Of a DNA stretch of 64,000 nucleotides, positions 1-64,000 are shown piece after piece. Source of the stretch: an uncultured Alphaproteobacteria bacterium (GTDB taxonomy: Bacteria > Pseudomonadota > Alphaproteobacteria > UBA7879 > VGCX01). Below the pieces are notes generated by a model. The model was given only the letters and a program-made list of their open reading frames with translations, did no database searches and was not told where the DNA came from. A program made the translations under genes and the position numbers. Position 1 is the first letter of the stretch. Each line of letters begins with the position of its first letter. The stretch covers positions 13,955-77,954 of the forward strand of contig CAJXSI010000001.1 of assembly GCA_913061155.1 (NCBI GenBank), read 5' to 3'.

Positions 1-2
1 AA

Positions 3-500
3 GGGGATATCCGCAAAATTGGCTCTGGGAACATTGGGGCCACAAATGTGTTGCGGACAGGCAGTAAAAAGCTTGCCTTATTTACTATGCTGCTTGATTT
101 AATAAAAGGCTTTGCCGTTGTTTATTTTGCCAAGCATTTGAACCTTTTTTTCGAAGCGTCCATCGCGGTTATGCTGGGGCATTTATATCCAGTATGGCTT
201 AAATTTAAGGGCGGTAAAGGTGCTGCAACCTATGCGGGCGTTCTTTTTGCCTTAAGTTGGCCTTTGGGACTTCAGGCATTTATTGCTTGGGTGGCTTTCT
301 TGGCTTTATTTCATTATTCTTCTTTGGCGGCATTGTTAACCAGTCTGCTTATTCCCTTTACAGTTTGGTTGTGGCACTACCCAGATATTCTTTGGGTATC
401 AATCTTTTTGACAGCTTTAATATGGATCCGCCATATTGATAATATTAAGCGCTTAATCAAAGGGACAGAACCCCAAGTTGGTTCAAAGAAAAAGAAATAG
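3..500 (+). CDS. plsY: Glycerol-3-phosphate acyltransferase PlsY, 5'-truncated at the window edge
   Basis: Frame reads ...GSGNIGATNVLRTGSKK..., the PlsY G-S-G-N-x-G-A-T-N motif, followed by a hydrophobic membrane region. The reading frame is open to base 3, so the start lies outside the window. Confidence 0.8.
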   Translation, partial: GDIRKIGSGNIGATNVLRTGSKKLALFTMLLDLIKGFAVVYFAKHLNLFFEASIAVMLGHLYPVWLKFKGGKGAATYAGVLFALSWPLGLQAFIAWVAFLALFHYSSLAALLTSLLIPFTVWLWHYPDILWVSIFLTALIWIRHIDNIKRLIKGTEPQVGSKKKK

Positions 501-508
501 CCAGCCTT

Positions 509-1588
509 ATGAATAATGAACAATATGCGATACTACGTCTGATTCGTAGCGAGGGTATTGGCCCCATTCGCTTTTATAAATTAGTTGACCATTATGGAAC
601 AGCCCAAAAAGTTATTGATAATTGGGCAGATGTTCAAGTACGCATTAAATCAGCCAAATTATGCCCTGAAAAACAGGTTGATTGGGAATTAAAAAATGCC
701 GCGTTGAAAAAAATTACGCCCTTGTTTTATGATGCGTCAGATTATCCAGAACAGTTAAAAGATTTAACAGATCATCCTCCTGTTTTAATGGTCAAGGGGG
801 ATAAATCCCTGCTTTATAAAAAATCTATTGCCATTGTTGGGGCCCGTAATTCATCCCTTAACGGAAATAAATTAACCTATTTAATTGCAAAAAAATTGGG
901 CGCTTATGAATGGGGAACCATTTCTGGTTTGGCGCGCGGTATTGATAAATCAGCCCACGAAGGTAGCCTTTCAACAGGCACGGTTGCTGTTGTGGCAGGC
1001 GGGGTTGATGTTATTTATCCCGAAGAAAATAAAAAACTGTATGACCAAATTTGTGAACAAGGGATTGTTGTCAGTGAATGCGCTGTTGGCATGACACCCC
1101 AAGCCCAAGGTTTTCCCCGTCGTAACCGTCTGATTTCAGCCCTATCAAAAGGGGTTTTGGTTGTTGAAGCTTCCTTGCAATCAGGGTCAATGATTACGGC
1201 AAATAATGCTTTGGATCAGGGGCGGGAAGTGTTTGCTGTGCCTGGATCCCCTTTGGACCCAAGGTGTCGTGGGCCCAATAAACTAATAAAACAAGGGGCG
1301 AAATTGATTGAATCTGCAGAAGATATTCTTGATAATTTATCAGAATTTTTTATAGGGAAGAATTCTGCCCAAACAATGGATTTATTTAATCAGTCTGGTG
1401 GCGCGCCTTCAAAAACATCAAAAAATGTTATGGAGAAATTGGGTGGCTCGCCTGTCTCATTGGATTCGTTGGCAGAGGCAGCAAACATAACCCTAAGGCA
1501 ATTATTAACAGTCTTGTCTGAACTGGAATTAGAAGAAAAAATCACCCGACATCCAGGGGGGCGTATATCATTACGCTTGCAAGCATGA
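509..1588 (+). CDS. dprA: DNA processing protein DprA (Smf)
   Basis: IVGARNSS...GLARGIDKSAHEG...VAVVAGGVDVIYPEEN...AVPGSPLD is the DprA Rossmann-like core. Confidence 0.85.
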   Translation: MNNEQYAILRLIRSEGIGPIRFYKLVDHYGTAQKVIDNWADVQVRIKSAKLCPEKQVDWELKNAALKKITPLFYDASDYPEQLKDLTDHPPVLMVKGDKSLLYKKSIAIVGARNSSLNGNKLTYLIAKKLGAYEWGTISGLARGIDKSAHEGSLSTGTVAVVAGGVDVIYPEENKKLYDQICEQGIVVSECAVGMTPQAQGFPRRNRLISALSKGVLVVEASLQSGSMITANNALDQGREVFAVPGSPLDPRCRGPNKLIKQGAKLIESAEDILDNLSEFFIGKNSAQTMDLFNQSGGAPSKTSKNVMEKLGGSPVSLDSLAEAANITLRQLLTVLSELELEEKITRHPGGRISLRLQA

Positions 1589-1652
1589 AATCATTCCATT
1601 ATAACAAAAATAAAAATAAAAACCGTTTTTTCAGGTTAGGTTAGGACTGTAT

Positions 1653-3971
1653 ATGAAAGTTGTTATTGTTGAATCACCCGCAAAAGCAAAATCCATTAAT
1701 AAATATCTTGGGTCAGGTTACAAGGTAATTGCCAGTTATGGGCATGTTAGGGATTTGCCATCAAAGAATGGATCTGTGGATCCCGATCAAAATTTCCAAA
1801 TGATTTGGGAAGTTAGTGCTGATTCAAAAAAACAGATGAAGGCGATTCAAGACGAAGTTAAGGCTGCTGATACCATATATCTGGCAACTGACCCTGACCG
1901 TGAAGGGGAAGCCATTGCTTGGCACGTTCTTGAAATTTTAAAAGAAAAGAAACTTTTAAAAGACAAGACAATATTTCGAAGTGTTTTTTATGAAATCACG
2001 AAAAAAGCGGTTGTTGCCGCCATTGAAAACCCCCGGGAATTAAATGAAGAATTAATCAATGCCTATCTTGCCCGTCGTGCCCTGGATTACTTAGTTGGTT
2101 TTAATATTTCCCCCGTGTTATGGCGCAAATTACCAGGCAGCAAATCTGCCGGTCGTGTGCAATCGGTTGCTTTGCGATTGATTACAGACCGCGAGGCGGA
2201 AATAGAAAAATTCAACCCCCAAGAATATTGGACAGTGGATGTTGATTTATTAACCTCTGCCAGTAAAAAAGTCGTGGCCCGATTAACATACTTGGATGGT
2301 GAAAAGCTGGATAAGTTTTCACTAGGTGATGAAAAGGCTGCCAAGAATGCTGTTGCCAAAATAGAAAAACAAGGTTTTTCAGTTGAAAGCGTTAAGAAAA
2401 AGCAAGTTAGAAGGAACCCATCCCCGCCTTTTATTACGTCAACTTTGCAACAAGAAGCATCGCGTAAACTTGGGTACGGTTCTGGGCGCACCATGCAGAT
2501 CGCCCAAAAATTATATGAAGGTCTTGAACTTGGCGGGGAAACTGTCGGGCTAATTACTTACATGCGTACAGACAGTGTTAATATGTCGAACGATGCCATC
2601 CAGGCTTGCCGTAAAGTCATAGAGGCTGATTATGGAAAAGATTACCTTCCTGATGCGCCACGGTTCTATAAAAGCAAGGCTAAGAACGCGCAAGAGGCCC
2701 ACGAAGCCATTCGTCCAACAGATTTAAGTCGTCATCCCAGAACATTATCCAAGATTCTGGATCCGCAACAATTAAAGCTTTATGATTTGATATGGAAGCG
2801 GGCAATGGCATCGCAAATGAATAATGCCATTTTAGATCAAGTGACAATTGATATTGCTTCAGAGGACAGCCAGATAAAATTAAGGGCCACTGGATCAACG
2901 ATTGCCTTTGATGGTTTCTATGTTCTTTATAAAGAAGGGCGGGATGATGATAAAGATGAAGACCAAGAAAAAATGCTGCCATCTTTGCAGGAAAAAGAAA
3001 GCTTAGAAAAAGAAAAGGTCACACCAGACCAACACTTTACGCAGCCACCCCCACGATACAGTGAAGCCAGCTTGGTTAAAAAGTTGGAAGAACTTGGCAT
3101 TGGGCGGCCATCAACTTATGCCTCCATCATTCAAGTTTTGCAGGCCAGGGACTATGTTCGACTGGAAAAGAAACAGTTTATTCCCGAAGGGCGGGGTCGC
3201 TTGGTTGCAACCTTTTTGCTGAATTATTTCCCCCAATATGTGGAATACGATTTTACAGCCAGCCTGGAAGATGAACTGGATAAAGTTTCCCGAGGGGAAG
3301 TTGATTGGAAAGATATTTTGAAAACTTTCTGGACAGACTTTATTGAAACAATAGGCAAAACAAAAGACTTGAAAATATCAGATGTTTTGGATGTGCTGGA
3401 TGAGGCGCTGGGTCAATACTTTTTCCCTGATAATAAAAGAAATTGTCCTGACTGTAAGGAAGATAAGTTGCATTTAAAACTGGGTAGATTTGGCGCTTTT
3501 ATTGGATGTGAGAATTATCCAGAATGTAAGTACACACAGCAAATTATTGATAAATCAAAAAAAGAAGGTGAAGCAGAAAATATGAACACAAAGAAAGATG
3601 AAGCTTATCCAAAATTGCTTGGGAAAGATCCTGAAACAGACCAAGATATTACTTTGCGCAAAGGGCCCTATGGACCTTATCTTCAATTAGGTGAAGCCGA
3701 AGGCAAAAAGAAACCTAAGCGGGCGCCTATCTTGAAAGGCATGGATTTAGATGACGTTGATTTAACAAAAGCCTTAAGTTTATTATCTTTGCCCCGGTCT
3801 TTGGGAAAACATCCTGAAACAGGCGAAGACATTGCGGCAGGGATTGGGCGCTATGGTCCTTATATTAAGCATGGTAATGCTTTTATTTCTCTTAAAGGGC
3901 AAGATGTGTTATCTATTAACTTAGATGAGGCGGTAGAGGTTGTTAACAACGCCCCTAAAAAGAAAAAATAA
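1653..3971 (+). CDS. topA: DNA topoisomerase I
   Basis: MKVVIVESPAKAKSINKYLG...ASYGHVRDLP Toprim N-terminus, with a C4 zinc ribbon (CPDCKED...CENYPEC) in the C-terminal part. Confidence 0.95.
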   Translation: MKVVIVESPAKAKSINKYLGSGYKVIASYGHVRDLPSKNGSVDPDQNFQMIWEVSADSKKQMKAIQDEVKAADTIYLATDPDREGEAIAWHVLEILKEKKLLKDKTIFRSVFYEITKKAVVAAIENPRELNEELINAYLARRALDYLVGFNISPVLWRKLPGSKSAGRVQSVALRLITDREAEIEKFNPQEYWTVDVDLLTSASKKVVARLTYLDGEKLDKFSLGDEKAAKNAVAKIEKQGFSVESVKKKQVRRNPSPPFITSTLQQEASRKLGYGSGRTMQIAQKLYEGLELGGETVGLITYMRTDSVNMSNDAIQACRKVIEADYGKDYLPDAPRFYKSKAKNAQEAHEAIRPTDLSRHPRTLSKILDPQQLKLYDLIWKRAMASQMNNAILDQVTIDIASEDSQIKLRATGSTIAFDGFYVLYKEGRDDDKDEDQEKMLPSLQEKESLEKEKVTPDQHFTQPPPRYSEASLVKKLEELGIGRPSTYASIIQVLQARDYVRLEKKQFIPEGRGRLVATFLLNYFPQYVEYDFTASLEDELDKVSRGEVDWKDILKTFWTDFIETIGKTKDLKISDVLDVLDEALGQYFFPDNKRNCPDCKEDKLHLKLGRFGAFIGCENYPECKYTQQIIDKSKKEGEAENMNTKKDEAYPKLLGKDPETDQDITLRKGPYGPYLQLGEAEGKKKPKRAPILKGMDLDDVDLTKALSLLSLPRSLGKHPETGEDIAAGIGRYGPYIKHGNAFISLKGQDVLSINLDEAVEVVNNAPKKKK

Positions 3972-3982
3972 AAGGTAAGGCT

Positions 3983-5986
3983 TTGGCCGATAAAGGTAAT
4001 AAAAATAAATCAAAATCAAGACCTTTCCCTGACAGGCAAGATATAATTGATTATATTCAAAAATTTGAATCTCCGCCAACTAAGCGGGATATTGCCCGGT
4101 ATTTTAAAATCCGGGGGGATCGCAATAAAATTAAATTAAAAGAATTATTGAATGAATTAAGATCTTTGGGGTTCTTCAAAGATATCATACAAAAAGATCG
4201 CAATACCGATAGGGCAAAAAAATACGAAGGGGCCGAAGAAATTAAATCTTTGGTTGGATTTGTGCAGCTGACAGATAGGGGGTTGCGCTTTATTCCGTCT
4301 ACGCGAAAAATAAAAATTGCTTTTGAAATTAAGGGGGCTAAGAATTTTAGCCAAGAAAAAATTGGCCTGGCGTTTAGTGCAGAAGTCATTTCAATGGAAC
4401 CCCCGATTGTTGAATTGGAAAAAGAAATTGGACCTGCAAGTGATGTAAGTCTTATCTCTGCAATGTCGGCAGGGTTACCTGCGGAATTTACAAAAGAAGT
4501 TATCGAAGAATCAGAAAAAGTCAGTGTGATCCCTGAATTAGGAAAACGTGAAGATATTCGCAAAATCCCCCTTATTACCATAGATGGTAAAGATTCCAGA
4601 GATTTTGACGATGCCGTTTTTGCTGAAAAAACAAAAGATGGGTGGCATATTATTGTGGCCATCGCTGACGTTTCTTATTACGTCCAGCCTGGATCGGCGT
4701 TGGATAGATCCGCCCTAGAGCGAGGCAATTCAACTTATTTCCCAGATCGCGTTATCCCAATGTTACCTGAAAATCTTTCCAACGGTATATGTTCATTGAA
4801 CCCTGATGAAGATCGGGCTTGTATGGGGGTTCATATCTGGATTGATGACCAAGGTAAGAAAAAAAAGCATAAGTTTTTTAGGGGATTAATGCGATCCCAT
4901 GCCCGGACAACTTATGAACAAATCCAAAAAGCTTATGAATCAAATAAAGGTGATCTTAAGGGAAAGGCAGACCAATTGTTTGGCGCGTTTCATGCCCTTG
5001 AAAATGCGCGAAAAAAACGGGGAACATTGGAAATTGAAGTGCCAGAACCGTATATCATCTTTGATGAAAAAGGCTTTGTCAAAGAACTTGTCCCCCGAAG
5101 TCGCTTAGATGCCCATAAACTTATTGAAGAATTCATGGTCTTGGCCAATGTTGCGGCAGCAGAAGAATTGGAAAGTCATAAACAGCTTTGTATGTACCGT
5201 ATTCACAACAGCCCTGATCAAGAAAAAGTTGAAGAAATTCGCAAATTGTTAACGCGTTTGAAAATAAAATATGAAGGGTCTTTGAAGGCGTCAAAAGACT
5301 TTACAACCTTAATTAAGCAGGTGCATGACACGCCTTACAAAAATATTGTCAGCGAACTTATTTTAAGGTCCCAAAGTCAGGCAGTCTATTCTTCGGATAA
5401 CATTGGTCACTTTGGCTTGAACCTTGAACATTATGCGCATTTTACATCACCAATCAGACGTTATTCAGATTTGATGGTTCACCGGGGACTTCTAAAAACT
5501 TTGAATATTTCAGAAGGGGCCCAACCTTCGATTTCAAAAGATGACTTCCAAGAAATTGCTGGGCGTATTTCTGTGACAGAACGGCGTTCTGTGGGCGCAG
5601 AGCGTGAGGCAATGGATCGTTATATGACACAATTCTTATCAAACCGTGAAGGGGATGAGTTTGATGTTTATGTAACGGGTATATCCAAAGCAGGTTTATT
5701 TGTCACCATTCCTGAATTTAATGCCAGTGGTTTGGTGCCGGCCCGCTTATTAAGCGATGATTATTATATTTTAAAAGATCACCCAACCCGCCTTGAGGGC
5801 CGCCGAACAAAAAGAAAATTCAGCTTTGGCGATAATATGCGCGTGTTTTTGGCATCGGCTGACCTAACAAAAGGCCGATTGACATTTGAACCCACAGGGG
5901 AAATGTTCAAAACGCAAACACGTTATAAAACAACCCCAAGGGCAGGCAATAAAAAGCCAATGAACAAAGGTAAACGAAAACGTTAG
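3983..5986 (+). CDS. rnr: Ribonuclease R (RNB family 3'-5' exoribonuclease)
   Basis: RNB catalytic region (ITIDGKDSRDFDDAVF...HFGLNLEHYAHFTSPIRRYSD), a C-terminal S1-like region and a basic tail. Confidence 0.85.
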   Translation: MADKGNKNKSKSRPFPDRQDIIDYIQKFESPPTKRDIARYFKIRGDRNKIKLKELLNELRSLGFFKDIIQKDRNTDRAKKYEGAEEIKSLVGFVQLTDRGLRFIPSTRKIKIAFEIKGAKNFSQEKIGLAFSAEVISMEPPIVELEKEIGPASDVSLISAMSAGLPAEFTKEVIEESEKVSVIPELGKREDIRKIPLITIDGKDSRDFDDAVFAEKTKDGWHIIVAIADVSYYVQPGSALDRSALERGNSTYFPDRVIPMLPENLSNGICSLNPDEDRACMGVHIWIDDQGKKKKHKFFRGLMRSHARTTYEQIQKAYESNKGDLKGKADQLFGAFHALENARKKRGTLEIEVPEPYIIFDEKGFVKELVPRSRLDAHKLIEEFMVLANVAAAEELESHKQLCMYRIHNSPDQEKVEEIRKLLTRLKIKYEGSLKASKDFTTLIKQVHDTPYKNIVSELILRSQSQAVYSSDNIGHFGLNLEHYAHFTSPIRRYSDLMVHRGLLKTLNISEGAQPSISKDDFQEIAGRISVTERRSVGAEREAMDRYMTQFLSNREGDEFDVYVTGISKAGLFVTIPEFNASGLVPARLLSDDYYILKDHPTRLEGRRTKRKFSFGDNMRVFLASADLTKGRLTFEPTGEMFKTQTRYKTTPRAGNKKPMNKGKRKR

Positions 5987-5998
5987 AGGGAGGCTTTA

Positions 5999-6784
5999 AT
6001 GAACACACTTATTCTTTCCGTTATTCAAGGGGTTACAGAATTTATTCCTGTTTCATCAACCGCCCATATAATCTTAGCCAGTAAATTATATGGCGTAGAA
6101 TCAGCAGGTCGTATGACAGAAGTCGCCTTGCACGTAGGGACATTGTTGGTGGTTTTAACCTATTTCCGTCAAGATATTTTGGAATTTTTCAAAGGCCTGG
6201 GGAAGCTTTTCAAGGGATCCATTACTAAGGGATTTCACCGGTTTTTAATGATTGGCGCAGCGACCATCCCTGTTGTAATCGCAGGCTATGTCATTAATAC
6301 TTATTTTGATAACAGTTTCAGAACCTTAAGCCTTATGGGATGGATGTCCATCTTTTTTGGATTGTTACTTTTGTTCGTTGATAAGGCCTCTCCGGCCACA
6401 AAAAAATACGAATCAATGACCTATAAGGATGCGATGATAATTGGCCTTTTGCAGGTATTGGCCTTGATACCAGGATCAAGCCGTTTGGGAACAACCATTA
6501 TTGCCGCCCGCTTATTAGGGTATAACCGTGTGGGATCGGCCAAATTTTCTTTTTTACTTTCAATTCCCGTTATCACTGGGGCGATGACACTTCTTATTAT
6601 AAAAAACAATGCCCAACAAGGTTTGCAAATGTCGTTTGAAACCTTGTCGAGTATCTTGATATCTTTTTGTGTGGGCTATGTGACTTTAAAGTCCGTCATG
6701 TGGTACCTTAAAAAGTTTTCCTTCCTTCCCATTGCCCTTTATAGAATTGCTTTAGGCACATACATTTTATGGTGCGTAGGTTAA
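5999..6784 (+). CDS. uppP: Undecaprenyl-diphosphatase UppP/BacA
   Basis: GVTEFIPVSSTAHIIL N-terminal motif, SRLGTTI motif, polytopic membrane protein. Confidence 0.9.
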   Translation: MNTLILSVIQGVTEFIPVSSTAHIILASKLYGVESAGRMTEVALHVGTLLVVLTYFRQDILEFFKGLGKLFKGSITKGFHRFLMIGAATIPVVIAGYVINTYFDNSFRTLSLMGWMSIFFGLLLLFVDKASPATKKYESMTYKDAMIIGLLQVLALIPGSSRLGTTIIAARLLGYNRVGSAKFSFLLSIPVITGAMTLLIIKNNAQQGLQMSFETLSSILISFCVGYVTLKSVMWYLKKFSFLPIALYRIALGTYILWCVG

Positions 6785-6807
6785 TAAGTTTCTAAATAAA
6801 CTAAGTT

Positions 6808-7398
6808 ATGATTCGTTGTTTAATTAGGGGTAAATCAATGCAAATTCTGGACATGATTCATGAAAATAAAAACAGATATCTGACCTATCTTTCAGCGAAG
6901 ATGGTGCAAAGCCCTGTGGGGGATATCCTGATTATTGTGAATAAGGATAAATTATGTTTACTGGAATTTGTTCAACGTAAAAACCTTAGGGATAATTTAA
7001 TTAATTTATCATTAAAAACAGACTGCCCCATTGTTTGGTCAGATAATTCTTTGATAAAAAAGATTGAAAATGCTTTGGGAAAATATTTTCAAGGAAAAGA
7101 AAATCAGTTTGATCTGCCCATAGAAACAAATGGAACACCTTTCCAAAAGAAAGTTTGGCAAGAAATCCAGAAAATTCCATATGGTCAAACAACTTCGTAT
7201 GCAGAAATTGCGATATCTATTGGGTTTACATCTGCCCATAGGGCTGTGGCCAATGCAGTAGGTAAAAATCAACTGGCGATAATTGTTCCTTGCCACAGAG
7301 TGATTAATAAAAGTGGTAAATTAGGCGGGTATGCAGGGGGCATAGACCGAAAAGAATGGTTGCTTAGTCATGAAAAAAGTCCTGGAAAAAAGCCCTGA
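6808..7398 (+). CDS. ogt: Methylated-DNA-protein-cysteine methyltransferase (Ogt/MGMT)
   Basis: C-terminal FQKKVWQEIQKIPYGQTTSYAEIA...PCHRVINKSGKLGGYAGG, including the PCHRV active-site Cys motif. The true start may be the internal Met at 6838. Confidence 0.85.
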   Translation: MIRCLIRGKSMQILDMIHENKNRYLTYLSAKMVQSPVGDILIIVNKDKLCLLEFVQRKNLRDNLINLSLKTDCPIVWSDNSLIKKIENALGKYFQGKENQFDLPIETNGTPFQKKVWQEIQKIPYGQTTSYAEIAISIGFTSAHRAVANAVGKNQLAIIVPCHRVINKSGKLGGYAGGIDRKEWLLSHEKSPGKKP

Positions 7399-7407
7399 AA
7401 AAATGTC

Positions 7408-8829
7408 TTAATTTTCACCTTGGCCTTTTGAATAGCCAGGTTGACCATCATAACAATATAATTTTTCTATATGAACCCATTCAAATTCTGAATCTACAGC
7501 AGTTATAAGATCTGGAAAGTCGCTTTTCTTTAAATATTTGGTCCCGATAATACGGCATCGCCACCAGTCAACCATATCAAAATTGGATCCTGAAATTTCA
7601 GGATAGACAAGGGCGCCTCTATTACTGATAAATTTAAGTTCAAAATTTGTTGGCTTCAAAGCTGTTTCTAATTTCTTCCCAATGATGCCAGGCACCTCAG
7701 TGGATTGAAGAAACAAGTCAACCCCCACACAGTCTTGCTTTGCTTTTGTTTTTGGAGGCTTGAATTTTTGTAATTTAATTCGCTTGAAAGTCCGCGGCGT
7801 CCAATTCTTGGGCCCCCTCCCTAAGTTAGCAATAACCATTTGTGTGAAATCAGTTCGTGTAAGGCCACACGCCCCTGCAATATCTTTGGTATAGTTTTTA
7901 TCTTCAAGTGTCTTCATTAAGGCATTTTCGATGGTTTCTGCATGACTATCAAGATCTATGTATCGAAGCATGCTGATGGCACTCATCAATAAAGCAGTGG
8001 GGTTGGCAATATCCTTCCCCGCAATATCAGGGGCAGAACCGTGCACAGCTTCAAAAATGGCACAGTCATCACCAATATTTGCACTGGGGGCAACCCCAAG
8101 GCCGCCAACAAGGCCAGAGGCAAGGTCGCTAAGAATATCGCCATTCATATTCGTCATGACAATGACATCAAACTGTTCTGGTTTAACCACCAGTTGATGC
8201 GCACAGTTATCAATAATTAAATGATGGGCGGGCATATCTGGGTAATCTAGGCTAACGGTTTCAAATGTATTTTTAAAAAGCCCTTCAGTAAGCTTTAAAA
8301 TATTTGCTTTGGTGGAACAGTGAACAGAGGGGCGTCCCTCAGTCTTTGCCAATTCAAAAGCAAATCGACATATTTTTTCTGACCCCATAACACTTATTGC
8401 TTTAAGCGCAACTTTTACATGTTCACTTTGGGAATATTCAATGCCTGCATACAGGTCTTCTGTGTTTTCACGAACGATAACAAGGTCAATATTTCGTCCA
8501 GAAAAAGGGGTCGTGATCCCAGGTATTTCAAAGACATGTCGCACATTGGCATAAGTTTCAAAAAGTTTACGAAGGGTTACGTTCGCACTTTTACCGCCAT
8601 GGCCAACAGGTGTTTCAAGGGGGCCCTTTAAGGCAACCTTATTTTTTGAAATGCTATCAATTGTGGCTTGCGGAACACCTGAAGAAATACCAGATTCAAA
8701 GGATTCTTTCCCTGCAATAACAGTTTCCCAGGTAATAGGGACATGTGCGGCGTCAAAAATCTTACAAATACTTGATGTAATTTCAGGGCCAACGCCATCC
8801 CCTTGAATAAGTGTAATTGTTTGTTTCAT
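7408..8829 (-). CDS. icd: Isocitrate dehydrogenase, eukaryote/Rickettsia-like, with a ~130-aa C-terminal extension
   Basis: [12 protein letters not shown]...[25 protein letters not shown] isopropylmalate/isocitrate dehydrogenase family core. Confidence 0.85.
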
Positions 8830-8832
8830 ATT

Positions 8833-9426
8833 TTATACAGCAGATTTCATTTGTGTTAACGCTTGCTTTGCCGCTGCCATCATGGTTTTAACTTGGTCAG
8901 GTTCCAACAATGATATGCTTTGCATCACATATTGAACAAGGATGCCGACATATTTGGCCTGCATATTAATTAGCTTCGTTGCGACCGTCGGTGCCAGGGC
9001 ACTTGTCACCATGTCGCGGCGATAAATATAAACATGACAAGCAAAGATGTTTTTATAATATCTTTCGATTGTGCTGTTAATATAGGTGAAAATATCATTA
9101 TCCGCCACAGATGCCCCAACCAAAAGTTGGACAACCGAATTAATACTTTGGGATATCTGGAGGGCTTTTTGAACACCTGTCCCACGCCCCATTTGGCTGG
9201 AGTTATAACCAGAAATTATACCAAGCTGAACTTTGATTTCATTTAAGACAGATCTAAGTTGCATGGCTTCGCGTGTTTTAAGGGCTTGGCTTCTTAAAAT
9301 AGAAGTTGCATCACCGCCAAATGCCCTAAAGTCATTTGCTGTAAGGCCGCCACCGCACCTGGATAAGAATAAAGGCATCAAAATAACCAGGACAGTTATG
9401 ATATTTTTTTTCCATTTATTTTTCAT
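8833..9426 (-). CDS. Lipoprotein of unknown function, paralog A of a tandem pair
   Basis: Start trimmed to MKNKWKKNIITVLVILMPLFLSRCGG (signal peptide plus lipobox Cys). Alignable along its length with the upstream neighbour. Confidence 0.55.
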   Translation of the reverse strand: MKNKWKKNIITVLVILMPLFLSRCGGGLTANDFRAFGGDATSILRSQALKTREAMQLRSVLNEIKVQLGIISGYNSSQMGRGTGVQKALQISQSINSVVQLLVGASVADNDIFTYINSTIERYYKNIFACHVYIYRRDMVTSALAPTVATKLINMQAKYVGILVQYVMQSISLLEPDQVKTMMAAAKQALTQMKSAV

Positions 9427-9439
9427 TTTATTTATCATT

Positions 9440-10138
9440 TTAATAAGGCCTATTGTTGTTTGTTTGCCCATAATTTGAACCGTTTCCGCCCATACCTGGT
9501 TGAACAACGGTATCTGGGCTAACTATATATTCCTTGTTTAAGGCATCTCTGGCAGATTTGGCCATGCCCAAAGTTGTTTTGATTTGATCTTTCCCCATAG
9601 ATGGAATCAGCTGAACCATATATTGGATGCTAATAGCCGCATATTTTGCCTGGACATTTAACAGCTTAGTTATAATCGAAGGGCCAAGTCCCGTGATAAC
9701 AAGGTTGCGTCCATATCGCTGTCTGTGACAAGAAAATATATTATCAAAATAAGCTGCAGAAGGCTGATTAAGCATAGAAGAATTGGGGTTGGTGTTTCCG
9801 ATTTGACTGTTTATAAATTGACGGACATCATCATCTGTTGCAGTTGCCCCTGTTAAAATTCTTAAGGCACTGTTGATACCACTCATAGTATGAAAGGCTT
9901 TTCCAACCCCACCAATTCCCATATCATTAGGGGTATAGCCAGAAATTCTGGATAAGGTTGTATGAATTTCATTGAGAATAGATCTTAATTCCACCCCTTG
10001 TTCAGATGATGCCGCCTGGCCTTCAATGATTGATGTTATGTCAGATTTCGTCGCCTGAAGGTCTTCAGGGCTCATGCCACCACATTTGGCTAGGAACAAA
10101 GGAATTGCCAAAAATAGAGTGATGTATTTCCTGTTCAT
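9440..10138 (-). CDS. Lipoprotein of unknown function, paralog B of a tandem pair
   Basis: MNRKYITLFLAIPLFLAKCGG signal/lipobox. Shares LRSxLNEI...ISGY...GxG...NIFxCH...LNxQAKY...IQYxxQ blocks with 8833-9426. Confidence 0.6.
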   Translation of the reverse strand: MNRKYITLFLAIPLFLAKCGGMSPEDLQATKSDITSIIEGQAASSEQGVELRSILNEIHTTLSRISGYTPNDMGIGGVGKAFHTMSGINSALRILTGATATDDDVRQFINSQIGNTNPNSSMLNQPSAAYFDNIFSCHRQRYGRNLVITGLGPSIITKLLNVQAKYAAISIQYMVQLIPSMGKDQIKTTLGMAKSARDALNKEYIVSPDTVVQPGMGGNGSNYGQTNNNRPY

Positions 10139-10204
10139 TTATAAACCCCTTGTTATTTTATTCTTATACTATATCAAAGCTTTGTATGACTGAGAAGACA
10201 AAAA

Positions 10205-10837
10205 CTATTTAATCGTAATAAAAGCCAAACGAACACCAAGTCCAAGCAAAGCAATACCAGTTATCTTGTCAATAATAGTGCCAGTTTTATGAATATATTT
10301 CACCAAAATTTTATTGGAAAAAAAGCAAGACATCAGCGTGTACCATGTCAAAGATGTTAAAACCAGCAAAGTAACATAAAGTATTTGAATCTTGAATGGG
10401 GTTTCAGGACTGACGGTTGCAGCAAAAATACTTATGAAACAAAGGGACGCAGAAGGATGCAAGATGTCCAGGAAAAAACCTATTTTAAAGGCTTTTTTTG
10501 GGGTTAGTTTCCGAGGGGTCTTAATGGTTTCTTCTTTATGTTTTTCCCCAAAGAATATTTTGTAAGCTAAGTAAAAAAGATAAAGGCTTCCAATGGTTTT
10601 AATAATTGTAAAAAGCATAGGCGACTTTGCAATAAACATGCCAAAGCCTAAAAGCGTATATGTTTTATGAATTATTGTGCTGCAGACAATACCAAACCCA
10701 GTATACAGCCCAATTTTTCTGGAATGACGACTACTGTTATGAACCATCATAGCCATTTCTGGACCGGGGCTAACCAGGTTCAGAAAATTCATTGAAAATA
10801 AGGCAATAAATTCTGGTAAATAACTGTGCATGCCCAT
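10205..10837 (-). CDS. LysE/RhtB-family amino-acid exporter
   Basis: About 210 aa with roughly 6 TM segments and an N-terminal ...LVSPGPEMAMM motif typical of LysE/RhtB translocators. Confidence 0.6.
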   Translation of the reverse strand: MGMHSYLPEFIALFSMNFLNLVSPGPEMAMMVHNSSRHSRKIGLYTGFGIVCSTIIHKTYTLLGFGMFIAKSPMLFTIIKTIGSLYLFYLAYKIFFGEKHKEETIKTPRKLTPKKAFKIGFFLDILHPSASLCFISIFAATVSPETPFKIQILYVTLLVLTSLTWYTLMSCFFSNKILVKYIHKTGTIIDKITGIALLGLGVRLAFITIK

Positions 10838-10878
10838 AATTTAAACACTCTTATAATAGTTTGCAAGATTTAGTATTT

Positions 10879-11337
10879 TTATTTATTGAAATCTTTAAGG
10901 ATACGGGCTTTGTCTTTGTTCCAGTCTTTTTCTTTTTTGTCGGCCCTTTTGTCGTATAATTTCTTTCCTCTGCCAAGGCCAAATTCAATTTTCACACGGC
11001 CTTTTTCATTAAAATATAGGCAAATAGGAACAAGGGAATACCCCTTTTTTTGGATGGCCCCAATTAATTTATTAATTTCTTTTTTCTTTAAAAGGAGTTT
11101 GCGTTGACGACGGGGCGCATGATTAAATTGGTTGGCACCAGAATATTCAGCGATATAAGAGTTAACAAGATAAACTTCGTTATTTGAAATATCCCCATAA
11201 GATTCTGTGATATTGGATTTTCCTGTTCTTAAGGACTTTACTTCACTTCCGAACAAGGCAATGCCAGCCTCATAAACTTCCTCAATAAAGAAGTCAAAAT
11301 GGGCGCGTTTATTTTTTGCTATGATATGCTTTTTCAT
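10879..11337 (-). CDS. smpB: SsrA-binding protein SmpB
   Basis: KNKRAHFDFFIEEVYEAGIALFGSEVKSLR...NYIAEY...LLLKKKEI, with a basic C-terminal tail. Confidence 0.9.
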   Translation of the reverse strand: MKKHIIAKNKRAHFDFFIEEVYEAGIALFGSEVKSLRTGKSNITESYGDISNNEVYLVNSYIAEYSGANQFNHAPRRQRKLLLKKKEINKLIGAIQKKGYSLVPICLYFNEKGRVKIEFGLGRGKKLYDKRADKKEKDWNKDKARILKDFNK

Positions 11338-11446
11338 TTTCCTAATCGTCTTGCTTTGTCAATTTTATAAAAGTATTCGTATATAGCGTCAACTTATATT
11401 GCAGAGACAGTCATATTTAACTAAGCTATCTACTAAGGTACAAAAT

Positions 11447-13381
11447 ATGAAATATATACATTACTTAATTTTTATAATAATAACAGGGGTTACCATACCA
11501 CTTGAAGCCGCCGTGGTCAAAGCGCCAGCGAAAATTTCCTGTGACCAAGAACTTAAAAAATCATATAAAAGCTTAAACAAAAGGCAAGTCCCCCATATCC
11601 CGCAGAAGGAAAAGTGCCCTGTTGAAAACAAATTAATAACCTGGTTATGGCTTTTGAAAAAAAATAGCCAAGCTTCTTTCCGCGATCACGTCAGGTTTAT
11701 TCAAGGAAATCCAACATGGCCGGAACTTACAAAAATAAAAGAACATGCAGAATTGGCCATTAAAAGCAAAATTCCAAATTATGAAATTATAAAATATTTT
11801 GATGTTTATCGGCCTATTTCGCCGCCAGGCGCCATTCAATATGCCCGCGCCCTGCTTAAAAGCAACCAAAAGAAAAAATCTGTAACTTTAATTAAAGACT
11901 GGTGGCGCAATAAAAATTTTAGTGCAAAGACAGAAAGGGAATTTCATAAGCTTTTTAAGCAGTACTTAACGAATGAAGATTATAAATACCGCTTGGACCG
12001 CCTTATAATGGAAGGAAACTACTACGGTTTGAAGCGGATGAAGCCAAGGGTGAACAGGCAGTCACAAAAGCTAATAGAAGCAGCCATAGCGTTATCAAGA
12101 AATTTAAGTAGTGTGAACAGAAAAGTTGGGGCCCTTTCAAAAAAAGATGCCTTAAATCCAGGGATTATTTATCAGCGTATGCGCTGGCGGTTGCGACGAA
12201 AGAAATATGATAATGCCTATGAAATATTTAAAGAGGCTGAAAAGAAAGGGATAACAAAACGGTTTCCTGGCAGGTGGTTTAAGTATAAATATTACTTTGC
12301 CCGGAAAAGATTTGAAAATAAAGATTATAAAACGGCATACAGCATGATACGTAACCATAATCTTTCGCCCAAAACACATGATATAGCAGACTATTCAGCG
12401 GCAGAATGGTTTTCAGGATGGTTGGCCTTAAGGTTTTTAAACAAGCCGCAACAAGCCATTCAACATTTTAAAAATATGCATAATGTTGTGGGAACACCCA
12501 TTAGCCTTTCAAAGGGCGCCTATTGGATTGGCAGGGCTTATAAAAAACTTGGAAATAAAGAAAATGCAGATAAATGGATGATGGAAGCTGCAAAAAATCC
12601 CCATGTTTTTTATGGACAAATGGCCGCAGCTGCATTGAAAAAACCCTTGAATATCATAATCCATGATGTGGCAAGGGATCCAGACCTGCCCAGTGAAAAT
12701 GATAAGGTGATAATGGATGCTGTTTATGCGTTATCAAAAGTTGACCCCCAAAGTAAAAGGTTGCGTAAAATGCTGTTTGATTTATCAAAGTATTCAGATA
12801 GCCGTATTTCCGAAGCAATTGTTGAATTGACTATAAAAATTGGAAAACCTGAATGGGCGGTTGTGGTCGCAAAGATTGCAGGGCGGCGTGATTCTCCAAT
12901 TCTTAAGGCGGCTTATCCAATTAAAAAACTACCTAAGCAAGTAAGTGAGTGGGGGGTTGACCCAATATTTATTCACAGTCTGATACGTCAAGAAAGTGGG
13001 TTTAATCCCAAGGCAAAAAGCAATGCAGGGGCAAGGGGGCTGATGCAAATAATGCCAAGAACGGCACGGTTGCTTGCCAAGAAATTAAAGTTACGGTATG
13101 CCCTTGTGAAGCTAACGGCGGATCCTACTTATAATATGATATTGGGCTGTTATTATGTTTCACGCTTAATGAAAGAATTTAAGGGAAGCAAAATAAAATC
13201 ACTTGCTGGATACAATGCTGGGGAATCCAGGGTTCGCAAATGGGTTAAATTATTTGGAGAGCCAGAAAAAGAGACGGATATTATAGATTGGATGGAAAGC
13301 ATTCCTTTCTCAGAAACCCGTTCTTATGTTATGCGGGTCATGGAATCTTATCCTGTTTACGCAAGGATTCTTCCTAAATAA
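11447..13381 (+). CDS. slt: Soluble lytic murein transglycosylase (Slt family)
   Basis: C-terminal SLT catalytic domain (IRQESGFNPKAKSNAGARGLMQIMP...GYNAG) after a superhelical repeat region. Start moved to the Met beginning the signal-like MKYIHYLIFIIITGV. Confidence 0.8.
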   Translation: MKYIHYLIFIIITGVTIPLEAAVVKAPAKISCDQELKKSYKSLNKRQVPHIPQKEKCPVENKLITWLWLLKKNSQASFRDHVRFIQGNPTWPELTKIKEHAELAIKSKIPNYEIIKYFDVYRPISPPGAIQYARALLKSNQKKKSVTLIKDWWRNKNFSAKTEREFHKLFKQYLTNEDYKYRLDRLIMEGNYYGLKRMKPRVNRQSQKLIEAAIALSRNLSSVNRKVGALSKKDALNPGIIYQRMRWRLRRKKYDNAYEIFKEAEKKGITKRFPGRWFKYKYYFARKRFENKDYKTAYSMIRNHNLSPKTHDIADYSAAEWFSGWLALRFLNKPQQAIQHFKNMHNVVGTPISLSKGAYWIGRAYKKLGNKENADKWMMEAAKNPHVFYGQMAAAALKKPLNIIIHDVARDPDLPSENDKVIMDAVYALSKVDPQSKRLRKMLFDLSKYSDSRISEAIVELTIKIGKPEWAVVVAKIAGRRDSPILKAAYPIKKLPKQVSEWGVDPIFIHSLIRQESGFNPKAKSNAGARGLMQIMPRTARLLAKKLKLRYALVKLTADPTYNMILGCYYVSRLMKEFKGSKIKSLAGYNAGESRVRKWVKLFGEPEKETDIIDWMESIPFSETRSYVMRVMESYPVYARILPK

Positions 13382-13494
13382 CGTAGGTTTTTTGGGTGGG
13401 GGAATTATTTTTTATCTAAGCTCTTTACTTTCTGTAAAAAAGATTTACATTAGGACTTGAAAAAAGTTACCCATATAGGGTTTGCTTAGGCATC

Positions 13495-13571
13495 GCGCCC
13501 GTAGCTCAATTGGATAGAGTACTTGACTACGAATCAAGAGGTTAGAGGTTCGACTCCTCTCGGGCGCACCA
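13495..13571 (+). tRNA. tRNA-Arg (anticodon ACG)
   Basis: GCGCCCG acceptor stem pairing with CGGGCGC-A-CCA, anticodon loop CTACGAA, T-loop TTCGACT. 77 nt with encoded CCA. Confidence 0.9.
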
Positions 13572-13595
13572 TTCATATCATAAGATTTCAACTAT

Positions 13596-14600
13596 TTACT
13601 TTCCGTACACTTTCTGAAGATAAGCAATGTTTTTGGAATAGTTTTCACCCCGATAATAATATTTTCTTAAGACACTTAAACATCTTTTTTGAAAATCAGT
13701 ATTCCCCAAGTATTGATCAAGCCTGGTTTCTTTACCCCCCTTTTTTACTGGGGACCTCATCATAATTTGCGCTGCCAGATTTAGCATGGTTCTTGTGGTT
13801 TCTGTCGAATCCTTTTCAACATTTATACTGTCCATGAAATAACAAATATAATTTTCCGTTTTTTCCACGGGGCATTGTGAAAGGCATTTATAAAAGCGTG
13901 TCATATACTTGTTTTTTGAATGAGAAAGTTTCAAGGCCAGGCTTTTTATAAGATCGATTAAGTCAGCAGGATTGCGTTTTGCCGTATGTTTAATGAAACC
14001 CTCTATGGATCTTGATGTTTTTGGTATTCTTTGTGGCGTGCAATAATTTTGACACCAATCAAATAATCCTTTTGTTTTAATGAAAGACGATAGAGAGTTA
14101 ACAGATTTGTTTTTGCAGGTGTGGTGATATTCTTTGAACTGAGGATATGTCTTTTCAAAAACTTGCTTGAATAACCGTAAGGTTTTTGTCAAGTTTTGGG
14201 TTATCTCTGCTGGATTTTTTTTCTTTAAGTCTAAGGACATTAACTTAATATGGTTAACACACTTTTGCGTGTTAAAGTTTCTTAATAAAGCATAAAGCTT
14301 GTTATTTTCTGGGCTTTTTTCCTGTCCCGTTATCTTTGGTATATCCAATAATTTCTTTGCCAGAGGTTCTATGGTTTCTTGCGCAGGGGATAAGGCAAGG
14401 TTATAAAGCAATTCACAATAATAGGCCGTAGATTCAGTGTAAGAACAATCTGTCAGGCATTTTAAAGGGGGGACGTCTTTGGTATAGTTAAGGGCATCAT
14501 GACGCCCCCTTTTTGCATCACACTTATAAGCACATAAAAAATTTGCTTCAGAAAATCTTCCAATCAATAAAACGCAACAGCACAGAAATAACTTTAACAT
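13596..14600 (-). CDS. Secreted cysteine-rich hypothetical protein
   Basis: Signal peptide MLKLFLCCCVLLIGRFSEA, more than 20 Cys, no recognisable domain. Confidence 0.45.
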   Translation of the reverse strand: MLKLFLCCCVLLIGRFSEANFLCAYKCDAKRGRHDALNYTKDVPPLKCLTDCSYTESTAYYCELLYNLALSPAQETIEPLAKKLLDIPKITGQEKSPENNKLYALLRNFNTQKCVNHIKLMSLDLKKKNPAEITQNLTKTLRLFKQVFEKTYPQFKEYHHTCKNKSVNSLSSFIKTKGLFDWCQNYCTPQRIPKTSRSIEGFIKHTAKRNPADLIDLIKSLALKLSHSKNKYMTRFYKCLSQCPVEKTENYICYFMDSINVEKDSTETTRTMLNLAAQIMMRSPVKKGGKETRLDQYLGNTDFQKRCLSVLRKYYYRGENYSKNIAYLQKVYGK

Positions 14601-14663
14601 AATTATAAGCCCACCTAATCGATGAAAGGTTATCTTATATAAAAAAGGCTGTAAACGACTATT

Positions 14664-14948
14664 TTATTGTTTTTTCGTCAAACTTTTTAAGTACGATAAA
14701 GTAAGGGCCCGCAAGCTTTCAAGGTATGTTTTATATTCAGGGTCAAAATATAGACGCTCAATATTATTATCAATTTCCCCTAAAAGATTTAAGATCTTAT
14801 TTCTTTTATGCCAAATCGGCAGTTTATCTTGTTTTAAAAGCTTTATGCTTTCATAAAATTTTTGTTCAAGCATAAGGACGGTTTTTTCTTGCTGCCGCGC
14901 AGAAAAAAAACAATAGGTTTTCTTATAGATATTTTTACTTAATAACAT
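14664..14948 (-). CDS. Hypothetical protein (orphan, 94 aa)
   Basis: Open frame only, no recognisable motif. Confidence 0.3.
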   Translation of the reverse strand: MLLSKNIYKKTYCFFSARQQEKTVLMLEQKFYESIKLLKQDKLPIWHKRNKILNLLGEIDNNIERLYFDPEYKTYLESLRALTLSYLKSLTKKQ

Positions 14949-15119
14949 GTTAGCTCCTGTTTATTATTATGGGTTGAAAATAGATAAAGTTTGCGATGGG
15001 TTAAAGTTTATTTGCAGACAGTTTTCAACTGGGGGAATAGTTAGAAAAATCCTTGTTTTTCTTCCTTGTATCTTTAAGGCTTAGTCTTAAGTAAAGGATA
15101 GAGAATAAGGATTTTAGAG

Positions 15120-15527
15120 ATGAATTTATATGAAGATCTTGTGCAATATCAAGAACAGTTGATTGACCATAAAATAGGGGCTAAGCTGGTAATATCAGAA
15201 GAACTTAAAGCCGTGAGGTTGCCAATTGATCAAGAAAGGAAAATAGAAATATTTGATTTATTAATTATTTATTTTTCCAGAAAATTTGAAGGGCAAAAAA
15301 TGATCCAATTAAACTTTAATCTTGAAGTTAAAAAAGGAAAATGCATTATTATCATTAAGCCTCAGACAAATTATAAGGCAGATGCATCTGTTGTTCATCA
15401 GGAATTTTTTTGGACCATGCATCTTATCTTTAATAATTTATTGAAAACAAAAGAAACCAAGATTTGGGGAAACTTTGTGAAAGACAAGTTTCGATTGCAA
15501 CTTCCCTTATGGTGTATGGCAGCATAG
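15120..15527 (+). CDS. Hypothetical protein (135 aa) abutting def
   Basis: Open frame ending 7 nt before the def start. No recognisable motif. Confidence 0.35.
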   Translation: MNLYEDLVQYQEQLIDHKIGAKLVISEELKAVRLPIDQERKIEIFDLLIIYFSRKFEGQKMIQLNFNLEVKKGKCIIIIKPQTNYKADASVVHQEFFWTMHLIFNNLLKTKETKIWGNFVKDKFRLQLPLWCMAA

Positions 15528-15533
15528 GAAAAT

Positions 15534-16085
15534 ATGGAAATTAAAAATATTGCAAAAGGGGGGCGTATTCGCCCGATCATCAGAATGGGGAACCCTTTGT
15601 TAACAAAGATTTCAGATGATATTGAGCCTGAATCAAAAGAAACAATGTCTATTATCAAAGATATGGCGGCGACTATTATCGATATTGGGCAGATTGCTGG
15701 GCTGGCAGCGCCGCAAATAGGCTATCTTAAGAAGATCATCTACTATCAAGTTGTTGCAAGCAGAGGCGATAGTTATAATCCCGAAGGGGTTAAACCCGTA
15801 TTTTTAATTAACCCCACATATAAGTCAGCCGGAGCAGAAAAAATAGTTAAATGGGAAGCCTGTTTATCAATCCCGGGATTGACCGCAAAAGTTGAACGCT
15901 TTCTTTCCATTCATTTAAAAGCGACAGGCTGGGATGGGAAGTCGTTCTATGACATAGATAAAATCATTCACGGTTATGAAGCAAGGGTCTTGCAGCATGA
16001 AATAGATCACCTTCAAGGTATTCTTTATGTCTTAAAACGTATATCCCCATCAAGTCTATCTTACATAGAAGCATTGGAAACATAG
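15534..16085 (+). CDS. def: Peptide deformylase
   Basis: The three PDF motifs are present: GLAAPQIG, EACLSIPG, HEIDHLQG. Confidence 0.85.
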   Translation: MEIKNIAKGGRIRPIIRMGNPLLTKISDDIEPESKETMSIIKDMAATIIDIGQIAGLAAPQIGYLKKIIYYQVVASRGDSYNPEGVKPVFLINPTYKSAGAEKIVKWEACLSIPGLTAKVERFLSIHLKATGWDGKSFYDIDKIIHGYEARVLQHEIDHLQGILYVLKRISPSSLSYIEALET

Positions 16086-16103
16086 CCCCCTAAGTATTGG
16101 CGG

Positions 16104-16856
16104 TTATACAGAGGTTTCGTTTTGGTTTCCTTCTCCTGGCTCCATGCTTGGTAAAGACATTACTTTTCCCCAATAATTTATGATTACTTTAATCCCTTCT
16201 TCGTAAGATATTTTGTCTTGTACTTTGCGCATGAATCCAGCCGCATTATGTTTATAACAGTCGATCATCTGTTGGCGACTTATGGAATTCGTGACAATAA
16301 CAACAGGAATATCTGACAGATGTCGGTCCCTTTTTATTTCTTTCAAAAGAAAATAACCATCTATTTTAGATGTTTTCAATTCTGTAATAATAAGTTCTGG
16401 TTTTGGGAACTTAATCAGGCCTATCTTGCTTTTTAAGAAATTAAGCGCCTTATCACTATCGTGAAAAGACAAGATATTCGTGTCTACATCCGATTCTTTT
16501 ATCGCTTGTCTTAGCAAAAGTTCATCACTTGCATCTTGTTCAATAATGACAATATCAATGGGTTTGGTCCGACTTGCCGGAATGGTTTCTTCGGGGGAGG
16601 ATAAATAGTCATCATTTGGTTCGTGATATCCATCAAAAAAGAAGTTTGGGTGAATGCTGAATATTTTTGATAGTTTATACATCACCCCTGCAGATACACG
16701 GGTGGTGCCTTGTTCATATTTCTGAATTTGTTGATGCGAAACGGTTAGTTTCTCTGCAAGATCAGAAAGTGTCCAGTTTAATTTTTGCCGGCGTTCCCTG
16801 ATCCTTGCCCCGACATATATATCTAAAACATTGCTTTTATCGGTCATTTTGTCCAA
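16104..16856 (-). CDS. XRE-family HTH fused to a CheY-like receiver domain (atypical phospho-site)
   Basis: N-terminal IRERRQKLNWTLSDLAEKLTVSHQQIQKYEQG (XRE HTH). The C-terminal ~120 aa has receiver topology (IVIIEQD...LIITELKTSKIDG...PVVIVTNS...GFMRK). Confidence 0.6.
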   Translation of the reverse strand: MDKMTDKSNVLDIYVGARIRERRQKLNWTLSDLAEKLTVSHQQIQKYEQGTTRVSAGVMYKLSKIFSIHPNFFFDGYHEPNDDYLSSPEETIPASRTKPIDIVIIEQDASDELLLRQAIKESDVDTNILSFHDSDKALNFLKSKIGLIKFPKPELIITELKTSKIDGYFLLKEIKRDRHLSDIPVVIVTNSISRQQMIDCYKHNAAGFMRKVQDKISYEEGIKVIINYWGKVMSLPSMEPGEGNQNETSV

Positions 16857-17059
16857 ACTTTCTTCTATTATGTTAGCTTTTTCCCTATGGTTCCTTAACC
16901 GCCAGAAAGCAGCAAGTTTAAAACTGTAAAAAATGCTAAATCTTTTGGCGTTAAAGATATACTTTTATAGTACATAAATAGAATTATTATAGAATTTTAC
17001 TTCTGTCAAGGGTGTTAATTTTCATTTAAAAAAATGGGAAAAAGTGTTATATAGGAAGA

Positions 17060-17473
17060 ATGAGAAATTTTAATTCTTTCAAAAATAATCTTTATAAGAT
17101 GTTCTTGGCCCTTCCCACACTGACTTTTTCGGCTGGGTCATTTTCCGTTTGTCCTTTTTGCCTGCCTTTTTATGCAGGGGTTTTCGGATTTCTTGGCTTG
17201 GAAAAGGGAACAACGACTTATTATTTGTTTATTGTCTTGGCCATGGTTTTGGCCGTTTCTTTGGTTTACGCCTTATGTCTGGCCATAAAGTCAAAACAAT
17301 ATTGGCAAGCCGTCTTTGTATTGTGTGGATTTTTAATCACGTTTTATGCAAAAATATATGATATGAAAATTTTGTTGTACCTTGGTTTGACGGTTTTTGT
17401 TATATCTATATTTCGAATAAAAAAATCATGTAAAAGTTGTAGTATCAGTGAACATAAAAAAACCAAAAATTAA
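17060..17473 (+). CDS. Small membrane protein with CPFC and CKSC motifs
   Basis: Three or four hydrophobic helices and two CxxC pairs. Overlaps the downstream glycosyltransferase start by 26 nt. Confidence 0.35.
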   Translation: MRNFNSFKNNLYKMFLALPTLTFSAGSFSVCPFCLPFYAGVFGFLGLEKGTTTYYLFIVLAMVLAVSLVYALCLAIKSKQYWQAVFVLCGFLITFYAKIYDMKILLYLGLTVFVISIFRIKKSCKSCSISEHKKTKN

Positions 17474-18623
17474 AAAAATTAAGATAGACTTGCCAAAAGT
17501 CTTACAAGTTTTGCCTGCCTTAAACACAGGTGGCGTGGAACGTGGGGCGGTTGATGTCGCAATCGAACTTAAGAAAAGGGGCGCTGTTCCCATGGTGGTT
17601 TCATCGGGCGGGCATTATGAAAGCCTTTTAAAAAGACATGGAATTATGCATGTTAAGTTACCGGTTGATTCGAAAAACCCTTTGACCATGATTCTTAATA
17701 TTTTTCGTCTAAAAAAGATTATAGATATTTATAATATAGATCTGGTTCATGCCCGCAGTCGCGCCCCAGCCTGGAGCGCTTATTATGCAGCAAAAAAAAT
17801 GGGCGTTAAGTTTGTAACAACCTTTCATGGAACTTATAATTTCAGTAACAATCTTAAACGTTTTTATAATTCGATTATGACGCGTGGGGACAAGGTTATT
17901 GCCGTTTCGAAACACATCGCAGATCATATTAAAAAATTCTATGAAATCAAGAAAAAGACCATAGAAACGATTCATCGTGGGGTCGATATTTCTATGTTTG
18001 ATCCAAACTCTATTTCCCAAGGACGGATAGATACCGTGATGAAGAAATTTAGTTTGCCAGTTGATAAATCCATTATTCTTTTGCCAGGCCGCATCACCCG
18101 ATGGAAGGGGCATCTTTCGTTGATTAGGGCGATGGGGGAAATCAAAGAAAAAGATTGTATATGCTTGTTTGTGGGGCCTACAAACAAAAAGAATACTGGC
18201 TATCAAAAAGAAATTCTTGATATGGCTGCCAAGTATGACGTTACGAATCAAGTGTATATATATGATAGTTGTAATGATATGCCGGCTTTGTATAAAATTG
18301 CGCATGTGACTGTTTCTGCCTCTACGGACCCAGAGGCATTTGGCCGTGTAATGGCAGAGGCTGGTGCCATAGGATGTCCTGTCGTTGCAACAAACCATGG
18401 GGGCGCAGTTGAGATCATTAAAGGTGAAAAAACGGGTTGGCTTTATGATTTAGAAGACACAAAAGGTATGGCAGCCGCCCTGGATAAAGCTTTGTCCTGT
18501 TCCAAAACAAAAAGAATGGAAATATCAAGGGCCGCCCGCAAGCATATCAAGGAAAATTTTTCAAACGATATGATGTTGGAAAAAATAATTAATTTGTATC
18601 GTTCTTTGTATAAAAAGAAGTAA
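17448..18623 (+). CDS. Glycosyltransferase family 4 (LPS-core type)
   Basis: VLQVLPALNTGGVERGAVD N-terminus and C-terminal EAFGRVMAEAGAIGCPVVATNHGGAVEII, matching the GT4 E-x7-E region. The exact start is uncertain. Confidence 0.75.
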   Translation: MNIKKPKIKKIKIDLPKVLQVLPALNTGGVERGAVDVAIELKKRGAVPMVVSSGGHYESLLKRHGIMHVKLPVDSKNPLTMILNIFRLKKIIDIYNIDLVHARSRAPAWSAYYAAKKMGVKFVTTFHGTYNFSNNLKRFYNSIMTRGDKVIAVSKHIADHIKKFYEIKKKTIETIHRGVDISMFDPNSISQGRIDTVMKKFSLPVDKSIILLPGRITRWKGHLSLIRAMGEIKEKDCICLFVGPTNKKNTGYQKEILDMAAKYDVTNQVYIYDSCNDMPALYKIAHVTVSASTDPEAFGRVMAEAGAIGCPVVATNHGGAVEIIKGEKTGWLYDLEDTKGMAAALDKALSCSKTKRMEISRAARKHIKENFSNDMMLEKIINLYRSLYKKK

Positions 18624-18625
18624 CT

Positions 18626-19561
18626 ATGCCGAAAAATAAGGTTTTAATCATCAAGCACGGGGCGCTGGGGGATATGATCTTTGCAAATGGGGCGTTCCAG
18701 GCGATATCTAAACATCATAAAAAGGATCACATTGTTCTTTTGACCACATCTGCCTATGCATCCATGATGGAGATGTCTGATTATTTTGATGAGGTTTGGG
18801 TGGATAATCGCCCCCGTCCCTTAACAAGCCCCATAGAATGTTGGCGATTATTTCAAAAATTGCGTCAGGCCAAATTCACAAAAATATATGACCTGCAAAA
18901 ATCCAAGCGTACAAAGCAATACAGGCAACTTACAGACCGGTGGTTTAATCCAAAACCTGATTGGTGTACGAAACATGTTGGGGCAAAGTATGCCTATGCA
19001 GACCCTGCCCAATATGATTTGCACATATATGATCGTCATGCAAATATGCTGGCTGTTGCCGGGATTAAAAACGTTCCAAAACCCAATATTGACTGGATGA
19101 AATCTGATATTAAAGGTCTGAAACTTCCTGAAAAATACTTTATTTTTGTCCCGGGGTGTTCTCCTACGCAGCCCCATAAACGGTGGCAGCCTGAAAGTTA
19201 TGGCGAAGTTGCAAAATGGTTGGTTAAAAAAGGCATTATCCCCGTTATTATTGGAACAAAAGATGAGGCAGGTATTATCCAAACCATTCAATCCATTTGT
19301 CCGCAGGCAATCAGTCTAGAGGGAAAAACATCCTTGTTTGATATTGCTGAAATTGGGCGCCATGCTGTGGGGGCGTTGGGGCATGATACGGGGCCTATGC
19401 ACATTGTGGCGGTTACGGGGTGTCCTTCGGTTATGTTGTTTTCATGGTCATCTATTCCCAAGCATTACGCCCCCAGAGGATTCAAGGCAACGATCTTTCA
19501 CCAAAATAATCTGGAAGATATTTCTGTTGCCGAAGTTATAAAATCTTTACCCATAAAATAA
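18626..19561 (+). CDS. Glycosyltransferase family 9 (ADP-heptose:LPS heptosyltransferase-like)
   Basis: KVLIIKHGALGDMIFANGAFQAISKHH, the GT9 N-terminal signature, and ...GHDTGPMHIVAVTGCP in the C-terminal domain. Confidence 0.75.
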   Translation: MPKNKVLIIKHGALGDMIFANGAFQAISKHHKKDHIVLLTTSAYASMMEMSDYFDEVWVDNRPRPLTSPIECWRLFQKLRQAKFTKIYDLQKSKRTKQYRQLTDRWFNPKPDWCTKHVGAKYAYADPAQYDLHIYDRHANMLAVAGIKNVPKPNIDWMKSDIKGLKLPEKYFIFVPGCSPTQPHKRWQPESYGEVAKWLVKKGIIPVIIGTKDEAGIIQTIQSICPQAISLEGKTSLFDIAEIGRHAVGALGHDTGPMHIVAVTGCPSVMLFSWSSIPKHYAPRGFKATIFHQNNLEDISVAEVIKSLPIK

Positions 19562-19809
19562 TATGTATACATATTAAAAATGTTTTTATAAGAAAACTGA
19601 CCGGAATTCTATTGTCCCATAAAACAGTTCAAGAATAAAAATTTGCCTTTTAGGTTAAATCCTATTAAATATAGGGTAGAGCAAATTAAGTTAACACGGG
19701 TGCGTTGTTATTGCGTTCCTCTCCTACCTAATGTAGGTGTCGTCGCTTATGCCCAGCACCATCGATACTTAAATTTGTTACATTTAAAGAATTAACTGAA
19801 AAGGCAAAA

Positions 19810-30264: not shown

Positions 30265-30462
30265 CTATTACCCATGGTGTGGGTAAATGTCAACCACTGC
30301 AGAGGCTCCGCCAACAAGCCCCTTATAGAATCTAAATTATTTTTTCTCTTTTCGGCTTTTTTGGTATCGCTATCAATTTTGTAGGCTATGTAATGATTTC
30401 TGGAGATAAATATTAATGGCCACTACCGTTAGACCGGCCCCAGCAGATAGGGTGGGATTTAT

Positions 30463-30633
30463 TTATTTTCTGGCCTTGTCTTCATTCGTATTAACAAAAA
30501 TTTTACTGCAATAGGGGCATTGAATCTTTTCCCCATCCTTTAGTTTAAGAAAAATACGGGGGTGACCGTAAGGGGAAGGTTCCCCATTGCAGGCAACTGT
30601 TGTTTGCTTTGTTAATGTAATACCAGTTTTCAT
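30463..30633 (-). CDS. zf-CHCC zinc-finger mini-protein (NDUFS6-like, 56 aa)
   Basis: Translated by hand from the minus strand, since it is below the ORF-track cutoff: MKTGITLTKQTTVACNGEPSPYGHPRIFLKLKDGEKIQCPYCSKIFVNTNEDKARK. It carries the GHP-R-hydrophobic ... C-P-Y-C pattern of zf-CHCC. Confidence 0.55.
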   Translation of the reverse strand: MKTGITLTKQTTVACNGEPSPYGHPRIFLKLKDGEKIQCPYCSKIFVNTNEDKARK

Positions 30634-30671
30634 ATATTAAATTTACTATTTTAGGGGCTTAAAATACAAGA

Positions 30672-31343
30672 TTAAATTTCTTTTCGAAAGATCGCCCGGT
30701 CTTCGGCTGTGTGATATTTACCGGCTTTATACGTTTCAAAATCTTTTTGCTTCCAAGTCAATGCAACATACCCTGTTGTGACGGGTTTTTTGTTTTTTGG
30801 AAACAGCCCAAGAATTTTTTCTTGCGCTGTTTTTGTTTGGCTTTCATCATCTACCAAGATTTCAATTTCTACGAAGTTGCCTAAGTTTTTTACCTGGTCC
30901 ACGCAAATGGTTGTTGTTCCTTTTTTATAGGTCTCCCTGGTTTTATCCACCGTGATTGATTGTGAAAGATTGTTTTGGGAAAGAAAAGAATCAAATGAAT
31001 TAACCCCATCTTTGTTTAATCCAAGTAGATCTAAAAGATCATGCAGGGCAGGGATTTTTTCAGCTTTAAAAGGAATATCAAAACTATATTCATTACAGTG
31101 GGTATACTCTTCAGAAAAACGTTCAGACTGGATATCTCGCATATTAAATTTGAAATCCAGGACATCTTTGTTTCGAGCCCTTATAAAAATACCTTTTTTA
31201 AATAAGTCATTTTTTGAGTTATCATAATAGATGTCTTCTAAACGGTTTGTTGAATCATATGAAAACCCTTGATCCAATACTGCCTTGATATCATCTTCAC
31301 TATTAACCTCAAATTTTAATTCAACTTCTATTTGTTTCATCAC
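30672..31343 (-). CDS. CYTH-domain protein (CyaB/thiamine-triphosphatase-like triphosphate tunnel fold), putative
   Basis: N-terminal IEVELKFEV matches the CYTH E-x-E-x-K signature. Acidic residues recur on alternating strands. Lies 3 nt downstream of the 620-aa secreted protein gene. Confidence 0.45.
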   Translation of the reverse strand: MMKQIEVELKFEVNSEDDIKAVLDQGFSYDSTNRLEDIYYDNSKNDLFKKGIFIRARNKDVLDFKFNMRDIQSERFSEEYTHCNEYSFDIPFKAEKIPALHDLLDLLGLNKDGVNSFDSFLSQNNLSQSITVDKTRETYKKGTTTICVDQVKNLGNFVEIEILVDDESQTKTAQEKILGLFPKNKKPVTTGYVALTWKQKDFETYKAGKYHTAEDRAIFRKEI

Positions 31344-31346
31344 AAC

Positions 31347-33209
31347 CTATTCTTCTAATTTTTTAAGGACATCTTCATAAGATTCAAACTTTGTTGCCCA
31401 ATCTAAGCCAATATTGCCAGGCCAAGTTGGTTTCGCCACAGGGATCTCTTTCTTCAAAATTTCAAAAAACTCTGGGCTAACCAGTTTGGTTAATTGGGTG
31501 ACTGGCATATTTTTTAATTTATTGATGACTTCAATCCCTTTTTTGGGAGGTATCTTAGACCCTTCCTTCCAGTTATCTCTAAGAGAATCATGAAAATCAA
31601 CCGTTTTCCGATCAAGAAACCTTATGGCTTTGATGAGCGCTTGAAATTTTTTATTGGGGTTATAAAGCCTGTATATAGATGTGCCTTTGGGGCTGACAAA
31701 ATCAGGGGTGTGAGTATCTTTGTAAAATTCTATAATAATCTTTTCAATTGCTTCACTGTAGGGTTTTGATGTTAATAAATATGGAGCTGTCCCATCTGGT
31801 ATTTCAAACCCTTTAAGATAGTCAGGAATGAAACTATCTGTTCGTTCGTCAAGCTTTTTAACATTATCAATTTGTTCAAGAATGTCCCTTGTTGCAGGAA
31901 GGTCATCGGGATACACTTCACGGAAAAGGTTATAACGTGTCACTTGACGTAACTGATAATCACTAAGACGATCAATAGACTTAATCACTTGAAGTCTTTT
32001 TTCTAAATTGTACATAAAGGGAATTTTTCTGGCAATTTGAAGCCACAGATCAAATTTTTCACCATTTAAAAATACAGCATTGCTGTATGTCTTGGCTTTT
32101 TTTCCAAAATTATTTTTACTCAAGCGGACAACTGCCTTCAATAATTCTAAGCGTTTTTCTGCAGTAATGCCCGTTGTGGTCATTTCTGTGACGATCCTTT
32201 TTATTGTATCTGCTTGGCTAGGTTCCAGACCTCTTAAAAGCTCATCCACTTTTTTCCTGACATCAGGGGATATAGATTTGTCATACCACAGTTTTTCATG
32301 TCTTTTCCCAAATTTAGTATTTTCGCTTTTTGTTGCTTTCCAACCCCCGTCAGGTGCAAATTCTTTTTCCAATATTCCTTTTGTTTCTTTTAAGGCTTTG
32401 CCAAAGCTGATTTTTAAGGCTTTTTCAGTGTTAAGTTTCTTCTCTTGTACAGTTTCTGGAAAGTGGAAAAAACTAAATTCATTTTTACTAAATTCGATAG
32501 ACGTTGGGGCTTTCCGCCCGTTATCTTCATGAATGAATTTTACTTGCCGGTGTAGGATGTTTATAAGCCAATACAACAGCTTTTTATCTTTCTCTGTTTG
32601 TGCCTTATCAAGTTTTTCTAAAGTTGATAGGCCATATTTGTCAAAAGCTTTTTCATAGGAAATACCATCAAATTTCATGTCTTTATTTGCATTAAGGCAC
32701 TGTTCAGTTGATTTATTGCTGCATACCTTGCGCCCATCCAGCACATCAGATGAATCGCTGGCTGCTTTACAGGCATAATATATATAAGGGTCTTTACAGT
32801 TTGATGCGTTACAAACAGAGGAACATGCCTTGTTTCCACCGCCAAAACCAGTATCAATTATGTTTCCACAAGCATACAAACCAATTTGGCACATGTTATC
32901 GACACCTAATAATTTTTCTTTATTGTCTGTATATAGTTCAAAATTATGGGCAGTAACGTGTTGCCCAAATTTAGTTGCTGCAATTATAAGAAGAGGCCCC
33001 TTTGATCCAATTATTGTGGATTTTGAAGATCGTTTGATGGATGGTTTTGGGCATTTTTTATTTTTTATAAGCGTGATATAGTTTGCACATGTTTTGAACA
33101 TGGCATAAATATTGGGACGTTCTGCATAAAGGCTGCTATTGAAGGCGCTTGCTGTATTGGATAAAGCCAAAAACCCCGCCACCAATAAAAATATTCTAAT
33201 TTTTTTCAT
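31347..33209 (-). CDS. Large secreted hypothetical protein (620 aa) with a Cys-rich N-terminal region
   Basis: Signal peptide MKKIRIFLLVAGFLALSNTASA. Cys cluster in residues ~40-170. No recognisable catalytic motif. Confidence 0.45.
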   Translation of the reverse strand: MKKIRIFLLVAGFLALSNTASAFNSSLYAERPNIYAMFKTCANYITLIKNKKCPKPSIKRSSKSTIIGSKGPLLIIAATKFGQHVTAHNFELYTDNKEKLLGVDNMCQIGLYACGNIIDTGFGGGNKACSSVCNASNCKDPYIYYACKAASDSSDVLDGRKVCSNKSTEQCLNANKDMKFDGISYEKAFDKYGLSTLEKLDKAQTEKDKKLLYWLINILHRQVKFIHEDNGRKAPTSIEFSKNEFSFFHFPETVQEKKLNTEKALKISFGKALKETKGILEKEFAPDGGWKATKSENTKFGKRHEKLWYDKSISPDVRKKVDELLRGLEPSQADTIKRIVTEMTTTGITAEKRLELLKAVVRLSKNNFGKKAKTYSNAVFLNGEKFDLWLQIARKIPFMYNLEKRLQVIKSIDRLSDYQLRQVTRYNLFREVYPDDLPATRDILEQIDNVKKLDERTDSFIPDYLKGFEIPDGTAPYLLTSKPYSEAIEKIIIEFYKDTHTPDFVSPKGTSIYRLYNPNKKFQALIKAIRFLDRKTVDFHDSLRDNWKEGSKIPPKKGIEVINKLKNMPVTQLTKLVSPEFFEILKKEIPVAKPTWPGNIGLDWATKFESYEDVLKKLEE

Positions 33210-33406
33210 TTTATGCCTCCCTAATCTTAAAATAGGATACCAGAGTTTAAAAACGAGTTAAATTTATTTTTAAAAGTTTCTTGATTTTTCACTCAAGAAA
33301 GGGCATTTTTCAAGTACAAATTGGGGGTTAAGTCACAATTTGAAATATTTATTGATTTTACGAAATACCTTTTCAGCACCATATTAAAATCTGAAAATAT
33401 TAATTT

Positions 33407-33483
<77 letters not shown>

Positions 33484-34644
33484 ATGACAGAGACAAAGAT
33501 GGAAAAGCCAAGTCAGCCAATACAGTTTATTGATTTAAAATCACAACAAGACAGGATTCGCCCTGAAATAGATAAGTCCATCCAGAAAGTTTTGGATCAT
33601 GGTCAGTATGTTATGGGGCCAGAAGTGTTCGAGTTGGAAAAACAATTGGCCGAATTTTCCCACCGCAAATATGTTGTTTCTTGCGCAAGTGGAACAGATG
33701 CCTTGACGATGGCTTTGATGGCTATGGAGGTGGGGCCAGGACAGGCTGTTTTTGTGCCTTCTTTTACCTTTACAGCCACAGCAGAGGTTGTCGCGGCTTT
33801 GGGCGCAACCCCAGTTTTCGTGGACGTTGATGAGCATACATTTAATTTGTGCTCCGATAGTCTTGAGCAAGCCATTGATATGGTGAAAAAAGACTATAGC
33901 AGCTTAAAGCCATCAGCCGTTATTCCCGTTGATTTATTTGGCCAACCTGCGGATCATGATCAAATAAAAGAAATTGCCGATAAAAATGGCTTGTGGGTTT
34001 TGGTCGATGCTGCCCAAAGTGCCGGGGCCACATATAAAGGAAAATCAACTTTGTCCAAAGGGTTGATGGCCACCACCAGTTTTTTCCCCGCAAAACCTTT
34101 AGGGGCATACGGAGACGGCGGGGCAATCTTTACGGATGATGAAGGGTTGGCCGCAAAATTAAAAGCCATAAGAATCCACGGTCAAGGAAGTGACAGGAAT
34201 GAAAATATTTGTATTGGGTTGACGGGGCGTTTGGATACACTGCAGGCAGCCATTCTTATTGAGAAATTAAATATTTTTAGGGAAGAAATTAATTTACGCC
34301 AAAAAGTGGCGGATTATTATACGGATCATCTAAAGGATGTTGTTCAGGTTCCTTATGTTATGGATGGGTGTGCCTCTGTTTGGGCCCAATATACATTAAG
34401 AATTCCTGGAAAGAATAATTTAGATCTTCAAAAAGTGTTAAAAGAAAAAGAAATTCCCACAGCTGTTTATTATCCAAGGCCTTTGCATTTGCAGCCGGCG
34501 TATAATAAGTTTCCTGTGGCACCAGATGGCCTTAGAAATACAATGCAATTATCTGAGCAAGTCATTAGTTTACCAATGTCACCATATGTGGCAGAAGCAA
34601 CACAAGACTATATAATTGAAGGAATTACAAAAGAATTTCAGTAA
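33484..34644 (+). CDS. DegT/DnrJ/EryC1/StrS-family PLP-dependent sugar aminotransferase
   Basis: FIDLKSQQDRIRPEIDKSIQKVLDHGQYVMGPEV...CASGTDAL...DAAQSAGATYKGKS, with a Lys in the expected PLP position. The first ATG abuts the tRNA; an alternative start is 33499. Confidence 0.8.
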   Translation: MTETKMEKPSQPIQFIDLKSQQDRIRPEIDKSIQKVLDHGQYVMGPEVFELEKQLAEFSHRKYVVSCASGTDALTMALMAMEVGPGQAVFVPSFTFTATAEVVAALGATPVFVDVDEHTFNLCSDSLEQAIDMVKKDYSSLKPSAVIPVDLFGQPADHDQIKEIADKNGLWVLVDAAQSAGATYKGKSTLSKGLMATTSFFPAKPLGAYGDGGAIFTDDEGLAAKLKAIRIHGQGSDRNENICIGLTGRLDTLQAAILIEKLNIFREEINLRQKVADYYTDHLKDVVQVPYVMDGCASVWAQYTLRIPGKNNLDLQKVLKEKEIPTAVYYPRPLHLQPAYNKFPVAPDGLRNTMQLSEQVISLPMSPYVAEATQDYIIEGITKEFQ

Positions 34645-34727
34645 AATGTGATTTTACAGTTGACAAACAGGGGTAAAATCACCTATCTCCCTAGTATATA
34701 AATATTTTTAACTTGTGTTGAAATCCC

Positions 34728-34813
34728 GGAGGGGTGGCCGAGTGGTTAAAGGCAGCAGACTGTAAATCTGCCCGCGTATGCGTACGCAGGTTCGAATCCT
34801 GCCCCCTCCACCA
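34728..34813 (+). tRNA. tRNA-Tyr (anticodon GTA)
   Basis: GGAGGGG/CCCCTCC acceptor stem, anticodon loop CTGTAAA, long variable arm, T-loop TTCGAAT, CCA. Confidence 0.9.
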
Positions 34814-34827
34814 TTCACACAAAATAT

Positions 34828-34901
34828 GCGGGTGTAGCTCAAAGGTAGAGCCCCAGCCTTCCAAGCTGGTAGTGTGGGTTCGATTCCCATCACCCGCTCC
34901 A
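34828..34901 (+). tRNA. tRNA-Gly (anticodon TCC)
   Basis: GCGGGTG/CACCCGC acceptor stem, anticodon loop CTTCCAA, T-loop TTCGATT, CCA. Confidence 0.9.
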
Positions 34902-34927
34902 ATTTATTTAGAATATTTGTAGGGAAA

Positions 34928-36153
34928 AGAAAAAAGGTAAGGAGAAGAAAGAAATGGGAAAAGCGAAGTTTGAAAGGACGAAGCCGCACGTAAACATAGG
35001 AACGATTGGGCACGTGGACCATGGGAAGACGACATTAACAGCGGCGATTACGAAAGTATTGTCTGTGGGTGGTGGCGCAGAATTTAAAGCGTATGATCAG
35101 ATTGATGGAGCGCCAGAAGAAAGAGAACGCGGGATTACGATATCAACAGCCCACGTTGAATATGAAACAGCAAACCGTCATTATGCGCACGTTGACTGTC
35201 CAGGACACGCCGATTATGTAAAGAACATGATTACGGGTGCGGCCCAAATGGATGGTGGTATTTTGGTTGTATCGGCAACAGACGGACCGATGCCACAAAC
35301 GCGTGAGCATATCTTGTTAGCGCGCCAAGTTGGTGTACCAGCCTTGGTTGTGTTCATGAACAAGTGTGACCAAGTGGATGATCCAGAATTGTTAGACTTG
35401 GTGGAAATGGAAATTCGTGAATTGCTAAGCAGTTATGAATTCCCAGGGGATGATATTCCAGTGATCCGTGGGTCAGCTTTGTGTGCATTGGAAGGGACCA
35501 ATCCAGAGCTTGGTGAGCAGGCAGTTACGAAATTGATGGAAGAGGTAGATAACTATATTCCAGCACCGGAACGTGATAAGGACAAACCATTCTTGATGCC
35601 GATTGAAGATGTCTTTTCAATTCCAGGACGTGGAACAGTTGTAACAGGACGTGTTGAAAGCGGAGTTATTAATGTTGGTGAAGAAGTAGAAATTGTTGGG
35701 ATTAGAGACACAGTAAAGACAACAGTAACGGGCGTTGAAATGTTCCGTAAGTTGTTGGATCATGGTGAAGCTGGTGACAACATTGGTGCATTGTTACGTG
35801 GGACAAAGAAAGAAGATGTGGAACGCGGTCAAGTATTGACAGCGCCAGGAAAGATTAAGCCGCACACAAGATTCATGTGTGAAGCCTATGTCTTGACGAA
35901 AGATGAAGGGGGGCGTCATACACCGTTCTTCTCAAACTATCGTCCACAGTTCTATTTTAGAACAACAGACGTGACGGGATCGACAGTATTGCCAGAAGGG
36001 ACAGAGATGGTAATGCCAGGAGATAACATCACAATGGAAGTAAGTTTAATTGCACCGATTGCTATGGACGAAGGACTTCGTTTCGCAATACGTGAAGGTG
36101 GCCGTACTGTTGGTGCCGGTGTCGTTACTAAAATTATTGAATAATAATCTTAG
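34928..36153 (+). repeat. tuf repeat copy A (~1.2 kb, near-identical to 50865-52089)
   Basis: Identity starts within the shared SD region GAAAAAAGGTAAGGAGAAGAAAGAAATG and ends just after TAATAATCTT. Only one nucleotide difference was noticed by eye (36123 C vs 52058 T, synonymous). Confidence 0.8.
34954..36144 (+). CDS. tuf: Elongation factor Tu (copy 1)
   Basis: [14 protein letters not shown]..., [12 protein letters not shown] motifs. 396 aa, identical in protein sequence to the copy at 50889. Confidence 0.97.
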
Positions 36154-36169
36154 TAATATAAAATATTAC

Positions 36170-36196
36170 TTAGGGGCCTTGACGTAGGGCCCCTAA
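36170..36196 (+). terminator. Hairpin after tuf copy 1 (possible terminator or processing stem)
   Basis: TTAGGGGCC-n9-GGCCCCTAA perfect 9-bp GC-rich stem followed by TATCTATATT. tRNA-Trp follows 14 nt later. Confidence 0.45.
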
Positions 36197-36209
36197 TATC
36201 TATATTAAT

Positions 36210-36285
36210 AGGAGCGTAGTTCAATTGGTAGAATACCGGTCTCCAAAACCGGGGGTTGTGGGTTCGAGTCCCTCCGCTCCTGCCA
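36210..36285 (+). tRNA. tRNA-Trp (anticodon CCA)
   Basis: AGGAGCG/CGCTCCT acceptor stem, anticodon loop CTCCAAA, T-loop TTCGAGT, CCA. One T-T mismatch in the T-stem. Confidence 0.85.
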
Positions 36286-36329
36286 TTATATAGATAGCGC
36301 AGTGCGTAACAGAAGTAAGAGTAAAATTT

Positions 36330-36521
36330 ATGATTAGCCCAATACAATTTGTACAACAGGTAAAGCGAGAAGTTTCAAAAGTAACTTGGCCAACGCGTAA
36401 GGAAGTTATTACAACAAGTATTATGACGTTCATTCTTGTGATGCTGGCAGCAATTTTCTTTTTGTTGGTGGATCAGGTGTTGGTTCGTGTTGTTCGTTTA
36501 ATTCTAGGGCTAGGGGAATAG
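36330..36521 (+). CDS. secE: Preprotein translocase SecE
   Basis: Single-TM 63-aa protein, REVSKVTWPTRKEV motif, positioned between tRNA-Trp and nusG. Confidence 0.85.
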   Translation: MISPIQFVQQVKREVSKVTWPTRKEVITTSIMTFILVMLAAIFFLLVDQVLVRVVRLILGLGE

Positions 36522-36524
36522 TTA

Positions 36525-37055
36525 ATGAGTCACCGTTGGTATGTAATCCATGTATATTCAGGTAATGAAAATAAAGTAGCGGAATCAATTCGTGAACAAG
36601 CCAAAAAGCATGGTTTGGACGAAAGTTTTTCTGAAATTATGGTCCCAACTCATGAGGTTGTGGAAGTTAGACGTGGAAAAAAAGTAACGGCAGATAAAAA
36701 GTTTTTCCCTGGATATGTTCTGATTAAGATGGAATTGACAGATGAATCCTGGCACCTTGTCAGGGAGACACCAAAAATAACTGGCTTTCTAGGGTCAAAA
36801 GGTCGACCAACACCTATAAGTAATTCTGAAGCAGAACGTATGATTCAGCAGATAACGGATGGTGTTGGAAGTGGGAAAGATGGTCTTCATTTTGAAATAG
36901 GTGAACAAGTTCGCGTATGCGAAGGACCATTTGCTTCGTTCAATGGGGTTGTTGAAGAGGTTGATGAGGATAAATCAAGATTAAAGGTGACTGTGACGAT
37001 TTTTGGTCGTGCAACGCCTGTTGATCTGGATTATTCTCAAGTTGAAAAATTATAG
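36525..37055 (+). CDS. nusG: Transcription antiterminator NusG
   Basis: WYVIHVYSGNENKV NGN domain and the C-terminal KOW (GEQVRVCEGPFASFNGVV). Confidence 0.95.
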   Translation: MSHRWYVIHVYSGNENKVAESIREQAKKHGLDESFSEIMVPTHEVVEVRRGKKVTADKKFFPGYVLIKMELTDESWHLVRETPKITGFLGSKGRPTPISNSEAERMIQQITDGVGSGKDGLHFEIGEQVRVCEGPFASFNGVVEEVDEDKSRLKVTVTIFGRATPVDLDYSQVEKL

Positions 37056-37112
37056 TTTGGTAAGTTGGCCATAGCTGTGTACCACACTATATAAATACTG
37101 AAAGAGGATAAA

Positions 37113-37541
37113 ATGGCAAAAAAGATACAAGGTTATATTAATCTTATTATACCTGCTGGCAAGGCAAATCCATCGCCACCAGTTGGTCCGGCTCTTGGTC
37201 AAAGAGGGCTTAATATTATGGAATTTTGTAAGGCGTTTAATGCGGCGACACAAAAAATGGAACCTGGTGTTCCGATTCCAGTCGTAATTACTGCATATTC
37301 CGATAGAACATTTTCATTTATTACAAAAACACCACCTGCAAGTCACTTGTTGAAAAAAGCAGCAAGCAAGCCAAAAGGGTCAAGCGCCCCAGGTCGTGAA
37401 AAAATTGGAACTGTAACAATGGCGCAAGTGCGTGAAATTGCAGAAACAAAGATGAATGATTTAAATGCGAATGATATTGATGCTGCGTGCCAAATCATTA
37501 AAGGTTCAGCAAGGTCAATGGGTATCGAGGTTACGGAGTAG
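37113..37541 (+). CDS. rplK: 50S ribosomal protein L11
   Basis: [30 protein letters not shown] is canonical L11. Confidence 0.95.
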
Positions 37542-37544
37542 AAA

Positions 37545-38237
37545 ATGACAGTAGTAGGAAAACGTTTACGTAAGGTGTATGAAGGTATTAACCGCGAAGG
37601 TGTATACAAGATTTCAGATGCTCTTGCGCTTTTGATCGACCCAAAGGGTGCGACAAAATTTGATCAGACATTAGATTTATCAATGAACTTGAATGTTGAC
37701 GTTCGCAAGGCAGATCAGCAGGTTCGCGGTGTTGTGCAACTTCCGCATGGAACAGGCAAGAAAATCCGTATTGGTGTTTTTTGTTCCCCGGAGAAAGCTG
37801 AAGAAGCCAAGAAAGCCGGTGCAGATGTTGTTGGTGGTGAAGACTTGGTGGAAGAGGTTTCTAAGGGTCAAGTTGATTTTGACAAATGTATTTCAACGCC
37901 AGATATGATGGCAAAAGTTGGTAAGCTTGGTAAAGTATTGGGGCCAAAGGGTCTTATGCCAAACCCCAAGGTTGGTACTGTGACAATGGATATTGCCGCA
38001 GCTGTTAAGGCCTTGAAGGCAGGGCAGGTTGAATACCGTGCAGAAAAAAATGGAATTGTGCATGCGGGTGTTGGTAAGGTTAGCTTTGATGTTAAAAAGC
38101 TAGAAGAAAACCTTCGGGCCTTTGTGTCAGCCGTTCTTAAGGCGAAACCTAGTGGTGTTAAAGGGACTTATCTTAAAAAAGTGACTATAAGCACGACGAT
38201 GGGACCTGGTTTGAAAATTGATTTAACAGATCTTTAA
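37545..38237 (+). CDS. rplA: 50S ribosomal protein L1
   Basis: Order in the rplKAJL cluster and ...[22 protein letters not shown]. Confidence 0.95.
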
Positions 38238-38391
38238 AATAAAGGTTGATTTTCAAGTTAGTATCGTTATATTAACATTAATTAAGTCGAAGATTGTAGG
38301 TGCGCTAAGCGTATAATATTTAACCTGCATGAGGCAAGGTTTAAACTTTCCTCCCAGGAAAACTCCTTCGACAAAAAAATGGAGACTAAGA

Positions 38392-38901
38392 GTGAATAAG
38401 CAACAAAAGCAAGATTTTGTTCAAAACCTTCGTAAAGGACTTGGTGATTCCAGTGTGTTGGTTGTAACCACACAATCTGGTATGACAGTGTCTGAAGCTG
38501 CTGAATTACGTGCGAAAATGCGTGAAGCAGGTGCTTCGTTTAAGGTGGTTAAGAACACACTTGCGAAAATAGCAATCAAAGATACGAAGTATGAAAAAGT
38601 AAGTGATCTTTTGAAGGGGCCAATTGCTTTGGCATACTCAAGTGATCCAATTGCAGCAACCAAGGTGGCTGTTGACTATGCTAAGGCAAATGAAAAGCTT
38701 CAGCTGGTTGGTGGTATCATGGATGAAAGATTGATGGAAGTTGCTGATGTTAAAAAATTGGCGTCCCTTCCGTCATTGGATGAGCTTCGTGCAAAAATCG
38801 CTGGTGTTATTATGATGCCTGCGACACAGATTGCCACATTAATACGTGAGCCCGCTGCAGGAATTGCAAGGGTCTTACAAGCTCGTAGTCAACAAGGTTA
38901 A
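38392..38901 (+). CDS. rplJ: 50S ribosomal protein L10
   Basis: Start placed at the GTG (…GGAGACTAAGAGTG) giving VNKQQKQDFVQNLRK, which is typical of L10. The longer ORF-track start at 38329 lacks an SD. Confidence 0.85.
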   Translation: MNKQQKQDFVQNLRKGLGDSSVLVVTTQSGMTVSEAAELRAKMREAGASFKVVKNTLAKIAIKDTKYEKVSDLLKGPIALAYSSDPIAATKVAVDYAKANEKLQLVGGIMDERLMEVADVKKLASLPSLDELRAKIAGVIMMPATQIATLIREPAAGIARVLQARSQQG

Positions 38902-38925
38902 TTGTATTTAGTAGAGGAGAAAAAA

Positions 38926-39297
38926 ATGTCTAATAACCTAACACAAATCGTAGAGTCATTATCAAAATTAACAGTTATGGAAGCTGCAGAACTTGTTTCC
39001 AAACTAGAAGAAGAATGGGGTGTTTCCGCTTCTGCTGTTGCTGCACCTGCCGCAGCTGCTGCTCCAGCTGAAGCTGCTGCTGAGCAAACAGAGTTTGATG
39101 TTATTTTGAAAGCTGCAGGCGCAAACAAAATTTCTGTAATTAAAGAAGTTCGTGGTATTACAGGTCTAGGGCTTAAAGAAGCTAAAGATTTGGTTGAAGC
39201 CGCACCTAAAGCTGTTAAAGAAGCAGTTTCAAAGGATGAAGCTGAAGAAATCGCTAAGAAACTTAAGGATGCTGGTGCAGAGGCTGAAGTTAAATAG
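38926..39297 (+). CDS. rplL: 50S ribosomal protein L7/L12
   Basis: [24 protein letters not shown]..., an Ala-rich hinge and a C-terminal ...KEAKDLVE...AEAEVK. SD GGAGGAGA upstream. Confidence 0.95.
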
Positions 39298-39340
39298 TCA
39301 ATGCCATTGGTGTTTATTAAGAAATAGAACAAGCAATGTG

Positions 39341-39354
39341 TGCCGTTTTCGGCA
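39341..39354 (+). promoter_or_regulatory. Short hairpin in the rplL-rpoB spacer (possible attenuator)
   Basis: TGCCG-TTTT-CGGCA stem-loop. No strong T-tract follows, so it is at best a partial terminator, as is known for this spacer in other bacteria. Confidence 0.3.
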
Positions 39355-39440
39355 TGCATTGTCCTATATGAAATTTAAATTTGTATCACACAGACTAACG
39401 ATTGTATAAAAGTTAGTTCAAACAAAGGATGGGGTCACGT

Positions 39441-42400
39441 ATGTCAGGAGCATCAATTCGTCGTGTTCGCTTAAACTACGGAAAAATTGCCCAAGTTGCA
39501 CCAATTCCGAACTTGATTCAGGGGCAAAAAAGCTCTTATGAAGCATTTTTGCAGCAAGGTGTATTCAAGAAAGATAGGAAAAACGCAGGTTTGGAATCAG
39601 TATTCCAAGCGGTTTTCCCAATTTCAGATTTTTCTGGTAGAGCGCAATTAGAATATATTTCATATGATTTTGATGAGCCTAAGTATGATATTGAAGAATG
39701 TCGTCAACGTGGTGTCACTTATGCTGCACCTTTAAGGGTTAAGCTTCGTTTGATTGTTTGGGGTGTTGATGAAGATACAGAGGCAAAATCTGTAAAAGAT
39801 ATTCGTGAACAAGATGTTTACATGGGTGATATGCCCTTGATGACAGAGGAAGGTACCTTTATTATCAACGGAACGGAACGTGTTGTCGTTTCCCAGATGC
39901 ACAGATCGCCTGGCGTTTTCTTTGATCACGATGATGGTAAAACGCATGCATCCGGCAAGCTTTTGTTTGGCGCACGTATTATTCCATACCGTGGGTCATG
40001 GATGGATATTGAATTTGATGCCAAAGATATGGTCTATGTTCGCATTGATCGTCGCCGGAAAATTCTTGCAACCACAGTTTTGATGGCATTGGAAGGTGCT
40101 GTTGCTAAAGTTTCAAAGAAAAAAGATGGTAAAGATTTTGTTGATGGAATGGACTCTGAGGAGATTTTAAAAACATTCTATGATGTTTTAGAGGTGTCCC
40201 GAGATAAGAAATCTTGGGCTATTGATTTTATCCCATCTTCAATGCGAGGCGCAACGCCAAATAGTGATGTGCTTGAAGCAAAAACAGGCAAGGTACTTCT
40301 TGAAAAAGATAAAAAAGTAACCCCAAGACTGATCCGTAAGTTGGAAGAATTGAAAGATCTTAAGATCTCTGTGGAATCTGAAGATTTAATTGGTCGTTAT
40401 TTTTCTCATGCCATTGTTGATGGGAAAACAGGTGAAGTCATCGCCGAAGCTGGTGATGAAATTACAAAAGAAATTTATATTGAGCTTGAAAAAGCAGATA
40501 TAAAAAGCTTTTCTGTTCTTGCGATTGATAATATTAATATTGGTCCATATATACGCAATACTTTGGCAGCAGATAAAAATACATCTCGCCAAGAAGCTTT
40601 GATGGATATTTATCGGGTGCTTCGTCCAGGTGAACCGCCAACATTAGAAGGGGCGCTTGGTTTATTCAATAGTTTGTTTTTTGATCCTGAGCGTTATGAT
40701 TTGTCTGCGGTTGGTCGTGTGAAGATGAATGCTCGTCTTGGGTTTGAAGCTTCTGACGTGCCAGGAACGCTTCGCAAAGAAGATATTATTCAAATTACAA
40801 AAATGTTGGTTGGGCTACGTGATGGCCAAGGTGAAATCGATGATATCGATAACCTTGGGAACCGTCGTGTGCGTTCAGTCGGTGAATTGCTTGAAAACCA
40901 ATATCGTGTTGGTCTGTTACGAATGGAAAGAACCGTTCGTGAAAGAATGGGATCGGTAGAGCTTGAAAGTGCTATGCCGCATGACTTGATCAATGCAAAG
41001 CCAACAGCTGCAACAATCCGTGAGTTCTTTAGTTCTTCCCAATTGTCACAGTTTATGGATCAAACAAACCCATTGTCTGAAATTACGCACAAACGTCGTT
41101 TGTCTGCGCTTGGGCCGGGTGGTTTATCCAGAGACCGCGCTTCTTTCGAAGTTCGTGATGTTCACCCAACGCATTATGGGCGTATTTGTCCAATTGAAAC
41201 ACCAGAAGGTCCAAACATTGGTTTGATTAACTCTTTGGCGACTTATGCACGCGTTAACAAATACGGGTTTATTGAAAGCCCTTACCGGAAGGTTGTGAAT
41301 GGTAAGGTGACTGATGAAGTTGTTTATCTTTCTGCTATGGAAGAAAGCCGTTATACAATTGCGCAAGCTGATGTGCCTATGGACAAACAAGGCAAAATCA
41401 CACCTGATCTTGTGACATGTCGTTCAAAAGGCGATTTCGTTACCATTGCAAATGACCAAGTGGATTATATAGATGTATCGCCAAAGCAGCTTGTTTCTGT
41501 TGCTGCGTCTTTGATTCCATTCTTGGAAAATGATGACGCCAACCGTGCTTTGATGGGGTCAAACATGCAACGCCAAGCTGTGCCTTTGTTGAAAACAGAA
41601 GCCCCCATGGTTGGGACTGGTATGGAAGCAAAAGTGGCACGCGATTCTGGTGTTGTTGCAATTGCAAGACGTGCCGGTACGGTTGAGCAAGTTGATGGGG
41701 AAAGAATTGTCATCAGGGCCATTGGTAAAGATTCTAAGGAACAAGGGGTTGATATCTATAACTTAAATAAGTATCAACGTTCCAACCAAAACACTTGTGT
41801 TAACCAACGCCCACTTGTGAAAGCTGGCGACAAGGTTTTTGAAGGTGAGGTTATCGCAGACGGTGCTTCAACTGATAAAGGGGAATTAGCGCTTGGTCGT
41901 AACGTTTTTGTGGCTTTCATGTCATGGAGTGGTTACAACTTTGAGGACTCCATTATGATTTCCGAACGTGTTGTTCGTGATGACGTCTTTACATCAATTC
42001 ACATTGAAGAATTTGAAGTTATGGCGCGTGACACAAAGTTAGGGCCAGAAGAAATCACACGGGATATTCCAAACGTTGGGGAAGATGCTTTGCGGCATTT
42101 GGACGAAACGGGTATCGTGTACATTGGTGCTGAATTAAGCCCGAGTGATATTCTTGTTGGTAAAGTAACGCCAAAAGGCGAAACACCTACAACGCCGGAA
42201 GAAAAATTGTTAAGGGCCATCTTTGGTGAAAAAGCATCTGATGTAAGAGATAGTTCTTTGCGTTTGCCTCCAGGGGTGAATGGTACAGTTGTGGATGTTC
42301 GTGTTTTCTCCCGTCGTGGTATTGAAAAAGATGAACGTGCACTGGCTATTGAAAAATCAGAAGTTGATCGCTTAAACAAAGACCGGGATGCTGAAATTTC

Positions 42401-43589
42401 TATTCTTGAGCGTAGTTATTTTTCAAGATTAGGTGAGTTATTAGAAGGTCAAATTGTTTCCAAGGGGCCCAAATCTATGCAGGCTGGGTCACAGTTAACA
42501 AGAGAAGCCTTGAAAGAATTAACACATGGTCAATGGCGACAAATTTCAGTTAAAGATTCTGCCACAATGGAGAATATTGAGGTTATTACAAAAGATTTTG
42601 ATGGCCGAGTAAAATTCATCAAAGAACGTTTTGAAAATAAAACTGATAAGATCCGTCGCGGAGATGAAATGCTTCCGGGTGTTCTGAAGATGGTTAAAGT
42701 TTTTGTTGCTGTGAAAAGAAAACTTCAGCCAGGTGATAAAATGGCGGGGCGTCATGGAAACAAAGGTGTTATTTCAAGAATCACACCAGTTGAAGATATG
42801 CCTCATTTAGAAGATGGAACAGTCGTTGATGTTGTGTTGAACCCTCTTGGAATTCCATCACGTATGAACGTTGGGCAAATTCTTGAAACTCACTTAGGAT
42901 GGGCTTCGCATGGACTTGCTAAGCAAATTACGAAAGTCTTGGATGAGGTTCGTAAAGATTCCAGCAAAAAAGACGATCTTCGTAAGAAAATGGAAGAAGT
43001 GTACGGTAATACGTCGACTGGCGAAGAAGTTAAAAAGCTGACGGATACCCAAATAAGGCAAGTTGCTGAAGGTATTGGCAGCGGTGTTCCCATTGCAACA
43101 CCAGTTTTCGATGGTGCAAAAGCGGAAGATGTTTCTGATTTGCTTGAAAAAGCAGGAATGGATCGTTCAGGGCAAGTTGTCTTGCTTGATGGGCGTACGG
43201 GACAGGCTTTTGATCGTAAGTGTACGGTTGGGTATAAGTATATTCTTAAGCTTCATCACTTGATTGACGAAAAAATCCATGCAAGGTCCATTGGACCCTA
43301 CAGTTTGGTAACGCAACAACCATTGGGTGGTAAGGCCCAGTTTGGTGGCCAACGTTTTGGTGAAATGGAAGTTTGGGCCCTTGAAGCTTATGGGGCTGCG
43401 TATACTTTGCAAGAAATGCTTACAGTTAAATCTGATGATGTATCAGGAAGAACCAGAGCATATGAATCAATTATTCGTGGGGAAAATACCTTCGAATGTG
43501 GTGTTCCAGAATCATTTAACGTTTTGGTAAAAGAAATAAAATCTTTGGGTTTGAATGTTGAGCTTAGAGATAAAAAGTCTGAAGAATAG
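39441..43589 (+). CDS. rpoB: DNA-directed RNA polymerase beta subunit
   Basis: Full-length RpoB with conserved blocks. Start taken at the second ATG, which has better SD spacing; the ORF-track ATG at 39429 is the alternative. Confidence 0.95.
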
Positions 43590-43603
43590 GCGGGAGATAC
43601 AGC

Positions 43604-46600
43604 ATGAGTAATGCACTACAAAAAGTTATTAACCAAGTTTCAAACCCTCACCAGTTTGAAGAAATTGCAATCTCTATAGCAAGCCCTGAAAAAATTAGGT
43701 CTTGGTCATTTGGAGAGGTTAAAAAACCAGAAACGATTAACTATAGAACATTTAAGCCTGAAAAAGACGGTTTGTTCTGTGCGCGTATTTTCGGTCCAAT
43801 AAAAGATTACGAATGTTTGTGCGGTAAATATAAACGCATGAAATTCCGTGGCGTAGTGTGTGAAAAATGTGGTGTTGAAGTCACATTATCAAAAGTACGT
43901 CGTGAACGGATGGGGCATATTGACCTTGCTGCGCCTGTTGCACATATATGGATGTTAAAATCTTTACCAAGCCGGATTGGTATCCTTCTTGATATGCCTT
44001 TAAAAGAATTGGAAAAAGTTCTTTATTTCGAGAGTTATATCGTTATAGATCCAGGCTTGACAGATTTGAAGAAAAACCAACTTCTTTCTGAAGAAGCCTT
44101 GTATGAAGCCCAAGATAAATTTGGGGAAGATGCCTTTAATGCAAAAATTGGGGCAGAGGCAATTAAGGAAATTTTATCCGAAATTGACGTAGAAGTAGAA
44201 TCAAAACTTTTGAAGGAAGAACTTATTACGGTTACTTCCGAAGCACGCCGCAAAAAAATTGTTAAGCGTCTAAAGCTTGTTAATGCACTGCATGAATCTG
44301 GCATAAATCCTGAATGGGTTATTATGACCATTATTCCGGTTATACCGCCTGAATTAAGGCCATTGGTTCCATTGGACGGTGGGCGTTTTGCAACTTCAGA
44401 CCTGAATGATCTTTATCGTCGTGTTATTAACAGAAACAATCGTTTGAAAAGATTATTAGAACTTCGCGCACCAGACATTATCGTACGTAACGAAAAAAGA
44501 ATGTTGCAAGAATCAGTTGATGCTTTGTTTGATAATGGTCGTCGCGGTCGTGTAATGACAGGCGCAAATAAACGTCCTTTGAAATCATTATCTGACATGC
44601 TTAAGGGTAAGCAAGGGCGTTTCCGTCAGAACTTGCTTGGGAAACGTGTTGATTATTCAGGACGTTCTGTGATTGTTGTTGGGCCGTCTTTGAAGCTACA
44701 TCAATGTGGTATTCCAAAGAAAATGGCTTTGGAATTGTTTAAGCCCTTCATCTATTCAAAACTTGAAAGAAGAGGCATCGCGACAACGATTAAAGCTGCC
44801 AAAAAAATGGTTGAAAAAGAACGTGCCGAAGTTTGGGATATTCTTGAAGAGGTTATTAGAGAGCATCCGATACTTCTTAACCGTGCGCCAACGTTGCACC
44901 GTTTGGGAATTCAGGCATTTGAACCTATTTTAATTGAAGGAAAAGCTATTCAGCTTCACCCCCTTGTTTGTACTGCTTTTAACGCGGATTTCGACGGAGA
45001 CCAAATGGCCGTTCACGTGCCCTTGTCTTTAGAGGCCCAACTTGAAGCACGTGTATTGATGATGTCCACGAACAATATTTTAAGTCCAGCAAATGGTCAG
45101 CCAATTATTGTTCCAACAAAAGATATTGTTTTGGGGCTGTATTATTTATCAATTCAACGTAATAACCAAAAAGGGGAAGGTAAGTTATTTGCTTCTCTTG
45201 GTGAAATTGAAAAAGCATTGGAAGAAAAAGAAGTTTCCCTTCATGCAAAAATCAAAGCACGTGTAGATGATATTGATGAAGAAGGTAATCTTGTTACAAA
45301 AGCTGTTGAAACAACGCCAGGAAGATTTATTTTAGGAACGTATTTACCAAAGAATAAAAAGCTTGGTTTTTCAGCAATAAATAAGCTTTTGAAATCATCA
45401 GAAATTTCTGAACTAATTAGCTTGGTTTACCGTCATTGTGGGCAAAAAGAAACAGTTCTTTTCGCTGACAAAATAATGGGGCTTGGTTTCAAGTGGCTTA
45501 CATTATCAGGTATTTCCTTTGGTAAAGATGATCTTGTTATTCCTAAGACAAAAGAAAAATTGGTTGCGGCGACTCAAGCACAAGTCAATGAATACGAGCA
45601 ACAATACCAAGATGGTTTGATTACCCAAGGTGAAAAATACAACAAGGTAGTTGACGTATGGGCACAATGTGGTGACAAAGTAGCAATCGAACTTATGGAA
45701 GAAATTGCGACAGCTAAAGATGAAGAACAGGTTAACTCTGTTTATATGATGGCGCACTCAGGTGCACGTGGATCCATTCAACAAATGAAACAGTTGGCTG
45801 GTATGCGTGGTTTGATGGCGAAGCCTTCTGGTGAGATTATTGAAACACCAATTATTTCAAACTTTAAAGAAGGTTTGAATGTGCGGGAATATTTCAACTC
45901 GACTCACGGGGCACGTAAAGGTCTTTCTGACACCGCTTTGAAAACAGCAAACTCAGGTTATTTGACGCGTCGTCTTGTTGATGTGGCCCAGGATTGCGTT
46001 GTCCGAGAAGAAGATTGCGGCGCGAAAAAAGGTATTACTATTGATACAGTTGTTGATGGTGGTAACATTATCGTATCCTTGGTTGACAGAGTCTTAGGTC
46101 GTACGCCATTAAACGATATTATTGACCCGGTAACGGATAAAGTAATCGTACCGGCTGGGGAATTGATTGAAGAGGATCATCTTGATACGATCAACCAATC
46201 AAGCCTTGATTCAATCGTTGTTCGTTCGACATTAACTTGTGAAGCGGCAAAGGGTGTTTGTATGAAGTGTTACGGGCGGGATCTTGCGCGTAATGAAAAG
46301 GTGAATATTGGAGAAGCAGTTGGTATTATTGCTGCCCAGTCCATTGGTGAGCCTGGAACACAGTTGACGATGAGAACATTCCATATCGGTGGTGCGGCAC
46401 AGGGGGGGACAGAACAGTCCTTTGTTGAGGCGCCTGGTGATGGTGAAGTTCTGTTGAAAAGCGCAGTTCTTATCGACAAGGATGAAAAGACAAAGATCGT
46501 TATGAATCGTCAAACAGAGCTTTGCTTGTTAGATGGTCAAGGACGTGAAAAATACAAGAAAAAATTACCGTATGGGTCTGTATTATCTGTCGGAACTGGG

Positions 46601-47752
46601 GATAAAGTATCCAGGGGTGATAAGATTGCTGAATGGGATCCTTATACAACGCCAGTCATGACAGAGCTTGCTGGTACTGTTAAGTACGAAGATCTTCTTG
46701 ATGGGGCGTCTATGCGCGAAGTTACAGATGAAGAAACGGGTATCAGTAACCGTGTTGTTGTTGACTGGCGTCAACAAACAAAGGGTGCAGTATTGAAACC
46801 ACGTATCATTATTTGTGATAAGCAAGGGGAGCCTTTGAAATTGTCTAATGGCATGGAAGCGCGTTATTTCTTGCCTGTTGATGCGATTGTCAACGTTGAT
46901 AATGGTGTGGAGGTAAAGGCAGGGGAATTCTTGGCACGTATACCAAAAGAATCTTCGAAAACACGCGACATCACAGGGGGGCTACCCCGTGTTGCGGAAT
47001 TGTTTGAAGCCAGAATGCCTAAGGATCACGCAATTATTTCAGAATGTGACGGACGTGTTGAATTTGGTCGTGACTACAAATCTAAAAGAAGGATTGTGGT
47101 TGTGCCTGAAGATAAAACGCAAGAGCCAGTGGAATATCTGATTCCAAAGGGACGTAACATGGCTGTTCACGAAGGGGATTATGTTCAGAAGGGGGATGCC
47201 TTGCTTGAAGGGAACCCAGTACCGCATGATATTCTACGTGTTCTTGGTGTCGAAGCCTTAGCTAACTATATGGTTGATGAGGTTCAAGAAATTTACCGCT
47301 TGCAAGGTGTGAAGATTGATGATAAACACATTGAAGTGATTACACGTCAAATGTTGCAAAAAGTTGAAATTGTTGAACCAGGTGACACAACTTTTGTTGC
47401 AGGGGAACAGACAGAGCGTGAAGAATATGAACTGGCTAACAAGAAAATGGAAGAAGAAGGGTTAAGGAAAGCTGTTGCTCGTAATATTTTACAAGGTATT
47501 ACAAAAGCTTCATTGCAAACTAAATCATTCATTTCTGCTGCAGCCTTCCAAGAGACGACACGTGTCTTGACAGACGCTGCAGTGTCTGGAAAATCAGACA
47601 GCTTGATTGGCTTGAAAGAAAACGTACTTGTGGGTCGCTTGATCCCGGCTGGTACAGGGTCTATTGTTCGTAAGTTTGAAGAAATTGCGGAACAAAGGGA
47701 TTCTGAAAAGCTAGAAAAACCAAAAACTGCTGGGGTTGGAGCGATTTCTTAA
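43604..47752 (+). CDS. rpoC: DNA-directed RNA polymerase beta' subunit
   Basis: Zn-binding [21 protein letters not shown] and NADFDGD catalytic motif. 1382 aa. Confidence 0.97.
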
Positions 47753-47915
47753 AAATCGCTCCCTGCCACGCAGGAGATACCTTCAAAGTGATTTTTTTCA
47801 CTTTTGGTATTTAAAAACAAAATATTTATACTATATATAGAATTGAGGGTTGACGCATTGCAGAAGTCAGCTTAGTATTCAAAACAAAGTTTTAACATTG
47901 TGAATAGAGGAATGT

Positions 47916-48287
47916 ATGCCTACAATTAACCAATTAATTCGCAAGCCTAGGAAAAGGCCTGTTGTGCGAAATAAAGTTCCAGCTATGCAAAGCTGTCCGC
48001 AAAAAAGGGGTGTTTGTACTCGTGTAACGACTATGACACCTAAAAAGCCAAACTCAGCCTTGCGTAAAGTTGCACGTATTCGTCTAACAAATGGTTATGA
48101 AGTTACTGGTTATATTCCAGGTGAGGGGCATAATTTGCAAGAACACTCCGTTGTATTGATTCGTGGTGGTCGTGTAAAGGATTTGCCGGGTGTACGTTAT
48201 CACATTCTACGTGGTGCGTTGGATACCCAAGGTGTTAAGGACCGTAAAAAAGGTCGTTCTAAGTATGGCGCAAAAAGGCCAAAATAA
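47916..48287 (+). CDS. rpsL: 30S ribosomal protein S12
   Basis: [13 protein letters not shown]...[18 protein letters not shown]. Confidence 0.97.
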
Positions 48288-48300
48288 GGAGCAATAATAA

Positions 48301-48771
48301 ATGTCACGTCGTCGCGCAGCAGAAAAAAGGGATATACTCCCTGATCCAAAATATAACGATAAGGTTATAACAAAGTTTGTTAATAATCTTATGGTGGATG
48401 GTAAAAAGTCTATTTCTGAGAAAATTTTGTACGGAGCTTTGGAAATAGTTCAAGGCCGTATAGGGAAAGACCCGTTAGAAGCTTTTCATGAAGTGTTGGA
48501 AAGTATTAAGCCAAGTGTTGAAGTTCGTTCACGCCGTGTTGGTGGTGCAACGTATCAAATTCCGATGGAAGTTAGTGCGCGTCGTTCGCAAGCATTGGCA
48601 ATTCGTTGGGCTGTTGATATGGCGCGTAAGCGTAATGAGAAAACAATGGTAGATCGTTTGGCTGGTGAATTTACGGATGCCTTGAATGGCCGTGGTTCTG
48701 CAGTTAAGAAAAAAGAAGATACACATAAAATGGCTGAAGCAAACCGTGCTTTTGCTCACTATCGCTGGTAA
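48301..48771 (+). CDS. rpsG: 30S ribosomal protein S7
   Basis: [28 protein letters not shown]... Confidence 0.97.
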
Positions 48772-48783
48772 TAGGAATTAGGT

Positions 48784-50862
48784 ATGTCGCGTATAACACC
48801 ATTAAGTAAATATCGTAATATTGGGATTATGGCCCATATTGATGCGGGTAAGACAACTACAACAGAGCGTGTTTTGTACTACACGGGTCGTTCTCATAAA
48901 ATTGGTGAGGTTCACGAGGGTGATGCGACTATGGACTGGATGGAGCAAGAGCAAGAGCGTGGTATTACAATCACGTCAGCTGCGACAACATGTTTCTGGA
49001 ATGATCATCGTATCAATATCATTGATACCCCTGGGCACGTAGATTTCACTGTAGAAGTTGAGCGTGCTTTGCGTGTATTAGATGGTGCGGTTGCTGTTTT
49101 TGATAGTGTTGCAGGTGTGGAGCCGCAATCTGAGACTGTATGGCGTCAAGCAGATCGTTATAATGTTCCAAGAATGTGTTTCGTGAACAAGATGGACCGT
49201 ATGGGGGCTGATTTTTACCGCTGTGTTCAAATGATGAAGGATCGTTTGGGGGCGAAGCCATTATTGCTTCAGTTGCCAATCGGTTCAGAATCTGATTTTG
49301 TTGGGGTTGTTGATCTTGTCAAAATGAAGGCAATTCGTTGGTTGGAGGAGTCCTTAGGGGCAAAATTTGTTGAAGAAGATATTCCTGCTGATCTAAAAGA
49401 CAAAGCGAATAACTATCGTGCACAGCTGGTTGAATCAGCTGTTGAGATGGACGATGCTGCCATGGAAGCTTATTTGAGTGGTGATGAGCCTTCAGCGGAG
49501 ACTTTAAAGAAATGTATTCGTAAGGGGGTCATTGCGGGTGGTTTTGTTCCCGTTCTTTGTGGGACAGCCTTTAAAAACAAGGGTGTTCAGCCATTACTTG
49601 ATGCCGTTGTTGACTACTTGCCGTCACCTGAAGATGTTGATTCTGTTGAAGGTGTGTCTGTAACGGATGAGAATATGAAAGTTCTTCGTAAGTCAGATGA
49701 TAATGAGCCGTTTTCAGGTTTAGCCTTTAAAATTATGAATGACCCATTCGTTGGGACTATTACATTCGTACGTATTTATTCTGGTAAAATTGAATCAGGT
49801 TCTAACGTTTTGAACTCTGTTAAGGACAAAAAAGAACGTATTGGTCGTATGCTTTTGATGCACGCCAATAGTCGGGAAGACATTAAAGTCGCTATGGCTG
49901 GAGATATTGTTGCCTTGTGTGGTTTAAAGAATGTTACGACAGGGGAAACTTTGTGTGATCCATTGAAACCAGTTATTTTGGAAAATATGGACTTCCCAGA
50001 TCCGGTTATTGAAGTTGCGGTTGAACCTAAGTCAAAAGCTGACCAGGAAAAAATGGGTATTGCTTTGTCTCGTTTGGCAGCTGAAGATCCATCTTTCCGC
50101 GTTACATCTGACGAAGAATCAGGTCAAACGGTTATTAAGGGGATGGGTGAGCTTCATCTGGAAATCATCGTGGACCGTATGAAACGTGAGTTTAAGGTTG
50201 AAGCAAATGTTGGGGCGCCTCAAGTTGCTTACCGTGAAACAATCACGGGAACTGCAGAGATTGACTACACACACAAAAAGCAATCCGGTGGTGCTGGGCA
50301 GTTCGCGCGTGTCAAAATTATATTTGAATCCAGAGAGCCTGGTGAAGGATATGAATTTATCAGTAAAATTGTGGGTGGTTCTATCCCAAGGGAATATATC
50401 CCGGGTGTTGAAAAAGGTTTGAAATCTTGTATGGATTCAGGACCTTTGGCTGGCTATCCAGTTATCGACTTTAAGGCAACGTTGATTGATGGGGCTTACC
50501 ACGATGTGGACTCAAGTGTTATGGCTTTCGAAATTGCTGCCAGAGCAGCTTTCCGCGAAGGTATTCAAAAGGCGAAACCAAAGCTTCTTGAGCCGATGAT
50601 GAAGGTTGAAGTTGTTACACCTGAAGAATATATGGGAGACATTATTGGGGACTTGAATAGCCGTAGAGGTCAAGTAAACAGTATGGATCAGCAAGGAAAC
50701 GCCCGTTTAGTAACAGCAATGGTGCCATTGGCTTCCATGTTTGGGTACGTAAATACGCTTCGCTCTATGAGCCAAGGTCGCGCTCAGTACACGATGCAGT
50801 TTGATCATTATGATCAAGTTCCGCAAAATGTGGCTGATGAAATTAAAGCAAAAACAGCATAA
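48784..50862 (+). CDS. fusA: Elongation factor G
   Basis: [24 protein letters not shown]..., 692 aa, located in the str operon. Confidence 0.97.
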
Positions 50863-50864
50863 AG

Positions 50865-52089
50865 AAAAAAGGTAAGGAGAAGAAAGAAATGGGAAAAGCG
50901 AAGTTTGAAAGGACGAAGCCGCACGTAAACATAGGAACGATTGGGCACGTGGACCATGGGAAGACGACATTAACAGCGGCGATTACGAAAGTATTGTCTG
51001 TGGGTGGTGGCGCAGAATTTAAAGCGTATGATCAGATTGATGGAGCGCCAGAAGAAAGAGAACGCGGGATTACGATATCAACAGCCCACGTTGAATATGA
51101 AACAGCAAACCGTCATTATGCGCACGTTGACTGTCCAGGACACGCCGATTATGTAAAGAACATGATTACGGGTGCGGCCCAAATGGATGGTGGTATTTTG
51201 GTTGTATCGGCAACAGACGGACCGATGCCACAAACGCGTGAGCATATCTTGTTAGCGCGCCAAGTTGGTGTACCAGCCTTGGTTGTGTTCATGAACAAGT
51301 GTGACCAAGTGGATGATCCAGAATTGTTAGACTTGGTGGAAATGGAAATTCGTGAATTGCTAAGCAGTTATGAATTCCCAGGGGATGATATTCCAGTGAT
51401 CCGTGGGTCAGCTTTGTGTGCATTGGAAGGGACCAATCCAGAGCTTGGTGAGCAGGCAGTTACGAAATTGATGGAAGAGGTAGATAACTATATTCCAGCA
51501 CCGGAACGTGATAAGGACAAACCATTCTTGATGCCGATTGAAGATGTCTTTTCAATTCCAGGACGTGGAACAGTTGTAACAGGACGTGTTGAAAGCGGAG
51601 TTATTAATGTTGGTGAAGAAGTAGAAATTGTTGGGATTAGAGACACAGTAAAGACAACAGTAACGGGCGTTGAAATGTTCCGTAAGTTGTTGGATCATGG
51701 TGAAGCTGGTGACAACATTGGTGCATTGTTACGTGGGACAAAGAAAGAAGATGTGGAACGCGGTCAAGTATTGACAGCGCCAGGAAAGATTAAGCCGCAC
51801 ACAAGATTCATGTGTGAAGCCTATGTCTTGACGAAAGATGAAGGGGGGCGTCATACACCGTTCTTCTCAAACTATCGTCCACAGTTCTATTTTAGAACAA
51901 CAGACGTGACGGGATCGACAGTATTGCCAGAAGGGACAGAGATGGTAATGCCAGGAGATAACATCACAATGGAAGTAAGTTTAATTGCACCGATTGCTAT
52001 GGACGAAGGACTTCGTTTCGCAATACGTGAAGGTGGCCGTACTGTTGGTGCCGGTGTTGTTACTAAAATTATTGAATAATAATCTTTAG
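50865..52089 (+). repeat. tuf repeat copy B
   Basis: See copy A. Confidence 0.8.
50889..52079 (+). CDS. tuf: Elongation factor Tu (copy 2, str operon)
   Basis: Protein identical to copy 1. The flanking ~25 nt upstream and ~10 nt downstream are also identical. Confidence 0.97.
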
Positions 52090-52139
52090 TGAGGGGGCTC
52101 TTGAAGTCGTTCAATCCCCCTATTATATGAGAAAGTAAG

Positions 52140-52448
52140 ATGGAAACACAAAATATTAGAATACGTTTAAAATCGTTCGATCATCGTATGTTAGATCAAT
52201 CAACAGACGAGATTGTTAATACAGCAAAGCGTACAGGCGCAATAGTAAAAGGACCAATTCCTTTGCCCACGCTAATTAAGAAATTTACTGTAAACCGTTC
52301 ACCACACATTGATAAAAAGTCTCGTGAACAGTTTGAGATGCGGACTCATAAAAGAGTTTTGGATATAGTAGATTGGACGCCACAAACTGTAGATGCTCTA
52401 ATGAAATTAGAGTTAGCATCAGGTGTTGACGTTGAGATTAAATTATAA
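52140..52448 (+). CDS. rpsJ: 30S ribosomal protein S10
   Basis: [29 protein letters not shown]... Confidence 0.97.
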
Positions 52449-52474
52449 TGATTTTAGAGAATAGGAGCCTGACG

Positions 52475-53116
52475 ATGAGAACGGGGCTAATTGGGAAAAA
52501 GATTGGAATGACAAGAATATTCACAGAAGCTGGTGAGCATATACCAGTAACTGTGTTGGAAATTGATTCTTGTAAAATCGTAGGCCATAAAACAATAGAG
52601 CAGCATGGATACAGTGCAGTTCAGGTTGGTTATGGTGTTGCTAAAGAAAAAAATCTTAAGAAACCAGTTCGCGGATTTTATGCGAAAGCTAAGTTGCCAG
52701 TAAACAAATATATTGCAGAGTTTAAAGTTAACCCTGATAGCTATATAGATGTTGGTGCTGAGTTAGATGTTAACCATTTTAAGCCTGGTGCTTATGTTGA
52801 TGTTGTTGGTCAAAGTATTGGTAAGGGCTTTGCTGGTCCTATGAAGCGCCATAACTTTGCTGGTAACAGGGCAAGCCATGGTGTGTCACTTTCACACCGT
52901 TCACATGGGTCAACTGGTCAATGTCAAGATCCAGGAAAAGTTTTCAAAGGTAAGAAAATGGCCGGCCATTATGGTGACCAAAGAACAACAGTACATAATC
53001 TTCAGATTGTACAGGTTGACATGGAAAGCAAATTGATCTTTATTAAGGGATCAGTTCCTGGGGCAAAGGGATCGTACATTAAAGTACGTGACGCAATTAA
53101 AAAGAAAGCTTCCTAA
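52475..53116 (+). CDS. rplC: 50S ribosomal protein L3
   Basis: MRTGLIGKKIGMTRIF... is a canonical L3 start with the SD AGGAG upstream. The ORF-track start at 52448 is probably too long. Confidence 0.9.
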   Translation: MRTGLIGKKIGMTRIFTEAGEHIPVTVLEIDSCKIVGHKTIEQHGYSAVQVGYGVAKEKNLKKPVRGFYAKAKLPVNKYIAEFKVNPDSYIDVGAELDVNHFKPGAYVDVVGQSIGKGFAGPMKRHNFAGNRASHGVSLSHRSHGSTGQCQDPGKVFKGKKMAGHYGDQRTTVHNLQIVQVDMESKLIFIKGSVPGAKGSYIKVRDAIKKKAS

Positions 53117-53129
53117 AGAGAGTCAAACA

Positions 53130-53753
53130 ATGAAGTTAGCATTAGTAGATATAAATAATAAAAAGCTTAGCGACCTTACTTTGAACAAAGATGTGTTCGG
53201 TGTAGATGTTAGAAAAGACATATTACAACGCGTTGTTTCCTGGCAGTTGGCTAAAAAGCGTAGCGGTAACCACCAAACAAAAGAAATTGGTGATGTTAGC
53301 GGGACGACTAAAAAGCCATTCCGTCAAAAGGGAACAGGAAACGCACGTCAAGGTAGCTTAAGGTCTCCACATATGCGTGGGGGGGCAGTTATTTTTGGTC
53401 CGCATAAAAGGGATCATTCATACAGCTTGCCTAAGAAAATCCGCCAACTTGGCATGAAGTGTGCTCTTTCATCAAAAATGGCAGATGAAAATCTGATTAT
53501 TTTGGATGAGGCAAAATTGACATCCAATAAGACAAAAGATTTATTAGCCTTGTTGAAAAGCAACGGTTGGGAATCTGCTTTATTAGTTACAGGTTCTGAC
53601 GTTGATGTGAAATTAGGTCAAGCAGCAAGTAATATTGCTAATTTGGATGTTTTGCCGCAGCAAGGTGTAAATGTTTATAGCATTCTTAGGCGTGACAAAT
53701 TAATTTTGACAAAGGATGCAGTTCATCATTTAGAAGCAAGGTTATCATCATGA
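53130..53753 (+). CDS. rplD: 50S ribosomal protein L4
   Basis: [12 protein letters not shown]... L4-like start. The longer ORF at 53088 overlaps the rplC end. Confidence 0.85.

Positions 53754-64000: not shown

Follow-up and report, generated by a model that had tools for sequence, protein, structure and literature searches.

A gene on the minus strand of the 64-kb window (the whole stretch of DNA analysed here) codes for a protein in which an XRE-type helix-turn-helix (HTH) domain precedes a CheY-like receiver domain (REC) whose phospho-acceptor aspartate is replaced by glutamate. Comparison with its relatives favours, with a probability of roughly 0.7, the reading that a response regulator (RR) formerly partnered with a histidine kinase has turned into a phosphorylation-independent pseudo-receiver, i.e., an Asp-less receiver (ALR), joined to an XRE HTH, in which the receiver would act as a dimerisation or regulatory module. 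The gene would be best annotated as an atypical (Asp-less) XRE-family response-regulator-like transcription factor rather than as a functioning two-component regulator.

The open reading frame delimited mechanically lies at 16104..16856 on the minus strand and comprises 250 aa from a TTG codon at 16856; residues are numbered throughout according to this version. The true start is most likely the ATG at 16845-16847, since the near-identical metagenomic homologue P0001 begins at codon 4 of the 250-codon frame and the spacers of four close relatives line up at this ATG. The coding sequence would then span 16104..16847 on the minus strand and yield a product of 247 aa. Residues 19-72 (16641..16802, minus strand) match the XRE/Cro-C1 family HTH_3 (PF01381) with E=2.3e-13 and 50.4 bits for a cut-off of 23, and residues 102-214 match Response_reg (PF00072) with E=1.1e-9 and 38.9 bits for a cut-off of 30.2. 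As both scores exceed the curated Pfam thresholds, neither is a chance match. An AlphaFold2 model of the regulator, built on 39 homologues and with a mean pLDDT of 85.5, predicts a five-helix HTH (residues 6-73), a disordered linker (residues ~74-98) and a (βα)5 domain made of five strands and five helices (residues 100-232). Among PDB structures, Foldseek places Rcp1, DrRR, RcpA and RcpB at the top, with target-normalised TM scores of 0.86-0.92 (0.87-0.92 for Rcp1, RcpA and DrRR). The original prediction had set an XRE HTH at the N-terminus and a receiver at the C-terminus, with a structural model suggested as a check; both the domain order and the receiver fold stand.

The Pfam match, the alignments, the model and the Foldseek search together assign residues 100-232 (16161..16559, minus strand) to a CheY-like receiver of the phytochrome-associated RR subtype. 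This domain runs into a C-terminal extension with a YW...LP motif (residues 228-236; 16149..16175, minus strand), which is nearly invariant within the XRE-REC family and is also present in Rcp1 and DrRR. The recognition-helix motif SHQQIQKYEQG likewise shows almost no variation across the family. Between the two domains, the linker (residues ~74-98; 16563..16637, minus strand), predicted to be flexible from its low pLDDT, is the least conserved and fastest evolving part of the protein and has its highest dN/dS. No curated family covers the XRE-REC protein, since its NCBIfam matches are all generic and sub-threshold (CheY, NtrC, DicA, HigA).

The receiver retains part of the active site of a phosphorylatable domain and has lost the rest. 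In phmmer pairwise alignments, LIITELKTSKIDG of the query aligns with LILLDLNLPKKDG of Rcp1 and LILLDLNMPRVDG of DrRR at the phospho-acceptor column, and when E. coli CheY is included in a MAFFT alignment, its D57 falls opposite E159. The acceptor position (DrRR D66) is thus occupied by Glu159, encoded by a GAA codon at 16380..16382 on the minus strand, and the end of β3 holds no other Asp. The claim that the column carries Glu and no true Asp is therefore upheld. In the β1 acidic pair (codons at 16536..16541, minus strand; DrRR E15-D16), CheY D12 corresponds to E106 and D13 to Q107. The crystal structure of DrRR has Glu15, Asp16 and Asn17 as metal ligands along with the acceptor Asp66 (PMC8292422), and these residues align with E106, Q107, D108 and E159 of the window protein, respectively. 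Of the two metal-binding acidic residues of β1, the first is retained and the second is gone. The earlier description of this site as EQD instead of DD was hence right about the loss of the second acidic residue and needs amending as to the pair, which is E106-Q107 with its first member kept, D108 being the next position (DrRR Asn17). Thr189 (16290..16292, minus strand) and Lys211 (16224..16226, minus strand), the equivalents of CheY T87 and K109, are both conserved, as had been noted from the sequence, and CheY Y106 and P110 correspond to F208 and V212. In the AlphaFold2 model, each of the signature residues lies at the C-terminal end of β1, β3, β4 or β5. Among the features expected of a phosphorylatable receiver, the alignments thus find the Thr/Ser and the Lys in place, and the acceptor Asp and the complete acidic pair missing. 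As a detectable receiver that lacks the acceptor Asp, the protein falls within the definition of ALRs (PMC4395418; PMC12632262). Glu is the commonest substitution in this class, accounting for 26% of ALRs, which typically keep the first acidic residue and the Lys and lose the second acidic residue (PMC4395418).

The protein belongs to a family in which loss of the acceptor is frequent. Homology searching recovered 39 full-length homologues with the same architecture, named 'response regulator [Alphaproteobacteria bacterium]' where the source gives a name. Within species-representative genomes, relatives that match over the full length are confined to MAGs, most of which bear the label Holosporales, Holosporaceae or Paracaedibacteraceae (with a few evidently inconsistent labels), and all remaining matches in these genomes cover the HTH only. 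A deep exhaustive profile search returned 546 proteins at E<=1e-30. In the acceptor column of 149 full-length XRE-REC members, Asp is found 96 times, Glu 27, Asn 14, Ser 7, Cys twice, and Gly, Arg and His once each, which means that Asp is missing in ~36% of these members; pseudo-receivers are estimated at 'several percent' of receivers overall in a 2025 review (PMC12632262). The Lys of the K211 column is retained in 144 of the 149 members. Loss of the second acidic residue affects 20 of the 27 members with Glu vs only 9 of the 96 with Asp. Besides the loss in the window's own clade, an NJ tree, which is approximate, shows at least five separate losses of Asp, hence at least six in total. As for the origin of the family, stand-alone XRE proteins of 120-138 aa from Brevundimonas and Hyphomonas share ~35-45% identity with the HTH module, a resemblance which suggests that an alphaproteobacterial XRE protein was fused with a phytochrome-type receiver.

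The distribution of kinases follows that of the acceptor. ORFs were clustered around 35 species-level loci, 27 of them Asp-bearing and 8 Asp-less, including the window. One recurring neighbour is a kinase with the Pfam architecture PAS-(GAF)-PAS-HisKA-HATPase_c, encoded within 6 kb of the regulator at 19 of the 27 Asp-bearing loci vs none of the 8 Asp-less loci (Fisher p=5.5e-4, kinship among loci being ignored). At Asp-bearing loci, the kinase gene often ends 3-15 nt upstream of the regulator start on the same strand, and three short divergent versions of the kinase retain the H-box His. The domains detected in the relatives' kinases are confined to PAS, GAF, HisKA and HATPase_c, with no phytochrome-specific Pfam domain among them. 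No kinase was found in four more contexts from the Glu clade either, which brings the Asp-less contexts to 12, all of them without a nearby kinase, and none of the at least six Asp losses on the NJ tree is accompanied by a kinase at the corresponding loci. Within the window itself, a kinase-core HMM run against all six-frame ORFs gave a best match of E=0.73, which bears out the earlier statement that the window contains no histidine kinase.

These data bear directly on the possibility that the protein is a conventional RR phosphorylated, on Glu159 or on another residue, by a histidine kinase encoded elsewhere in the genome. The kinase search covered 64 kb of that genome, and 8 of the 27 Asp-bearing relatives also have no adjacent kinase; Thr189 and Lys211 are retained, and D108 adjoins the lost metal ligand. 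However, neither the acceptor Asp nor the second metal-binding Asp remains, the end of β3 offers no substitute Asp, a nearby kinase occurs in 0 of 12 Asp-less contexts, and the survey of ALRs knows of no example of Glu phosphorylation in bacterial signalling (PMC4395418), all of which makes an unlinked kinase very unlikely. The comparison with relatives demonstrates, at the level of sequence, that the window protein descends from a true kinase-partnered RR, and the phosphorylation-independent pseudo-receiver already proposed in the original prediction is well supported by the loss of the second metal ligand and by the joint pattern of kinase and Asp among relatives.

The substitution is fixed throughout a deep clade and the domain that carries it is maintained. 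On the NJ tree, the window protein sits in a coherent clade of 13 sequences (WIN, P0001-P0008, L001, which is the same as P0010, P0022 and L029), within which identity falls to ~45-50%. The acceptor is Glu in 13 of 13 members, with drift to Q, H, P or Y at the second acidic position. Conservation of the Glu among orthologs, which had been suggested as a check, is therefore complete in the window's clade, with other residues elsewhere in the family. The codon of Glu159 is GAA in all seven coding sequences examined. Among the closest relatives, identity in the HTH is 93-95%, and the receiver has a pN of 0.06-0.16 vs a pS of 0.63-0.88; dN/dS is ~0.05 in the receiver for the single unsaturated pair. 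Given such a low pN relative to pS and such a low dN/dS, the receiver is maintained by purifying selection and is not decaying.

It is accordingly extremely improbable that the gene is a decaying two-component remnant without receiver function, or an XRE repressor of the mobile-element, prophage or antitoxin type. The remnant is largely refuted by the strong purifying selection on the receiver and by the fixation of Glu across a deep clade, even if the host lineage seems to consist of intracellular bacteria with reduced genomes, as an ATP/ADP translocase gene at locus L086 would indicate. The repressor draws on weak matches of the XRE HTH to Wmk, HigA, MqsA, RstR and DicA models; yet these cover the HTH only and reach 21-40 bits for cut-offs of 48-300, and a toxin-antitoxin or prophage repressor identity was rejected on these grounds. 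Moreover, no toxin or phage genes are adjacent, the neighbours being def, a membrane protein gene and a GT4 gene, and the chromosomal synteny smpB-SLT-def ... GT4-GT9-maf is conserved. A broken copy of the gene in a complete Holosporaceae chromosome (L048) was considered as a pseudogene and set aside as a long-read assembly artefact, because the neighbouring genes are frameshifted too.

Under the preferred reading of a phosphorylation-independent pseudo-receiver, the ancestral protein would have been a true RR that carried the acceptor Asp and whose gene directly followed that of a cytoplasmic PAS-(GAF)-PAS-HisKA-HATPase kinase. The lineage of the window protein would have lost this neighbouring kinase, the acceptor Asp would have become Glu159 and the second metal-binding Asp Gln107; owing to these three changes, the receiver would now stand outside His-Asp phosphotransfer. 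Thr189, Phe208, Lys211 and the C-terminal extension are still kept. The receiver may thus persist in a role that needs no phosphorylation, as a module for dimerisation or regulation that brings two XRE HTHs together on DNA. Most phytochrome-type receivers dimerise through α4-β5-α5 (PMC8292422), and by analogy this face would be the likely dimer interface of the window protein. Characterised atypical RRs are mostly orphans, and many of them are constitutive dimers (PMC12632262).

The more specific hypothesis that Glu159 acts as a phosphomimetic and confers constitutive activity is unproven. In other branches of the family, the Asp is replaced by N, S, G, C, R or H, and this spread of residues speaks in favour of plain independence from phosphorylation rather than a specific mimic. 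In addition, Glu in Asp-less receivers is often not activating on its own (PMC4395418; PMC12632262), and changing the Glu of ChxR to Asp or Ala leaves its DNA binding intact (PMC4395418).

Alternatively, the protein could be phosphorylation-independent without being constitutive and could respond to a new input, namely redox through Cys200, a small ligand or a partner protein. Cys200 (16257..16259, minus strand) is the protein's sole cysteine and does not vary within the Glu clade (11/11); the model puts it in helix α4, on the usual 4-5-5 dimer face. Cys-dependent redox dimerisation is documented in other Asp-less receivers such as RitR or HP1021 (PMC12632262), and the retention of the switch residues Thr189, Phe208 and Lys211 in a domain under strong purifying selection throughout is also consistent with a new input. 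Nevertheless, 14 of the 96 Asp-bearing members have the same Cys, which most other members with Glu lack. Since it is found in Asp-bearing members, Cys200 is not specific to the loss of Asp and is only a lead, which leaves the new input as a tentative and somewhat unlikely alternative to a receiver that works as a phosphorylation-independent dimerisation module.

If the regulator pairs two HTHs on DNA, its most likely binding site would be in its own divergent promoter region. The gene faces away from a set of plus-strand genes (17060..19561) that code for a 137-aa membrane protein (17060-17473), a GT4 glycosyltransferase (17448-18623) and a GT9 heptosyltransferase-family protein (18626-19561), in agreement with the divergent placement relative to an LPS-core glycosyltransferase operon described at the outset. 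The spacer between them (16857-17059) shows ~65% mean column identity with those of three relatives and contains a sharply conserved block, TTGACA...TTCTAT-N5-TTCTAT-N2-ATGTAC, at 16970..17009 on the minus strand; a second conserved block, TTTAAACTTGCTG, lies at 16910..16922 on the same strand. The full motif TTCTAT-N5-TTCTAT-N2-ATGTAC has one site in the window, for 0.09 expected by chance. As a candidate promoter/operator, the block could plausibly serve both autoregulation and the divergent membrane protein/GT4/GT9 operon, and we infer from its conservation that it may be the operator of the regulator.

Several observations qualify this assignment. The 64-kb window holds no further copies of the motif that might hint at a regulon. 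A search of the regions preceding 30 family genes or operons for the spacer element and for enriched 5-mer dyads and 7-mers brought up nothing but generic AT-rich words. The spacer element is restricted to the window's sub-clade and was not found upstream of distant members, though their recognition helix is near-invariant. Scanned for sigma-70 promoters, the spacer yielded no match beyond the level expected from shuffled sequence, and no canonical -10 follows the conserved TTGACA at a distance of 16-18 nt. The spacer motif is built as a direct repeat, an arrangement unlike the inverted repeats to which dimers of XRE proteins typically bind. A different regulator was also considered for the spacer. 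The LexA box of Alphaproteobacteria is GTTC-N7-GTTC, and three relatives have xTTC-N7-GTTC there; this reading was not adopted because the window has ATTC...ATTC.

The genomic context of the targets is equally limited. The membrane protein/GT4/GT9 divergent layout does not extend past the closest relatives (~75% identity); in deeper-branching members of the Glu clade, the gene is flanked by dsbA-like and glyQS genes or has AAA ATPase genes as neighbours. A functional tie to the glycosyltransferases through synteny was therefore rejected. Taken together, the direct repeat, the lack of the element in distant members and the limited synteny make the link to regulation of surface glycan genes, as the original prediction had suggested, a weak one. 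The consequence of binding to the divergent promoter region would be autoregulation and possibly control over the membrane protein/GT4/GT9 genes. A bolder synthesis, in which the Asp was lost independently at least six times, in about one third of members and together with the adjacent kinase, and in which the long-fixed Glu and the invariant dimer-face Cys mark a receiver re-purposed as a Glu-locked, possibly redox-gated dimerisation switch for envelope glycan genes in intracellular bacteria, is doubtful and in its entirety distinctly unlikely.

Orphan receivers with Glu in place of Asp are a well-known class, so the window protein by itself is unsurprising to a specialist. What it contributes beyond that is the pattern at the level of the family, in which Asp and kinase were repeatedly lost together within an uncharacterised XRE-REC architecture. 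The literature searched, which was covered in part, gave no description of an XRE-REC architecture with the XRE domain first, and neither of the two ALR reviews mentions an XRE output (PMC4395418; PMC12632262). Pseudo-receivers are common and their mechanism is poorly understood (PMC12632262). The XRE-REC family, with its closely related Asp, Glu, Asn and Ser versions that occur with and without a kinase, could serve as a comparative set for the role of a receiver after phosphorylation and, if the preferred reading of phosphorylation-independent pseudo-receivers is true, as a natural series of conversions from two-component to one-component systems. It would also provide an example of signalling simplification in Alphaproteobacteria with reduced genomes.

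Several known systems share some of these traits. Like ChxR of Chlamydia trachomatis and other ALRs, the window protein combines a receiver fold with Glu at the acceptor position, a lost second acidic residue and a retained first acidic residue and Lys; it also lacks an adjacent kinase and belongs to a host that is probably intracellular and of reduced genome. Unlike ChxR and most ALR transcription factors studied, in which the receiver is N-terminal to a winged-helix or other output, it carries an XRE HTH on the N-terminal side of a receiver of the phytochrome-associated subtype. In the Alphaproteobacteria, PhyR also has an output domain at the N-terminus and a receiver at the C-terminus, an order reversed relative to classical RRs; its output is sigma-like and operates by partner switching after phosphorylation of the Asp. 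The window protein resembles PhyR-type regulators in this reversed domain order and in its phylum, and no sequence relationship between its N-terminal domain and PhyR was found. DigR of Myxococcus xanthus, a REC-HTH_Xre protein, is phosphorylated on Asp53 by SgmT and recognises a palindromic site in dimeric form (PMC3509222). The window protein has the same pair of domains, a receiver and an XRE-type HTH, but in the reverse order (the receiver comes first in DigR), with Glu instead of Asp53 and with no kinase nearby. The best sequence matches of its receiver are Rcp1 (1I3C), RcpA (1K68), RcpB (1K66) and DrRR (6XVU), with E about 1e-14, and all five proteins have in common FPxPxLI before β3 and a C-terminal extension of the YW...LP type. 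On the one hand, these four phytochrome-type receivers are stand-alone proteins with an intact Asp that work with phytochrome kinases; on the other hand, the receiver of the window protein is fused to an HTH and has lost its Asp.

The gene that occupies the first position of the divergent operon, opposite the XRE-REC regulator, codes for a multi-pass membrane protein of 137 aa bearing CPFC and CKSC motifs (17060-17473, plus strand), and overlaps the start of the GT4 gene by 26 nt. Counterparts of this protein are encoded in three close relatives of the window, L029 (63% conserved), L081 and L084. It falls into no Pfam family, and its sole match, sub-threshold at E = 0.006, is with an NCBIfam family named "cell surface glycopolymer formation protein".

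A second clade of the family lacking a kinase is found at six loci of other genomes (L002, L007, L014, L020, L028, and L048), with D, E, N, or S as the acceptor residue. In this clade, a ygfZ-like folate-binding gene and a gene of the GT9 heptosyltransferase family lie ~0.7-2.5 kb downstream of the regulator, so that members of the family without a kinase have a GT9 gene nearby in two distinct layouts. Between these layouts, the GT9 proteins are only 21-28% identical. At L048, on a complete Holosporaceae chromosome (CP060261.1), the regulator copy (6001-6656) and several neighboring genes carry multiple frameshifts; a true pseudogene was rejected, since frameshifts spread over several genes are typical of long-read assembly errors.

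The sole cysteine of the window regulator, Cys200 (16257-16259, minus strand), is located in helix alpha4, on the usual dimer face of receivers. This residue is kept in all 11 of 11 sequences of the clade with Glu at the acceptor position, is also found in 14 of the 96 Asp-bearing members, and may serve as a redox handle.

Between tRNA/SLT and def, three ORFs match no Pfam family: 13596-14600 (minus strand), which codes for a Cys-rich protein of 334 aa with a hydrophobic N-terminus, 14664-14948 (minus strand), and 15120-15527 (plus strand). All three are probably real lineage-specific genes, because they are ~45% conserved in L029. In one close relative, L084, an inserted DUF3800 gene (5082-5768) separates the regulator from def; this insertion is absent from the window, L029, and L081. 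The window also carries smpB (10879-11337, minus strand); a scan of the window at Rfam gathering thresholds detected no tmRNA and only six tRNAs.

The XRE-REC family is clearly alphaproteobacterial. The record titles of L011, L021, L024, L025, L016, L026, and L029 name Verrucomicrobiales, Chlorobiaceae, Patescibacteria, Pelagibacter, or Rhizobiaceae, and such discordant MAG labels likely reflect mis-binning or mislabelling in public records. Near the P0022 ortholog lies a gene for a TLC-family ATP/ADP translocase (Pfam PF03219; L086 1-36), as would fit hosts of the family that are, at least in part, obligately intracellular.

Stand-alone XRE proteins of 120-138 aa are encoded in Brevundimonas and Hyphomonas (L061 5959-6375, L055 5959-6321); in Brevundimonas, the gene is preceded by a 545-aa ORF taken, from its sequence, to be lnt-like. 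The stand-alone proteins and the HTH of the XRE-REC family have in common the signature VGxR...S.QQ.QKYE.G...FF.G, with 35-45% identity, and the former may represent the ancestral DNA-binding module of the family.

Follow-up and report, generated by a model that had tools for sequence, protein, structure and literature searches.

A gene for a predicted exported protein and a CYTH gene are probably positional neighbours at a hot spot of recombination in a clade of uncultured Alphaproteobacteria

In the stretch of DNA analysed here (the window, 64,000 nucleotides from an uncultured alphaproteobacterium), a gene for a 620-aa, Cys-rich protein with a signal peptide directly precedes a gene of the CYTH type. 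Our analysis suggests, with a probability of roughly 70%, that the two genes lie side by side at a hot spot of recombination and do not form a dedicated system. The original prediction had suggested, among other possibilities, a functional pair such as a toxin with its partner or a signalling or defence couple; this tempting system of a secreted protein plus CYTH is dropped here as unsupported. Beyond a likely co-transcription, the locus represents ordinary genome plasticity. It shows how false pairs can originate: an accessory gene enters a variable slot beside a core gene, and the core gene provides a recombination arm.

Both open reading frames proved to be real and to lie where they had been placed. 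Together with the conserved genes on either side, they are arranged as follows:

33407 to 33483, forward strand: tRNA-Arg(CCG), the fixed left border of the slot, with a DegT-family aminotransferase gene directly after it
31347 to 33209, reverse strand: gene of the 620-aa predicted exported protein, an orphan family
30672 to 31343, reverse strand: CYTH / triphosphate-tunnel metalloenzyme gene (PF01928), whose product has 223 aa with the GTG start at 31343 and 222 aa with the ATG start at 31340
30463 to 30633, reverse strand: small zf-CHCC gene (PF10276), 38 nt downstream of CYTH

In this clade, CYTH belongs to the resident genes and encodes a cytoplasmic enzyme. The zf-CHCC gene is its conserved neighbour throughout (tblastn finds it in L001, L003, L007, L009, L037 and L038), and both are present in all seven lineages for which the interval between sdhB and DegT is assembled (the window, L040, L001, L003, L007, L009 and L038). 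According to our model, CYTH would be located constantly between tRNA-Arg(CCG) and the sdh operon, with zf-CHCC following, while the interval between the tRNA and CYTH would be variable; this slot seems to be occupied by a gene of about 620 codons in some lineages and to be empty in others. Empty slots are found in L001, L003, L009 and L037, where CYTH stands alone, although for L001 and L009 the absence holds for the slot only, as these MAGs are incomplete. In the empty slots, CYTH is only about 200-380 bp away from the tRNA/DegT side, and tblastn detects no remnant of the 620-aa gene there. The flanks of L001 are ~96% identical to the window at the DNA level (SdhA 98.7%, SdhB 99.6%).

The two genes lie next to each other and point the same way in the window, L040, L038/L039, L007/L008, L005 and L006. 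All these genomes come from a single narrow clade, in which SdhA is at least 91% identical, and the adjacency is retained synteny within this clade. Of the original expectation that the genes should be found together elsewhere, the co-occurrence stands, but a dedicated pairing is not supported. Furthermore, the homologues of the 620-aa protein in L036 and L042, 88.5% identical to each other, are encoded at an unrelated locus, flanked by LplA/RuvX and an ABC-F gene, and CYTH is missing from the vicinity; L036 and L003 belong to the same MAG (GCA_964350815.1). The members of a conserved pair should be adjacent in every genome that has both, and neither should be found alone. With CYTH alone in four lineages, the homologue unlinked in two genomes and a spacing that varies between the remaining ones, the notion of a dedicated functional pair is not upheld.

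What explains the joint history of the two genes is a tract of about 2.6 kb whose ends can be mapped in the window:

30715 to 33326, no strand assigned: recombination tract of ~2.6 kb that covers the 620-aa gene with its 5' region and all of CYTH except the last ~40 bp
33335 to 33365, reverse strand: conserved 31-nt motif TTTCGTAAAATCAATAAATATTTCAAATTGT, 42-72 bp upstream of tRNA-Arg

The DNA of the tract is ~94% identical to L038, whereas the backbone of this lineage is only 72-79% identical; the identity jumps from ~70% to ~94% across exactly this tract. Synonymous divergence gives the same picture: in the comparison of the window with L038, dS is 1.08 for sdhA and 1.53 for sdhB, but the 620-aa gene shows only 0.16 and CYTH 0.30; against L001, the window has 0.18 for sdhA and 0.12 for sdhB, but 0.74 for CYTH. 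The window switches from L038-like to L001-like sequence inside the last ~40 bp of CYTH, and it switches again at the tRNA-proximal motif. There, the homology to L001 stops at 33326, so that the left crossover falls within or next to TTTCGTAAAATCAATAAATATTTCAAATTGT, a motif that hardly varies among the aligned loci and has a single copy in the window. The tract was exchanged between species by homologous recombination. We propose that one crossover took place in the conserved motif next to the tRNA and the other in the conserved 3' end of CYTH, and that the lineage of the window thereby exchanged the 620-aa gene, along with most of the neighbouring CYTH allele, with another species. Because these crossovers sit in conserved flanking sequence, CYTH would have travelled as a homology arm, and the two genes would have travelled jointly for the same reason. 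A cleanly bounded tract of inter-species recombination with mapped crossovers is of some modest value in itself.

Alternatively, the two genes could constitute a true two-gene module in which an exported Cys-rich effector, toxin or sensor needs the cytoplasmic CYTH protein, and which spreads between species as a unit. CYTH might then produce or remove a nucleotide or polyphosphate signal that steers expression or export, or it might serve as a protective partner. We regard such a module as unlikely. It is consistent with the shared orientation and adjacency at the loci listed above, with the close spacing (3-6 nt) in the window, L040 and L038, which represent two species, and with the transfer of both genes in a single tract, since a true module would look alike. 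CYTH also evolves faster than housekeeping genes (dN/dS 0.06-0.12 versus 0.01-0.04), and CYTH is present in every genome for which the family of the 620-aa protein is known. The latter is trivial, however, because CYTH is core in the clade, and with crossovers in conserved flanks, co-transfer is expected from the mechanism alone. The lineages with CYTH alone include sisters of both cassette-bearing lineages, and the family members of L036 and L042 do without a CYTH neighbour. CYTH alleles do not cluster by the presence of the partner: the window and L007, which both carry the upstream gene, share 72.5% identity, the window and L001, which lacks it, 87.4%. None of the distant CYTH homologues has a neighbour of the 620-aa type. 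In addition, the spacing varies, with a hairpin between the genes in L006/L007, and the two products would reside in different compartments.

Profile searches point in the same direction. PADLOC-DB 2.0 yields no match for either protein, no toxin or delivery domain is recognisable in the pair, and CHAD (PF05235) is found neither in the 620-aa family, at E-values up to 10, nor in CYTH or the neighbour tables; profiles for CHAD, toxins and defence thus give the proposed toxin, signalling or defence pair no footing. The CHAD-like or toxin folds that had been envisaged for the 620-aa protein likewise failed to appear in profile or fold searches. A more specific variant holds that the ~2.6 kb tract is a mobile module, spreading between species of the clade by homologous recombination, in which a new disulfide-rich exported protein depends for its production or activity on a phosphohydrolase of the CYTH type with a characteristic Phe. 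We think this variant improbable; if true, it would connect a triphosphate-tunnel enzyme with an extracytoplasmic protein in a way not described before.

Neighbourhood by position, which we prefer, is compatible with a common transcript. The junction reads GAA TAG GTT GTG ATG AAA CAA. The 3-nt gap of the original prediction holds for the GTG start, and the gap to the ATG at 31340 is 6 nt. L040 (~98% identical) has ATG where the window has GTG, and in the genomes with CYTH alone the gene begins at the ATG that corresponds to 31340 (MKQIEVELKF). The short gap of 3-6 nt is seen in the window, L040 and L038; in L006/L007, the genes are 120-125 nt apart and a GC-rich stem-loop lies between them. 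As a terminator, the GC hairpin of L006/L007 is not claimed, having no T-run and a z-score of just -1.4. Co-transcription of the two genes in this genome is plausible, because the gap is 3-6 nt and no terminator-like site was found between the genes in the window. CYTH would then probably be transcribed from the promoter of the upstream 620-aa gene, and the pair, if co-transcribed, would be an operon by accretion. The upstream region holds one further element:

33277 to 33300, reverse strand: perfect 8-bp inverted repeat TTTCTTGA-N8-TCAAGAAA in the 5' region of the 620-aa gene, kept in L038

This repeat overlaps a promoter-like site, TTGAAA-18-AAAAAT (33313 to 33284).

The region is a plasticity zone. 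Downstream, a PDC-S01 (DUF4143) ATPase with a PADLOC match is inserted in the window and L040 only, and lineage-specific small secreted ORFs are found in the downstream zone as well. Lineage-specific accessory proteins that are secreted or located at the surface, encoded at variable loci next to tRNA genes, are a general pattern of genome plasticity. The locus resembles this pattern in its presence/absence polymorphism between near-identical genomes, its fast divergence, the exchange by homologous recombination via conserved flanks, and a candidate defence gene nearby. It differs in that there is no integrase, flanking direct repeat or transposon end, that the slot is located 5' of the tRNA gene and not at its 3' end, and that the 620-aa protein resembles no described family. 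An island or mobile element carried by an integrase or transposase was considered and rejected, as the interval contains no recombinase gene and no meaningful flanking repeats. GcrA is present near the locus in several gene tables. The nearest named SdhA sequences, 75-77% identical, come from MAGs of Rhodospirillales and Stellaceae.

The 620-aa protein belongs to a very small family. Among 1.84 billion (1.84e9) representatives, it comprises three clusters at 50% identity, all from one uncultured alphaproteobacterial clade; the homologues are limited to P0002, P0003 and P0033 and the copies in L007, L038, L040 and L042. Of two metagenome scans, the first found none and the second one locus. An additional sequence from an exhaustive search, P0035 (E 1.5e-5), turned out to be an unrelated S-layer-type repeat protein. 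No matches were obtained in Pfam (E up to 10), NCBIfam, PADLOC and PHROGs, or in a sequence-profile search of the PDB. The restriction of homologues to one clade and the lack of a family match would also be expected if the ORF were decaying or spurious and the pair an annotation artefact. This explanation is effectively refuted. The ORF is intact at 599-624 aa in at least eight contigs from several lineages, ten Cys and the signal peptide are invariant, and dN/dS is 0.16-0.28, well under 1. These values indicate purifying selection and show that the 620-aa gene is a real gene and not a chance ORF, and the same holds for CYTH with its 0.06-0.12; both genes diverge faster than sdhA/B (0.01-0.04). 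Members of the family are only 34-44% identical between lineages whose SdhA sequences are 92-94% identical.

The protein begins with a signal peptide (aa 1-22). Its N-terminal domain is rich in Cys, its C-terminal domain is predicted to be all-alpha, and the linker that joins them (about aa 200-300) shows little conservation:

33144 to 33209, reverse strand: Sec (SPase I) signal peptide MKKIRIFLLVAGFLALSNTASA, cleavage predicted after ASA22
32697 to 33089, reverse strand: Cys-rich module, aa 41-171, with 10 invariant Cys
31350 to 32342, reverse strand: predicted all-alpha C-terminal domain, aa 290-620

The signal peptide, MKKIRIFLLVAGFLALSNTASA|F, had been described as clean, and we agree: by rule-based assessment, n-, h- and c-regions are recognisable, AxA occurs at residues 20-22 only, the most hydrophobic 19-mer begins at residue 4, and there is no lipobox. 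Its equivalent is retained in five of five homologues. By these rules, the protein is predicted to be exported by Sec and cleaved by SPase I. It would hence cross the inner membrane and probably act in the periplasm, on the surface of the cell or in its surroundings. The Cys-rich module exists as originally proposed, including GFGGGNKACSSVCNASNC at residues 121-138, but the number of Cys needs correction from about 14 to exactly 10 (positions 41, 53, 107, 114, 129, 133, 138, 147, 163 and 171). All ten are invariant in five homologues and may form five stabilising disulfides within the module. The description of the C-terminal region as rich in Lys and Glu and helical is borne out; this half contains 12.5% Lys and 7.5% Glu, with an all-alpha prediction. 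It is also abundant in invariant Tyr, Lys, Arg and Asp (YPDDLP, KLDxR, PDxxSxK and YRxYxP). The full-length AF2 model is poor (pLDDT 56.8), and Foldseek with this model returned noise only; a model of the C-terminal part is of moderate confidence.

What does such a protein do? We presume a non-enzymatic, helical binding or scaffold protein engaged in a lineage-specific interaction. Such a role agrees with the rapid divergence of the gene, its presence/absence polymorphism and its passage from one species to another. The invariant Tyr, Lys, Arg and Asp could, on the other hand, represent an active site, and the protein would then be an enzyme with a new fold, either secreted or periplasmic, for example a hydrolase or transferase on envelope or host polymers, acting independently of CYTH. 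The purifying selection on the gene, the moderately confident C-terminal model and the many invariant residues in this domain are in line with an enzyme (H304, W308, R326, K337, R353, K370, Y418 and Q419; Y433-P-D-D-L-P438, K452-L-D454-x-R456, D503, S506, K508 and Y513-R514). We nevertheless hold an enzyme to be doubtful: as had been noted originally, HExxH and GxSxG are missing, Walker A is missing too, and neither motif scan nor profile and fold searches disclose a catalytic or family signature or match an enzyme. As between binding protein and enzyme, no match to a fold or family tips the balance towards the former. The family is of modest value as an orphan group of exported proteins, confined to one clade, in which 10 Cys are invariant and for which no relatives by fold could be detected, and it represents a candidate for envelope or interaction biology in this uncultured alphaproteobacterial lineage.

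The identity of the second protein is clear. As originally proposed for the 223-aa product, it is a member of the CYTH/triphosphate-tunnel family: PF01928 matches residues 5-185 with 72.2 bits (cut-off 23.2, E 6.2e-20), the ExExK signature is present (E5, E7 and K9), and profile matches in the PDB include 3n0y/2fjt, 2een and 7ns8. E5, E7, R54, R56, K133, R135, E158 and E160 are invariant among 17 CYTH relatives, and K9 is nearly so. Two further features of the protein are an insertion around aa 57-112 and, beyond the Pfam domain, a conserved C-terminal extension of ~35 aa (TTGYxxLxWRKxDFExYKxGKY).

The question of its chemistry can be approached by motif criteria. ExExK together with both Arg of xRxR and both Glu of ExE mark the two-metal phosphohydrolase chemistry of TTM and ThTPase proteins, while class IV adenylate cyclases (AC-IV) are characterized by HFxxxxExExK, a small residue in place of the first Arg of xRxR, and ExA in place of ExE (PMC8233210). 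By these published criteria, the protein is classified as phosphohydrolase type and not as class IV adenylate cyclase, because it has no HF motif and keeps both RxR and ExE. The best-scoring solved relative is CyaB, the AC-IV of Yersinia pestis (3n0y/2fjt; TIGR00318; E 1.5e-16), and some relatives are named 'adenylate cyclase class IV' in certain database sources. Our protein nevertheless lacks every AC-IV signature. An HF four residues before ExExK is impossible here, as the start MKQIEVELKF leaves no room for it; at the site of Val, Cys or Leu in AC-IV, the protein retains Arg (R54 aligns with V61 of YpCyaB), and ExE is found in place of ExA (E160 aligns with the Ala of EIA). TIGR00318 itself matches only partially (residues 93-180) and with 47.1 bits, under its cut-off of 57.95. 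A class IV adenylate cyclase is rejected on these grounds.

The triphosphate tunnel metalloenzymes SaTTM (Saci_0718, 7ns8) and PH1819 (2een) share the domain, ExExK, both Arg of xRxR and both Glu of ExE. Their profile match is merely E 1e-9 to 6e-12, however; the insertion around aa 57-112 and the C-terminal extension set our protein apart, and they have a small residue at the position of an invariant Phe in our protein. This residue, F52 of the motif F-I-R-A-R, is located two positions before the first Arg, where an aromatic residue is otherwise confined to ThTPase and plant TTM1/2 (PMC8233210). Mammalian ThTPase and plant TTM1/2 resemble the protein in this respect (F52-x-R54-x-R56 versus W/Y-x-R-x-R), but they possess Trp or Tyr and not Phe, and no direct sequence match to ThTPase was retrieved. 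The CYTH-CHAD proteins of polyphosphate granules share the CYTH domain only; CHAD is absent from this protein, from the 620-aa protein and from neighbouring genes. The modest value of this gene lies in a CYTH subfamily that qualifies as phosphohydrolase by sequence criteria and carries an unusual invariant Phe at the position with which ThTPases stack on their substrate. The clade shares this subfamily with CPR bacteria and DPANN archaea.

Both reading frames lie where the original prediction placed them: the 620-aa gene at 31347..33209 (-), and the CYTH gene at 30672..31343 (-), which encodes 223 aa from a GTG. The junction in the window reads GAA TAG GTT GTG ATG AAA CAA, leaving 3 nt to the GTG and 6 nt to an ATG at 31340. 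Relatives in which CYTH stands alone start at the ATG corresponding to 31340 (MKQIEVELKF), and in L040, a genome ~98% identical to the window, an ATG replaces the GTG. Because there is no space for a promoter of its own, CYTH is probably read from the promoter of the 620-aa gene in the window, in L040, and in L038, a locus from a different species-level lineage. The upstream region contains the following elements:

33313..33284, upstream of the 620-aa gene: promoter-like site, overlapping the inverted repeat at 33277-33300
33277-33300 (-), 5' of the 620-aa gene: inverted repeat with perfect 8-bp arms, TTTCTTGA-N8-TCAAGAAA
33335-33365 (-), 42-72 bp upstream of tRNA-Arg(CCG): 31-nt motif TTTCGTAAAATCAATAAATATTTCAAATTGT

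The inverted repeat, which could be an operator, is retained in L038 with a single change in the loop. The 31-nt motif is near-invariant in all aligned lineages (single changes: A/G in L003 and L038, A/T in L009), while the intergenic DNA around it diverges; it may serve as promoter or regulatory region for the tRNA-Arg/DegT unit, or as a divergent promoter.

The window comes from the core chromosome of an uncultured alphaproteobacterium and carries sdhCDAB, tuf-secE-nusG-rplKAJL-rpoBC and GcrA. Its nearest named SdhA homologs (75-77% identity) come from Rhodospirillales and Stellaceae MAGs, and the clade as delimited here comprises about nine SdhA clusters at an identity of at least 91%. Two tuf copies, each encoding an EF-Tu of 396 aa, are present at 34954-36144 (+) and 50889-52079 (+), and DNA comparisons with the relatives show a cross-match between the second region and the first. 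Seven lineages of the clade have an assembled interval from sdhB to DegT, and all of them carry tRNA-Arg(CCG), CYTH and the small zf-CHCC gene in identical order. In this clade, CYTH belongs to the core and codes for a cytoplasmic enzyme.

In the window, L040, L038 and L007, the slot between tRNA-Arg(CCG) and CYTH is occupied by the ~620-aa gene; two short contigs, L005 and L006, have it there too. It is missing from the slot in L001, L003, L009 and L037, where tblastn finds no remnant. The gene is absent from L001 even though the flanking DNA is ~96% identical to the window, with protein identities of 98.7% for SdhA, 99.6% for SdhB and 97.7% for EF-Tu. Three types can be distinguished among the copies of the family:

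Type A (window, L040, L038): mutual identity of at least 93%
Type B (L005, L006, L007): ~42% identity with type A
Type C (L036, L042): ~34% identity with type A

Type C homologs are located elsewhere, between LplA/RuvX and an ABC-F ATPase, and no CYTH is found near them; the copy in L036 belongs to the same MAG as L003, where CYTH is alone. Nor is the tight spacing conserved, as 120-125 nt separate the two genes in L006 and L007. Around distant CYTH homologs, none of 25 loci has a trace of the 620-aa family, and CYTH alleles do not group by presence of the upstream gene. The two genes are found apart in natural genomes, each at loci that do not contain the other, and their spacing varies where they adjoin; this speaks against the dedicated pair suggested in the original prediction. 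The pair cannot be placed in any known system for defence, toxin action or signalling, and the evidence opposes its being a system at all. We favor, with a probability of roughly 0.7, the interpretation that a core CYTH and an accessory 620-aa gene are neighbors by location. A true functional module is improbable.

An identical GC-rich stem-loop, GCGAGCGCCC-GTA-GGGCGCGCGGCGA, separates the type B gene from CYTH in the spacers of L006 (2143-2168), L007 (3875-3900) and L008 (2242-2267). It has no T-run, does not occur in the window and stands in AT-rich genomes; it may be an element of the REP type or one affecting RNA stability. Near the type C homolog of L036 (MAG GCA_964350815.1), a 469-aa leucine-rich-repeat protein with only faint Pfam matches is encoded at 13360-14769 (-), which might point to a host-associated way of life.

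The history of the locus is visible in the comparison with L038. Backbone DNA of this lineage is 72-79% identical to the window, and protein identities amount to 93.6% for SdhA, 71% for zf-CHCC and 72% for DegT; the 620-aa gene and CYTH share 93% protein and ~94% DNA identity. In a 100-bp sliding comparison, identity is ~70% in DegT, ~85% at the tRNA, ~94% from 33215 to 30716, and ~71% in zf-CHCC. Synonymous divergence (dS) from L038 is 1.08 for sdhA, 1.53 for sdhB, 0.16 for the 620-aa gene and 0.30 for CYTH; from L001, it is 0.18 for sdhA, 0.12 for sdhB and 0.74 for CYTH. The window CYTH is mostly L038-like and switches to L001-like in its last ~40 bp, a stretch conserved in all lineages. On the other side, the window is L001-like from the tRNA to the 31-nt motif and L038-like beyond, and its homology with L001 stops at 33326. 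A tract of ~2.6 kb and of foreign ancestry accordingly sits in an L001-like backbone, and its crossovers fall in the nearest conserved sequence on either side; the 31-nt motif holds or adjoins one of them. No repeats or recombinase genes flank the tract. It represents a gain, or an allele replacement, of the accessory gene by homologous recombination, and the CYTH allele was co-transferred because CYTH provided the right-hand homology. Co-transfer of the two genes is thereby explained mechanically, and a real mobile module joining a triphosphate-tunnel enzyme with an exported protein is distinctly improbable. The identity profile along CYTH is a mosaic between lineages; therefore, the locus recombines often.

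The assignment of the 223-aa protein to CYTH, proposed earlier from its N-terminus, is borne out by Pfam (PF01928, 72.2 bits, cut-off 23.2, E 6.2e-20). A profile of 17 relatives matches the class IV adenylate cyclase of Yersinia pestis (3n0y/2fjt, E 1e-16), and also Pyrococcus PH1819 (2een) and the Sulfolobus triphosphatase SaTTM (7ns8). According to Vogt et al. (PMC8233210), class IV cyclases proper can be told from CYTH enzymes of the phosphohydrolase type by sequence: they carry HF four residues ahead of ExExK, have a small residue in place of the first Arg of xRxR, and show ExA rather than ExE. The protein has no HF motif, only four residues preceding E5; R54 is kept, aligned to the small V61 of YpCyaB; and E158-I-E160 is kept where YpCyaB has EIA. 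The NCBIfam cyaB score (47.1) is below the equivalog cut-off of 57.95. As every defining feature tested fails, a class IV cyclase is rejected, and the protein is best read from its motifs as a triphosphate-tunnel phosphohydrolase. Profile searches and gene tables of relatives reveal no CHAD domain in the protein or any neighbor, which rules out a CYTH-CHAD protein. An invariant Phe (F52) stands at the substrate-stacking Trp/Tyr position of thiamine triphosphatases, whereas other triphosphate-tunnel enzymes have a small residue there.

CYTH is a divergent member of a known superfamily. Its closest relatives outside the clade are 33-41% identical and belong mostly to Patescibacteria/Saccharibacteria and DPANN archaea. 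These relatives (L014-L024) share a conserved ~35-aa C-terminal extension past the Pfam domain and the invariant Phe at the ThTPase Trp position. The comparison suggests that they form a distinct subfamily with CYTH 30672-31343 (-), possibly acquired horizontally. In L012, a contig that may be of viral or unusual origin, a distant CYTH homolog (38% identity) adjoins a 1595-aa ribonucleotide reductase ORF (2911-7698), in which duplicated RNR domains are interrupted by Ham1-like and TSCPD segments; a Ser/Thr kinase gene is close by.

The 620-aa protein begins with MKKIRIFLLVAGFLALSNTASA|F, comprising a basic n-region and a hydrophobic core. Its sole AxA is at residues 20-22 and a lipobox is absent; export via Sec with cleavage after Ala22 is probable. 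The cysteine-rich motif GFGGGNKACSSVCNASNC of the original prediction is located at residues 121-138, but the ~14 Cys claimed amount to exactly 10 (residues 41-171). All ten are invariant in five homologs and presumably make five disulfides. All copies of the family keep the signal peptide and the ten Cys and share the C-terminal motifs LRGL, GKxA, LSxYQLxQV, YPDDLP, KLDxR, PDxxSxK and YRxYxP. A word-indexed search of 5.8 billion proteins retrieved the protein itself and two relatives only (41-44% identity); searching 1.84 billion cluster representatives exhaustively with an HMM gave three clusters, plus a fragment and a repeat protein that is a spurious hit. Further copies came from genomic context (L007/L008, L038/L039, L040, L036, L042). 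This is a very small orphan family, outside any described one: Pfam, NCBIfam, PADLOC and PHROG give no family match, and the PDB no sequence match. The AlphaFold model is poor at full length (pLDDT 56.8) and usable for residues 290-620 (pLDDT 74.7, all-alpha); the fold is generic helical or new.

Pairwise dN/dS is 0.16-0.28 for the 620-aa gene versus 0.06-0.12 for CYTH and 0.01-0.04 for sdhA/B. These values show a genuine gene evolving under purifying selection, which leaves a spurious ORF scarcely conceivable, but its constraint is much looser than that on CYTH or sdhA/B. A motif check agrees with the earlier reading that neither HExxH nor GxSxG is present, and Walker A and CxxC are not found either; a new secreted enzyme acting independently of CYTH is unlikely. 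The gene is accessory and fast-evolving, with Sec signal peptide features, and its product would be a lineage-specific binding or scaffold protein acting outside the cytoplasm. Clade-restricted secreted ORFans are common at variable loci.

The sdh side of the neighborhood is also plastic. Only the window and L040 have, between zf-CHCC and small secreted ORFs, an inserted gene for a 415-aa AAA_14 + DUF4143 ATPase, at 29017-30264 (-) in the window, whose product hits PDC-S01, a candidate defence family of PADLOC (E 8e-144); L001, L003, L007, L009 and L038 lack it at this position. The small secreted ORFs beside sdhB vary between lineages. Two orphan ORFs, 27808-28572 (+) of 254 aa and 28694-28921 (+) of 75 aa, have signal-peptide-like N-termini and no family match, the longer one with an Ala run after its hydrophobic segment. 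Both are 93-94% conserved in L001 and present in L040, where the first is shorter (188 aa); L007 and L038 carry other small ORFs instead.
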